A stretch of 63,922 nt of DNA, the filler included, from Aduncisulcus paluster (lineage: Eukaryota), in the NCBI GenBank assembly GCA_024181965.1. It is 12 parts of 12 records of this genome, joined end to end, with 100 filler letters (N's around TTAATTAATTAA, not from the genome) between each part and the next. Parts side by side here need not be neighbours in the genome. Positions count along the whole stretch, not along the records: positions 30,773 to 38,367 come from BQXS01010031.1; 11 more parts are not named here. One strand, given 5' to 3'. Of the stretch, positions 1 through 63,922 are shown piece by piece. A program made the translations under genes and the position numbers. The first letter of the stretch is position 1; every line of letters begins with the position of its first letter. A model generated the notes under the pieces. It was not told the origin of the DNA, did not search any database, and was given only the letters and a program-made list of their open reading frames with translations.

Positions 1-655
1 AAAGGAAGAGGAAGAACGTTTGAAGAAAGAAGAGGAAGAACGTTTGAAGAAAGAAGAAGAAGAACGCTTGAAGAAAGAAGAGGAAGAACGCAAGAGAAAG
101 GAAGAGGAAGAACGCAAGAGAAAGGAAGAGGAAGAACGTTTGAAGAAAGAAGAAGAAGAACGCTTGAAGAAAGAAGAAGAAGAACGCTTGAAGAAAGAAG
201 AGGAAGAACGCAAGAGAAAGGAAGAAGAAGAAGAACGCTTGAAGAAAGAAGAGGAAGAACGTTTGAAGAAAGAAGAAGAAGAACGCTTGAAGAAAGAAGA
301 AGAAGAACGCTTGAAGAAAGAAGAGGAAGAACGCAAGAGAAAGGAAGAAGAAGAAGAACGCTTGAAGAAAGAAGAAGAAGAGGAGAAAGAAGAAGAGGAG
401 AAAGAAGAAGAGGAGGAGGAAAAGCAGGAGGAAGCTGAAAAGGAGATAGAGGAAGTTAAACAAGAAGAAGAGGAGGAGAAAGCAGAGGAGGAGAAAGAAG
501 AAGAGGAGGAGGATGACAAACCCCAAACCTCTAAACCTCAAGTTTCTAAACCAAAAGCCCAAGGAGGAAACCAAGGGGGGAAAGGTAAAGGTAAAGGTAA
601 AGGAAAAGGAAAAGGAAAAGGAAAAGGAAAAGGAAAAGGAAAAGGAAGAAAGTGA
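1..655 (+). CDS. C-terminal part of a low-complexity charged protein (KKEEEERL repeats, single-alpha-helix-like) ending in a (GK)n tail; 5' truncated by window edge
   Basis: Open frame from the window start to TGA at 653-655. Tandem LKKEEEER/KRKEEEER units with synonymous variation, then GKGKGKGK...GRK. Confidence 0.75.
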   Translation, partial: KEEEERLKKEEEERLKKEEEERLKKEEEERKRKEEEERKRKEEEERLKKEEEERLKKEEEERLKKEEEERKRKEEEEERLKKEEEERLKKEEEERLKKEEEERLKKEEEERKRKEEEEERLKKEEEEEKEEEEKEEEEEEKQEEAEKEIEEVKQEEEEEKAEEEKEEEEEDDKPQTSKPQVSKPKAQGGNQGGKGKGKGKGKGKGKGKGKGKGKGRK

Positions 656-880
656 CTCACTTGGTAGTACTCAGAGTACTACTCATTTTAGATGATAATA
701 AAACAAATTTTATTCTTAAAATTGTTCAATTCGAATGGATATCCAATTTTTGTCAAAAAAAAAAAGATGAATAGGGCGTGAATTAGCCTAATTTCTTTCA
801 ATTTGCCTAGTTTATTTCTGGATTCGAAAACAGAAATCGTCTTTTTTGACGCAGTCTTAGAAAAGGGAAGAATTTACTTG

Positions 881-2038
881 ATGAAAAGTAATAAGTTGGT
901 TTTAGTATCCATTGGTTTACTTATTTTTGGAGCTGCTAACACCCTTGTGACCAATGTAGCCTTTTCAATGGATTCCGTCGGAAGAAATGGTGTGGTGAAG
1001 TCAATGAGCACAAAATGTTTTGCCTTTTGGACTTTGGTGATGTTTGTTGGAATGAGTCTTAGCATTTTTCTATTCATTCATGAGAGGAAGACAAAAAAAC
1101 AATCGAAAGAACATATTGCACTTCTATCATCAGAATCGACCGAATCACAAACTAATGATGGCATAGAATTGTATAAAATTGCTCCTTGGTGGAGCATTAT
1201 TCCCTCTGCAGTGTTTAATCTCGTTGGGTCGTGTCTCATTAATGTTGGATTCGCTATTGGTATTTCTCCATCCATTTTCCAGTTTCTTGGAGGTTCTGTC
1301 ATCATATTTTCAGCTCTTATTTCCATTATCTTCATGAAGAAATCCCTCAAAGGATATCAATGGTATGGGATCGGCATTTGTTTTGTTGGCTTGATTTTGG
1401 TTGCTCTTTCTGGAGCTTTATCGTCTGACTCTGATGGAGATGATAATTCTATATCTCTCCAACAACAGATTCTTGGCATGTCTTTGGTTGTACTTGGTCA
1501 AATCGCCTATGCCTCACAATTCGCCTGTGAAGAGTATATCATGGCCAAATTGCACGCTTCTCCCAACCAAATTGTTGCCTTTGAAGGTATTTATGGAGTT
1601 ATTCTCACTCTTTTCATTCTTGTCCCTCTATTTTACCTTATTCCTGGAGATGACAATGGCCATGCCGAAGACTTCTTTGAAACATTCATTATGATTAAAA
1701 ATAACTGGTATATCCTATTGCCGACCTTTGGATTTGTGTTTTCTATTGCATTGTATAATCTCTGTGGTCAGAATGTGACATCTTTGACCACGTGTGTCCA
1801 TCGAACTCTTTTAGAGGCTTTGAGAAGTGTTGTTGTATGGGTTGTGAGTGTTATTGAAGGATATACAATCCATTCCTTGGCGGTTGGAGAGACATTGTCT
1901 TGGTGGTCCATATTAGAAGCCCTTGGATTCTTGGTTCTCACCTATGGCACACTCATTTACAATGTTATTGTGAAACACGACAAATTGTTTGATTATTCGA
2001 ATGATAGCCCTGTTCCTGATGTCATTCAAGAGGAATAA
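881..2038 (+). CDS. SLC35F6-like / EamA-DMT nucleotide-sugar transporter family membrane protein
   Basis: About 10 hydrophobic segments. Motifs SIFQFLGGSVIIFSALIS, QFACEEYIM, VAFEGIYG and HRTLLEALRSVVVW are typical of SLC35F6. First ATG at 881. Confidence 0.82.
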   Translation: MKSNKLVLVSIGLLIFGAANTLVTNVAFSMDSVGRNGVVKSMSTKCFAFWTLVMFVGMSLSIFLFIHERKTKKQSKEHIALLSSESTESQTNDGIELYKIAPWWSIIPSAVFNLVGSCLINVGFAIGISPSIFQFLGGSVIIFSALISIIFMKKSLKGYQWYGIGICFVGLILVALSGALSSDSDGDDNSISLQQQILGMSLVVLGQIAYASQFACEEYIMAKLHASPNQIVAFEGIYGVILTLFILVPLFYLIPGDDNGHAEDFFETFIMIKNNWYILLPTFGFVFSIALYNLCGQNVTSLTTCVHRTLLEALRSVVVWVVSVIEGYTIHSLAVGETLSWWSILEALGFLVLTYGTLIYNVIVKHDKLFDYSNDSPVPDVIQEE

Positions 2039-2475
2039 TTTATTTTTTTATACATGATTTTGTCCGTTTTGATTTCATCGATTAATCAAAATGTCTAAAA
2101 TTAAATCTATTATGATAATAGAATAGCATTTTTGGATTTATATCGCACATTTCCAAAAATCCTTTCATATATATATTTATTACAACACTGTTGCATCCGA
2201 TGCCAGAGTCTGGTACTACCAGTCTGGTAGACGACAGATGACAATATAAGGTATTGTACAGATTTTCAGCGCAATTATGATTTTTCTTTTTAATTTAATT
2301 TAATTATGGTTTGTTGGTGTCTAACCAAATTATTAATTTCACCACTTTCTTGCCAAGATCAGTTTCAAGATATTCTCATATTCTACTGTTTAAGGCAGGA
2401 ACATTAGGAAAGACAAATGATGTCATCGTATCCAATGATAATATTGCATAATATTACTAGTAGTATGGTGAAGTT

Positions 2476-3003
2476 TCACCACAATAAACAGCATTTCCTG
2501 TGCAAGAATTTTTTCCAGTTTCCATCAACACACGCATCAGCAATGATAGCGAACATTTCATCGACTCCTTCTCCAGTTATGGGATTAACTTCAAAGTATA
2601 AAATGCGTTTTTTATAGGAAAATTTCTCGGCAGGTTGAAAACGATTCTCAGAATCAAAATAATGGCAATCCGATTTGGTTCCAACGATAACTATCTTCTT
2701 ATCCTTCTTTGTTTTGTCACTTTTGACCATTTCATACAAATCTTTTGCAGCGAGAAACGATTCGTGATCAGAAATATCAAACGAAATCATGACAACATTT
2801 GCTCTCTGAAAAGTTAAGTGTAAAACTCCATAAAATACTTTTTGTGATGCTGTATCCCAAATTGAAAACTTGGCATTCCCATACGATGTTAAATATTCAC
2901 GGATTTTCGCTCCGTCCACAGAACCACCAGCAATATGCTGTAATAATGATTGTCTCCCTTCATATGACCCTCCCATGCATACTATTTTATATTCTCTATC
3001 CAT
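2476..3003 (-). CDS. Divergent Rab/Ras-superfamily small GTPase-like protein with C-terminal Cys-Cys prenylation-like motif
   Basis: YKIVCMG(G1-like)...IWDTASQ(G3)...FDISDHESF...IVIVGTKSD(G4)...YFEVNPITGEGV(G5)...KCCLLW. Confidence 0.8.
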   Translation of the reverse strand: MDREYKIVCMGGSYEGRQSLLQHIAGGSVDGAKIREYLTSYGNAKFSIWDTASQKVFYGVLHLTFQRANVVMISFDISDHESFLAAKDLYEMVKSDKTKKDKKIVIVGTKSDCHYFDSENRFQPAEKFSYKKRILYFEVNPITGEGVDEMFAIIADACVDGNWKKFLHRKCCLLW

Positions 3004-3840
3004 TTTACCCTTTTAGGATGTATCAAAAGAAAGAAAAAAAACTGGAATGACCGTTATTGTTTGAAACGTGACGTTTCAATTATTGAAATTCAATAATAAG
3101 TTATTTTGCCCCTTAACTTCTATTTTTCATTGCTCTTTGAATTTTATATTGATGTATGTATATTATTTATGTTAAGCGTGATTATTTATGTTTCGGTTTT
3201 TTATATAGCTCATTATTTCTTGCTTAACCATCCAAATTAATTTTCTCCTTATTATAAATGTGTTTTTCCCTTATCTTACGATGATAATGTTATAAACCGT
3301 ATTTTAATATCCTTTTTGTGTTATTTTTCTCTCTTTTTTATCTGATTTTGCCTCCTTTTGATCAAATTGTATTGGCAGTAGTCAGTTTTGCCGGTACCGG
3401 CAGTTGCCGGTACCTAAGATATCTTTAGCTACACCCATTACAGAAATAAAAACCCATAAATCTTTCATAATTTCAACAAATTTAATAGAAAATAGAAAAA
3501 ATAGTTGAAAATTCCCTTCGCGCAGGCGAGAACATTTTGCCGGTATTGTTCATATCGCCAATTTCGGTCAAAAATACCGTTAAAATGTTATCGCCTTGAA
3601 TATAGATTAAATTCATAATAAAACCTCTAAATTCTTTATAACTTTTGTATATTTATGGCTAAAACTTCATTAAAAATGAAAATAATAGGTCAAGAAGCCA
3701 GCAAAAACAAAACTTTCAAAAAAATACAAAAATAACCAATAAAAGCAGATTTTATTATAATAATTTTGTATATTAATCATATTTATATCCGAGAATAACG
3801 ATTATTAAAAAATATTATTGATTGGTGCGCAAGATAGATA

Positions 3841-3931
3841 ATGGATGAAGACAAACTAGCTAAACATCATGGAATCACAATTGAAAACGTTCCAGGAGAT
3901 GGATATTGCTTATATCATGCCTTTTTAAAGG
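3841..3931 (+). CDS. N-terminal fragment of an OTU-like cysteine protease (runs into contig end)
   Basis: Manual translation MDEDKLAKHHGITIENVPGDGYCLYHAFLK contains the OTU catalytic-Cys motif (V-x-G-D-G-x-C-L-[FY]-x-A). Confidence 0.6.
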
Positions 3932-4031
3932 NNNNNNNNNNNNNNNNNNNNNNNNNNNNNNNNNNNNNNNNNNNNTTAATTAATTAANNNNNNNNNNNNN
4001 NNNNNNNNNNNNNNNNNNNNNNNNNNNNNNN
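3932..4031. other. Artificial 100-bp contig-joining linker (N44-TTAATTAATTAA-N44). It recurs at 9895-9994, 15744-15843, 22203-22302, 30673-30772, 38368-38467, 42631-42730, 49030-49129, 53226-53325, 57286-57385 and 62183-62282
   Basis: Identical six-frame-stop spacer flanked by Ns, seen 11 times. ORFs are cut at the edges. Confidence 0.97.
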
Positions 4032-5270
4032 TCATTTCTTAGGGGTTTCGGAGGTTCCTCTATCTGAATTGAGGATATGGGATCATAGGGAATGCTGGGG
4101 AGAGATAGAGAGAGGATTCAATAATCTATCTCATTTTTCCTCAAATGTTACACGTAGCTGAGCTTCTCGTAATTTAAGATCTCTTTCGCTTCTCAATAAT
4201 TTTGCAATTTCTTGCAAATTATCATATAGCATTTTCATGTAAGTCAGAAAAAACCTTGATTAATGACTTAAATTCATGTAAAAATACAATCCCTGCAGAG
4301 ATAAAATGGTTTAAGTGATATTGAAGACCGTAATCAAGGAAAATTATCAAAGCGGCCGTCTTTTCCCACGATTTGCCGTAAAATATTGGATAAGGATTAG
4401 TGAATTTGTTATTTTCAATTGAAAATGACAGGCTAATAATGTTAATATCTATAATATGGGTCATTATACTTAATTCTAGATCTGTGTAATATCCACATGA
4501 GAGCAGATGGTCTATATATTTGTAAATTGATTTATGGTAAAGAATAATCGCATTTTTTTTTTTTTTCAACAAATACCTCTCTGAATCTCCTTTTCCTAAT
4601 TAATGCTTCTTGCCTATGTTTTGATGATGTCAAATGATCGATATGATATTCAGTTGCTAAATGATAACAACATAATTTTATATGTTTTTTTCTAAGACCA
4701 CTGAGCAATTCATATTTTGGGATGTCTACCCTCCACAAAGAACAGAATGGTTCCAACCATGAGATGTTATTGAGCTGATGCCCCAATATTGGGTCATATT
4801 TGCTGCTTTTGGGCATTGAATGTTGGAGAGTCAGAGATTCTTCGGTATATTCCTCAACTCTTTCGAGGAAATCTTCTATCGCTGCAATATCACCATTTAA
4901 GCCACCAATTGAAGGTCGAACTAATTCTGGATGGGGATAAAACTTCTCTAAATCGGTAAAATCGGGTCTTGGAGATGCAGACTTAACAATTTTAATTCAG
5001 CAAAAGAAATTTTTCCTAAGGACACCCATGTTATCAGCAGATTGAAAAGATGTGAGTTTTTCTCTCTTTGGTAAAATTTTCATTTCCACTTTTTGGGAAG
5101 AATTCAAAAAAAAAATAAGATGTTTTTTTTCAATATACTTTGCTTTAAGTTTTCAATATGAATTGTTTTTTTCAAGTTCTTTTGCTTCTTCTTGAGCCCT
5201 GATTTCCATTGCAAAGTCATGCTCGCCGTAATCTCCAAAATCATCCTCCAATCCATTATAGTTGTTCTAG
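4032..5270 (-). pseudogene. Decayed, frameshifted ORF with a zinc-finger-like segment and a possible OTU-like C-terminal half; probably TE-derived
   Basis: Overlapping short ORFs 4532-4816 (FCSLW...HLTSSKH) and 4222-4572 (GYYTDLELSIMTHIIDINI...YHLNHF) are joined at a poly-A run. Stops and frameshifts occur in the flanks. Confidence 0.35.
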
Positions 5271-5520
5271 ATGTTGAAAAAGTTTTTTAAAAAAAAATAG
5301 AATTATATTGCTTAATTGATGAAATAACGGGTTTATACCACTCCACAATAGGAAATCAACGGTGTTCCATGTGATAACTTCAAAATCTCAGTATAGTCTA
5401 ATCTCAATAAGGCCAATCTTATGAACAGTGCATCTAAAATAGTATTTTAATAAATTTGTTCACGTTCAATAATCTTTTGTTGGAAATTCCGTTTAATATT
5501 ATATACTACGGCACAAATCA

Positions 5521-5550
5521 TTTCCTGCCCTCTCCTCTCACCTCTTTTTC
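5521..5550 (-). promoter_or_regulatory. Candidate polypurine tract (PPT) preceding a possible 3' LTR that starts TGATTTG at 5520
   Basis: Minus strand reads GAAAAAGAGGTGAGAGGAGAGGGCAGGAAA|TGATTTGTGCC, about 600 bp downstream of the gypsy pol stop. Confidence 0.3.
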
Positions 5551-6138
5551 GAAAGAATAACCAGGATATGAGTAATGTGACTTAAAAAATATATATAACA
5601 TCTGATTTTTACATGAATTCCTTATTTAAGCACCCTTTTGTCTCACATCTCTAGTAAACACGTTATATTTTATATGTATACCAGTAAAATCTTTATAATT
5701 ATCTTCTTAATTTAAAATGGTTTGTCAGATCTAATTTCAACCTCGAAATTCCAACACAACAACCATTTCCCATTCCGAACCAGTTAGAACTATCTCGTCC
5801 ATCAAAATATGCCAATGAAATATTATAACTCTTTATGTGAAAGAAAACCATAATATTCTCGAAAATATATTCAGTTGACAAATTTCTCTAACTCCTTTGT
5901 TGATAGAGTTTTAGCTCTAAAAATCATACAAGCAGCAATAATAATCAATATCAATGGCAATTTCACAAATCATTGATATTTCTCGTCGCCAAGATTTCGA
6001 AATCAAAATATCGAAAATCTTATCTCCTTGAAACCTGATATTTTCTTCAATTTAAATCAATATTTATTAGATCCGAATCCTTAATTACATTATATTAAGG
6101 GCTTTACGATCTAAAGATTCCTTGAAAAGAATTTTGAC

Positions 6139-7601
6139 TCACTTGTCCTTCGACTCAGGAACCAAATCTCTTAATTCTGGGTGTTCACCAAGGTAATCTT
6201 CCATTGCTATGCTATCCCGTACTTCATCTATCGGTTCCCATGTGTTTTCCGATTCTTCATATCCAGACCAATGCACAAAAAACTCAAGATTCGTTTGGTC
6301 TTCACCTCTGTGATTCTCGATCGATTCAATAAAGTACTCTCCATCAGACAGGCCAGCCATTTTCTTCAACTGTTCAAAGGAATGGTTTCCCTTAACCTCT
6401 ATCAACCTTCTTAAGTGGACATTACTATTTTTCCCATCCAATATATTCTTTATCGTAACCATATTCTTTCCGAGATTCCCTACTACCTGAAAGGGTCCTC
6501 GGAGCCTGCTTGATAATTTGGATGTTTTCTTCTGTGGTTTCAGCCAGACAAATGCTTCTGGCTGAACCAAAGGAGAATCATTTGGATCCGATCCTATGAT
6601 CCTTTCCTTCTGCAAATCCACCAGTCTTTTCTTTAATGCATCAAGACGAGAGTATAACTCATTCAAATATTCCGTGCTGTGTCTCCGGGTGGTCTTATTT
6701 CCCAGTGAGCAAGTCTCAGAGACATCAGCTGGTGATTTTCTCGTCATTTTCCCAAATAAATCAAAGACTTCATCGGCCCTGCGACCAAAAACCATTTCGA
6801 ATGGGGTAACACCCAGAACGGAATGTTCTTGGTTGTTCATTAGAAACCGAATCAAGGGAAAACTCTCATCCCAATTCCGCGAATCCATTCCCTCTGCAAT
6901 CAAAGCTCTGAGAAACTTTAGAAGTTCTCTGTTGGAGCGTTCAACGATTCCGTTACTCTGGGGGTTATACACAGTGGTCTTACGATGTTTAACACCCAGC
7001 CATTTCAGTAAATGTTCCCACAGACTGTTCACAAACTGCTTGCCATTATCACTTTTGATTATCTCAGGGACACCAAAACGCAATATATATTCGTGATAAA
7101 GAATCTCCGCTGCTTCTTCGGCATTGGCTGTCTTCGTGGGGAATATTTCAATGTAACGAGTAAATGAATCAATAAAGCTCAGACCATATTTACAGCCCTT
7201 GTAGCTTTCAGGGAATGGCCCGATCGCATCTACAGCAATTGAAAAGAAGGGTTTATCAACAAAAGTGCATCCTTTTGTTTCTTTCCAATTTATCTTCAAT
7301 CTATCTCTCTGACAAACGAGACATTCCTGAACAAATTTCGAAATATCCCTTTTAATATTTGTCCATACGATTCTCCATCTTTTTAGTCGTCTTAGAGTTG
7401 CATTAACACCACAATGTCCACCAATAAGACTAGAGTGAGCGTGTTCAATACACTTCAATCTAAATTCCTTTTGTTCAGGGATATAAAGAAATCCCGAGGG
7501 CAAGACAACCAAACCTAATTCATCAATCGTATGTTTTTCCTCCTCAGGCAGGGGGTCGGCCGCTTGGAGCTTCTTTAATTCCACAAACAATTGATTGTCT
7601 G
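6139..7601 (-). CDS. Pol: integrase (HHCC-DDE-GPY/F) plus C-terminal chromodomain
   Basis: HAHSSLIGGHCG...CLVC, D-D-E residues, LRGPFQV, EYFIESIENHR...FFVHWSGYEESENTWEP. Confidence 0.93.
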
Positions 7602-7621
7602 NNNNNNNNNNNNNNNNNNNN

Positions 7622-9577
7622 TGCATTAACACCACAATGTCCACCAATAAGACTAGAGTGAGCGTGTTCAATACACTTCAATCTAAATTCCTTTTTTTCA
7701 GGGATATAAAGAAATCCCGAGGGCAAGACAACCAAACCTAATTCATCAATCGTATGTTTTTCCTCCTCAGGCAGGGGGTCGGCCGCTTGGAGCTTCTTTA
7801 ATTCCACAAACAATTGATTGTCTGTGTCGTATGTGAGCCGAATACGGACGCTATTAAGTCTCTTCGAGTCTATGCTTAGTCTTGACAAACAGTCAGCGGC
7901 GCCATTATTCACTCCACTCACGTGAACGATGGAAAATGAATAGTCCATCAAAAACATCATCCATCGCGTTATTTTGGCGTTATCGCCCCTTTCCAGGAAT
8001 GTGAGATTCCTGTGGTCAGTAAATAATACAAATCTTCTTCCTCTTAAGAAGTAATCCAATTTCTTTATGCAAAAAACTATCGCCCATCCCTCTTTTTCGT
8101 AAACTGACCATCTACGTTGCACTGCATTCAAAGCTTTGGATACAAATGCTATAGGCTTCATCTTAGCATCGCTGCTTAATTGGAGTAATGCTCCTCCAAT
8201 TCCGACATCACTCGCATCTGTAAATAGTCTTAGTTCACCTTCATCCAGAGGAAATGACAGGGTCGCTGCACTCGAGATCAATTCCTTGAGTCTTGAAAAA
8301 GATTCTTCGTGTTCCTTAGTCCAAATGAAATTAGTGTCTTTTTCCGTCAACTCATATAAATTGTGCGAGATCGAAGCACACTCGGGAATAAAATCTCTTA
8401 CGAAATTGATGAGACCAAGGAAACTTCGAACATCCTTTTTTGATGTTGGTTCTGGAATATTTTTGATCGCTTTTACCCTGTCCGGACATATTGTCCGACC
8501 TTCGGCACTAATTAGGAAACCCAGGAATTCTATTTGTCGCATTCCCAAACTACATTTTTCCCGATTAAGCGTCAACGAGAATCTATTTATCCTCTCCAGG
8601 ACTAGTTTTAACGATTCGACAAATGTATCAATGGTTCTTCCGAAGATTATTATATCATCGATGTACACAATACAGTGCTTGCCTATCAAGCCATCAAATA
8701 CATGTGTCATCACTTGCTGGAAGAAGGAGGGAGCGTTAACCAGACCAAAGGGCATGGTATTATATTGGAAAATCCCCTGAGGCGTCCGAAAAGCTGTAAG
8801 CATCGAGGCCGATTCGGTTAATGGGATCTGGTGAAATCCTTTTGCCAGATCCAAGGTCCCAAATATCTTTTGACCTTGCAATCCTTCCAGACAATCATCT
8901 AATCTCGGAAGTGGAAACTGTAATGGTACTGTGATTCCGTTTAGTATCCGGAAGTCGACACAGAGTCGTAATTTACCTCCCTTCTTTGGAACGATTACTA
9001 TTGGGCTGTGATATGGGCTGCTACTATGAGAAATTGTTCCACAGTCCAATAGTTCACGGATTTCTCTTTTTAAGAACTCTTGGTGAGCTCTCGGCACCCG
9101 CCTGTTGCTTCTTAAGGTGAATTGAGAACCTTCTACCAACTGAATGTCCATAGCAGGAACACTCATCCTCCTTTCGCTTTGCTGTTGCGAAATATCATCC
9201 AAGACTTCAGCAAGTTCACTCTCAAACTCCTGATTGATTTGGATACCGTTGTGGAGAGTCATTTGCTCCACTTTTTCAATTCTCTTAAAGTCAAGTTCTT
9301 CCAATTCCCATTCGACGTCTTGGACTGTCTTTGAGTGGTCCTCGGAGGAAACCTTCATGTGATTGAATAGATCCATCCTCAGGATCGAGGGAAAACCAAT
9401 CACCAATTCATGCTGAGATGTTCCTCTCATAGACATTACGTACGCCTCAAACGCAAAACAGAGTGCCTTATGATCTTGATACGGAGGGAGTTCAGCCTTC
9501 AGCTGAACTTTTTCTCTAAGATCTAAGACTGATCCGTCAGCAAGCTCCAGAGATAGTGGAGCGGTTGTCGATTTCAA
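7622..9577 (-). CDS. Pol: protease C-terminal part, reverse transcriptase and RNase H
   Basis: ORF 7544-9577 with SPIVIVPKKGGKLRLCVDFR, LDLAKGFHQI, YIDD, TDASDVGIG and EKEGWAI. Confidence 0.93.
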
Positions 9578-9994
9578 CCTCTGGGTCTTCCGAAGTCTGT
9601 TGCAGAGCTTATAAAGTTCTCGTCAGCTCCAGTGTCCAGTAAAGACTTAGTGTACAACTTCTCCTTATAGTTGGAGGCCCAAATAAAAGTGGTCAAACAA
9701 GGACTGGCTGGTTTACTCTGGGTAATCACAGCCTTGGCAGACCTTCTTTTCCCACCGGAGCCTTCATGGTCATGCTTCTTTCGTGGACACTCAGAAGCGA
9801 AATGTCCCTTCTGTCCGCAGTTGAAACAGACAATTTCTTTCTTCCAATCTGTATTAGTACGACGATCGGAGAACTTCTTACGCTCTTTTTCAAANNNNNN
9901 NNNNNNNNNNNNNNNNNNNNNNNNNNNNNNNNNNNNNNTTAATTAATTAANNNNNNNNNNNNNNNNNNNNNNNNNNNNNNNNNNNNNNNNNNNN

Positions 9995-10298
9995 GGCTGA
10001 GACTGCTGCGAGGAGCGACAAAAAGAGGGAGCTTATGGAAGAAGTTGAAATGAGGAAGAAAATGGCTGCCAGATCTGTTGAGGATAGGCAGAAAGACTTG
10101 AGTAAGCATGTCTCTTGCCTTCCAAGCTGTCTGGCAATGGTAACCAGGACTGTTGTTCAAGAGTTTTACGAGAACAGACCCATTCAGTATTTACAAGCTA
10201 CTAACGTGTTCAAAACAAGTTATGCAATGGTAAAAGAGTTTTCAGAACTAGGAACTTCTGTTTGGGGTGATTTAGAACATCAAGCGCTGAAAAGATAA
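9995..10298 (+). CDS. C-terminal fragment of an unknown helical protein
   Basis: Open frame from the contig edge to a stop at 10298. No recognisable motif. Confidence 0.45.
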
Positions 10299-10537
10299 GA
10301 TGGATTGGTCAAGAAAATGATATTTCCATCAATTTAAAAGATAAAAAATAAATATTTTAGAAATTATGATGCCATTTCTTTTTTGCGGTGATGGCTGACT
10401 TGGTAACCAGAAAAAAAATAGAAATTGTTATTTTATTTCGTAATATATCAAATTTTACCCATTTTGAGAGCATAATCTTGAAAAAATTTTTGAACCTACA
10501 TTGTCGATCGACAAAATAGTGCATTTTGACGACAAAT

Positions 10538-12295
10538 ATGACTTCACCTGTGTCTAAATATGAAATTACTATCAAAGCAGAGGATTTAGAATCCAAGGAT
10601 GTGCTGTCATCTTCTGATCCCTTCTGTGTTGTTGAAATTGTTAATGCAGAGAAGCAAGCCGTAGCGGTTGGAATGACTGCACCAATTAAAAATTGCAACA
10701 ATCCAGTTTTTCCTGAAAGTTTTTTATTACCATACATGTTTGAGACTCCTGATCGCGTCCGTATCAGACTTTTTGATTGTGACTCCTCTGATCTTAAAGA
10801 CTTGAGAAAGCATGATTATATTGGAAATGTTGAATTCCAAATTGCTGATTTAGTGGTATCTGTTACAGGAGAACTCTCCCTTCCTCTGAGAGGTCCAGAT
10901 GGTAGACCTTACAGAGGTAAGAAGAGTCCCAAGATTCATATTTCTGGTGAACCTGCAAGTAGCGATAATATTTTTGCTGATATGTCTTTCTGTGCCAAGA
11001 ATATTGATAAGAAAGATACATTTGGAAAAACTGACGGTTATTTAGTTTTCCAGAGGGCCAAAGAAACTGCTAGTGGAGTTCCAGAATGGCATGAAGTTCA
11101 TAAAACTGAGGTTGTTAAGAAATCACTGAATCCCGTGTGGAAACCTATGAAATTGAGTATGCAGAGACTCTGTAACAATGACGTTGAGAGACCTATTCGA
11201 ATCCAATGTTTCGACTGGGATTTGGCCAGTGATGATGACTTCGTGGGACACGCTGATACCTGTATCAGTGAACTCGAACGTCTTCGTGAAGCCGGTGATG
11301 GAGTTCCTCTTATTTCTGAGCATAAGAGAGAGAAAATGAAGAAAAAAGGCAAGGACTATATTAACAGTGGTATGCTGTACATGCTGAGCTTTTCTATCAC
11401 AAAGATACCCACCTTCCTTGATTATGTGTATAGTGGAACAATGCAGCTGAGTCTCTCTGTGGCTATTGATTTCACTGGTTCCAATGGTCATTATTCATCT
11501 CCTTCATCCCTTCATTACATCGGACGTGGACAATCTGAATATGAAAAGGCCATGGCTGCCGTTGGATCTGTTTTATGCCCGTATGACAGTGATTCTTTGG
11601 TGGATATTGATGGATTTGGAGCCATCGTCGGAGGTTGTGTCTCCCATTGTTTTCCTCTTGGAGGTGGCTCTGTTAAGGGTGTAGCTGGAATGCTTGAAGC
11701 CTACAGAAGCACCTTGACTGGCGGAGTCCAACTCTGCGGACCCACTGTTCTCCATTCTGTCATTGAAAAATCGATGAAACAAGCCCAATTCTATCATACG
11801 TTGAATACCCGTTCCCACGCCGAACAAGTTGCTTCTGCTTTTCACCAAACCGGTGTCGCCCAAGGATATCAGGTACTGTTAATCCTCACTGACGGTCAAG
11901 CAAATGACATGGAACAGATCAAATCCACGGTTGTGGCTGCATCGAGTCTTCCTCTATCAATAATTATCGTTGGAGTCGGCCGAGCTGATTTTTCTGCGAT
12001 GGAGTTCCTCGATTCCGATGGAACGATGCTTAGAGACTCTCGTGGGAATTCTGCCATAAGAGATATGGTCCAATTCGTACCATTTAATAAGTTTGCCGGA
12101 AATCCCCATCTTCTTGCACAGGAAACATTGGCAGAATTACCAAAACAAGTCCTTGAATATGCCAAAAGTGTTGAGATGATGCCCATTTCACGAGCTGAAA
12201 TTTCAATGAAGCTCGAAGCCAAAGCAGCCGTTGCAAGAGCTGAAGCTGCCATGGCCCACGCAAAAGTCCAAGCTTTGGGCGGCTCTGCTCCGTAA
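10538..12295 (+). CDS. Copine (C2A-C2B-vWA calcium-dependent phospholipid-binding protein)
   Basis: SSSDPFC, DKKDTFGKTDGY, HKTEVVKKSLNPVW, AIDFTGSNG...SLHY, LLILTDG, ASSLPLSIIIVGVG, RDMVQFVPF, TLAELPKQV. Confidence 0.95.
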   Translation: MTSPVSKYEITIKAEDLESKDVLSSSDPFCVVEIVNAEKQAVAVGMTAPIKNCNNPVFPESFLLPYMFETPDRVRIRLFDCDSSDLKDLRKHDYIGNVEFQIADLVVSVTGELSLPLRGPDGRPYRGKKSPKIHISGEPASSDNIFADMSFCAKNIDKKDTFGKTDGYLVFQRAKETASGVPEWHEVHKTEVVKKSLNPVWKPMKLSMQRLCNNDVERPIRIQCFDWDLASDDDFVGHADTCISELERLREAGDGVPLISEHKREKMKKKGKDYINSGMLYMLSFSITKIPTFLDYVYSGTMQLSLSVAIDFTGSNGHYSSPSSLHYIGRGQSEYEKAMAAVGSVLCPYDSDSLVDIDGFGAIVGGCVSHCFPLGGGSVKGVAGMLEAYRSTLTGGVQLCGPTVLHSVIEKSMKQAQFYHTLNTRSHAEQVASAFHQTGVAQGYQVLLILTDGQANDMEQIKSTVVAASSLPLSIIIVGVGRADFSAMEFLDSDGTMLRDSRGNSAIRDMVQFVPFNKFAGNPHLLAQETLAELPKQVLEYAKSVEMMPISRAEISMKLEAKAAVARAEAAMAHAKVQALGGSAP

Positions 12296-12516
12296 AGCAC
12301 TTAATAAGTACTTTTCGTGAGTGCAATTAATATGTAGTTATTCTCTGTTTTTAAAATTTATAAATTTTATTTTAATATTCACAATCAATAAACCGTTTTG
12401 TCGATGTCAATCATTGATCTCAGCTTTCATATTTTTATTACCGGCTGTGGCCGGCAACGACCGTACAAATTTGTTTTTTCTTTTGTATTTTGTTGCAATT
12501 ACGGTCATTATATTAA

Positions 12517-14058
12517 ATGAAACCTAATTTCTCTTTGATTTGTGCGATTCTTTATATTGTTGCCGCTTTGAGGTTTGGTGCTTGCTCAAACGAGTCAAAC
12601 GATGGAAACGTTGACTATGAAGCTGGAGCAAGGCTAATAATCCGAAAAAGCATGTTTGATTATTATCTTCCCCGGGTTGCCGACAATTTTGAATATACTT
12701 TCCCTTCGTTTGGAAATATTCTTTTCACACACATTGGTCATATTCAAGTCGATTACGACGGCTCCAATCCCGTTCCAGTTAAAACAGATCCGGTGACAAC
12801 CTTTAAAGCACCCAATATTATTATTCTTGACTTCAAAGATTTGGCATTTTCAATCTCAACTCAATATCAATATGAGAACGACCCAGATATTAATGGTATT
12901 CTGGATATCACTCTTACGAGCTGTGAGAGTGAAGTTCAGCTTTCTCTTAATCATGGTGACGCGGAGTTTGGTGATGCAGAAGAATTTTTTATCGATCTTG
13001 ATCTAATTTCTGTGGGTACTCAAGCCTATGAACTTGATTGGCATAATGATTTCTTAAATAATTATTGTGAAACCTATGAATTGTTTGTATCAAGTTGGGT
13101 GGCTGGTCTTATCTATCATTGGACAGAAGATATAATTCTTGAACTTCTTAATAACTTCCTCGACTCCTTACCGGGTACCCACATTCCTTTCGATGCATAT
13201 GTTGACCTTGAAGATGGTCTGGTGCTTTCTGATCCTATTTTAGTCACACGTGAGGACAAATCCTATATCTCAATCGGTTCTAAAATGCGATTTGTCCCTT
13301 CAAATTCTGCAGCTCGTACCGAGGATCATACAGTTGGTCTTCCAATTGCTCCACTTGATGATCTCTCCACCTCCGATGCTTTTCTCCACATTGCCATTGA
13401 CAGTTCTGTTCCTACTTCCTTTTTAACAGCTCACAACGACTCAGGCTTCATCTCTTCCATCCTGATCACTGAAGATGAGATATCACCCGATTTAGCCATT
13501 CAACTCACTGTGGGATCTCTTGGAATCCTCATGTTCCCGAATCTCGATGACTTTTACTCCCCCTCCCGAAACCTCTTCCTCTCCTTTTCTGTCCCTGAGG
13601 ATGAAGAGGCCACTGATCTCTACGCCGGTTTCAACTCTGATGGAATGTCTTTCTCGTTGACATTTGACATGCGAATTGATGTTGCTCAGAGTGGTACCTA
13701 TGACACATTGGCCGAGGAGATTGCCGTTGTTCGGTTCGATATTTCTGGCTCTGGGGAGATGACTGCCACTGATACCCCGTCTCTTGATGGTATTATTATT
13801 GCTGGTAATATTGCGTCCATTGATGTTACCAATCCTTCCATTGAGTTTTTGAAAGATGATCTTGACGTTTCTACATACTTCTTTGATGATTTTGCTTCTA
13901 TCCTGAATCCTCTCCTCGAGTCTGTCCTCATTCCCATCATTAACAAGACCCTTGAATCAGGCATGGAGATCCAATTGCCAGAGGGAATGACCGCGGATGG
14001 TGTGGCCATCTATTATTTCGAAGAGATGTGTTACATCACATGTGATATCCTCGAATAG
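12517..14058 (+). CDS. Secreted acidic BPI/LBP (TULIP)-like lipid-binding protein
   Basis: Signal peptide and ~510 aa length. N-terminal GARLIIRKSMFDY and C-terminal LIPIINKTLESGMEIQLP resemble the BPI/LBP termini. Confidence 0.65.
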   Translation: MKPNFSLICAILYIVAALRFGACSNESNDGNVDYEAGARLIIRKSMFDYYLPRVADNFEYTFPSFGNILFTHIGHIQVDYDGSNPVPVKTDPVTTFKAPNIIILDFKDLAFSISTQYQYENDPDINGILDITLTSCESEVQLSLNHGDAEFGDAEEFFIDLDLISVGTQAYELDWHNDFLNNYCETYELFVSSWVAGLIYHWTEDIILELLNNFLDSLPGTHIPFDAYVDLEDGLVLSDPILVTREDKSYISIGSKMRFVPSNSAARTEDHTVGLPIAPLDDLSTSDAFLHIAIDSSVPTSFLTAHNDSGFISSILITEDEISPDLAIQLTVGSLGILMFPNLDDFYSPSRNLFLSFSVPEDEEATDLYAGFNSDGMSFSLTFDMRIDVAQSGTYDTLAEEIAVVRFDISGSGEMTATDTPSLDGIIIAGNIASIDVTNPSIEFLKDDLDVSTYFFDDFASILNPLLESVLIPIINKTLESGMEIQLPEGMTADGVAIYYFEEMCYITCDILE

Positions 14059-14719
14059 ATTTGTTTTTTTTTTTTAAAAAAATAACATTCGTGCGTGTTT
14101 GTATTTTTATATTTGCAAAATAATTGTTTTCCAAGGTTTCGTTGCTCCCTTTGTTTTGTTTGTTTTTGTATATTTTAAAGTTGTTTTTTTTAAGGTTCAA
14201 TTTGATGGATAATTTATCGTTTGTCTCTAAAAATGTTAAGGCAAATAAAAATATTAAAATATTGATAATATTAATATCCCGTTAAGTGCGACTCGCAAAT
14301 ATAATAATACCGGTAATTACCGGTTGATGCCGGTTGACTATCAATCTCCATCAAAACTGAAATTCACAATTGTGAATAAATCCAGCGAGAATATGACTTC
14401 ACTCCGATAAATTAAAAATTTTATTCGACCGTTCGACCGAATTTTAGATCAATTTCTGGACTTATCATGAAGATTAAAGATTGACAGAATTAAAAACCCA
14501 CACGAAAATAATAATAACCATTAATCCAAAAAAAAGAAGCAAAATAAAAAAAACATAAGCAGCGACAACCATCAAAATGAGAAATTAGGTAAGATGAGAA
14601 ATACAAAAAAATTTTAAAAATTTAATAAATAAATCTATATCATAATATCAAGCTCAAGACCAAACAATGACAAATTAATTGTTTGAATATCATCTGGAAC
14701 AAAAAAATCTCAACTCAAA

Positions 14720-15743
14720 TTACACACTCTCATCGCCAATTGGCTCGGGATTTTCTTGTGGTTCCTCAGGAATCTTATCAATCTCTTCACTAGAATCACC
14801 TGCATGTTCATGTAAGAGAAGGCTTCCCCTCTTCCTTTCATCCTTTTTTGTCTTAAAACAAAATACAATGAGAACAACAATACCAGCAACAACAAGAACA
14901 GAACCCACAACGATCAGAGCAATAGCCCAACCGGGAAGACCGCTGGGTTCATCCGGAGGAATTGGAGCTGAAGTGAATTGAAGGTGGAGAATAGAACCAT
15001 TTTTTTCAGAAGCCAGGTACAAGGCATTGTTGGAAAGAGAAAGGGCAGAAGGGACGGTTGAAGGGATATCATTGACATCCCCAAAAACACATTCTCCAGA
15101 TGTCGTATCACATCCAAACTCCATCACAGAATATGATGAATCCTCATTTCTGTAAACTACAGCAACGTTTGAACCATAACAAGAAACATCAAGAATGATC
15201 TTATTATCGAGCTTCTCACTCCACAATTCAAGTCCTGTGCGGTTATTGAAGGAGGTAATTTCATTTGAGAGAACAGTGTAGGTAATGTCTCCACAAACAG
15301 CAAGATCAGTTGGTTCATATGAGATGTTTGTGCTGAATGACGAGTCACGATCAACAAGAGTGAGAGTAGCGTTAGAAGAGTAAGAATATGCCATTGTACT
15401 AACATCAAAAAGCTCAAATCCATCCACAGTAACAGGATCATCCTTGTACCATGTGTTGTGTCCAAGACGTTCAGTATACATGGAATAAGAACCATCATTC
15501 TGTAAGAGAATGGCAGAGAAGTAAGAGTTGAGGAAATTATATGTTCCGTCATCCTTACCATCACCTCCGGCAGAGACAGCGACACATTGACTCTCTCCAT
15601 CACCATAATAAGTGCTAGTAGCAACATCAGTTCCAACGCTATAAATTACCATTCCTCCCTTAATACACACGGCGACAAAATTACCAGATACGGCTACATC
15701 TTTCAACACAACATCAGTATCAGTACGGCCAGGATATGAGGGT
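14720..15743 (-). CDS. Type I membrane protein with beta-rich (propeller-like) ectodomain; N-terminus missing
   Basis: Repeated DVAVSG/DLAVCG/DVSCYG blades. TM helix WAIALIVVGSVLVVAGIVVLIVFCF followed by a basic stop-transfer segment. Confidence 0.7.
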
Positions 15744-17372
15744 NNNNNNNNNNNNNNNNNNNNNNNNNNNNNNNNNNNNNNNNNNNNTTAATTAATTAAN
15801 NNNNNNNNNNNNNNNNNNNNNNNNNNNNNNNNNNNNNNNNNNNTGCAAGCAAAATATGGCCTGTTGTTGTTTTGTTTGTTATGTTGTTGGAGATCCTGTC
15901 ACGAGATGTGCTTTCGACTTTCTTGAACTCATTCGGCATGGCAATATATAGAGCCATGTGATATAAAAAACCTGCATGTTGGTGGAATTGTCACAGAGTT
16001 TTCTCAACTCATCGCAAAGTCGCCATTTGGAGTGCCCACTGCCATATCCCTTCTGATCAAATGGGATAAAAATACACTTTCTATCCGCTGCGAGATCATT
16101 TTATTCCTTGTACTGCACAGAGATTTGCAAGAAGGCTTCTTAATTGAATGAATGGATGTTTCGTGTCAAACGCCTTGAGCTTCTTTTCTAAAGACCATCC
16201 CTCGGAGCACAGGTCTATTTCCAATGTGAGATCTTCCCTTTTTTATTATTATTATTATTTTTTTTGGTGTCGTGGAATTCACAGATACCGTTTCTAATCG
16301 ATTATTAATAATCGACTAACGATGAAGCTTTGAAAGATGTCTTGTTGAGTTGGCCCACATCCAATTCATGATTAATATCAAAAGTGATTTGAGGGTGATT
16401 CCATTAATCCAGGAATCTCCAGCTCTCCATGACAAAGTAGTCTTGAACTTCAGTGATACCGTTCGAATTGTATATTCGTTTCTATAATTTGACTTTGTTC
16501 AAACGGAGCTTCGTTTTGCAGGCCATATCAAAGTGGTAACAACTTATTACTATTCTTGAATTGTATAATACAATTGTATTCCAGTTCGTGCTTGGCTTAT
16601 GGATTTTTTTGTTCTCTCCATCCGTCCACCAATTGTTTCTATCCACAAATTGATGTCTGTTATATCTGTACTATCGACAAATCAAGTCCAATAATGGTGC
16701 AATTAGGTCGCTTCTTTTTATTCTCATCAGACAACTGTGTACCACTTTAACAAGTGTTGTGGGGTGACACAACACATCAACATCAACTCCTGTGATTTCA
16801 AAGCACTGATTTGGATATCTCGATGAGATTTGTGTATCTCAGGATGGGTTTTCTTTTGGCAGGTTTATGGTATAGAGTTTTTCGGATCTTATCGTAATAG
16901 CCCGAGGCCATGACTCAAGAGGAATGAAATGCCTCAATAAACCGAATGAAATTATTTATTAATCTTGAAACAGAAATTCAAGCACCTTGGCTCTATTCAG
17001 AAGTTTTTACCTATACAAATAAAAAATAATTATCGATAAAGCAGTTTATCCCCAAATCAAACAACTTATTTGCAAACAAGATAACCTACAAAAAGACCAA
17101 AACTGCAAAAAAGATATCGATCATATCCCGAACAATATAAATTGAATTTCATAGATATTTGAGGTATTTTGTGATCACCTCACACAAATCTTCAAGAAAA
17201 AATTATATTAGAATCCAAAGTAACTTATTGGAATACAACAAAAAAAAATTACAAAACAACAAAAAAAGTACAATCGATTTCATACAACAAGAATTCAACT
17301 GTAAAACCTAAAAAGTGGACTAAAAAGCATTATATATAGCAAAAAAATTATGTAACATTATATTTCGTATTA

Positions 17373-20300
17373 TTATTTAATATACTTTCTCTTCTTCACT
17401 TTCTTCATCTTCTTGGTTTCAGCATCAGGAGAAGGACTATCATACTCGCTCTCAAGATCATTAATATCAGGCAATTCGTTCATCACCCCACCCATATCCT
17501 TGTAAGAGTCATCTAGAGGAATGACGGCATGTTCTTCCTCTTCTTTGGGGGTATCGAGTGACTGTTTGGCATCCTTTCTATACTTGCGAAGGCGTTTCTG
17601 CTTCTTCTGGAAGAGAGAAATAGAAAATAGAGCGATAAGACCAAGCACAGCAAGACCACCGAGAGTACAAGAACCAATGATAATCCATTTCTTTACGACA
17701 GATCTCACAACAACTGAACGTTTCAAAACAGTATAAACTCCTCCACCAGGAATATAAAATGTCCAAGTGTTCGTCTCAGAATCATAAACTGGAGTATTCT
17801 TGAGAACGTTTCCATACCATTCCGACTCTGGGAGTGAAGCCTCGGCAGCGTACACGACAACATATTCAGTTTCCTCAGTGTCAATAGTTGTTACAAGATT
17901 ATCGGCAAGAACCGTGTCCTTGGCAATATGACGAACCTCAATACATTCCGAATCACCCTGACATGCGATCTTTTCACCATCACCATTCTTAAGTGTAAGA
18001 GCAATAGGAAGAGTGGCGGCATTATCCCAGAATTCATCACTTGTGATTCCTGTCATTTTGAAATATGTATACCATACATTCGAAAGGGCCAGATTAAATC
18101 CAAATGTCCACATTCGAATGTCAGAATCGAACAGAATCACAGCTTCCCCTGTCGAATAATTTTCCATCTCCATTCCTAGTTTAATCATACTGCCAGTAGG
18201 TGTCTCCATGGGAAGAATAACATGTCGGTACAAGGGACCAGACTGCAACATAAGCTGGAAATCAGAAGGAATGTCACTGCTCTTGACATATCCCCATCCG
18301 TAAAGGTTCTCAATCACTCCAGAGAGAATGTACACTCCTATTGTGGATACCATGTAAGGACAAGTGGCGTATTCTCTGATTGCGGCAAGAATATAATGAG
18401 CAATGTATGAAGAATGGTAATTATTCACGGCTGGAAGATGATTGCTGAGCTCAACAAGGAGAAGACCGACAGAATTAAGGTTGGACATGGAATCGAAGCG
18501 AGCTGGAGGAGAACGAAGTAAGACCAAATCGTGAGAGGAAGCAATGTTGTATATTTTCTCCAATATTTCCAAATTAGCGCTAATTCCACCATCAATTGGA
18601 AGTTCCTCAACAATCTCATGGAAAATGGGATGCAAAACAGTCAAAGCATGGCAGAGAAGACCATAAGCCCCAGCATACATGTTGGTATTCCTCATGTCAT
18701 GCAAGTAGTAATCTTCATTAGTGAGTGAACCGACAAACCAATAGGCAAACTCAATGATTCCTTGGGCATGATACAGTCCAATGGCGATAATATCGTTCAA
18801 TTCCTCACTACTTGCCTCATCTTCAAGGGCTCTTTCAAGGAGATCCTGAGATTCAATCAATCCACCCATAAAACGCAAAAGATATTCGGAGATAGCCTCG
18901 CTCATCAAAAAGCTATCAAAGTGGACCCGGAGATCCATGAGGGAGATTCGAGAACTAGGTAAAAAGGCAGCCGTCCGAGCCAATATACTCTTCCCCTCTT
19001 TCTGGAAGGAGGAGAGAGAATCGTATGAATCTCCTATATATCCGATATCAAATGCCCCTCTCATGAAGAACACAGACTCAGAAGTATGCCATCTACTACC
19101 AGCAGAAGAAGCCAAATAAGTGTTGATATTGACTTCAGAGTTTGTTTCGTCCTCTTCCATGACAGCCCAGCAAGGAACATAAACACTCTGATGGATTTGG
19201 GATACATTATCAATCAGAATGACCCTCTCTCCCTCGTGAATAACAGTGACACTCATAAGCGCCGGAACACGTTCTTTATAAGCGATGGGATCAAGCAACA
19301 CTTCGAAATCATCGACATGTAAAGGCAAGGATCCAGGTTCAAATCCATCTTCCTCACACACGTATCTATTGTTATCCACATCGAATTTAATCATATCATA
19401 TGAACATGGAACATTATGAATATCGTACAATTCAATCTCAAAGGCATCACAACGGAAAGGACTAGCCTCGGTTCCAACACCATATTCACTGGAATATTTC
19501 AGCTGATTCTGGAAGGTCAAGTTCCTTTCCATATTCACAAAGTATGTTGCAGTTGTGTCTATCGGAACAAGAGTCGAATCATCAATGTCTTCTCTATACA
19601 CAGACAGAGTGAACGAAAGCATTGAGCAGTTGCAACCTTTGTACAGCTCATCAGCATCCTCCCCCGTGAACGAGAGACTTGTGCCAGTGAGACCACCTTC
19701 AATAGAGAGCTCAACTAATTCATCATCTTGAAGGTATTCAGAGGACCATTTGAAGTGGATACCTTCCATCTGGTCGTGCATATGGGAAAGAGAGACAGAG
19801 TTGCCATCCTTGTCATAGTAGATCATCCTGGATTTAATCTCAAGCCTTTCACCAAGTCTAATAGAACTGGGACCCTGAATTTCAACACGGAGCCCACCTC
19901 TCTTCCTGGCAAGGGAATTGACATCACGAACATCACCAGGCTGGATGGTAATGTGACCATTATGGGTATAATATCCAATATCACTATCACCATTCACCCA
20001 TGTTACCGAATAAGCATTGAATTCTGTCTGGTCGGCAACGTATTCAGGGACATGGAATGCAAGTCGATGAGAATTGGAATAATATGCTATCCTGCCGTCA
20101 GAATCAGTCAAATACCAAATGTATTTGATTGTTTTTGAGTCCAAGTTCTCATCACTCATCTGATCCATCTCATATCTCGACTCAACCTTCATCTCAAGCA
20201 TCTCATCGGGATGAACGGATGCAGAGGAGATGATATAACCTTCTTCATTTTCAACAGGATCTACAGTGAGGTTCACAGGTCTGGCCTCAAAGTCAAGAGA

Positions 20301-22202
20301 AGATGAGAGGATAGCCACAGGATTGCCCGATTTCTTAACAGAGAAACTACAAGAATAGACATCCTGAGAAAGAGAATTGGCAGAAGCATAGAAATCGACA
20401 TTGTCATACGTATAAGTAACATTGGCCTTAGCGTTGATACAATCCCAATTGTACAGAAGAGGAACGTACGACGGGAAGTCAGTCACCTCAGTTGTGGCCT
20501 CGTCAAAGGGTGGAAGAGAATCATGGTCAAAGTAGTCATTCTCTATCTGATCTCCTTTGCATGTACAATAAACGATTCGAATAGGGTACAAAAAGTCAAA
20601 ATTAAGAGAATATTTTTCCACTCCTTTCGATGAGAAGGCCATCAACGTTGCAGTATCATTGAGGGTGATTGTGAATGTCTCTTCCGCGCGCGCAACACTA
20701 AACAAAGAACTGAAGCTCACAGTAATAAGGATCTCATCGTGTCCTGATTGCTTCAAGTTATACAAAAGCTCTGCAGGAATGGCAAAGTAAGGAACAAACA
20801 TAGAAGAGCATCCAGTGGCCACATCAGACACGGTGTTTGCAGAATTATTGGCAAGTATCTCATCCAACTCGAGTGTATATTGATCAATATCTTCCTCTTC
20901 GATCTCAAGGGTAAAAGACGAGATGACACGACCCCATCCAAGGTACCACAGAGCACTCAGATCGACATTCAAATCCTCCCCACCGCCATTCTCACACACA
21001 CATATGGCAGAAGGGAGGAAGAATGGTGAGATCACTGGAGGATTTTGAGGGGGAAAGAGATTTCTATCCAGATACACTTCAAGTCCATCCTTAGAAAGCC
21101 TGCTCAATCTACTCACAATCTCAGAACTAAGGGACACAGTCATACCAGGCGATAACCAACTAGCATATCCAGGAGTAATGGTCATCTCTGTTCCTGCAGC
21201 GTTTCTGTTGCAATCCATTCTCTCGTGGAGGACACGTTGTCCATCCCCAGTGCCATTGAGATCACATGATCCAAAGTATGTATCCTCATCGAAAATTAGA
21301 GAACAATCAAACTCAAGAACATCGTCCTCGAGGCTATCCAGAGATACTGCGTTCTCGAAGGTTATAGTGAAAGTATTATTGTCCAAATCCACAGTAATAT
21401 CCTCGATTGTGGGTTCTTCTCCAACGGAACATCCATCTCCACTGTACCCATCCTCACATTCACATCCCCACTCACGACACATACCATGGGTGCTACAGTT
21501 ATTGTAACATTGGCAGTAAGTTCCATTATAGTTGGTCTGACAAGTGCATCCAGATCCATTTGAGACTCCAAACTGACATGATTCATCTGAGGTATAAACG
21601 GAACAAGTATTGCCACTGAAATTATCATTACAGGAACACACACCGGTGGACGTGTCACATTCTCCTCCTCCAATGGACTCTGAGCATCCATCAACACATT
21701 CATACTCATCACAATACGTCCCTCCGAATCCATCAGGACACTGGCATGTTCCAGCATAACAGAATCCACCATTCTCACAATCGGCATCACAGTCAACGAG
21801 AGGAGTACTCAAATCACATGACAATCCAACATATCCCTCGTCGCAAGAGCACTGTTGAACACCTGTCAGACTATCTCCATCACATTCCCCGTGGTCAGAA
21901 CAGTAGTTGAAGAAAGAACACAACGAATATGCGCATGTACTCTCAGTTGTGGACAATCCAACCTCAGGAGCGGACGAATCAGTGTCCCATCCTCCAATGC
22001 AGGTTGAACAATAGTCACCATCAAATCTTACACTACATGAACACACCTTTTCGTTGTTATCATTCAGGATACATTGACCAAATACACATGGTTCATCACA
22101 TTGATTTGCAGGGAGAGAAACCTTTGAAGACTGGGAACGAGCCTTAAGGTATAAAGAGAACTCAAACCCAACATCATCCGTGGAGGTCTCAGTTGAACAA
22201 CC
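17373..22202 (-). CDS. Large single-pass surface receptor: tenascin-type EGF repeats, long REJ/PKD-like ectodomain, one TM helix, short cytoplasmic tail; N-terminus missing
   Basis: CxCxxGYxGxxC repeats. About 1100 aa acidic beta-then-helical region. TM WIIIGSCTLGGLAVLGLIALFSISLF. Frame stays open to the contig edge. Confidence 0.8.
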   Translation of the reverse strand, partial: GCSTETSTDDVGFEFSLYLKARSQSSKVSLPANQCDEPCVFGQCILNDNNEKVCSCSVRFDGDYCSTCIGGWDTDSSAPEVGLSTTESTCAYSLCSFFNYCSDHGECDGDSLTGVQQCSCDEGYVGLSCDLSTPLVDCDADCENGGFCYAGTCQCPDGFGGTYCDEYECVDGCSESIGGGECDTSTGVCSCNDNFSGNTCSVYTSDESCQFGVSNGSGCTCQTNYNGTYCQCYNNCSTHGMCREWGCECEDGYSGDGCSVGEEPTIEDITVDLDNNTFTITFENAVSLDSLEDDVLEFDCSLIFDEDTYFGSCDLNGTGDGQRVLHERMDCNRNAAGTEMTITPGYASWLSPGMTVSLSSEIVSRLSRLSKDGLEVYLDRNLFPPQNPPVISPFFLPSAICVCENGGGEDLNVDLSALWYLGWGRVISSFTLEIEEEDIDQYTLELDEILANNSANTVSDVATGCSSMFVPYFAIPAELLYNLKQSGHDEILITVSFSSLFSVARAEETFTITLNDTATLMAFSSKGVEKYSLNFDFLYPIRIVYCTCKGDQIENDYFDHDSLPPFDEATTEVTDFPSYVPLLYNWDCINAKANVTYTYDNVDFYASANSLSQDVYSCSFSVKKSGNPVAILSSSLDFEARPVNLTVDPVENEEGYIISSASVHPDEMLEMKVESRYEMDQMSDENLDSKTIKYIWYLTDSDGRIAYYSNSHRLAFHVPEYVADQTEFNAYSVTWVNGDSDIGYYTHNGHITIQPGDVRDVNSLARKRGGLRVEIQGPSSIRLGERLEIKSRMIYYDKDGNSVSLSHMHDQMEGIHFKWSSEYLQDDELVELSIEGGLTGTSLSFTGEDADELYKGCNCSMLSFTLSVYREDIDDSTLVPIDTTATYFVNMERNLTFQNQLKYSSEYGVGTEASPFRCDAFEIELYDIHNVPCSYDMIKFDVDNNRYVCEEDGFEPGSLPLHVDDFEVLLDPIAYKERVPALMSVTVIHEGERVILIDNVSQIHQSVYVPCWAVMEEDETNSEVNINTYLASSAGSRWHTSESVFFMRGAFDIGYIGDSYDSLSSFQKEGKSILARTAAFLPSSRISLMDLRVHFDSFLMSEAISEYLLRFMGGLIESQDLLERALEDEASSEELNDIIAIGLYHAQGIIEFAYWFVGSLTNEDYYLHDMRNTNMYAGAYGLLCHALTVLHPIFHEIVEELPIDGGISANLEILEKIYNIASSHDLVLLRSPPARFDSMSNLNSVGLLLVELSNHLPAVNNYHSSYIAHYILAAIREYATCPYMVSTIGVYILSGVIENLYGWGYVKSSDIPSDFQLMLQSGPLYRHVILPMETPTGSMIKLGMEMENYSTGEAVILFDSDIRMWTFGFNLALSNVWYTYFKMTGITSDEFWDNAATLPIALTLKNGDGEKIACQGDSECIEVRHIAKDTVLADNLVTTIDTEETEYVVVYAAEASLPESEWYGNVLKNTPVYDSETNTWTFYIPGGGVYTVLKRSVVVRSVVKKWIIIGSCTLGGLAVLGLIALFSISLFQKKQKRLRKYRKDAKQSLDTPKEEEEHAVIPLDDSYKDMGGVMNELPDINDLESEYDSPSPDAETKKMKKVKKRKYIK

Positions 22203-22736
22203 NNNNNNNNNNNNNNNNNNNNNNNNNNNNNNNNNNNNNNNNNNNNTTAATTAATTAANNNNNNNNNNNNNNNNNNNNNNNNNNNNNNNNNNNNNNNNNN
22301 NNGTCAGCCGCCAGAGCTATTTTCCAAACAGCCCTCTCAAATGAACGTAGAAAGAATTTAATAGATTTAGATAGCGACGAAATGTGTTCATTATGTTGTA
22401 TTAGAGTATTTCCTTACGCCGAACGGGTATGTGCCATATGGTGTTCAATAGGTGTTGTCTGTGCAAAATAATCATTTTTTATTCACTATATTTTATCTGA
22501 TACAGGATTATGAAAGTCAATCTCAACAGTTATTTGGCATGAACATTGCTCATTCGCCTTTTTTGCAGAATTTCATTTTCCCTGTTGGATAAGTAAATTT
22601 ATAATTATTAAGGACTTTTATTAAGCAATAAACTGCCTAAATAGAAGAAATATTCCATTCAAATATTGATTTTACTCAAATTCCACCCTGAACATCCAAC
22701 AGACCCCGTTTTGTATCGATATGAAAGTATAACATT

Positions 22737-25700
22737 ATGGCTAAGCATAATTATGATTTGAGAGTACCAGAAAACCCACAATTATTCATTCGTGGTATAT
22801 TGAATCAACGATTTGTAACACTTTTAAGAATTTTGTTTGAAAAAGCCCCATTCGGAACATTAACAAGAGAAGAATTTTATATATGTATTGCACTAGCATG
22901 GGCAGATGTTCATTCTAGCCTTCCATCCCATCGCACTCCTGCTAGAAACCTCCGTGTGTCAATGTCTTCCCTTCTGCATGCTCTTCATGATATTGGTAGC
23001 CAACACTCCCATGGTGTTCTTGCTAGGCATACATTTACTCTATTTGAGGAAGCAGATATCGCACATGAAGGCGTTGTTCAGTGGGAGGGAGTGTGTTCAT
23101 TCTTGATCGATAGTGGAACCAGCAGCGTTGTAACAGTTGGTTGGCTTCCCCATGTATCGTGGCTCACATTCCCACCTCGTTGCTCTGTGCAGGATGGATT
23201 TGAAACAACTTGTGAATGTAAGGACAGAGCTATTTTCCTAATTTCGCGGAACAATCAGCTCGTAAAAATTAAAAAGATGACTCGTCAAGATATTCGAACA
23301 ATATCTGAAACCAAAGACGAATCTCCCGATAACGATAAAGAAAAGGGAGAAGAGATATTGTTTGATGAGGATGATCTGGATTATCAACGTGACAGGAAAA
23401 TAGTGTCGTCCTCGATAATTGAGCAAGCTAAGATTCTTGCTGGTACGATTCCCGGGCTGAGTCGTCCAATTACGCCCGTTAAGAATTCAAATGAAATATG
23501 GGGTGAAGAGCATGTCAAGATTCAACGGATAAAAACCGCAGGGAAATGTGTTCCAGTGGGAATGTGTGTAATTCTCCCCTTAAATGTACTTGTAACAGTT
23601 AGTTTTGATAGGTATCTTATGTTTTATGATGTGAAATCAATGAAATTAATCCTCAAACATCGACTAGAAACTCCTTTATTCTACCCTTATTATTGTCCCA
23701 ATATAAATGGATGTACCCATGCCCTTCTCTTATCCGACTTTAGTGGTGACGTTGTTGTATACGAATTATGTCAGGAAGAAGGGGTCAGGTTGGCCGTATT
23801 CCGGCATTCTGTCTTGTCTGCACACAAAGATTGGGTCACATGTCACACATGTATCAACGTTGAGAACGTTTTAGTGACTGGATCGCTTGATAGATACGTA
23901 TATATGTGGAATATTTCGACAGGGACCGTCCGAAGCCGAGGAGAAGGACATGCAAAAGCTGTAACATGTCTAACTTACGAACCAATCAGTAGGCAGCTTA
24001 TAAGCGGAAGTGTTGATCGAAGCGTTATCATGTGGAATCCAACATATGGAACCAAACTCTCCCAAATGACTGGATTCGAAGGTCCTGTCGCTGTTCTCAT
24101 GAATGTACCCACCCTTCCAGGTGTAATTGCTATCGATGAGTGCTGCTGTGTGTTTGTGTTCGACTTGAGATCACATACATGCACCCAGAAACTCACTCAA
24201 AGTTCATTTATGCGGAGTGGACTTGGAATTGTCACAGGAGCCAATTTGTTACCTCAATCCCACCCTCCAATTATCTGTATAGCATGTGAAGGTGGTATGC
24301 GAGGGCTCAAACTCCAAAACACCGATGAAAAACTTGTTGCCATAGATTCCCCTGTCTCATTCATCTCATATTCCTCACAAAAACAGAAAGTAGCTCTCGG
24401 TGGTGGCACTACGATTGCTCTATGGAGTATTTTGGGAGGAGAGAATGACATCCATCTTGCCCCTCCTCATGGTGTTGATGACGAAGTCACTGCTCTTGCC
24501 TTTGGACCTCGAGAACGTGTTCTTTTCGTTGCTTATTCATCGCATGTGTATGCGTTTTCAACATTGTCTGGCTCTGACGTGTTGTCTATTCCCTCCCATT
24601 GTGTTCCTCATTCAGATGACAAGCCAAGTCCAGTTTCTTTCATATTCCTCTCCCACCCCCCTGCAAGATTCCTCTGGCTTGGAAGCATTGATAAGAAACG
24701 AATTACTCTGACTCGGCTTAACAGTAGCAATCTTCGCGTGAGTCAGAGTATCGATATTCCAAACGGATACATTTCGATATCTTCGAACAGTCAGAGCGAT
24801 TTCATTTTAATTGGTTACGACAGGAAGTTATGGTGTTTGTACCAAGCTTCTACAGCACAAGTATGTAAGATCCAATTGGAGTTACCAGCTCAACACGGAG
24901 TCGTCACATGTGTTGAAGGAATTCCAATAGTATGTCTGTGTGTTCAAGAGTCAATCGTTATATTTCACGCTGAAACACTCATCCCTGTGTGTGAATTGTG
25001 TATTGACATTGAATCTCAGGAGAGTTTATTATCAAAGAGTGAAAGCAAGAAACATATGCAACAATCGAATGCCCAACAATCTGTCTCCCACACGACTCAT
25101 CACCATACTTCTCAAGGCAATGAATACGAATATGAATACGAATACGAGTATGAAGAAGAAGATCGAGAAGAAGAATTGCATGCTAAGAAACTATTTCCAA
25201 GAAACAAATCAAAACTCGTGCATTCTCAAGTTCGGTCAGCATCTATTGCTTCCATATCGTCTTCATCTTCTTCTTCATCGAATACAAGTCCCAAGACATC
25301 CAAACATGGCGAATCTTCATCTAAAGCATCAAAGAAAGACACTGGACAATCCAATGGAATGAATCATTGGTACTCTGGTTTCTTTAAGGATCCTCAGAGT
25401 CTATCAACATTTCAGAACGCATCCAATCATTCCCTTCAGATGCTTGTTAGAGGAATACAAGTTACAGCATCTCCGTTATGCTTCTCTCTTCTCCTTGATG
25501 ATGGTAGAGTCCTCCTTGTCGATGGCATGGAAGTCATGGAGAAACTCAAGGCTTACCATAGTAATCTTCGGCATGGAAGAGAACAACGATCAGTGCGCCC
25601 AAACGAGACCGATACGGATGAACCAACACCATCCGGTCGTCTCTCTTCTCGTGAAGCCAATAGTGCCTCCCAGCATCATGGAGTGCTTAAGTCCCGATTC

Positions 25701-28700
25701 GTTTGCTCTGCCCTCGGTATCATATCTATTCGTAGGCAATTCTCTTTGAACGTATCTGAGATACACCCTACTACCAACTCCAATGTCGAAATAATAGTAG
25801 AATCACACACTCATATTGTGTCCCTTCCCCTTATCAATGGTTATCGCGACTACCCCGTGTCTTGTGTGCCACTCATGGATGAAAGAGGCAGAGGGGAACA
25901 TGTTACTTCGCTTCTGGGACTTGAAGGGAAAGGAGAAGCCTTGAATGCACTGTCACAGGTTGCAAAAAGCAAAAGTATTGGAATGATTGGGCAAAAACAG
26001 AAACAAGAAACTCTCTCTCACCATTCCACTCTCTCTGTCCTGCAGACGTCTCAACCTAAGAAATTGAAGCCTTCTTCCAACAATCTTGCTCTTATTCACA
26101 GCAAACGGGGTCCTAAGGCCGCCACACTGAGTTCCTATGAAAAGTCTGATACCCTAAATGTTAGACTTCCTCCTTCTATTATCAACGACATTCAGCGTGG
26201 AGTGTATGGACATTTCAGTCATTGTGAGCTCCAAGGTATAGCAGGAATCATGGAAGAAGAGCTAAGAGCTCACGTTCGACGAGAAGAGAAGAGAGAAAGG
26301 AGGATAAATTGGGAAGAAACAATCACTGAATGGATAAAAGAGCAATTATTGCAGAGAGAGGCTGAAATGAGGGCTAGAATCAGAGAGCAAACATACAGGC
26401 ATTTTTCTCGATCAGCTTCAAGATCTCTCCTCACTGGGAGAAAGCTTTCCCCAGGGAGGATTCTGGACAAGCCATCTCTTTCTCAAGCCGCAAAGAGCCC
26501 AGAGAAATCTGCACTTGATAAAGCCACACCTGTGTTCAGAAAGCTTGCCAAATTGAGTCTTGATCTGAAACGTAAAGGTCGAACTGATGATTTGAAGCCA
26601 ATTCCAAAGCCTCCTTCCGCTGGTTCCTTCANNNNNNNNNNNNNNNNNNNNGTCTGATACCCTAAATGTTAGACTTCCTCCTTCTATTATCAACGACATT
26701 CAGCGTGGAGTGTATGGACATTTCAGTCATTGTGAGCTCCAAGGTATAGCAGGAATCATGGAAGAAGAGCTAAGAGCTCACGTTCGACGAGAAGAGAAGA
26801 GAGAAAGGAGGATAAATTGGGAAGAAACAATCACTGAATGGATAAAAGAGCAATTATTGCAGAGAGAGGCTGAAATGAGGGCTAGAATCAGAGAGCAAAC
26901 ATACAGGCATTTTTCTCGATCAGCTTCAAGATCTCTCCTCACTGGGAGAAAGCTTTCCCCAGGGAGGATTCTGGACAAGCCATCTCTTTCTCAAGCCGCA
27001 AAGAGCACAGAGAAATCTGCACTTGATAAAGCCACACCTGTGTTCAGAAAGCTTGCCAAATTGAGTCTTGATCTGAAACGTAAAGGTCGAACTGATGATT
27101 TGAAGCCAATTCCAAAGCCTCCTTCCGCTGGTTCCTTCATTGTTGGGACCACATGTGGTAGTGCTTACGTTATCACATTTAGTGAGGGAAAAGTTCTTTT
27201 GCAACACATCTTGAAAGAAAATGCTGTGAGAGCATCGTCAAGAGGAAGACCGTCAAGCAGATCACCTTCAAAATTCCCTTCAAAATTGAGTGCCAAAGAA
27301 CAAGACAAACCATCATTTGGAGCTTTATCTCCAGCCCCTGGGTCACAACAAACTGAAGGAGACCAAGAAGATGGACAAACAAGGGAGAGTATTCTCCTTC
27401 CTTCGGCTTCAGGAGCTTCCGTGACAATAATTTCAAAGAAACTCCCCTCTCATTCAACCAAGGGACATGGTCATCATACTAAAGGAACAATGAAGAAAAT
27501 ACGAAAACGAAAGAAAACTAAGACTTCTCACCCACATTCAAAGCAACCTCCTAAACAACATTTATCTCCAGCAAACAGTGTTATTCCTCTTGGTGGATCT
27601 ATATTCACACAGTCTTCTCTTGTCTCATTATCTTCATATTCCACTGCCTCAAATTCATCCTTACACTCCCTTGAAGAAGAAGAGAGACCAATTGTCTTGC
27701 CACCTTTGTTGTCCACTCCCAATGGTATTCTTGGGTCATTTACACGTTCTACGTCGGGATCTCCAATCGATTGGCGCTTTATTCCGCCCAGTCAACCCTG
27801 TTTACCCCTCAAACAACTCCTTTCCATGCTCGAGAAAGCTAGTCGTCTTGCACATGATTGTCACAGATGCACAGTCACCGGAGTTAAAGAGAGGGGAAGA
27901 CGTGAAGGTTTTAGAATGCTCCTTCTCTCAGTATTTTTCCCAGAGAGTGAAGAGATGAAGCTCAAACGAATTGAATTGGAAGGAGATAAAGAGCGGTGGA
28001 GAGAACAAGAAGAGTCTGAAATTGAGGATAGTGTCGCAGATTTGACATCTTCACGAAAGTCAGGACGGAAGAGTAGCCAATCTTCACGGTCTAGTCGAAA
28101 ACCTGATAATATCCGTGGAAAGAAAGCTAAAGAGAGAAAAGAATTCGTTTCTGCGCTCTCGAGCTCTCTTGAAAATGAGAACATTGGCCTTGGAGGGTTT
28201 TCATTTCAAGGATCCACTGCTGTCGAACAGCAATCGATCATCGAACAATATCGTATTGAGTGGGAGAAGAGGAAGAGAAGAAGTAATAGTGTTATGGCAA
28301 GGTCGAGGAATGACGATATGCCTGAATTAAAGGATTTTAAGCGTGAAAGAGGAGCTTCTTCGTCTTTGGCGAGATATTCGAACACTTCCTCTTCCTCTAC
28401 CTCTACCTCGTCATCATCTTTCCATCAACCGATGGAAGTAGTCAAGGAAATAGATGAAGCTGAGAGTGCAATTGAAGATCTTACGAAGAAAAAAGAATCT
28501 AGAATTTCCAAGAAGAAAATTAAGAGTTTATTGCGCCCAAAGAAGAAATCTTCCTTTACAATCCCACGTGTGACTCCAAGTAACCATTATGATTCGCAAT
28601 CAACATTGTCCTTGTCCTCTTCCTCGAGTGCTACCTCGACACTGAGCAGCACTTCTTCCACTTCCTCGTCAAGTGATATCTTCAAATCTGTATCCAGAAC

Positions 28701-29151
28701 TGGCGAAGTACTGATCCCTAACTTAAAATTGTCTGCAAATCTTGTTCATTCAGAATCAATGATGATGGGAAACAACCTTGCCAAGCAAGCATTGATTGAA
28801 AGAAGAAAAATATTGCGAAAAAGTAAGCAAAACAAGAAAGTCTCAAAGCGAAGTGTGAGTGCCATGGATGCTTTTAGACCAGGATTACGCTCAAGAAAAG
28901 GAGAAAACCCCCACGAAATGCCTATTATTACTGTCGATTATGATGATGATAGGGGGAGTAGTAGGAAAGGGAAAATTAGGAAAATCGCAGATATTCTCCT
29001 TCCAGATATATCAAAAGCAATGGAAATCGTACACAAATATGATCCTGAACAGCTTCCTTCGTCGAGGAAAGAAAAAGAACTTAGGAGATTGTCCACTTTG
29101 ACAGACTTATCCGAAAGTGCCGAATCTCAAAAATATCCCAAATTTCCTTGA
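22737..29151 (+). CDS. Large EF-hand-like/WD40-repeat protein (WDR49/WDR64/EFCAB8-like architecture) with a Ser-rich, low-complexity C-terminus; one gene split by a 20-N gap with duplicated flanks
   Basis: LFEEADIAHEGVVQWEGVCSFL (EF-like). WD40 repeats AHKDWVT...TGSLDRYVYMWN and GHAKAVT...SGSVDRSVIMWN. 26144-26631 is repeated at 26652-27139. Confidence 0.75.
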
Positions 29152-29406
29152 TCAACTCAATATTATAATACATTTATTTAAAGTTTGATATTTTTTGCGT
29201 CTAATTTTCATTATGTTGTTTAAATATTATTAAATATCATGAACTGTCCTCCAGAATTTTTTTTGAAAATTATGATATTTTCGTAATAAAAGCATCATAT
29301 TAGAGTGTTAGAAGATGACCAAGTCTCATATTTCACTTTCAAACACCCAAAAAATGAGCAAAAAATTCGATACTAATAATTAAAATACCATTATTTCTCA
29401 AATATA

Positions 29407-29479
29407 TCCGGCATGGTATAGTTGGTTAGCATGTGACGCTCTCACCGTCAAGACCCGGGTTCGAATCCCGGTGCCGGAA
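29407..29479 (+). tRNA. tRNA-Glu (anticodon CTC)
   Basis: Acceptor TCCGGCA/TGCCGGA. D-arm with TGGTATAGTTGGT. Anticodon stem TGACG/CGTCA with loop CT-CTC-AC. T-arm CCGGG-TTCGAAT-CCCGG. T-tract downstream. Confidence 0.96.
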
Positions 29480-29867
29480 AATTTATCTTTTCGTTCTTGA
29501 AGTTTTGAAAAATATAATGAATTATTTATTTCAATACCAATTTTTTATCATTTAAACTTCTTAAATATAGAAAAATCAGAAAAATTTACAAGATTTCCAT
29601 GAAATGACTGGTGGAGAACTTCAATAGCAAAAACGTTTCGTAAAACATTGAAAATGCAGGAAAAAAAATATTTTCGTGACAAAACAAAACAATATAATGA
29701 ATATTATCATCCAAAGATGATTGTTTTAGGTTGAGAAAAAGTCGCTTTGTTACTTCCCCAAATTTGTCGGAAGTCCCCAAAAGATGATATGATCTATAAA
29801 TAAATTCTTTCACTTTTCTTTTTTTCTTTGAGTATAAAATCAAGCTTAGTCTCATAATTCATACTAA

Positions 29868-30672
29868 ATGTCTGAAAAAAGCGGTCTTCTAGCCTTAATC
29901 TTCTGTATTCCTCCTATGGGGATCTTTGGTCTCCAACATTTCTACATTGGAGATATCTGCACCGGTCTTATCTATCTCTTTACATGCGGTATCTTTGGAT
30001 TTGGTTGGCTCTTTGATCTTTGCACGATCAGTGATAAGGTTGCAAGGAAGAATGCTATGAACAGAACCTATCACGTTCCCCCCACTGCTGTCCAAGTCAC
30101 TGGTGGCGCCCCGAATCCTCTTCTTGCCCAATTTGTTCAGAGCACTCTCACCCAACAAGCTGTTCAACAATCGCAACAAGCCCAGCTTACCCAACAACTG
30201 ATGCAGCAACAGAAGGAGACAATTGAGGCTTCTCGTCGGGAGAAAGAGTATCTTGCCAAGCAAGCCAGAGAAAAAGAGGAGCGCGAAAGGAAAGAAAAGG
30301 AGGAAAAAGCAAGAGAAGACAAAATCAGAGAAGAAATGAGGAAGGAGTTTATGATTCAACAGCAGCAACAGATGATGGCTCAACAACAACATTCCACACA
30401 GCAAGCATTTATGCAACAGCAACAACAAGCAATGTTGAGACAGCAACATGCTGCGGCAATCGCTAAACAACAGCGTGATCTTGCTATTCTCCAAGGACCC
30501 TCCACTGGAATGCCAACGGCTCCATACGTCCATCAAGAAATGCCAGCTTCAACCAGTGATATCACATTGCCAGCCTCAACTACTCTTCCAATTATGCCTA
30601 CTCCCACAGTTGGAATGGTTCCCACTCCAACTGGGATTTCGGGAAGCACCCCAGAAATTCATTCAATGCCCG
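29868..30672 (+). CDS. TM2-domain protein with Gln-rich coiled-coil and Pro/Thr tail; 3' truncated
   Basis: KSGLLALIF...GIFGLQHFYIG...GLIYLFTCGIFGFGWLFDL is the TM2 signature. Confidence 0.85.
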
Positions 30673-30840
30673 NNNNNNNNNNNNNNNNNNNNNNNNNNNN
30701 NNNNNNNNNNNNNNNNTTAATTAATTAANNNNNNNNNNNNNNNNNNNNNNNNNNNNNNNNNNNNNNNNNNNNACGATAAATTGTTTCAGTAAAATTGGGT
30801 TTAATTTGCGAGATTTTTGGGTGTTTTTTGGCTGAAAGAA

Positions 30841-31135
30841 CTAAAAGCTTAGGTGACTACCCTTGCTCTTTGGTTCTTTCTTTTGGATTAAATTCCAGCT
30901 GTAAGACGATACACAAGTCGCTTCTCTTATACACAGGCCTCTTCCAAGCCCACATAGAAGGGTAGATGCCCATCTACGTGATCTCTCTTCTCTGGTTCGG
31001 CCAGGTACCATGAAATCGGTTCCATTCCTCCGTACATGCTCAATAAACTCCCAAGCTTTCTCTCCAATGGCTCCAATTGTTGTCAAGGCGAAGGGTATCA
31101 AAAGATAGGGTTGGTGCTTTTTAGCACAGCCTCAA
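30841..31135 (-). mobile_element. 3' fragment of a non-LTR retrotransposon (restriction-like endonuclease C-terminus), 5'-truncated
   Basis: KKHQPYLLIPFALTTIGAIGEKAWEFI resembles the K..Y...F.P....G.....A..F tail of RLE-clade (CRE/R2/NeSL-like) ORFs. Confidence 0.5.
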
Positions 31136-31273
31136 TAATGACGCCATGAATCACTCGAATAATGACGGGGGAAATCAGAGGAATCAGAGTTGTTCTAAGA
31201 ACTTTAATTCTATATTCAACAAGTGAAATAACCCTGGTTGAAGATGTGAGATTCAAGCCTTGAATGCATAAAA

Positions 31274-32164
31274 TTAAATGTTCTGATCTTTCAATAAATG
31301 AGAGGTTCCACCTAAGACAGTGTCTTTCTTGATACGTAGATACGATCCATTGAAAATGGTTGAATGATAAAAAATAATAAGAAAGAAAACAACAAAGTAT
31401 TCGGTTCCATCGGCAAAAGACAGAACTCTCTTTCGATGATCATGGATCGTCGAATCATCTATATCTAGGGTGCTGAAATACAAAAAACTCAATCCAAACA
31501 AAAGTATTGAGATCAAAAGGCAAATAGAAATAATTATTCGGTATATATATAGCTTCTTGCTCTTATCTGACGATGTTAAAACTTGGGGTAATATTTCTTC
31601 GTCAATTGTTTGAATCCCTGCAATTGTTGAATTCATTTCGACAACATCAGGATCAAGGGATTGAGCATTATTATTTCGGTTTGGTCTGGAATTCCAAGTA
31701 ACACAAAAAACGAAAACCAAAGATGAAGATAGCATGCAATATAGTCCAAACATATGGAGAGTATCTTCCCATCTTTCACCTTCACAGTTAAATATAGATA
31801 CAAAAAGAGCACCTAATCCTGCACAGCAACAAAATACTATGAGAAAATATCCAACAATTCGTTTGGGTTTGCTGAAATTAGGTGACAAAAAGTAAAATTT
31901 GATGTGGAGAAATGAGAAAGGGATGAGAATAGCAGTTGGAATTGTTATGGAGAACGACAAAACTGAGATGGTGATTGGATTCTGTAATAATGCTGTTTCT
32001 GACAAAGTTGGAAGAGTATTTGATTTATCGGTAAAATGATAGTACAAAAAAATATTGACGAGCATCATAAGCTCAGCAATTAGGGTAATAAATGAGATTA
32101 TCGCAAATAGAGAAATTTTCCCGGGAAACTGCTTAATTCGATCTTGATTTTGGCGCAAACTCAT
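31274..32164 (-). CDS. Frag1/DRAM/Sfk1-family multi-pass membrane protein
   Basis: Six hydrophobic helices. LPTLSET, LHMFG and terminal EYFVVF motifs. Confidence 0.65.
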   Translation of the reverse strand: MSLRQNQDRIKQFPGKISLFAIISFITLIAELMMLVNIFLYYHFTDKSNTLPTLSETALLQNPITISVLSFSITIPTAILIPFSFLHIKFYFLSPNFSKPKRIVGYFLIVFCCCAGLGALFVSIFNCEGERWEDTLHMFGLYCMLSSSLVFVFCVTWNSRPNRNNNAQSLDPDVVEMNSTIAGIQTIDEEILPQVLTSSDKSKKLYIYRIIISICLLISILLFGLSFLYFSTLDIDDSTIHDHRKRVLSFADGTEYFVVFFLIIFYHSTIFNGSYLRIKKDTVLGGTSHLLKDQNI

Positions 32165-32401
32165 AATATCTTCAAAAAATGATAAAATAAATGACCTCAA
32201 TGTGAATGTTATGACGGCCAATTAAAATAAATCTGATCGTCATGATTAAAGGTAATCCATAAAAGAAACGCACATTTTAAAATGGGGAAAAGTATTTATT
32301 CTTCCTAAAAATTTAAAATTATTTCATTTTGAACTTGATCTCTATCAACAATACAAGAGATATCAAAATTGATCCAAAGCATGCCATGCTTTAACCAGTG
32401 G

Positions 32402-35347
32402 TTAAAAAAACCCACCGGGTGGATACATTTGTCCTCTCATTTGCATTTCACGGATATATCTCTTCAACGCCTCATTCTCGTTCTGCAACTTGCCACATTT
32501 GATTCCAGCCTCCATTAATTCCTTTCGAAGACTGTCTTTCTCTTCAGTGGCGAATTTCAATGCTTTTCTTTGGTCTAATAATTCACGAACTATTTTGGCT
32601 ATCTGTTTTCGACTGGCAAAGACACAAGTCCGGGCTTCTTTCAGTTTTGTCTGCAGATCGGACACCAATTTTGAGTAAAATCGAGACAATTCATCCAATT
32701 CATCTTTAATATGACCTATAGTAGCACTCTTTTCAGATTTATCGGGCTCACAAGATATAAATTGGAGTTCTTTGATACCCCTGATACAAGACACAAGAGG
32801 TGCAAGAGCAGCGGTTGCTTCGGCTCTAAATTCTTTTTGCTTGAGCTCGGATATTTGAATTCCTTCATATATTCCGTCCAAAATAGAATTCGTGGAATCA
32901 TATATTTTCTTTAGTTTTTCCTGGCATTTTGTAGAATACTGGATTGATTCTGATATTTCACACTCAATGGCCTTTTTATCGTCAAATGTACTCTTAATAA
33001 AACGATGGAAGGATTCCATTTGGGTTGCAATATTGGATTGGAGATATTTCAACTGTTCCATATCATTCTTATCTCCTATCTTCTTCTTCCTGGAACTGGA
33101 CGCTGCCTCGAGAGTGTCACATACATCTTTTCCGACAAGCTCACATCTGGAGCCTAATTCTGTCATGAGAATGGTCGCTAAGGAGGCGAGGGAGTTGGAT
33201 ACGGGTTCAACTATGGATTGGAGAGAGGATGAGATCGTCTCCGAGAACGAAGAGAAGAAAGCTCGAGGCAATGTGACAGAGTCGTCAGATATGACAGCGG
33301 ACGAGAGCGATTGATGGGGATGAGCAGTCTGGGAGTGCTCTTGAGAAAAGGCAGGAAGAGACGTCATTCCAAAATCGAGACAGGATTCACTAAGAAGCTG
33401 CGATTCAAACATTTTTTCATCTTCCTTCTCTTTCTTGAGCTGTTCATCTTTTCTTCGTTGCTCGTCCCTTCGTCTACGCTCTTCACGAAGATTCTTCTGG
33501 GCTTCGAGCGTTTCAAGATGTTTTTTTCGTTTTTCCTTGGCAAGACGTTTTTTTTCGGCAGCCTTCTCTTTCCTTTTTTCTTCAAAAAAAGCTTCTTTTT
33601 GCTTGCGTTTTTCTTCTAGTTTCCATTGTTTTTTGAGTTCTTCTTGCTTTAATTGGCGCTTAAGAGGTGTCCAATGGGCAAGATCTTGCATTTTTTGCAA
33701 CACACTGTCCTCTTTCCGAGCTTTCTTACTGCTATTATTTGCATCTTTAGTTATTTGACTAAGCAATGAGGGTGAAATTGCTGGTTTGGGGTTGTTCTGA
33801 GACTTTAAAGCTACGGTTGTGTAAGGATCATTAACACCCTGTCCCTTGAGAACAACTGACGGGTGGGTCTGAGGATTGGTGGAAGGAGTTTGAACACATC
33901 TACTTTCTATGGATTGAATAAGCTTTGGTTTGGCTTCTTTCTCTTTTATCTTTTCGACAAGTTCCAGGGGACTTTCAGTCAACGTTTGTGCTCGAGCTGA
34001 ATGGGAATCTGAAGATGGGGAAAAGAACGATTCCTTTTCTTTCTTGCTCTCAGATATTGAATCTTGTTGTTCTATTTTTAGTTTGGATGAGAAAGATGAT
34101 GCTCTTTGCCTCCTTGCAGATTCTTCTTGAATTTCCCATGAGACGCGATCAGAATTGGCTTTCTTAGCATCAATAAATATCGTCGTAACATCTATCTTGG
34201 CTTTATCCTTAAAGCATACGGCTAGAATACTTAAAACCCCTTCTTTCTCCATGATAGAGAACTGGTCAAAACGTCTGATATAGCGGAGCAAAGGAGGAGG
34301 AGGAGCAGTGGGACATGAGAAATTAAGGGGAACGTGGAAGAGGGAATGGTGAGATAATGAGGCTTCTTCCTCCCGGGGAGATAGGGCGAGGAGAAGGGAA
34401 TAGAGAGTGGGACGTGGAGTGGTACTGGAACTCAACGAAGGGAAGGAGAAGAGGGAAGAGGCTGTAAATATGTATCCTTTGGGAACAATATAGGAACAAA
34501 TCAAGGAGTGTCTGCCTTCTGAAAGATCACATCGAAAGATATCAACCCTGGAAGGATAAACGATCGATAGAAGAATTGAATCCAGAAAAGATGAGAGGAA
34601 GAAGGTAGAATTACTCATATCTTCGACAGGGATATAACAAATGTAGCGAACAGCCTGAACTTGCTGATAAACGAAGATATATGGGGAATCTGAGGTGATT
34701 CCATAAACATTGGGCGAAATATCTGAGAATGAGCCAAGAAGAGCTCTTGTGAGATTGGTATCGCATGGAAGGGCAGCTACAATGCGTTTTTGGAGACACT
34801 CTGGACGAAATTCAAGTTTTGGAGGGAAAAAATCACAATTCAGAGCTTGACAAAATTCTTGAAGCTTTCCATCAGATGAAACTTCTAAAAATAAAGTTTT
34901 GTCATATCCAATAATACATATATCGGCTTCATTTAAATATGCATCAATCATAACCCCAGAAGAGGAATATTTAAACTTTAGAGGACGAAAACGAGAATCT
35001 GGCGGGTTGATAGGTGTAACAAGAATATACTCTTTCATTTGAATATAATTTAAAATGATATTTTTATGTCTTTTTACAGTAATACAGGATATAGGTTCAG
35101 ATTGAAGAAAAGGACCATCAGCAGTCGTTATCTTGACTCGTTTCGAATCCTTTGCAAAGTTAGTCAAGACAATTTTTCCTGTTTTAAGCTTTAAAATGGC
35201 CAATTTATAATCGTCACAACTATTGATGCAGTTTTTGAAGACTTGGATTGGCGTATTACTTATATGGTTAATACAATTAACATGACCATCAATATCGGTT
35301 GGAATGAGAAGTACTTCTCTTTTTTTATCTTTATCAACTTGTTTCAT
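32402..35347 (-). CDS. Hypothetical protein: beta-rich N-terminus, low-complexity middle, coiled-coil C-terminus
   Basis: Uninterrupted ~980-codon ORF. First ATG at 35347. Confidence 0.7.
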   Translation of the reverse strand: MKQVDKDKKREVLLIPTDIDGHVNCINHISNTPIQVFKNCINSCDDYKLAILKLKTGKIVLTNFAKDSKRVKITTADGPFLQSEPISCITVKRHKNIILNYIQMKEYILVTPINPPDSRFRPLKFKYSSSGVMIDAYLNEADICIIGYDKTLFLEVSSDGKLQEFCQALNCDFFPPKLEFRPECLQKRIVAALPCDTNLTRALLGSFSDISPNVYGITSDSPYIFVYQQVQAVRYICYIPVEDMSNSTFFLSSFLDSILLSIVYPSRVDIFRCDLSEGRHSLICSYIVPKGYIFTASSLFSFPSLSSSTTPRPTLYSLLLALSPREEEASLSHHSLFHVPLNFSCPTAPPPPLLRYIRRFDQFSIMEKEGVLSILAVCFKDKAKIDVTTIFIDAKKANSDRVSWEIQEESARRQRASSFSSKLKIEQQDSISESKKEKESFFSPSSDSHSARAQTLTESPLELVEKIKEKEAKPKLIQSIESRCVQTPSTNPQTHPSVVLKGQGVNDPYTTVALKSQNNPKPAISPSLLSQITKDANNSSKKARKEDSVLQKMQDLAHWTPLKRQLKQEELKKQWKLEEKRKQKEAFFEEKRKEKAAEKKRLAKEKRKKHLETLEAQKNLREERRRRDEQRRKDEQLKKEKEDEKMFESQLLSESCLDFGMTSLPAFSQEHSQTAHPHQSLSSAVISDDSVTLPRAFFSSFSETISSSLQSIVEPVSNSLASLATILMTELGSRCELVGKDVCDTLEAASSSRKKKIGDKNDMEQLKYLQSNIATQMESFHRFIKSTFDDKKAIECEISESIQYSTKCQEKLKKIYDSTNSILDGIYEGIQISELKQKEFRAEATAALAPLVSCIRGIKELQFISCEPDKSEKSATIGHIKDELDELSRFYSKLVSDLQTKLKEARTCVFASRKQIAKIVRELLDQRKALKFATEEKDSLRKELMEAGIKCGKLQNENEALKRYIREMQMRGQMYPPGGFF

Positions 35348-35457
35348 TTTAACCCGTTCCAAAAAGAGGATTACAAGACACAATCGACTCGGTGATTCAA
35401 AATAAAGTAATAAGGTGTATTCTTGCTAACCAAGGATTATTTAGTGTCGCAATAATA

Positions 35458-35824
35458 ATGGACTCACAAAAAGTTAAAAAAATAGATAGTACAATGGAAT
35501 CTCCTTTTGATTTTTTACGGTATTTACTCGAAGAACGGGTACGAGTGATCTGCAAGGATGGAAGGAGTGTTGAAGGAGAATTAATAGTATGTTTGTTTCC
35601 ATTGATGATATTGTTTTATCCTTACTGAATTATATTAATATTTTACGATCTTTTAGGGATTCGATGATCAGCCCAACCTTTTTATCAAAGACGTTGTTGA
35701 AGTTCAAAAAACGATACAAATTGATGAAGAATTTGGAGGAACTGAAACTAAAACAGAAACTCGTCACTTTTCAAACTTATTCATTAGAGCTAACACAGTT
35801 CGCTCTATAGCCTGCATGTTTTAA
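35458..35824 (+). CDS. LSM3: Sm-like protein LSm3; two exons (35458-35586, 35657-35824)
   Basis: Spliced product MDSQ...ESPFDFLRYLLEERVRVICKDGRSVEGELI|GFDDQPNLFIKDV...LFIRANTV has Sm1 and Sm2 motifs. Intron GTATGT...TTTTAG at 35587-35656. Confidence 0.8.
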
Positions 35825-36040
35825 TGTTATAAGGACTACTTGTCGCTCTTCCATGTTAATTGAATCTAATCATGAATATTTCAATCAAAATTATTATAAT
35901 ATTACAGTTATAAATAAACATTTATTTTGATCTTTATATAAAATTATATATATCTCTTGGAGAGCTATTATAAGTTTTTATCGTTATATTGAGTGAAACT
36001 CATCATATTTGAAGATTAATTTGAGTATATATAACTTTAA

Positions 36041-36568
36041 TTACGGCAGAATATCTCCTATCCGCGAATGATATTTTAAGGCAAACCCAAAATCGGCTAA
36101 CTTCAACGACTGCATCACTGATTCTCCAGCCTTTTTTGTTTCAAGAAACAATTTATGTTTTAAAATGAATTCTCTCACCTCTGGAAGTTCCTTGGCAGCT
36201 CCCCAGTATTTTTTTCCATCCGGACCTTTACAATATGATTTTTCCAGACTAACTGATGGATATCGCCGATAATCATTTCCTCCTAATTCAATGATCCGCT
36301 CCTCCCATTTTCTTCTCTGCCAGATTAATTGACTAATCCGTGAATTGAGTTCTCTAATCCTAGTCTCAGCAAGATCATCACCTTGAATATGCATCAGAGC
36401 AGTTTTAGTTTCATATATTATTGTTCGCCTTATATCTTCTGCGATATAAATATCCATACAATCCTTCGGTTTCAGCTTTGAACTGAAAATATCACCTGTG
36501 AGGATATCTCGTTCCATTCGCATCCATTGATTCATTACATTATCTTTTTTTTCAATATTTCTTGCCAT
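36041..36568 (-). CDS. ISY1: Pre-mRNA splicing factor ISY1 (NTC component)
   Basis: MARNxEK, RIRELN..I..L...R.KWE.RI.ELGG.DY, YWGAAKELPEVRE. Confidence 0.9.
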   Translation of the reverse strand: MARNIEKKDNVMNQWMRMERDILTGDIFSSKLKPKDCMDIYIAEDIRRTIIYETKTALMHIQGDDLAETRIRELNSRISQLIWQRRKWEERIIELGGNDYRRYPSVSLEKSYCKGPDGKKYWGAAKELPEVREFILKHKLFLETKKAGESVMQSLKLADFGFALKYHSRIGDILP

Positions 36569-36666
36569 TTATGATCAGAGTTAGTTTTTAATATCCATCA
36601 AAACACGTTTACAAAAAAAAATATCTTTTGAGTCCATTCAAGGTTGGATATACGATTTATTTGTGA

Positions 36667-38118
36667 ATGAATAGAAAAGAAGAATTTCTATCTGGCATTA
36701 ATGCGAATGGAATCGTTTTAGATATTGGTGAAAGCACGACTAAGGCTTCATTTCTCGGAAGTGATCATTGTGAGACTATTTTTCCTTCTTATATTGGAAA
36801 AATTGATGATCCAAAGAGTGAAAAAACTTCTTACTTTGCTGAGTATGGTTTATTATATCAAGATAAGAAGATGGATATAAAGAATGCTGGAAACGGAATA
36901 TTATCTAATTTTGATGTTATTGAGCGCTTATATGATTATACAATTGATAAAAAGTTTCACGTTGAATCGTCGGACACTCCTATTTTGTTTGTAGAGCCTT
37001 TACTGACTCCCACTTCTGTGAGAGAGAAGTTGTACGAACTATTTTTTGAGAAATTTGATGCTCCTGCTGTTAAACTTATTCCTGCTAGTACACTTGCATG
37101 CTTTGCGTATGCCAAGCATACGGGAATTTCTGTTGATTGTGGTCATGGAGGGACAAGGGTTTGTCCAGTTGTTGAAGGAACTTCTCTGCGGTCAACAATG
37201 CAATATAACAACACATCAATGTCTGGACGTCATACTGATGTGGCTTTATTGAAATATTTGCGATCTATCCTTGAGAAAGATGAATCTGGAGACATTTTAA
37301 GCTCTGAAACAAAAGTCAAAGAAAGAATCGTACATTCATTACTTCCTGCACCATTTCAAGGTGCTGTTAAACGTGAAAAGGAGTTGAAGAGGCGGAAGAT
37401 TGAGGAATTCGCTGAAAAGGATGAGGATGAAGAAAGTGAGAGTGAAAGTTCTATGAAATCCTTGCTTTCCGGACTTATTCCACCCAGACCTCGCTTGTCA
37501 TCTCTCTCTCAGGCGTATTTATCATTTCATATTTCTAGTACCCTTGAGTCCATAAAGAAATCTCACTTTTTTACTCCACTCTCTCCTATTCTCACATCTG
37601 AACAGTTGAGGCAGCTTAAAATGGAGAAAGGACAAAGCTCCAAGGACAAGGATTCATCAATATCGGACACGACATCAGAATTCATCCTTCCCGATGGCAC
37701 ATCTGTTGAGATGGCTCCATCTGCTTGTGTTCTTGAGGGTATGTTCAATGGTAAGTATAGATCTCTCCTGTCTCCCGATAATCCCATTCATTCCCATACA
37801 ATTCAATCGATGATAGCTCATTCAACTCACACCCTTCCGGATACACTCCAACAACAACTGGTGGGAAACATATTCCCAAGTGGAGGCGTGTGCAATTGTC
37901 GAGGGTTCTCTGAACGACTTGCAAGAGAGATTCCAAGCAAGTTCCCAAGTGTGTTCTCGCCAAGGATCCTATCGTTGAGTGCCCATGACTTACGTACAGT
38001 CAATGTTCTGGGGGGATGCGTCATTGGAGCTGTGAGTGCCTTCCAATCTGAGTGGATAAGCAGCGTTGAGTGGAGTGAAATGGGAGAAAAGGCTTTGGAA
38101 AAGAAGTGGAATGGTTAA
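36667..38118 (+). CDS. Nuclear actin-related protein (Arp4-like)
   Basis: IVLDIG...KA, PILFVEP...REKLYELFFEKF, GISVDCG...VCPV, LPDG, GNIFPSGG...GFSERL, WIS..EW.E.G. A charged insertion is typical of nuclear Arps. Confidence 0.8.
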   Translation: MNRKEEFLSGINANGIVLDIGESTTKASFLGSDHCETIFPSYIGKIDDPKSEKTSYFAEYGLLYQDKKMDIKNAGNGILSNFDVIERLYDYTIDKKFHVESSDTPILFVEPLLTPTSVREKLYELFFEKFDAPAVKLIPASTLACFAYAKHTGISVDCGHGGTRVCPVVEGTSLRSTMQYNNTSMSGRHTDVALLKYLRSILEKDESGDILSSETKVKERIVHSLLPAPFQGAVKREKELKRRKIEEFAEKDEDEESESESSMKSLLSGLIPPRPRLSSLSQAYLSFHISSTLESIKKSHFFTPLSPILTSEQLRQLKMEKGQSSKDKDSSISDTTSEFILPDGTSVEMAPSACVLEGMFNGKYRSLLSPDNPIHSHTIQSMIAHSTHTLPDTLQQQLVGNIFPSGGVCNCRGFSERLAREIPSKFPSVFSPRILSLSAHDLRTVNVLGGCVIGAVSAFQSEWISSVEWSEMGEKALEKKWNG

Positions 38119-38467
38119 TAATAAAGGTATCAAATTAAAGGTTGGAGAAAAAAAAATTACATCAATACTCGAATATTTGTTGATCTTGCAAAAGATGAGA
38201 CAAAAGAATAAAAGTCGAACTTATCACAATTTGAACGAATATCCAAGTGGATAAATGATTTACAATCTATCAAAACGGCTAATAACTCCCTCACGTGGGA
38301 TAAATCCATAAAATTGTTTTGAAAACTTAAATACCTCAAATGGTGAAGGTGAGAAATGGCTTCACAGNNNNNNNNNNNNNNNNNNNNNNNNNNNNNNNNN
38401 NNNNNNNNNNNTTAATTAATTAANNNNNNNNNNNNNNNNNNNNNNNNNNNNNNNNNNNNNNNNNNNN

Positions 38468-38976
38468 CAACATATGCTTCGTATATGACCATATCGACAT
38501 TTATCGGGAAAATTGAAAAGGAATGGTTGGGTTCCAAAATTCCAACAAGAGTGTATAGGGAGGCATTGGTGTATATACAAGACTCTTTACATATCTATTA
38601 TGCATCTATTGTGTTTCAATCACCTCGTTGTGAGGAACTCGGAGATGTGGGTTACCAAAAGCTGAAAAAGGCTCTGGAAATCGCGAATTTTGAAGTATCG
38701 GATGCCATTTTAATTCAATTAAGAGATTTAGCGATGAGACTAAACAAAGATGAATCAGTTAATATCGAAAAAGAATATTATCAGCTTGATTCTGCGAGGA
38801 AATATATCCTTAGTATTCCCATGACCGGAGCAGCAATTGAAAGATTTTTCTCAATCGTTCATCGTAATAATGTGCCAATGCGAGAAGGACAAAGTATTTC
38901 AGTGTTGATGCAACGATCTATGTATATTTTTAATTCAAAATTAAATAATGAAATACAGGATAATATAATCCAATAA
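38468..38976 (+). mobile_element. hAT-family transposase C-terminal dimerisation domain (fragment)
   Basis: ARKYILSIPMTGAAIERFFS matches the hATC motif (A..L.IP..S...ER.FS). Confidence 0.7.
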
Positions 38977-39516
38977 TCAAATAAAAATAAATTAATAGTA
39001 ATAACTAATGTTCTTTATTGTTAATGTGAAGCAAAACAAAGATATTTTGAAGCTGCGAAGTCCAATTTCTATTGGCAGCACATTTCATTATTATCTGTTA
39101 AGATTGTATGTTTAGCAATTTTTTATTAATTTATTAAATACTACAAAATAAAAATATATGAAATTTATTTATTTATAATGTGGATATGGCAAGACTAAAA
39201 AATAGAATCACTGATATCCGTCTGACTTCTTAATTCCAGATCTTATTTCTGATCTCTTAACATGAGCATATTATCAATAACTCATGCACAAAAATAAATT
39301 ATAAACTATTTATTATACCTTTAATCTTAATTTACATTCTATTATTTCCCACATTAACCTTTCGGTGTGAATCTCACAATTGCGGGCTTTAGTTTTGGGC
39401 ACACAATTATATTGAAAAGCAGTTCCCCTGGGTCTGATCAACCCGGGGGAGCGTAAGTCTTATGTTTTATTGTATTTTTCCGGGTTTTTGCCCCTCTCCT
39501 GCTTCCCCCTTTGTTG

Positions 39517-39573
39517 TCGTTGGAGTCCCCCCTTATTTCTCTCATATCCCAAAAAAAGGGGGGACTCCAACGA
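39517..39573. repeat. Perfect 18-bp inverted repeat with 21-nt spacer
   Basis: TCGTTGGAGTCCCCCCTT (39517-39534) ... AAGGGGGGACTCCAACGA (39556-39573). Confidence 0.9.
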
Positions 39574-39659
39574 TTTTGTTTTTTTTACTGTTTATTTTTT
39601 GTTTTTTTATAAGTTAAGTTAAGAAAATATAGTAAATTCGAGGGAGGAGATCTAGTTAG

Positions 39660-40556
39660 CTGATGATGACCAATTAAGAACCAAATATGATCTCATAATA
39701 GAAGACCAAAATATTTGTACCATTTCATGAGATCAAAATTGGTACCTAAAATCAAGACCAATTTTTGATCCAAGAAATGTGGATTAAATTTTACTCGCCT
39801 ATTTTGGTACTAAAAAAATTGGGATTTGGTCCATTTTGTACCAAATGAGTACTAAAACTCCCCACCATGTATTATATGGATTGTTTTGATCAAATTACAA
39901 CTGTTTTAGATTGGACAATTAAAAAAGAAAAGATTTGGATTAAATATAGAAGAGAACTGAAAAAACCAAAAATGAAAAAATCTGATATTGTTGACATGAT
40001 CATAAAAGATATTAAAACAAATTTTATAATTGAATCCGAAGAATTTATTGAAAAGAAGATACTTTGTAAATCTTGTAATGAATATATTTCAAACAATCTG
40101 AAATCGATTTGTTCGCACATTTCGAATCATCATCATTTGAAAAATTATTGCATGAAGAAGAAACAAATGGAACCTCTCCTTATTGGGAAAAGAAAATTTA
40201 GAGAAAAGGTTGTACAAAATGCAATTAAATGTGGGATATCCATGAATGCTGCAACAAAAATTTTAGATCAAGAAATGCAAAGGATGATAATAGAATTTGG
40301 AAAAGTGATTTATTTAAAAAAATCGACTCTATATAAAATATGTTCAGGAGAAGTATATAAATCTTTTATTGAGGCCAAAAGATTAGCCTTACGACCACCA
40401 TACTATATCATTAATACTATTCTATTACTTGGAAATACCCTTCCGTTATATAATTTATTCGGACTTGAAAACGACTTGATCAGAATTTTGATATTCATGG
40501 CACCTTATGCTCAACGCCATTTAAGGGCAAAAGAATTTATGATATTATTAATTTAA
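39660..40556 (+). mobile_element. Probable DNA-transposon left end: subterminal repeats (GACCAA, TTGGTAC/GTACCAA) followed by an N-terminal transposase fragment with zinc finger
   Basis: GACCAA, GGTAC and GTAC repeated over 39668-39852. ORF 39867-40556 contains CKSCNEYISNNLKSICSHISNHHH. Confidence 0.5.
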
Positions 40557-41338
40557 TGGCATTTTATATATCATACCATAACATAATTTTATTTCCCTAA
40601 GTATCACTTGAGGGTGGACTTCAGAGATCAGACCCATATTTATAGTGCAAATTGCGATTTCTCTGCACGCCATTAATTATTTAAAGCGTTAAGAAAAGAT
40701 TTATTGTTTCATGATACAAACTACAAGAATTATATTTTAAGAATTATATTAATAAGTTTTATACTAAGTTAGATACAGAAGTATAGCTATCTCCGTGTAG
40801 AACGATCCTACAACGATTTAAATATCGTTTTTGGAGCCTCCTATGATCTCTCACTCTAAATACATTGTCAAAAAGGCGATCTTAAAAATGGTACGGTTTT
40901 TGTTTTTGACCTCTCGTTTAGCCGGTAATACACCATCACAAAGTGTATATCCAGACTGAGAGCTCAGAACGGTCTTGAAGCACTCCATGCACGAGTATAT
41001 TATAGTGATGCAACCAAAGACACAACTGACTGATCTCCCTCATTGACTCAGCCCACACATGCATCCATTTTCGTTCGAGAAAATCTGACCTCGCTGAGAT
41101 CACATTCCTTGACTGATATGGGAAATTTTACTTAAGAATATTTCCCATCCAATTTAATTCGAAGTTAATTTTATTGCACTTGGCCAATTCCGAAGTGTAT
41201 TGAATTTTAGAAATAATTAATTCTGGAAAAGTTTATGATTCCATTTTAAACGATACAAATTTATTAAATTACTATACTGTACTATAAATTATTTATATAG
41301 CTTAATGGTGTTAACTTTAATATATCTAATAGTTCCCG

Positions 41339-41833
41339 ATGATGATTACAAACAAATATGTATCAATATTTAATGGATATATTCAAAAATCAAAAACATT
41401 ACATTATGTATTGAGTTGTTTTGGACCCCCTATCTTTGCATGCATCGATAATCATATGAATGTTTATAACAAGCGTATGTATAAAGGAGAATTATATCTG
41501 ATTAAGGTTTATGGGTATCCAATCGATCAATTGACGAAGGAACTGTTTGATAAGGCAAAGGAATATACCGATGCAGATTCTGAAGAAGTTATAGATTTAA
41601 TTGTTAGCTCAAGCTCATCATCTGTCATTGCCAATGATCAAGTTGATCTTCCTGAAATTGAAATTGACTTTGGCCCCATGGTCGATCATTCCCAAGTTGA
41701 TAGTATCACGAGAAGCACTCTGCTTCAATCAACAACTCCCTCTCTCAGCTATACTGATAAGGTTAGGATTGTATTGCTCTCTATCCGTGCAATATCAGCG
41801 TCAAGAAAAGACAAACGAGATCTTATATCTTAG
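41339..41833 (+). CDS. Hypothetical protein / TE-associated fragment
   Basis: 164-codon ORF with no recognisable motif, in a TE-rich contig. Confidence 0.35.
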   Translation: MMITNKYVSIFNGYIQKSKTLHYVLSCFGPPIFACIDNHMNVYNKRMYKGELYLIKVYGYPIDQLTKELFDKAKEYTDADSEEVIDLIVSSSSSSVIANDQVDLPEIEIDFGPMVDHSQVDSITRSTLLQSTTPSLSYTDKVRIVLLSIRAISASRKDKRDLIS

Positions 41834-42730
41834 AAAGGACTTTTCATTCCAAATTTATCAATGAGAAGCGCCACAGCATTGGATACGTCAATGATTGATT
41901 TTTCTTCAGTACGTTAATGAACAAATCGCCTCTTGTGATGGGATGAGTCTATGGAGTTCTCAGGCACTCCAGATGTGATTCTGACTCTTGTCCCTATTAC
42001 TTCTTTTGATATCCTATCGAAAACCATATATACATTTATTCTCACGCCTGTAATTCTCTCAGCTGATGCTTCCTCGTCTTGAGAAGCTTGTACTTCTTCT
42101 TTTGACTCTTCTTCTTCTTCTTTGTTAGTACCCAGTTCTTCTTCATTTCTGATCGTTTTAACCTTATTCCTTCTGGGTGGCATGTAGATTCTTGTGAGCG
42201 TTTGAATTAATGTGAACAAACCTACATGCCCACCAACCTCTGCGCTGCCTGTTCGGTGTGGCCTCTTCAACTGTTTATCCTCGTATGCCCACTTTTCGAG
42301 AATTAAAATTCTCTTTTGCTGTTCATTTAATGAATCATCGGTACCACGTTCCCTTGATTCATTTTGTAATGTCCTCTTTCTAGTCAGTCACACCTCTATG
42401 GAATGGTGAACGATATATACAGGTTCATGTATTCCATTATTGCCATCGATGCAACTCTCCTCAGAGAGATGAACACCTAAAAATACCAAAGCTTACGGCT
42501 CGAGCCTCTTTCTTCCCGCTTGTTCCGGCTTCTCATAAGTTGTGAAGTGTTGGAAATTACACCCTGAATTACGGAAAAAGGGTATAAAGAGAGAAGAAGA
42601 TGAGAAGAGGAAGAAGATGAAACCTTTGTTNNNNNNNNNNNNNNNNNNNNNNNNNNNNNNNNNNNNNNNNNNNNTTAATTAATTAANNNNNNNNNNNNNN
42701 NNNNNNNNNNNNNNNNNNNNNNNNNNNNNN

Positions 42731-44122
42731 CTTGCTGAAGCCGAAAGACAGAGGGAAGATGCTGAGGCAAGAGCAGAGGAGGAGAGACAAAGGAAAGAAG
42801 CTGAGAAGAGGAAGGTTGAGGAAACAAGGAGAAGAGAAGAGGAGAAGAGAAGAGTTGTGATGCAAATAGTGGCTGACCGTCAAAAGCGGAGACAAATGCA
42901 AAAACAACATCATTCAAGTTCAATAGATGACGACCATGAGGATGAATGGGATCATCAGACACCTTCCCATCGACAATCCTATGGTCAGTCAGATACCTAC
43001 CATGGAGCATACTCTCAGTCACGACAACACTCCTACGTCCCTGCTCAATCGACCAGTGGTGGAGGTTATTCCTCTTCTCCCCAAGGCGGGTATTCACAGA
43101 TTCACAGTGACCAGATACGGATGAGAGGTCAAGATTCAGGCCATTATGGGGATGAATCGGGATCCTCTGCTTTTCCTCACTCGCATGGGATACAGCGTCG
43201 TGCAAGCGACATCCCTCAGTCTAATTCATCACACCATCGTACCGGTGGATCCGGAAGGTTAACGTCCTCAACATCGTCTGTAGGGCCATACGCATCACAC
43301 AGGACTCCAACTTCTCCGCTTGGGGAACATTATGCCCCCCCAATGGATGAAAGGAGAGGAGATGGAGGTGATTTCTCACTGCCTCTCCTTATATCTGGAC
43401 TTGAAAGGGATAGCAGTGAGTCTCGGAAACTAAAGACTCTTTCTTCGTTGCGCTCTTTCGCTTATAACCCAGAATATTCATGGGAGGGCCAGTTTGCTCA
43501 AGCCTTGACTGGGCTGATATCCTTGATGAAAGACGAGAGTGGGGTTGTTCGAATGGAAGCAATGGAGTGTGTTGGGGAACTGTTCCAAACTCATTTTCAT
43601 GAATTCACTGAGTTCCTGGAACTCACTCTGCGAACTGTTCTTCGTGGATATCAGGATCCTGATCCTCGAGTCAGTCGGGCTGTTGATCAAGCCTTGATGA
43701 AGCTGTCATCGTCATGTGATCCCACCGTCACCCTGAAGAGTCTTGCTCCAATCTTGAAGGCCAGTGAAGGTGCTGAGTTGCATGGAGCCATCCGTCTCCT
43801 AGCACGTATCTGTCAAAGAGTTGAGAGTGATCGTCTCAAGGATCTTGAGTGCGTTCTTCCGGGATTGTTTGAAGCCTTCCGTAATCCTTCTGCCGATATC
43901 AGGAAAGCGGTTGTGTTTTGTCTTGTCGATCTTTATATGACCTTTGGAAACGACCTTAACCCTTTCTTATCGACCCTGACGGCGACTCAACTGAGATTGG
44001 TGACTGTTTATGTGCAACGGTTGCGCAAAGCAAGGAAAGAGGAGCAAGAAGGAAGCAGGAGGCACGAGGAAAAGGAAGATCAGGATCATCAGAAAGATGA
44101 AGACTACGAATCATACCACTGA
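42731..44122 (+). CDS. CLASP: CLASP (CLIP-associating protein) C-terminal TOG/HEAT region; N-terminus missing
   Basis: LPGLFEAFRNPSADIRKAVVFCLVDLY...QLRLVTVYVQR is the conserved CLASP C-terminal signature. The last 337 bp are duplicated across the 20-N gap (44203-44539). Confidence 0.85.
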   Translation, partial: LAEAERQREDAEARAEEERQRKEAEKRKVEETRRREEEKRRVVMQIVADRQKRRQMQKQHHSSSIDDDHEDEWDHQTPSHRQSYGQSDTYHGAYSQSRQHSYVPAQSTSGGGYSSSPQGGYSQIHSDQIRMRGQDSGHYGDESGSSAFPHSHGIQRRASDIPQSNSSHHRTGGSGRLTSSTSSVGPYASHRTPTSPLGEHYAPPMDERRGDGGDFSLPLLISGLERDSSESRKLKTLSSLRSFAYNPEYSWEGQFAQALTGLISLMKDESGVVRMEAMECVGELFQTHFHEFTEFLELTLRTVLRGYQDPDPRVSRAVDQALMKLSSSCDPTVTLKSLAPILKASEGAELHGAIRLLARICQRVESDRLKDLECVLPGLFEAFRNPSADIRKAVVFCLVDLYMTFGNDLNPFLSTLTATQLRLVTVYVQRLRKARKEEQEGSRRHEEKEDQDHQKDEDYESYH

Positions 44123-44755
44123 TAATCAAAGGATCAAAATGATTCGTCCTTTATTAAATATTTATTCTAATTGAATTTCACTNNNNNNNNNNNNNNNNNN
44201 NNTGAGTGCGTTCTTCCGGGATTGTTTGAAGCCTTCCGTAATCCTTCTGCCGATATCAGGAAAGCGGTTGTGTTTTGTCTTGTCGATCTTTATATGCCCT
44301 TTGGAAACGACCTTAACCCTTTCTTATCGACCCTGACGGCGACTCAACTGAGATTGGTGACTGTTTATGTGCAACGGTTGCGCAAAGCAAGGAAAGAGGA
44401 GCAAGAAGGAAGCAGGAGGCACGAGGAAAAGGAAGATCAGGATCATCAGAAAGATGAAGACTACGAATCATACCACTGATAATCAAAGGATCAAAATGAT
44501 TCGTCCTTTATTAAATATTTATTCTAATTGAATTTCACTTCTGAAAGTTCTTGAGTGATATCGAAATCTCCAGAGATTTGGCGGGGTCCCCGCCGCGGGG
44601 ATCTGCAATAAAAATAAAAAATAATTAAAAATGGGTTTTGAATTTTTGGTGAGGTTGATTATACTTGATTTCTCTATTTTTCTTCGGGTCTGTCAAGGTC
44701 ACATTATGTTGGTAAACACCGAGTATTTTATATATTTTTGGAAATTAAGAAAATA

Positions 44756-46588
44756 ATGTTATCTGTACAAGTTTACAGCATATTTCGCTCTTTTTATTTT
44801 ATTTGTGCTTTGATTTGCTTCGTTTGCATATTTCTTTCAAATCCAACCCTTGCTAGGCAAATTAATGATGATTCTTCGGTTTATATTACATCTAGATCGA
44901 CAGTTACACTTGCTGGATTCAATTATATGGCTGTTGGGATTATAGATGAAATTACAACGGAAATCTTGAGTACTGACCTTCCTTCCTTTACATTGAACAA
45001 TATTGATACTCCAATTGGAGTTGTTGATCTTTCTTTTACCGATATTCAGATTGAATCCATGGACCTCAGTGATTTTCGGACCTATTTTTTGGAATCGACA
45101 TCTGAGATCGAAGTGAGTGTTTCTGATGTGTATTTTCAGATTAGTTTGGACTTTTCTTATAAATTATGCACATTTCCATATTCCACTGATTCTGGAACCC
45201 TTATTATTACCGCTAATGGTGCTAGTTTCGTTGGATTTGCCCATATCATTCAAATAAGTCATGTTCCTTCCCTCACTGTAGACTCAGCCAAGTTCTCATT
45301 GGGCGATTTCTCTCTTAGTCTCCGTGGTTCTTCGAGTATCTTGTCCACAATAATCCAGATAGCCACTCCACTCATTCAATACTCAATTGAAGATGCAATG
45401 AACTCTGTATTCGCCCAAGTTGTGAATCAAGTGATTAATTCTCTACTCTACGCAGTTACATGTCTTCAGCTCAACGATACAACGGCTATTGATATCCGTC
45501 AACCATGTGATGGTGATATNNNNNNNNNNNNNNNNNNNNCTTCGAGTATCTTGTCCACAATAATCCAGATAGCCACTCCACTCATTCAATACTCAATTGA
45601 AGATGCAATGAACTCTGTATTCGCCCAAGTTGTGAATCAAGTGATTAATTCTCTACTCTACGCAGTTACATGTCTTCAGCTCAACGATACAACGGCTATT
45701 GATATCCGTCAACCATGTGATGGTGATATTTTTAACGATTATGTCTCAAATCCTGCTTCAAGTCTGTATTATGGCACTGATGTTGACCGTTACACCCCTC
45801 CAAGTTCCTATTCAAGCGATTCTGTGCCTTATATTGTTGACGATAGCACTGATCAGCGTATCTTTTCCCCTCAGATGCTGATATCTCTGATTGATGTGTA
45901 CAGGCAACGTGGCATGTTCACAGTCTCACTCTATCCCGATGAGGTTCCATCTGCATTCCCCTTTGATCTGACTGTCTCTGGCTTGACCCAGTTCTTTGAT
46001 ATCACTCTGCCCGCATCCTCTCCTTTCACTCTTGACTCACCTGTTTACCTCTCCCTTGAGCTCCCTGAGACACCTTCTTACACAATGATGGCTGGATGTA
46101 TTGCTTTGAATATGGACTTGAAGGCTAAGTGGTACGTGTTCTCTGAGAGTGATCACTCACAGGACTCTGAGCTTGTGTCGTTCGATCTTGGTCTTGTAGT
46201 CGCTACAACTATCGCCAATATTCTCTCTGATGATGGTAATGTTTATGTTGGGTTCTCCTTTGAATTCTCGGCCTATTCTGTGGAGATTACTGAGATTGAC
46301 TGTGATATTTCGAATGAGAACTTAGCCTCGCTCTTCCATAATATGTTACTCGATTTATCTTATTCCGATGCCATGAATGCCTGGGCTCTTGATCTGCCAT
46401 ATATGTTCTCATCGGGAACCAGCAGTACTTATGGATTCACTGAATCATACGCTTGGTATGGGGATGATTTCTTCGCTGTTCTGCTCACTTTGGATTGGTT
46501 TTCAGCCCCCGAAAGAGATTTGAAGGAGAGCATTTCTCGGATCAACATATTCTCTGTCGCAGATGATGATTCGATCTGTCTCCCATAG
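44756..46588 (+). CDS. Secreted acidic BPI/LBP (TULIP)-like protein; the internal 190-bp duplication across the gap is an assembly overlap
   Basis: Signal peptide. VTLAGFNY...LPSF...GVVDLSFTDIQI and FSYKLCTFPYSTDSGT resemble the BPI N-domain. Confidence 0.65.
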   Translation: MLSVQVYSIFRSFYFICALICFVCIFLSNPTLARQINDDSSVYITSRSTVTLAGFNYMAVGIIDEITTEILSTDLPSFTLNNIDTPIGVVDLSFTDIQIESMDLSDFRTYFLESTSEIEVSVSDVYFQISLDFSYKLCTFPYSTDSGTLIITANGASFVGFAHIIQISHVPSLTVDSAKFSLGDFSLSLRGSSSILSTIIQIATPLIQYSIEDAMNSVFAQVVNQVINSLLYAVTCLQLNDTTAIDIRQPCDGDXXXXXXXXSSILSTIIQIATPLIQYSIEDAMNSVFAQVVNQVINSLLYAVTCLQLNDTTAIDIRQPCDGDIFNDYVSNPASSLYYGTDVDRYTPPSSYSSDSVPYIVDDSTDQRIFSPQMLISLIDVYRQRGMFTVSLYPDEVPSAFPFDLTVSGLTQFFDITLPASSPFTLDSPVYLSLELPETPSYTMMAGCIALNMDLKAKWYVFSESDHSQDSELVSFDLGLVVATTIANILSDDGNVYVGFSFEFSAYSVEITEIDCDISNENLASLFHNMLLDLSYSDAMNAWALDLPYMFSSGTSSTYGFTESYAWYGDDFFAVLLTLDWFSAPERDLKESISRINIFSVADDDSICLP

Positions 46589-48210
46589 ATATATTGTATA
46601 ATACAATAGTATAGTATCTATTCTCATCTATCCACAGGTTTCTAATTATTCGTTATTATTATCATATCTCTGCCCTTTTATTTGTATTCTTTCACCGCAA
46701 AATTGTACGAAGCAAAGGGAATTTCCTCAGGATCTTAATATTTTACAAAAGTTTTCTCCAATTTACGACTTTTCTCGTTATTTCAACTTTTAGCAGGGTA
46801 TATTAACGTTCATACTTTGCATCTTCATTTTATTAATATTATTGTTTTATTGTCTTCTGGAACATGTGAATCACCATCGTTGAATTTACATGTGGCCTTT
46901 TGTTTTATTTTTGAATAGATATTCAAATTTATAAACTTTTAAAGTCATGATTTATTGATTCTATTATTTAGATCATTGTAGTAATATTTTTTATTATTAA
47001 CGTTTCTTCATTATTGGTGAGAAGAATTATTTTAGACTAATTCTCAATCTGATATTTTTAGAATATTTAGAGTTTTGGATCGCTTTTTTATTAAGTTTAA
47101 TTGGTTATAGTTCCTCATAATAGGGTAATTGACCTTCAAAAATATTTTATTTTATTTTAACATCTGCCCTCAACTATAAAATTATTCCATTTCTCTCTTT
47201 CTAAAAACACAACTTTTCTTGATTATTATTTCTTTTTGGCTCTTATATGATTTATCCAGAAATAATCCTGGCTTTGAGTTCAAGGTGAGGTTCTTTTTGT
47301 TTGATGATAAATTATCAGTATTTATCATGGATGGTTCGTATTTAAATCTCTTTATTACTGAATGAACAGTGTTTGTTCTCAATTCTATACATAGAATTTC
47401 TATGGTTTTGTTGAGGATTCTTTGAATGATCTTGTTTATGTAGATCCTGAGAATATAGGAATGAGAGAATTGTCTCAGACAATAAACTGTTTGAAATAAG
47501 AGAATGTAATGAAATTTGAGTGTCATTGTCAATGACTCATTGATAATGACATTATTAATGTGGCAAGACCACTTGTAGTTGTTAGTGTCACAAATTTACT
47601 CCTTAGTACCTGAGGAGAAATAAAAAACTAAAAATACCCAACAATAACTAATTGTTTAAACGATAATAAACAAATTTTCCTTTCGGATTTCTATTTTTAG
47701 ATTTTCTATTTTTAGATTATCAATTTCCAAATCGCGGTAAAATCGGTAATTTTTGATGGATTATCCATTTTAAATACCCTTTACAGTCAAAATCCCTGCC
47801 TATGTAAAATATCTAACCCAGGATCAGTTTGAATCGACATATTAGTATGAATGGCCACTTCCTCCCTATTGATTTGCCAGATTGAATTTCATGTGAGGTT
47901 TATTAAAAATTATTATTAAGTTCTAAGTTGAGCTCACAAAAATTGTCAAACAACAAGAAAGGAAAAGTTGCGATCATCCGCGAAAAAACTGAGGAGAAAT
48001 CTCTTCAATGAATAAATTTTTAATTTAATTTAAATCGTTGAAACAGAAAGAGGAAATAAAATAAATTTTACAATAATAATAATAAAAAAAAATCAGAATA
48101 ATAGAAAGGAGCAAAATAACAGATATAGTTTAGGCTTAGTAATAGGATTCAATATCTCACAACTCAGTTAGTATACAATACTGTACAACCATTCTTACCA
48201 ACCACTGGAT

Positions 48211-49029
48211 TTATAAATCAGTTGGAACATAGGCAAACTCATCAGTAGCTGGCATTTCTTGCTGCACATCGAAAGCATACAGCGGTGTCATAATGTAATC
48301 GGGCCTTTGGGTCATCTGAACACCGGTATCCCCATGGGAGGTAGCAAGGGAAGCTGGTGCAGGTCCAACCGGCATGGGAATACTTGGAGCTGAAGGATCA
48401 GGTGCAGGGTAACGGGCATTCTGTCCAGATCCAAAGGCACCAGGCGTCCCAACACCATCAGTAGGCACACCATACACGGAGTAAGCGGAGTAATAATCCT
48501 CAACAGTTGGATTCTTAAGGGTACATGACTGCATAAAGTCTTGGTAAGCACGAGTATCGTTCTGGAATTGTGCAATTTCTCCTGGAGTATAGATCCTTTT
48601 CTTAATGTCTCGGTGCATGAAAATACTGATAAGACGGTAAATAGCCTCGTAGATCACGCTTTGACCAATTAAGAAAGTCAACAAAAGGACGAAGAATGGA
48701 ACACAATTTTGTTGGGCGTAGAATTTTGAAGAACACTTTATGTTGGGGGAGACACAACGAGCATGAGGTTCCAAACCTGGGAGTTTTTCATTCATGGAAA
48801 CAGTACAATATCTATCACGGTGACTGTTGCGCGCATAACATGCAGCCCTCTGTTCTGTCATAGAGTCCCGTTGTGCTGCCGTGAATTCCAGTTTAAGATC
48901 AGTATGAAGAGAAACAATATCGGTGCGATCGGCGACACTGATATTTCCAGAAACATCGAGGCAAAACCCAAATGATACAGGTTCTGTACCACGATAAGTG
49001 ACCACCTTCTCTTTCTTTGTCCGACGATG
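48211..49029 (-). CDS. TMEM151-like membrane protein, C-terminal part
   Basis: VTY...F..CLDVSG, LEFT, NSHRDRY, then a hydrophobic helix and IKKRI. This resembles the TMEM151 family. Confidence 0.5.
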   Translation of the reverse strand, partial: HRRTKKEKVVTYRGTEPVSFGFCLDVSGNISVADRTDIVSLHTDLKLEFTAAQRDSMTEQRAACYARNSHRDRYCTVSMNEKLPGLEPHARCVSPNIKCSSKFYAQQNCVPFFVLLLTFLIGQSVIYEAIYRLISIFMHRDIKKRIYTPGEIAQFQNDTRAYQDFMQSCTLKNPTVEDYYSAYSVYGVPTDGVGTPGAFGSGQNARYPAPDPSAPSIPMPVGPAPASLATSHGDTGVQMTQRPDYIMTPLYAFDVQQEMPATDEFAYVPTDL

Positions 49030-49129
49030 NNNNNNNNNNNNNNNNNNNNNNNNNNNNNNNNNNNNNNNNNNNNTTAATTAATTAANNNNNNNNNNNNNNN
49101 NNNNNNNNNNNNNNNNNNNNNNNNNNNNN

Positions 49130-50853
49130 AACGGAGCTATCTTGATTGCCGCTTGACGGAGGATGTTTGATATCCAGCATACTTCGACGAAGATCCCCAA
49201 GGTCATCCTCATCGTCTTCAGAATCATCATAGTTGACCGCCTTAACAGTTGCACCCATAGCAATAGAAGACGAGGAGGAGGAGGAGGAAGAGGAGGAAGA
49301 GGAGGAACTGGGGTCTGAGACCTGAACTTGAACATGGGAGATGGAAGGGGGGGAGAGAGATGGAGAGAGAGAGGATGTTACTCGAGTGGATGGAGAGAGG
49401 GTCAGAGGAGGAGTTGGAAGGTCATTTGATGACTGATGACTTGTAGAGGGGTGAATGGAAGTGGGCTGGGAAGAGGAGGAGGGGAGGAAGAGGAGGAAGA
49501 GGAGGAACTGGGGTCTGAGACCTGAACTTGAACATGGGAGATGGAAGGGGGGGAGAGAGATGGAGAGAGAGAGGATGTTACTCGAGTGGATGGAGAGAGG
49601 GTCAGAGGAGGAGTTGGAAGGTCATTTGATGACTGATGACTTGTAGAGGGGTGAATGGAAGTGGGCTGGGAAGAGGAGGAGGGGAGGGGGGATCGAATTT
49701 CTGCTACAGAGGATGAAGCTCTGGAATTGGATGAAATCTTGGAGGATGGGCGAGACATCGCTGAACTGGGGCGGAAGAGAGAATTGGCAAACCTACTGAA
49801 TCGCAATTGACGTGACATCTGTCTATTTTTATGTCTTGCTAGCTCCTTGGGGGTCATAGGTTGAGTACTATCCGATTCAATTGATTTGGATGGTACGTTA
49901 TAACTTTTTTCTATTAAATCTGTTGTAACTGTTCGTATTTCTCTTCTATCAATATCAATTTTCTCTATAACATCGACAATTGAAGTGATATCGTCTCCAG
50001 AGTCTGGTAAAGAAGCTGACTTGGGTTTTTCCACAATAATTTCACTACTTAAACATATATTCGGAAGAGGAATGGAAATACAATCGGATACCATTTCGGT
50101 CATACACTTATCATGTTTCTGGAATTGTTTACGGTAACATTCGGCAACCTTAAAGGCTTGTCCACTACCTTTGATGGAATTACTACAAATATCAAGCATT
50201 ATAGATCGAATTGGCTTATTATTATATCCATAACCAATCACAGACTCCCCAAAAATCAAACAGGAGGAAATAAAAGCGAGGTCATGGGTTTTTTTAATAT
50301 ATAAGAGTGATTCGCCTTCATTGTATGATAAAAATGAAGTAGAACACCTTGTTTTAATATGATTTAAACAAAATACAGATAATTTTCTGGCTGCCATCAA
50401 TAAAACGTGTTGAGGTACAACATTCTGACCTTTAACATCTTTTAAATCAAATAAAGGTGCCAATATTGAGAGGGGAGTGGAAATATGCTTGAAAAATGTA
50501 TGAGTCATGTGGTGAATTGACATTGGGGGTAAAAGATCGGATAAAAATGAAAGAATTCTATGCTTCGAGACAAATAATGATTCTATAAATCGAGTGAATT
50601 CACTGTATAAAATAGAATTTGGCCGAATATGAGCTTTGAAATATGATTTTACAGATTCTTTCGTTGAAACATCCAAAAAAGTAGCTAAAATTGTATATAA
50701 AGATTCCACTTTTCTTATTTGTGGTGGTAATGGGAATCTTTGCCACAAATCATTTGATATTCCCATTTGGTGTCCCAAATCGGCATCTTTTCTGTTCTGG
50801 AATCTTCTGTGACATAATACAATTTGTAATATGCCAGCAATGAAAGTTGTCAA
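49130..50853 (-). CDS. Hypothetical protein with Ser/Pro-rich tail, frameshifted by a 200-bp tandem duplication
   Basis: ORF 49402-50853. Removing one 200-bp copy restores an open frame to the contig edge. Confidence 0.55.
49284..49687. repeat. Exact 200-bp tandem duplication
   Basis: GGAGGAACTGGGGTCTGAGA at 49301 and 49501. TTGTAGAGGG at 49441 and 49641. Confidence 0.9.
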
Positions 50854-51083
50854 AGTTTTGATACTAATTTAAGTTTTGTGATGGTCTAATTTGGATTAGA
50901 TTCTCCATAACGTTTTCCCTGATATCATAACAGGAAAAAATGATTTTTTATTCTATCTCATGTAAAAAATTGGATACCTTCTGTAAAATTGTCGAGTGAA
51001 AGTTCGAAGGATAGGGACCAATAGTTGTAGAATAAATTCTACAGGATAGGGACCAATAAAGATCGTTGCAACTTGAAATTGAA

Positions 51084-51578
51084 TCATTTGCTTTTGCACG
51101 CTTTGATAATCGAACGTTTCTTGAAGAAACCTGGGACAATGATATAGAATCCCCCAAAGAAGCCTTTTTTCTCTCCTTTGTAATTTTCTTCTGCAACAAA
51201 TTGAATCTTTTTGACTTCAGCAAGTTCAATAGGAACGGTATGCCAAGACCATTCCATTATTGTGGCAGGTTTTACGATAGAGAACTTCTTTGTGATGACT
51301 CCAGATTCAGTGAAACAATTAATGGCAAGGATCTTAACGCTTGTTGGAGCTCCACTCACACGGATAAGAATCTTCTCAATAACTTGGGGGGATTCCATTG
51401 GTATTGTTATCTCATGGAAAGAGAATCCAAAGCCTTCTCCTGAGGATAGCTCATTTCTCACATCTTCGAGGGTGGTGCCATCACCTTCAACAAACTTTGC
51501 AGAGCATGCTGGTCCATCGAAAGCACAATTGGATTTCTTTATGGAGATATCTCTGGGTCCTGGAACTGTTGGTAACAT
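51084..51578 (-). CDS. Small beta-sandwich-like protein of a lineage-expanded family
   Basis: ITIPMESPQVIEKILIRV...TKKFSIVKP...EWSWHTVPIEL.EVKKI resembles a repeated hypothetical domain recalled from Aduncisulcus-type proteins. Confidence 0.55.
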   Translation of the reverse strand: MLPTVPGPRDISIKKSNCAFDGPACSAKFVEGDGTTLEDVRNELSSGEGFGFSFHEITIPMESPQVIEKILIRVSGAPTSVKILAINCFTESGVITKKFSIVKPATIMEWSWHTVPIELAEVKKIQFVAEENYKGEKKGFFGGFYIIVPGFFKKRSIIKACKSK

Positions 51579-51718
51579 GAAATATGTGGAATCAAATCTC
51601 CATCATACGAGTGGTCTGATAGTTAGTTTTTTTTTATTCGGTGGTAACTTTATATCCTTCTGTAGTGCAGCAAATAAATTAGTATATATATTTATTTGAA
51701 AGAAATAACAATGGAGTT

Positions 51719-52523
51719 TTAAAATTTGGAATCTTCTTTAATAGATTCTTCATAAGTGAGATACAATATTGATTTAATCCTAGCAGCAAAGTCCATGACT
51801 TCGCTAGACACATCGGAGCTTATATCTTCTAAATTTTGGCACAAAATCTCTACTTGACGCAATTTTCCAAAATAAAAATCTTTTTCTCTTTCAACAGCTT
51901 TAGCAACTCTTTCCGTCTCAACAAGTTTATCTTTGAGGGCTGCTATTTCAGCTGCACTCTCCAGAGATCCAGAACGAGATATGGACTGGGATAATGCCCC
52001 ACGCTGATAACTTGTACCCATACTTCTCTTTCTGTGTTGTTCCATAGCTTTTCTCCGAACAAGAATAGGATCTTCGGCAACTCCTTCACTACTTTTCAAT
52101 TGACCAGCAAACTTACTGAAAAATTGCTGGCTTAATTCGAGGGTGTGCATGGGCTTGCCTTTTATAAGGTTCTTAACATCGACAAAAATCTTTGCGCCAA
52201 TTTTATCAAGACAATACTGTAATAACTTGAAATTTTTTTCCTTTTCATAGACAGATGTTGCTTCAAAGTGAACACGAGAGATATTAACTATCTTAGGATA
52301 CATAATATGAAGAATTTGTAGAAAAGCAGAACCCGAAGATAAATCTTGAATGGTTTTGTAATGTGATTTGAGGATGTCATTCTTACAATTCGAGAATTGG
52401 AGGGATAATAAAAAAAATAAGACGATAGCGGGAAACAAGAAATTTTGGGACAGAATATACAATGCAATTACGTACTACCCAATCTAAAATTTGTTTTTTA
52501 CCGATGAAATATGCGCTACTCAT
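51719..52523 (-). CDS. EB1: Microtubule end-binding protein EB1 (RP/EB family); two exons (52476-52523, 51719-52381)
   Basis: Spliced MSSAYFIGKKQILDWV|NDILKS...SGSAFLQI (CH domain). EBH motif EREKDFYFGKLRQVEILCQ. Intron GTACGT...TGTAAG at 52382-52475. Confidence 0.92.
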
Positions 52524-52855
52524 TTGGATGGATACAAGTTGTAAAGTTTACTCGTCTCCACCTGCTATCAACCCAACAAGCAAATTATTCCATTGGAAAA
52601 ACATTATATTATAGTTTTATTTTTTCAAATACGATTCTATTTTAATGTAGAAGGTTGATACGAAGAAATAGGAAAATGTCCGTCTGTGTTGTGACAAAAC
52701 ATTTAAATGGAAAAAAATTTCAAGAATGATAATAACACGATATAAAGAAACATAATAAAACAAATCATAACAATCGATGTTGACGTGACCAAGAGCTAAA
52801 ATGAAACAAGGGGAAAACGAAAAAAAACATGTAAAACAAAAAATAAACAAATATT

Positions 52856-53225
52856 TCAGATCAAAGAAAGCTTCTCTTCTTCTTTACCTTTCTGTTTTGA
52901 GATGAAAACCATTGAATCAAGCACACAGAGAGCATTCATCAGAATGTCACTCACAAGCATAGAAATATCATGTGAAGGATCAAAAGAAGGATCATCATTT
53001 TGGTCAGAATTATTATTACTATTTGCTACAATCGTCAAAATAGAGTTTGAAAATGATATAAGAATGTTTACAAAAGCCATAGCAAACAGTTTGTAGACGA
53101 GATTCTTCTGTTGTTTTGTAGCCATTTCAAAACCCTCTTTTTCAATCTGTTTGGTGTCTTTACACTGTTTTATGGCAATATATACGAGATACACAAAGAT
53201 AGCAATCGATAAAATAGATTGAATT
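52856..53225 (-). CDS. C-terminal fragment of a multi-pass (possibly 7TM receptor-like) membrane protein
   Basis: Three hydrophobic helices with a basic loop, ending ...VLDSMVF. Cut by contig end. Confidence 0.45.
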
Positions 53226-53325
53226 NNNNNNNNNNNNNNNNNNNNNNNNNNNNNNNNNNNNNNNNNNNNTTAATTAATTAANNNNNNNNNNNNNNNNNNN
53301 NNNNNNNNNNNNNNNNNNNNNNNNN

Positions 53326-55502
53326 GGGATCTCATCGTCCAAAATATCCCTTTTCTTGGAGGAACCATGCACGTTCATTAAGATTTTCTCACACCTATCA
53401 CCTAACTCACGATCCGCCAGGCGCACAGCTTCTTCTACCCGTTCACCACCATGCGCGAGGTCGGTGTTTGTCAAGAAGTATTTAGCCTTCTCTTCACGTT
53501 TAGAATCAAAACCAGAGACATCCCTCTCGAGTTCAGTCATCTGTTTCTTCACGGGAGCTTGATTTCTAAAACCAACAGTGTACACACGGCGTTTGCCTTC
53601 ACCACTGTCCGCAATTTCACGTTCAGATTCTTTCTCACATGAATTTTCTGACTTCTCACTGATATCATCCCACATAGGCTCACTGTCAGCCATAGCCGGT
53701 TCACGATTGCACAGCTTACGTTCGGCTTCTGCCCACTTATAGATACCACGGCACCACTCATCACTTCCTTCCACAGGTTCTCTCCCAACACAGAGGGAGA
53801 TCTCACCACGTCTCCACGCGTTTGCAGCACGGTCTAAATACTCACGGGGAACTTTACTCCTATTTGCCACTTCAGCCTTTAGGCGTTCCTGCTCCTCAGG
53901 AGGCAAAGGGGTGTTCCGACACCATCTTCTGAAATGTCCTAACTGGCCACACCGAGTACACTTCACATCAGATATCGGTTGCCACTGCGGAGGTCGACCA
54001 GCTGGTCGGGACACACTCCTGCGATGACCACCAGAAGGTTTCGCTTCACGATGTGCTGACACGGGCACATGAGACACAGGGGGTTTCACAGGTTTTGGCT
54101 CAGGATGGGAGCGAGCCCAATCTTCCTCGGGAGCAATCGCCTCACGAAAACGACTTAAGGTGGGGAGGCTACTCTCTAAACCACACGCTGAGAGCCCTTT
54201 TCTGTACACTTCCCACCTTGCTTCAGGTATCACACGACGCACACGATCAACACGAAGATATTTCACACACTCCCACACGAAATGCTGAGCACTTCCACAA
54301 TAAACACAAGCAGGTTTGAACAAACTCTCTGATTTTTCAAGTTCTTTCTCAGCAGAGCCATCCACCTCACGAGAATGACGACCAAAGATCACCGAAGCTC
54401 TTTTCTTCCTATCCATGGATACACTGTCATCATCACTACTCACACCGGCACTAGCACGGCGTTTGTCACTGCCATTAAGGCCCACATAAGCACGTCCACG
54501 CACGAAATGGTTACTGGCTTCATTGGCCAGTTCTAACACGTAAGCACTAACCTCAAGAATCCCTTCACCTTGGAGTCTCACACCTTCAGGCTCTACACCA
54601 CCCACAGAGGTTGCACACATAGTTGACAGAGTTCCACTGCCACTTTCACCATAACGGCGGAGCTCTTCCACATCGCTCGCCACCTTCTCACTGAATAGCA
54701 CAGGTCGAAGCCCTTTCACCATAAGATCAACAGCACGACGTTGCTGGGACACACTCCACAGAGCTTCGGCACGACACGAATCGAGAAGACGAGTAAATTC
54801 CACCATATAAGGACCAACTTCATCTTCCTGGGCATAGTCACCAGTGCACTCACATTTAATAAGCTGGGCTTCTTCCACGAACTGTCCAAATGCTTTCTTA
54901 CTAGCGTAAGCATCGATCATGCCCTGTAAACACTGTTTCACATATTCAGGGTCTTCACAGTCACCACGATATTTTGTGTGTGTTTTAACACTGATAAGAC
55001 GTAGCACATTCGACTCAATGAGTGAATTCAAGCACGGAAGATCACAATGTATATCAGTCTTCAACAAATCAAGACACTGATTGCAGAAAGCCAACACGGA
55101 AGCTGATTTCAGTTCTACCAATTTATACACAGCAGCACGACCACGGGGAGCTTGAATATCTTTGGAAGATAACACGAGTAAACGAGAACGTTCACGAGAA
55201 GTCACAGGTTCAGCTCTTAACACGGACAGATCAGCTTCAGATAAAGGTTGACCACCAGGCACACCTTTAACAGTCTTTTTATCAACACAAGAAGAGGGTC
55301 CACAAGATTTTCCTTTCACAGATTCGGTTTCACCAGGAAAATCAACAGGATCTTCAGGAGCTTCATCAAAAGTAACAAGCTCTAACAAATCATTCTGTTC
55401 ATCCTTCTCAGTACTCTTCACAGTATCAGAGGTCACGTTATCACGGTTCTTTTTGTTGGAAATAACACGTTTCTTTCCAATTTTAATCACAGGTTTCATC
55501 AC
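53326..55502 (-). mobile_element. Gag-like ORF of an LTR retroelement with two CCHC zinc knuckles; 3' truncated
   Basis: CVYCGSAQHFVWEC and CTRCGQLGHFRRWC. Retrotransposon-gag-like YMVEFTRL...MVKGLRP. Upstream PBS-like sequence. Confidence 0.7.
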
Positions 55503-55770
55503 AGAAATAAATCACGATAAAATACAAATTATATGGAAATTTGATCAAATTGTGGTATTTGTATCTTAAAAATAAAGATAAAATCACAACCAAAAGTTTA
55601 ACTTACGGCAAATTTACTAAGATGATTTGTACAGGGATTGATTTGATCGGAGTCAAATCAATCACACAGTAATTATAAAATAAAACATGATTTCACGTTA
55701 TAATAAAATAGAATAAAATAATATAAAAAGAATAATTGATAAATATAAGATATGGCTGAAAAGTTTTGAA

Positions 55771-55781
55771 GCAGGTCACCA
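55771..55781 (-). promoter_or_regulatory. Candidate primer-binding site (TGG-initiated) following an LTR-like CA end
   Basis: Minus strand reads ...TACA-ATTG-TGGTGACCTGC, about 270 nt upstream of the minus-strand gag ATG. Confidence 0.35.
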
Positions 55782-55928
55782 CAATTGTACGTAATCTTCG
55801 GAATACATTGCCACTGTTACGGACGATCTATTTTTAGATCTTCTCAAATCTATTTTTAGATTTCTGTGTTTGAACGTTTATTGAGTAAATTGCCTCAGGT
55901 TATCCTGGTACAAATTGATCAATTTTCC

Positions 55929-57285
55929 ATGAAACCCGAATTGGAAAAGGTTCCGAGGCTGTTTGGTTTCGGAAAGAAGTTATTTCGAATGTTCTTGCGA
56001 GTATTCGAGAAATACCGAGCATTGGGTGGAGAAGCCTATTTGTTCGCTCTTATCGATGAACCCGCGCGGATTATTTATGAAGATGTTGTCGATGAGAAGC
56101 TTCCAGATCCTTCAGAGATGCTTACCACTATTGCTGATAAGGGAGAAGCTTTAGAAGCAATAGCCCAGTCTGAAGCGAAATTCTTGACCGCAGTTAAAGA
56201 GTATTTTGGTCAGCTATCTGGTTTGGATGCTATTTATTCTTTTCAAAGGATTAAGCTCTTTAAAATTAACATGGTCGATATCTCAAAATATCTTACTAGA
56301 TATCGCAATGTGCTGGTTCAAGTTGCCGACGGGGAGATTCCGAGTGGAAAACTCATCTCTAAACACTTCCTTCGAGGTATTAAGGATGCACAGTTTCGAC
56401 TGAGGGTGGAAACGGCTCTCGATAAGGTCTCCGGTGAAATTACTATGAAGACCCTAACAAAAGTCTTAATTGAGCAGGCTGCAATCGTAATCGAGACATT
56501 GGATGACTCGGCAAGATACGACACTCATAAGGAGGCTAGTTCTGATAAGCACCACAAGGAGTCTGGTAAACGTCGTTTCGGAACGAAGTATAAGGAAAAG
56601 AATGAAGGTAAACGCCACAATTCAAGCTCACGTCCTTTAGCAGAAGTTGAATGTTTTATTTGCCACGAGTTTGGTCATTATGCTCGCGATTGTCCTGATA
56701 AAAAGGATAAAAAGGGAGTAAAAGACAGATCTGGTTATTTACAACCTTTATTATGCCGAGCGATTCCAGATGGCAAGGATACTCATTTGATGGATGCTGA
56801 GATTGCTGTGAATGTTGGAGATAATGGCTCAGTACCATGTAAGATCTTGTTGGATACGGGAGCCACAAGATCATTTATTCCGAAAAATATATGGGAAAAG
56901 TTGGATAGAGACCAAGCAAAGACAGAAGAAATACGCCAAGAAATAATACTGGCTGATGGATCAAAGAAGTTTTCAACAATGCAAACTGTTTTACTAGTAT
57001 CCATTAACAATTCCTTCTTTGGGAAGAATCTCCAATTTTGGGAGGTGTTTGTCATATGGGAATCCGAACAAGACATTATAATCTTGGGACTCCAAACGAT
57101 TTTGGAAAAAGGATTATTGGATTTACTAAATCCACAAAAAAGAACGGAACCTTTTGTGAATGATAATGAAGACTCTGAATCAGAGGGCTTTAGGGGTACT
57201 GACCAGGTTATATCCCTTCGAGAGCCGATAAAGGATCTATCTGAACATTATACAAAGGTTATGGAAAGAGAAACACAAGCTATGG
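55929..57285 (+). mobile_element. Ty3/gypsy gag-protease ORF (zinc knuckle + aspartic protease), 3' truncated
   Basis: CFICHEFGHYARDC, ILLDTGATRSF, LADGS and IILG, all in one frame. Confidence 0.88.
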
Positions 57286-57385
57286 NNNNNNNNNNNNNNN
57301 NNNNNNNNNNNNNNNNNNNNNNNNNNNNNTTAATTAATTAANNNNNNNNNNNNNNNNNNNNNNNNNNNNNNNNNNNNNNNNNNNN

Positions 57386-57732
57386 GTTTCATCATAGAAA
57401 TATCCATCTTCACATTCGGCCGCATAACGACCAGGATATACCTCATTGCAGACTAAATGATCATCGTCAGAGAGATACATGGAACATTCTTCAGAGAAAC
57501 CATCGCCAAGGACAGACTGAAAGGAAACATAGAGAATAACCAGGAATATGAGGATGTTAGAAATAGAGTTCACCAAGGAATTCGACAAGGGCAGTAGACT
57601 GTGCTTTGGAGGCACTGAATGGGTTAAATGTGATTTGTTGCGGGGAGATGTCAATGATTTCATGATGGAACTTTTGGATTCAGAATCCACAAAAGGAGCT
57701 CTAATAAATATCAAAGGGGGTAGAGAATGCAT
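57386..57732 (-). CDS. N-terminus of a secreted/surface Cys-containing protein
   Basis: Hydrophobic signal ILIFLVILYVSFQSVLG, then CSMYLSDDDHLVCNEVYPGRYAAEC. Cut by contig end. Confidence 0.55.
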
Positions 57733-58186
57733 GCTTTATGAAGATTTAAGGAGATTTTAAAATCTCAATTAAGTCAAGCAAGGAAAATGACCGACTTAGT
57801 GTTGAATGATGAACACTCGCTCTATAGTTATGTGATTATCAAAACTCCACTGTTCAGATCATTACACGATCAAAATAAAAATAAATAACAGAAAAAATAA
57901 ATTTCAAAGCTATAATGGCAAGCAGATTTGTTTTAATCATCAAATTTGTCAACAATACAAATTACACTGTAGAAAATTTATATATATCTTGTGCTGCAAT
58001 GATAATATAATGCTAAATTAATTCGTTTTTTCATATTATCCACGAGTTCTGCTGAGATCATCAACTCGATCTCAATTCTGGCATAGAACATATCTGCATT
58101 TTTTGCCATTCTATCCACTATCTATCTCTCCAATCGTGTATAAATAGAAATTATTCTTTGATTCTAACTTATTTTCCCTGCTTCAC

Positions 58187-58310
58187 TCTTCATTTGCACT
58201 TCCGAAGAATGCCGAAGTTCCGGGTCAATTGAATGTAGCCGACAGCCGATCAGCCAACGTCGGTCTATATGCATTTATCTCCCGAAGTTCCCAGGCTGGG
58301 AACAAAATAT
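58187..58310 (-). ncRNA. Candidate structured non-coding RNA (unassigned)
   Basis: GC-richer island with three adjacent predicted hairpins, G-U wobbles on the minus strand and a cUUCGg tetraloop. Confidence 0.3.
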
Positions 58311-58835
58311 ACAGAGCTATCTATCTTTGTCAACTATCGAATAATTACATTTTAAAGTTTATTTAACCCTTCAAAACCAGATATTAATTGTGATTATTGC
58401 GATATCCGGATATTGTGATCCTCATCAGAATCCAACGATATCACGTTCGTGCATTCTATTGGCGATAATTTGTATGATTTTATTTCGAAAGTTTTAAAAC
58501 AAACAAAATTTGTAGATNNNNNNNNNNNNNNNNNNNNATGTAGCCGACAGCCGATCAGCCAACGTCGGTCTATATGCATTTATCTCCCGAAGTTCCCAGG
58601 CTGGGAACAAAATATACAGAGCTATCTATCTTTGTCAACTATCGAATAATTACATTTTAAAGTTTATTTAACCCTTCAAAACCAGATATTAATTGTGATT
58701 ATTGCGATATCCGGATATTGTGATCCTCATCAGAATCCAACGATATCACGTTCGTGCATTCTATTGGCGATAATTTGTATGATTTTATTTCGAAAGTTTT
58801 AAAACAAACAAAATTTGTAGATGACATTATTATTA

Positions 58836-60821
58836 TTATTTTGCAGAAAAGTGGTATGAAAATAATTTTGAAAACTTCTTTCTCTTTATCCATAATTCTA
58901 AAGATTTTATCAGGTATGATTGTAGATTTAGTCCAAAATGTGTCATTTCACGTGAGAGATGCGTAAAATCTTTTGATCCTATTGCCAACATTCTTTCTTC
59001 TTCTTGAACCAGTATTTCAATACATCTAGATAAGGATGCATACGAATCGTAATACTGTGAAACTTCCATAAATCCCTCAGTGATGAGCGTGTTAATTATA
59101 ATTAAACAATTCTTTTTGAATTTAATGTTGACATTAGATGGATCCTTGATTCCATGAATAACGTCACGAATAAGCGATTTGATCATAGAAATCCTCGATA
59201 TGTCGGAGATGGCTATATATGGATGGGATATAAATGGAATAATGTGAGAAAGAGAGATTGCAGCGTTCCATTTTCCTTTAATATTCGAAATGAACATTCT
59301 ATCGCAGAGAACATTCGATAAGAATTCAAAGCAAGATTGATAAAACTCTGCTTGGGGAGTATCTTTTGAGGTTTGGGACATGACAAATGATTTGTTCACG
59401 GCTTTAATTTTTCTTTCTTCGGCATCTTCAACTTCTGTAGATAATTCCTTGAATACCTCGTCATCAACGAGTTTCAAATCATAGAGACGGCAAATAATAT
59501 AAATAGTCAAACCAATTATTCTAATTATAGAGACTAGATTGCGCATCCCAAGGCCTTGCTCACATATCAATGATTTTATCACTGGAGTCAAATCCATAAG
59601 AACAGGAATGGGGATATAGGAAATAAAATCATCCTTCTCAACCTCAGTTTTGGTACTGGCATCATCTATCTTGACATGATCATGCGTGGAGGTCCGTGAA
59701 CTACTAATGCCGGCAAACTTCCATAATACGACAGCAATACAAGCCAATGATTCAGTTCGAATCATTCGATTACACTTGGGATCGACAATGCCATGCATGC
59801 ATACCTCAAGAACATCCGCAAGAAAACAAGGATTATCTGAGAGAGGTGGGAAATTCACAAGGGAAGACAGAGCATGCAGTGACGAGCGTACGAGAACAGG
59901 AGAAGCCATTAAAGGGGAGCTGGAGGATATATCTATAGGAGATGTTGATTTGGAAGATGATTGTGAGGCTTCCTCATGTTCAAGCTCAACAATAGCATCA
60001 AGGGACGCATAGCCAAGACAAAAATCACATATATTGCGAATAGATGATTCTGACATTAATTGAAGTGTATGGGCATTCAGACAGGATATAGCATGACATA
60101 AATGTGATAATGCAGCAGAGTTTCCTTGCGAATTTTTAAAAAGCAACCCAAAACACTTGTCCCAGACTTGGAATTGTGATGAATCTTCAGTTGGCTCAGT
60201 CTTTGGCTTCGAAAGGGCATCAATCAGTGATTTAAAAAGAAAACATAGAGATAAATTCATGTCAATTGGTAATTTAGAGGATTTAGACGAGGAAAATCGT
60301 GATGTGAGTTGGGAAGTAAGAAGAGATATATTATAATCAATAAGAGCTAAAACATCATGAAATGCAAGTGAAATAAGAGTTCCAAGAAGTTTGATCCTTG
60401 AAATATCTTCTTCGTAATCAAGAGATATTTGAAAACACGGAGGTGTTATCACTCGAATAATACTTTGAATTAGAGAAGTTGGTCGTTTAATATGATATAA
60501 AACATTGCAAATAAGGTTATTTAATTTTGTTAGAATAGTTGAAATGTTTTCAATCGGACTCGTAGAGGGATCTGAAAGGAATTCAGAATTAATGATGAAA
60601 ATAAACTTTTCTTTACATCTATCCGATAAACATGTCATGTATTTTGATTTATCCAATAATTTATCTATTAATATGGCTCTTTCTATTTGATTAGGTCCAT
60701 CTAAATGTTTCAATTCAGAATACTCCGAAAGAATACTGTATAAAGATATTTCTAAATCCTTTTCTTTTTGTCGCATACCTTTTTTCCCAGAAAATGTTTT
60801 ACATTCGACACTGAGTTTCAT
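58836..60821 (-). CDS. HEAT/ARM-repeat protein, HEATR6-like
   Basis: Helical Leu-rich ORF. NIKGKWNAAISLSHI...NVNIKFKKNC resembles the HEATR6 C-terminal motif. Confidence 0.55.
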   Translation of the reverse strand: MKLSVECKTFSGKKGMRQKEKDLEISLYSILSEYSELKHLDGPNQIERAILIDKLLDKSKYMTCLSDRCKEKFIFIINSEFLSDPSTSPIENISTILTKLNNLICNVLYHIKRPTSLIQSIIRVITPPCFQISLDYEEDISRIKLLGTLISLAFHDVLALIDYNISLLTSQLTSRFSSSKSSKLPIDMNLSLCFLFKSLIDALSKPKTEPTEDSSQFQVWDKCFGLLFKNSQGNSAALSHLCHAISCLNAHTLQLMSESSIRNICDFCLGYASLDAIVELEHEEASQSSSKSTSPIDISSSSPLMASPVLVRSSLHALSSLVNFPPLSDNPCFLADVLEVCMHGIVDPKCNRMIRTESLACIAVVLWKFAGISSSRTSTHDHVKIDDASTKTEVEKDDFISYIPIPVLMDLTPVIKSLICEQGLGMRNLVSIIRIIGLTIYIICRLYDLKLVDDEVFKELSTEVEDAEERKIKAVNKSFVMSQTSKDTPQAEFYQSCFEFLSNVLCDRMFISNIKGKWNAAISLSHIIPFISHPYIAISDISRISMIKSLIRDVIHGIKDPSNVNIKFKKNCLIIINTLITEGFMEVSQYYDSYASLSRCIEILVQEEERMLAIGSKDFTHLSREMTHFGLNLQSYLIKSLELWIKRKKFSKLFSYHFSAK

Positions 60822-60946
60822 GTATTGACGACAAAATCGGATTTGAATTTTCTATTCTCCAAATTCAATTTAATATTCGTTTTTCTGCTAAATTAAAATA
60901 ATATCTTACAGTTTTAAGTTTATTTTTTACCTAATATCTAATCATT

Positions 60947-62182
60947 TCAGAATACAGCATGGAATTCTTCACAAGTCTTCAAGAAATAGACATAATCGAC
61001 AACGAATGGGTCCATTCTTCCGGCAAAGACGGTACAGCATTTATCTAACAAAGGAATTGGGATAGTGGGAACAGCACTTACCAAGGCCCTTTTAAATTGG
61101 GAATGAGACACAGAACCTCTCTTCAAACGATCATATCCATGGAAGAATTGGGCAATGGTCATCGAAGCTCCCTTGAAATATGGGAGAATCTCTTCAACAC
61201 ATGCTCTGGCAGACACGTGTCTCGTTTCTTTTGATTCTTCTCCTTCACCTTGGGTCACAGCCTGGATGACAGCCTCGGTTGTCGTTTGAGGGAATATCGG
61301 GGCTGTTCCCTTGAAACCAGCACTCATACTTGCCTGCGGATGGACGGCGTGTGTAGCCATTCGTTGATCAAGAGTGTCAGAGAGGACAGTGGCTTTTGTC
61401 CTGTGAACATTCAGATCAACCAAAAACTGCCTATAATTCACCAAACGGCCTTCTGGACGGACATACCCACCGTCAGACGTCTCTTGAACTGCATAATGTG
61501 TCGTGAGAAGTTCATGGGCTTCGTCGGAGAGATCAGTTGTCATGCCGGCAGAACTAAAGACGGCACTAAACTTCGGAAGAGGAACTTTACCAGTTCTGCG
61601 AGAATCAAATTGCATAAAGAAAGGTTGTAAATTGATTCTTTTCTCCCCAATGATGTAGGAAATGCGGCTAAGAATCTGATCAATACCCCGTGAACGAGTA
61701 ACTTGGGTGGCTGAAGCGAAATGATCATCGCCTTCAATCATCGTACCGACTGTTTCTTCACGGTCAGCCCCACTTGCTTGTTTCAATGCAGGATCTCCCT
61801 TTAATACTTCGTTAGTAAACATAACATAATCGACCATTCCTTTGTGTCTTCCTGTTCTGGAGGTGAAATGATCGGTCATTTTGTTAAGATACAATTCATC
61901 GGTAACACAAAGAACCTTACACATACTCAAAACACGCTGGAACTGTAGACGGGATACGTGACCACTCCGAAGTGGATCAAAAGATCTAAAAATAGGTACA
62001 GGGCTAATATTAAGCTTGTAGAAATCTCTTCTAATTCTGGCAAGCAGTGCAGAATGGTCATCAGAGGTACCCATTGTTGATGTTGTTGATCCAGAAACGG
62101 CAAATGGTTTCCCTTGCTTCCTTGATTGTTCCTCTTCGTAAACGCTGACACCCTTATAGGTGAAGGCGCTTGGCCTACATTC
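60947..62182 (-). CDS. Multi-EF-hand protein (EFCAB6-like, possibly flagellar); N-terminus missing
   Basis: Repeated FRSFDPLRSGHVSRLQF, FMQFDSRRTGKVPLPKF and FHGYDRLKRGSVSHSQF, each paired with VDY/VNY motifs. Confidence 0.75.
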   Translation of the reverse strand, partial: ECRPSAFTYKGVSVYEEEQSRKQGKPFAVSGSTTSTMGTSDDHSALLARIRRDFYKLNISPVPIFRSFDPLRSGHVSRLQFQRVLSMCKVLCVTDELYLNKMTDHFTSRTGRHKGMVDYVMFTNEVLKGDPALKQASGADREETVGTMIEGDDHFASATQVTRSRGIDQILSRISYIIGEKRINLQPFFMQFDSRRTGKVPLPKFSAVFSSAGMTTDLSDEAHELLTTHYAVQETSDGGYVRPEGRLVNYRQFLVDLNVHRTKATVLSDTLDQRMATHAVHPQASMSAGFKGTAPIFPQTTTEAVIQAVTQGEGEESKETRHVSARACVEEILPYFKGASMTIAQFFHGYDRLKRGSVSHSQFKRALVSAVPTIPIPLLDKCCTVFAGRMDPFVVDYVYFLKTCEEFHAVF

Positions 62183-62282
62183 NNNNNNNNNNNNNNNNNN
62201 NNNNNNNNNNNNNNNNNNNNNNNNNNTTAATTAATTAANNNNNNNNNNNNNNNNNNNNNNNNNNNNNNNNNNNNNNNNNNNN

Positions 62283-63723
62283 GATCGATCATGTACGATT
62301 GGAAGAAGACGCTGAAGTTAGAAAGATGGGCATGGTGGCTCAGCTGGAACAACAGCTTGAAGAAGAAAAAGAGAAGGTTAGAAATGAACGAATGGAGCTG
62401 TGGCGTCTCAGAGAAACCATGGAGAAGCGTGATCTCGATCTTGAGGACAGAGAGCGTCAAGTTCGTGCATATGAGAGAAGTATGGAGGAAAAGAATAAGG
62501 AACTGAGGATACGTGAGGAAGAGCGGGTGAAACAGCTAGCCGTGTGGCAGGAAGAGGAAGTTGCAAGGCACAACAAGGAACTCGAAGAAAAGATAGCCCT
62601 TGAGAAACAAAGGAAACAAGAGGAAATTGATCGTCTCGAGCAAGAGAAGGAACTTGATATTAGGCTTATGACAGCTCAAAAACAACGTGAAATGGATCTT
62701 CAGAGAAGAAAGTTGGAGAATGAGAGAGCCCTCAGTCGCCAGAGGCAAAGAGAATCCCGTGAGAGAGAACGTGTTGAGATTGAGAAACAACTTGAGAGTG
62801 AGATGATGGAGAAAGAAGAGAAAGAACGGTTACTTGCAATGACTATGGAAGAAGTTGAAAAGGAGAAAGAGCAGAGAGAGCTGGAAAGGGAGCAATTAGA
62901 GGAGCAAATAAGTATTCAAGAGGTTAAATACGAGGACTTTAAGGAGCAAATGAGACTCCAGCTTGAAGAGAAGGAACGTCTACTCGAGGATCGCAATCGT
63001 CTTGTCCGAGAGAAAGACAGACAGTTGGGGTATAAGGACCAAGAACTTGAAGATAAGACTCAAGAATTGTATGAACAAGAACAGGAAATAATTCAGAGAG
63101 AGAGAGAAATGGAGCTACGTGAGCGAGAGATGAAGGAGCTTGAAGAGCAGCACCTTGAACAATTAGCCATTCTAAAAGAACAACTCGCACGGAATCAGAC
63201 TGTGTCTCGCCTTCTCTCGTCGCGTTCCACTTCTAGTGGACATAACAACGTTCCTGCCGCCTCCTCTGCCGTGTATGGGACGCGTTCTTCTGGTGTTCGT
63301 ACCGGCCAGATGTCTGTGAGGGTGTCTGGACGGCATGTTGTTGACGACGATGAACGTGGGTTTGAGAAGATGGGTTATGCAACTGAGTATGACGGTCTTG
63401 GTGGAGGGATGCTGATGTATGACGATGATGAGCGTCGTCGCCGTGAGGATGCTGCCCTTGAGTACGCCCTGCATCGTGAGCTCACAGATACGACTCCCGA
63501 TGAGCTCAACGTGGAGATGATGGATTCCTCGCAGCTTGCGTATGACCAGGACATGCTTCTTGAAGAAGACGATGAGGAGACGCTCACTGTCGTCGAGTTC
63601 TCTGCTGCTTCGCGTCCTGAGTCGCGTGTTATGAGGCGTGGGAAGCGGGCGTCAAGCTCCCTGGGAGATGTGAGTGGGAGTGTCCGTCAACCGAGTGACC
63701 AAATGGATGTGAGTGATCTGTGA
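62283..63723 (+). CDS. C-terminal part of a long charged coiled-coil protein
   Basis: E/R/K/Q-rich heptad-like ORF from the contig edge to TGA at 63721-63723. Confidence 0.75.
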
Positions 63724-63922
63724 CTCTTGCCGACTGTGAGTTTGCTCTCTCTGTGAGATGATCATGTGTGCATGGACACTCACTGTTTCCGTCACCCTCC
63801 CCAATGTAATCATTATTGCTGTTCTGTCATCTTGATCATTCAACAACCCGTGATGACTACCATCGGAAGTTTGTGTATGTCTCTTCTCGCCCCATTTCGC
63901 GAAGTTCATCAAAAATAAAATA

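Follow-up and report, generated by a model that had tools for sequence, protein, structure and literature searches.

What produced the single-base-centred palindromes at the stop codon of a 981-aa gene in Aduncisulcus paluster? The window, the whole 63,922-nt stretch of DNA analysed here, contains several such repeats at gene ends. A first-pass annotation proposed that their structure marks gene 3' ends, as a processing or termination signal, or that a hairpin-forming process, for example hAT excision, left them as scars. Very probably, cut-and-paste DNA transposons left the palindromes as scars at their donor sites, having sealed the host flanks as hairpins on excision, and a CMCT transposon is the likely donor of one of the two scar classes, class II. 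The structural 3'-end signal was a tempting false lead, and two exact sequence rules take its place.

The focal site

The focal site consists of two abutting palindromes that meet at the end of the gene (Table 1). Its flanks have just 2 nt in common and its pivots are C then G, which does not fit the 8-bp duplication of hAT elements. The site is therefore not of the hAT type and belongs to the class with C...G pivots and a 2-nt duplication. The left pivot would be the first base of the excised element, stranded at the hairpin tip, and the net gain would be 17 nt. The stop codon is original flank DNA, and the scar lies entirely in the 3' region of the gene. Three palindromes had been described as straddling this stop codon. 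The stop codon does lie in the right arm of the second; the third is within the coding sequence and near chance.

Table 1. Positions of the focal footprint, its host gene and the other palindromic sites, counted along the window.
Feature	Position	Strand	Remarks
Focal class II footprint	32376..32406		Pair of adjoining palindromes, each with a one-base pivot; pivot distance 14 nt
Left 2-nt duplication copy (TG)	32382..32383	+	End of left flank
Left pivot C	32384	+	Arm 8; base observed
Inverted left flank, then inverted right flank	32385..32397		3 nt common to both, 32390-32392 (microhomology join)
Right pivot G	32398	+	Arm 8; same C on other strand
Right 2-nt duplication copy (TG)	32399..32400	+	One base from stop codon
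Host gene, 981 aa	32402..35347	-	Without Pfam match; stop codon 32402-32404
Third palindrome	32412..32422		Arm 5, pivot 32417 (G), inside coding end; chance or single-arm scar
Palindrome over stop codon and class I pair	650..684		Pivot 656; pair pivots 673 and 679, 6 nt apart
Scar chain	2193..2230		Class II pair (pivots 2198 C, 2208 G, 2-nt duplication), then class I pair (2216, 2223)
Chain of class I pair and arm-9 palindrome	3061..3097		Pair pivots 3081 and 3088, 8-bp word; palindrome pivot 3070
Imperfect palindrome over stop	12294..12314		Pivot 12304 (A), perfect arm just 5; possibly older scar
Single-arm palindrome	31251..31265		Pivot C, arm 7; 15 nt past stop of DRAM/Frag1 gene
C...G pair	41625..41648		Pivots 41631 and 41642; duplication 3-nt, not 2-nt
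Class I footprint	44580..44601		8-bp word, pivots 44587 and 44594
Single-arm palindrome	46592..46608		Pivot A, arm 8; 11 nt past a stop
Two consecutive class I footprints	47522..47561		47529/47536 (8-bp word), 47549/47555 (7-bp word)

At the focal scar, contigs from two sequencing runs match the window and show neither a joint nor an indel, and no empty allele was found in the contigs of either run. The putative-RNA run consists of gene-sized, spliced contigs that cannot show transcript ends; the one for the 981-aa gene ends at 32433, 28 nt before the stop codon.

Palindrome excess

All of the palindromes quoted in the first-pass annotation are present, among them those with pivots at 656 (C, arm 6), 673 (A, arm 9), 2460 (G, arm 5), 31258 (C, arm 7) and 46600 (A, arm 8). 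With the linkers between joined parts checked, the listed examples span four contigs and not five. In 80 other stretches of the genome (642,647 nt), palindromes centred on one base with arms of at least 7 bp number 193, against 72.6 expected from dinucleotide shuffles in 100-nt blocks. The window itself has 28 against 7.1 expected. Arm-5 palindromes in the window are near chance, 145 against 95 expected. The excess over shuffles and over other spacer lengths that the first-pass annotation had asked to see is therefore real. In non-coding DNA, the density is 0.81/kb for a one-base spacer and 0.23-0.31/kb for spacers of 0, 2, 4, 5 and 7. In coding DNA it is 0.068/kb, comparable to control spacers. 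Even spacers are inflated by AT microsatellites, which were filtered for this comparison and all later ones.

Paired palindromes follow one of two fixed grammars, and strict pairs take in 64 of the 178 non-coding palindromes with arms of at least 7 bp. The others are chance, trimmed scars or something else. Strict pairs of both classes number 77 in 0.7 Mb, which for a representative sample would mean about 3,000 in the whole genome.

Class I footprints

The class I grammar is a word, the inverted word and the word again. There are 39 strict pairs in 705,469 nt (0-4 in shuffles, mean 1.3), one of them in long ORFs. The pivots are 7 nt apart in 19 of the 39, 6 nt apart in 17 and 8 nt apart in 3. 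The pivot-distance histogram peaks at 7 (21 pairs, arms ending 7/7), with 0, 6, 4 and 3 pairs at neighbouring distances. At distance 7, 31/40 pivots are complementary to the edge base, 7/40 are identical with it and 2/40 are another base.

Passages of PMC5873905 describe Ac/Ds footprints as inverted repeats with the complement of the element-adjacent base at their centre. They also describe an 8-bp duplication, flank hairpins opened by the host, microhomology joins and P-nucleotide palindromes (PMC5873905). The analysis supports class I as the footprint that an Ac/Ds-type element with a target duplication of 7-9 bp leaves. In one locus (L009), a class I scar adds 14 nt relative to the 89% identical paralogue (L010), in which the word occurs once. 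This is the only clean case of polarity, and arms of at least 6 occur in 2 of the 68 gapped alignments examined. The hAT domain PF05699 has eight matches in the genome stretches searched, and two elements with this domain (L013, L016) have inverted ends of 23-24 bp and 8-bp duplications. Scars of a process such as hAT excision, as first suggested, are thus supported by two footprint grammars, of which one is hAT-like; the focal site has the other.

Class II footprints and their candidate donor

Class II has 38 strict pairs in the same 705,469 nt, one of them in long ORFs, and none in each of ten shuffles. When abutting pairs are taken without conditions, the pivots are C then G in 39/78 and G then C in 0/78. 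A 2-nt duplication flanks 35 of the 39 C..G pairs (chance 8%) and a 3-nt duplication two more; a 2-nt duplication is likewise found in 9/39 of the other abutting pairs. In stretches not chosen via repeat matches, 25 of 52 pairs are C..G, and 22 of those 25 have the 2-nt duplication. The targets have a weak AC-nn-GT bias, with C at -1 in 30/76. Just 5/35 agree with the hAT rule applied to a 4-bp CnnG duplication, and a 3-bp duplication model fails. The geometry, as read from the scars and not from an element, fits an element with C...G ends.

The CMCT clade comprises EnSpm/CACTA, Mirage, Chapaev, Transib and Plavaka, as well as ESTA and Lanisha (PMC12730594). In the families treated in passages of that source, most elements have 5'-CA..TG-3' ends and the duplications are 2-5 bp; the proteins have motifs in common with RAG1 and Transib (PMC12730594). 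The C...G pivots and 2-nt duplication of class II scars therefore agree with CMCT ends and duplications. A tblastn search with a Plavaka-like protein gave 46 matches in the genome. The CMCT transposases carry D, D, C(2)C, H(3)H and E motifs. Among ten aligned, the second D and C(2)C are invariant, H(3)H is found in eight and the region of the final E in seven. The family is multi-copy, diverse and partly broken. This large EnSpm/Plavaka-like family is the likely candidate donor of class II scars.

All matches in the Plavaka profile search were below the cut-off. The PF02992 profile gave no match, with its control equally silent, and the transposase alignment had no match by sequence to solved structures (best E 0.26). 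At the loci examined, the boundaries of an element combining C...G ends with a 2-bp duplication were sought without success: two candidates failed, and CMCT copies did not yield clear ends. Nor was a filled counterpart at the same position found for any scar. Broad inverted-repeat scans for element ends were swamped by chance pairs.

Several candidates were rejected. One apparent inverted-end pair (L020) is unique and encloses host genes. A 562-bp element (L012) does have genuine repeated ends as well as a direct repeat of 2 nt, but a second copy lacks the duplication and there is a hAT fragment inside. No right end was recovered for a young element that starts at window positions 3374-3376. 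A GC-rich motif common to three loci (L140, L143, L033) was discarded as a CMCT end because it adjoins retroelement remains.

Proposed mechanism

In the proposed mechanism, transposon excision would seal the host flanks as hairpins. The host would open each hairpin about 5-8 nt from its tip and then join both ends, each end leaving flank, one pivot base and inverted flank. For class I, a 7-9 bp target duplication would make the opened ends complementary. They would anneal to give word, inverted word and word, with pivots 6-8 nt apart and each pivot the complement of the element-adjacent base, as in the hAT type. For class II, a 2-bp duplication would leave ends with little in common, joined over an overlap of -1 to 3 nt. 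The element would end in 5'-C...G-3', and a first nick one base inside it would place the terminal C at the hairpin tip. RAG nicks exactly at the border, so that its palindromes have no central base, and is not known to nick inside the element.

Class II may be a genome-wide record of a CMCT transposase that nicks one base inside its own 5' end and seals a C-tipped flank hairpin, with a host seemingly without Ku that opens the hairpin at a nearly fixed 5-8 nt and rejoins it almost untrimmed. This fuller reading has slightly less than an even chance of being right. Class II, one common scar type, points to a cutting chemistry for which no description was found in the suspected transposon group. 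Among the matches listed in a search that covered few subscription papers, none dealt with these scars or with CACTA/Plavaka hairpin footprints, excision chemistry or nick position.

Scars would persist where they are harmless: not in coding DNA, less often upstream of genes, and freely downstream and in dead repeats. Selection may have kept them out of coding DNA because they cause frameshifts. Scar clusters exceed the corresponding stretch of paralogues in length, 217 against ~22 nt in one comparison (L094 and L033), and by match coordinates six paralogues of another locus (L025) skip most of 4609-4695. Positions 4200-4920 of that locus have roughly 40 paralogues. Scars far outnumber surviving elements, and high turnover is therefore needed.

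Alternative origins

Host break repair alone, with no transposon, is unlikely to have produced the scars. A polymerase-theta-like activity would fill a staggered break, add a C and snap back 5-8 nt before the ends are joined; for class II, this presumes a 2-nt overhang, as from Spo11-type cuts. Metamonads lack Ku70, Ku80 and DNA-PKcs in passages of PMC8516963, and some retain alternative end joining (PMC8516963). In line with this, the Ku profile found no match in this incomplete assembly with a working control; the PF07522 profile (Artemis/Pso2 type) found none either, but its control was also silent. The weak AC-nn-GT bias could be a nuclease preference, and the search for a donor element found none with defined ends. 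Yeast breaks are known to acquire foldback insertions of 5-34 bp, but those described in passages of PMC11724301 are one-ended and need a pre-existing inverted repeat with a 41-nt loop, whereas here both ends have perfect arms and a one-base centre. Repair alone also leaves aside the fixed 7-9 bp periodicity and complement rule of class I, which match the 8-bp duplications of resident hAT elements. To place a C at nearly all class II pivots, repair would have to include a non-templated step assumed ad hoc.

It is very improbable that the palindromes are RNA or DNA structures under selection as marks of transcript 3' ends or as transcription terminators. Palindromes are denser in convergent than in divergent spacers (1.39 against 0.72 per kb, with 0.80 in tandem spacers), the stop-side halves of tandem spacers hold 25 against 14 in the start-side halves (p=0.11), and the scars are mostly perfect. 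The tie to gene 3' ends thus stands insofar as the palindromes are non-coding and lean downstream, but the stop-proximal peak is absent outside the window. A site with an arm of at least 7 lies within -15..+30 of 11/217 stops overall, and of 7/196 outside the window. There, the density 0-30 nt past the stop is 1.72/kb against 1.02, 1.95 and 1.19/kb farther out to 400 nt (p=0.31; p=0.034 with the window included). No fixed stop-to-palindrome distance was found, and strict pairs lie a median of ~370 nt from the nearest upstream stop, with 8/66 within 30 nt.

Folding gives the structural signal little help. Spacer-3 hairpins with unpaired loop-flanking bases show no excess (94, against 75 for spacer 5 and 93 for spacer 7), and the palindrome excess lies in the innermost pair, which an RNA hairpin cannot close. 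Single hairpins are weak, at -2.2 to -4.1 kcal/mol. The sense strand has 36 G-U mismatches against 20 A-C (p=0.044 for departure from 1:1), but composition alone predicts 56% G-U (36/56 observed) and control spacers have similar ratios. Structure also gives no role to pivot identity or flanking duplications, and scars are present in dead repeats too. The proposal of a structure-based signal for 3'-end formation or termination was given up on these counts.

Domesticated RAG-like programmed excision of DNA segments is scarcely credible: the joints resemble coding joints with palindromic additions, clusters would be one spot used repeatedly, and CMCT proteins, RAG1 and Transib share motifs (PMC12730594), but the duplications indicate prior insertion rather than loss of host DNA, the transposases form a diverse family of many copies, some of them broken, and contigs from either run show the focal scar just as the window does.

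Significance

The donor-site scars allow past transposition to be counted where the elements are gone, and they are a major source of non-coding sequence growth. Their uniform arm length informs on hairpin opening and rejoining in a lineage described as without Ku-dependent end joining. If the class II reading is true, it tells where transposases of the CMCT clade, relatives of RAG, should nick and which intermediate they should form, and there would be a distinct metamonad route of hairpin opening and end joining, active enough for thousands of scars. The prediction is testable in vitro with apparently complete CMCT reading frames in this genome, among them those of L135 (908 aa) and L141 (927 aa).

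Comparison with known systems

Templated foldbacks in yeast are also short inverted duplications beside a break, with microhomology joins of 0-5 nt (PMC11724301). In the cases covered there, they have no fixed pivot or target duplication and need an inverted repeat with a long loop (PMC11724301). The scars here are one-base-pivoted, two-ended and symmetric, and do not follow this loop-primed, one-ended pattern.

Mutator (Muta1), Transib and RAG likewise form a hairpin on flanking DNA that the host opens, according to passages of PMC5499845. The 9-bp variant of class I (3/39) would fit a Mutator-type donor. The same source differs in that Muta1 excision in yeast is mostly precise (PMC5499845).

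Ac/Ds is alike in that class I pivots obey the edge-base-complement rule in 31/40 (PMC5873905). Footprint arms of hAT elements reach up to 3 nt in Candida and up to 20 nt in budding yeast in the data cited there (PMC5873905). In this genome, arm lengths cluster at 5-8 nt for both ends, and the fixed scars amount to ~100 strict pairs per Mb. Class II differs further from Ac/Ds: its constant C...G pivots with a 2-nt duplication are impossible under the hAT rule, and its putative nick inside the element departs from that rule.

For CMCT elements, PlavakaA differs, with TGT..ACA ends that would predict T...A pivots (PMC12730594). The 5'-CA..TG-3' ends and 2-5 bp duplications given for the clade in passages of the same source match the C...G pivots with 2-nt (35/39) or 3-nt (2/39) duplications (PMC12730594). 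Transposases with C(2)C and H(3-4)H motifs, as in this clade, are abundant in the genome of Aduncisulcus paluster.

Palindrome excess

Palindromes with a single central base, the pivot, are a real feature of this genome and are very probably footprints of transposon excision. The survey covered 705,469 nt, made up of 80 genome stretches (642,647 nt) and the 12 window pieces (62,822 nt), the window being twelve contigs with artificial linkers between them. This is 2.4% of the eukaryotic assembly (29.55 Mb, 23,235 contigs) and is biased toward larger contigs, and the first two sample batches came partly from contigs matched in a repeat search. Genes were proxied by 264 ORFs of at least 200 aa, covering 69% of the DNA, and small and intron-split genes are therefore scored as non-coding. 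Sequence flanking 20-N gaps is duplicated on both sides; this is a scaffolding artefact, and features there are counted twice unless removed.

Every palindrome quoted in the first-pass annotation is present at its quoted position, but they fall on four contigs rather than five. One-base spacers are in real excess: with arms of at least 7, there are 28 one-base-spacer palindromes in the window and 193 in the sample, against 7.1 and 72.6 in local dinucleotide shuffles. Their non-coding density is 0.81/kb, compared with 0.23-0.31/kb for spacers of 0, 2, 4, 5 and 7 nt. In coding DNA it is 0.068/kb, the control level, and the excess is confined to non-coding DNA. By gene layout, spacer DNA carries 1.39/kb (convergent), 0.80/kb (tandem) and 0.72/kb (divergent), a lean to the downstream side. 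Relative to controls there are about 120 more perfect 7-bp arms and about 90 more one-mismatch arms, and the scars are therefore young or slow to decay.

Probable class I footprints

Neighbouring pivots most often lie 7 nt apart (21 pairs, against 0, 6, 4 and 3 at 5, 6, 8 and 9 nt), and arms in these pairs mostly end at exactly 7. For a word ABCDEFGH, the pattern starts with ABCDEFG and ends with BCDEFGH, and the full word stands between them in reverse complement. Excision of an element with an 8-bp target duplication would leave this pattern if two flank hairpins were opened and their palindromic overhangs annealed. The pivot is the complement of the edge base in 31/40 cases and the edge base itself in 7/40, the latter expected if the hairpin opened on the other strand. 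A strict catalogue holds 39 pairs (19 at 7 nt, 17 at 6 nt, 3 at 8 nt), compared with 0-4 in ten shuffles. Polarity is seen in a single case, where L009 has gained 14 nt relative to a paralogue, L010 (89% identical), that carries a single copy of the word; among the gapped alignments examined, only 2 of 68 have an arm of at least 6. Class I is an already known kind of footprint. In two stretches, three to four class I pivots follow one another in a chain, which suggests that elements entered and left one spot more than once or that hairpins were opened repeatedly. The genome has hAT elements (eight PF05699 matches), among them the two in L013 and L016 with inverted ends of 23-24 bp and 8-bp duplications.

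Probable class II footprints

In pairs with pivots 9-18 nt apart, the arms are unrelated and abut with an overlap of -1 to 3 nt in 37/38. When no requirement was placed on pivots or flanks, abutting pairs read C then G in 39/78 and G then C in 0/78. Of the 39 C..G pairs, 35 begin their right flank with the same two bases that end the left flank (chance 0.08), as do 9/39 of the other pairs; a 3-nt duplication occurs in 2/39 C..G pairs, one of them in the window. Because part of the sample had been picked via repeat hits, the test was rerun on the 456,396 nt chosen otherwise, giving C..G in 25/52 and the 2-nt duplication in 22/25. Under the strict definition there are 38 pairs, whereas all ten shuffles yield 0. 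Most arms measure 5-7 nt, and the net gain is 12-19 nt. Target bias across the catalogue is weak and symmetric, with C at -1 in 30/76 and A at -2 in 35/76 half-sites. The focal pair is of class II; its target is one base past the stop codon, and the protein is therefore left intact by the scar.

Coordinates of palindromes, genes and elements (window positions unless a stretch is named)
Feature	Position	Remarks
Focal pivots	32384 and 32398	
Focal duplicated TG	32382-32383 and 32399-32400	
Focal shared 3 nt	32390-32392	
Third palindrome by focal site	32412-32422	coding, arm 5; chance or a single-arm scar
981-aa protein gene	32402-35347 (-)	no Pfam match; covered by RNA-like contig
Small gene	35509-35848	between two annotated frames; 70-nt GT..AG intron (35586-35657) skipped in RNA-like run
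C..G pair, 3-nt duplication	41625-41648	
20-N gaps	58287, 58592; L062:1736-2317	
Class I chains	L084:7964-7992; L079:3909-3944	7-nt period
Short hAT derivatives	L016:1281-1804; L013:1328-2639	23-24 bp inverted ends, 8-bp target duplications
562-bp hAT-derived element	L012:1220-1781	subterminal 7-mer repeats; ends common to two other copies
tRNA-like sequence	L145:110-190; L135:1-55	directly downstream of two CMCT transposase genes (by eye)
Young DNA element, end	3374-3931	
High-copy repeat, part	30773-31132	360 bp

Origin of class II

The duplicated dinucleotide is free in sequence (AA/TT 8, GA/TC 7, TA 6, CA/TG 5, others 12; n=38), and a 2-bp duplication of this kind implies insertion with a 2-nt stagger. 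The constant 3'-terminal C of each flank, seen on both strands, would most simply be the element's own first base. The first nick would fall one base inside the element; the opposite strand would then be attacked at the border, giving a flank hairpin with C at its tip and leaving the transferred strand intact. Such hairpins are described as demonstrated for hAT, Transib, RAG and Muta1 (PMC5499845), and a literature search found no published account of EnSpm or Plavaka excision chemistry. The annotation's proposal of hAT excision is supported for class I, which fits a hAT-type footprint. For class II, a hAT rule that assumes a 4-bp CnnG duplication accounts for only 5/35 pairs and was rejected.

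A weak Plavaka match led to 46 tblastn matches in the genome. They form a large, diverse family of CMCT-type transposases (L127-L146; the CMCT clade includes EnSpm/CACTA, Plavaka and Transib) that falls below the Plavaka cut-off and lacks a PF02992 match; several frames of 670-930 aa carry the full motif set. An alignment of ten of the proteins shows no variation at the second D or at C(2)C, and has H(3)H in 8/10 and the final E region in 7/10. At the genome's matches, the ends of no CMCT copy could be pinned down, so the family is a candidate donor rather than a finding, at slightly better than even probability. Two other donor candidates failed: an inverted-end pair in L020, which is unique and encloses host genes, and the 562-bp element, which carries a hAT fragment and has a second copy with no duplication. 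Neither of the copies of that element that were checked shows an 8-bp duplication.

Other repeats

Across the genome, at least nine near-identical starts of the young element occur, in nearly all cases after GG, and the element runs into a frame with what we take to be an OTU-like motif. Its right end and duplication were sought and not found. The high-copy repeat has 45 matches, many 99-100% identical, with varying truncation points. L123, L124 and 14 further pattern matches are near-identical copies of one gene piece, presumably resembling a tRNA-modifying radical-SAM enzyme.

Alternative explanations

The main rival is that host repair alone writes the scars, with no transposon. Ku70/Ku80 and DNA-PKcs are reported absent from metamonads (PMC8516963), and Ku had no match in this incomplete assembly. 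One repair product compared with them, the yeast foldback insertion, has requirements unlike these scars.

The scars nest in chains. One in L094 spans 217 nt and has C or G at 13/14 of its pivots, against about 22 nt at the corresponding place in its paralogue L033; six paralogues skip most of a cluster in L025, judged from match coordinates. It is possible that the longer clusters reflect deletion in the paralogues instead of scar gain.

The annotation's headline reading, a structural 3'-end or termination signal, is very probably wrong, and one-base palindromes are very unlikely to mark 3' ends. An arm of at least 7 lies within -15..+30 nt at 11/217 stops (controls 2.7), and at 7/196 outside the window. 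Outside-window density is 1.72, 1.02, 1.95 and 1.19/kb at 0-30, 30-100, 100-200 and 200-400 nt downstream, with no proximal peak (p=0.31); including the window, itself chosen for palindromes at stops, gives p=0.034. Selected folding should favour three-base loops irrespective of loop bases. However, there are 94 spacer-3 hairpins whose loop ends do not pair, compared with 75 for spacer 5 and 93 for spacer 7. The entire excess (174) has an innermost pair that stays unformed when RNA folds. Sense-strand G-U mismatches outnumber A-C, 36 vs 20 (p=0.044 against 1:1), which counts against excision scars, but composition alone predicts 56% and control spacers are similar.

Comparison with known systems

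Yeast foldback insertions are described as affecting one end only and as depending on an inverted repeat that is already present and has a loop of 41 nt (PMC11724301), unlike the Aduncisulcus scars. Class I follows the complement rule for the pivot described for footprints of the hAT element Ac/Ds (PMC5873905). Class II is a new footprint variant, and the prediction it makes is precise and testable. Its C..G pivots and 2-nt duplication agree with the mostly 5'-CA..TG-3' ends and 2-5 bp duplications reported for CMCT-clade elements (PMC12730594).
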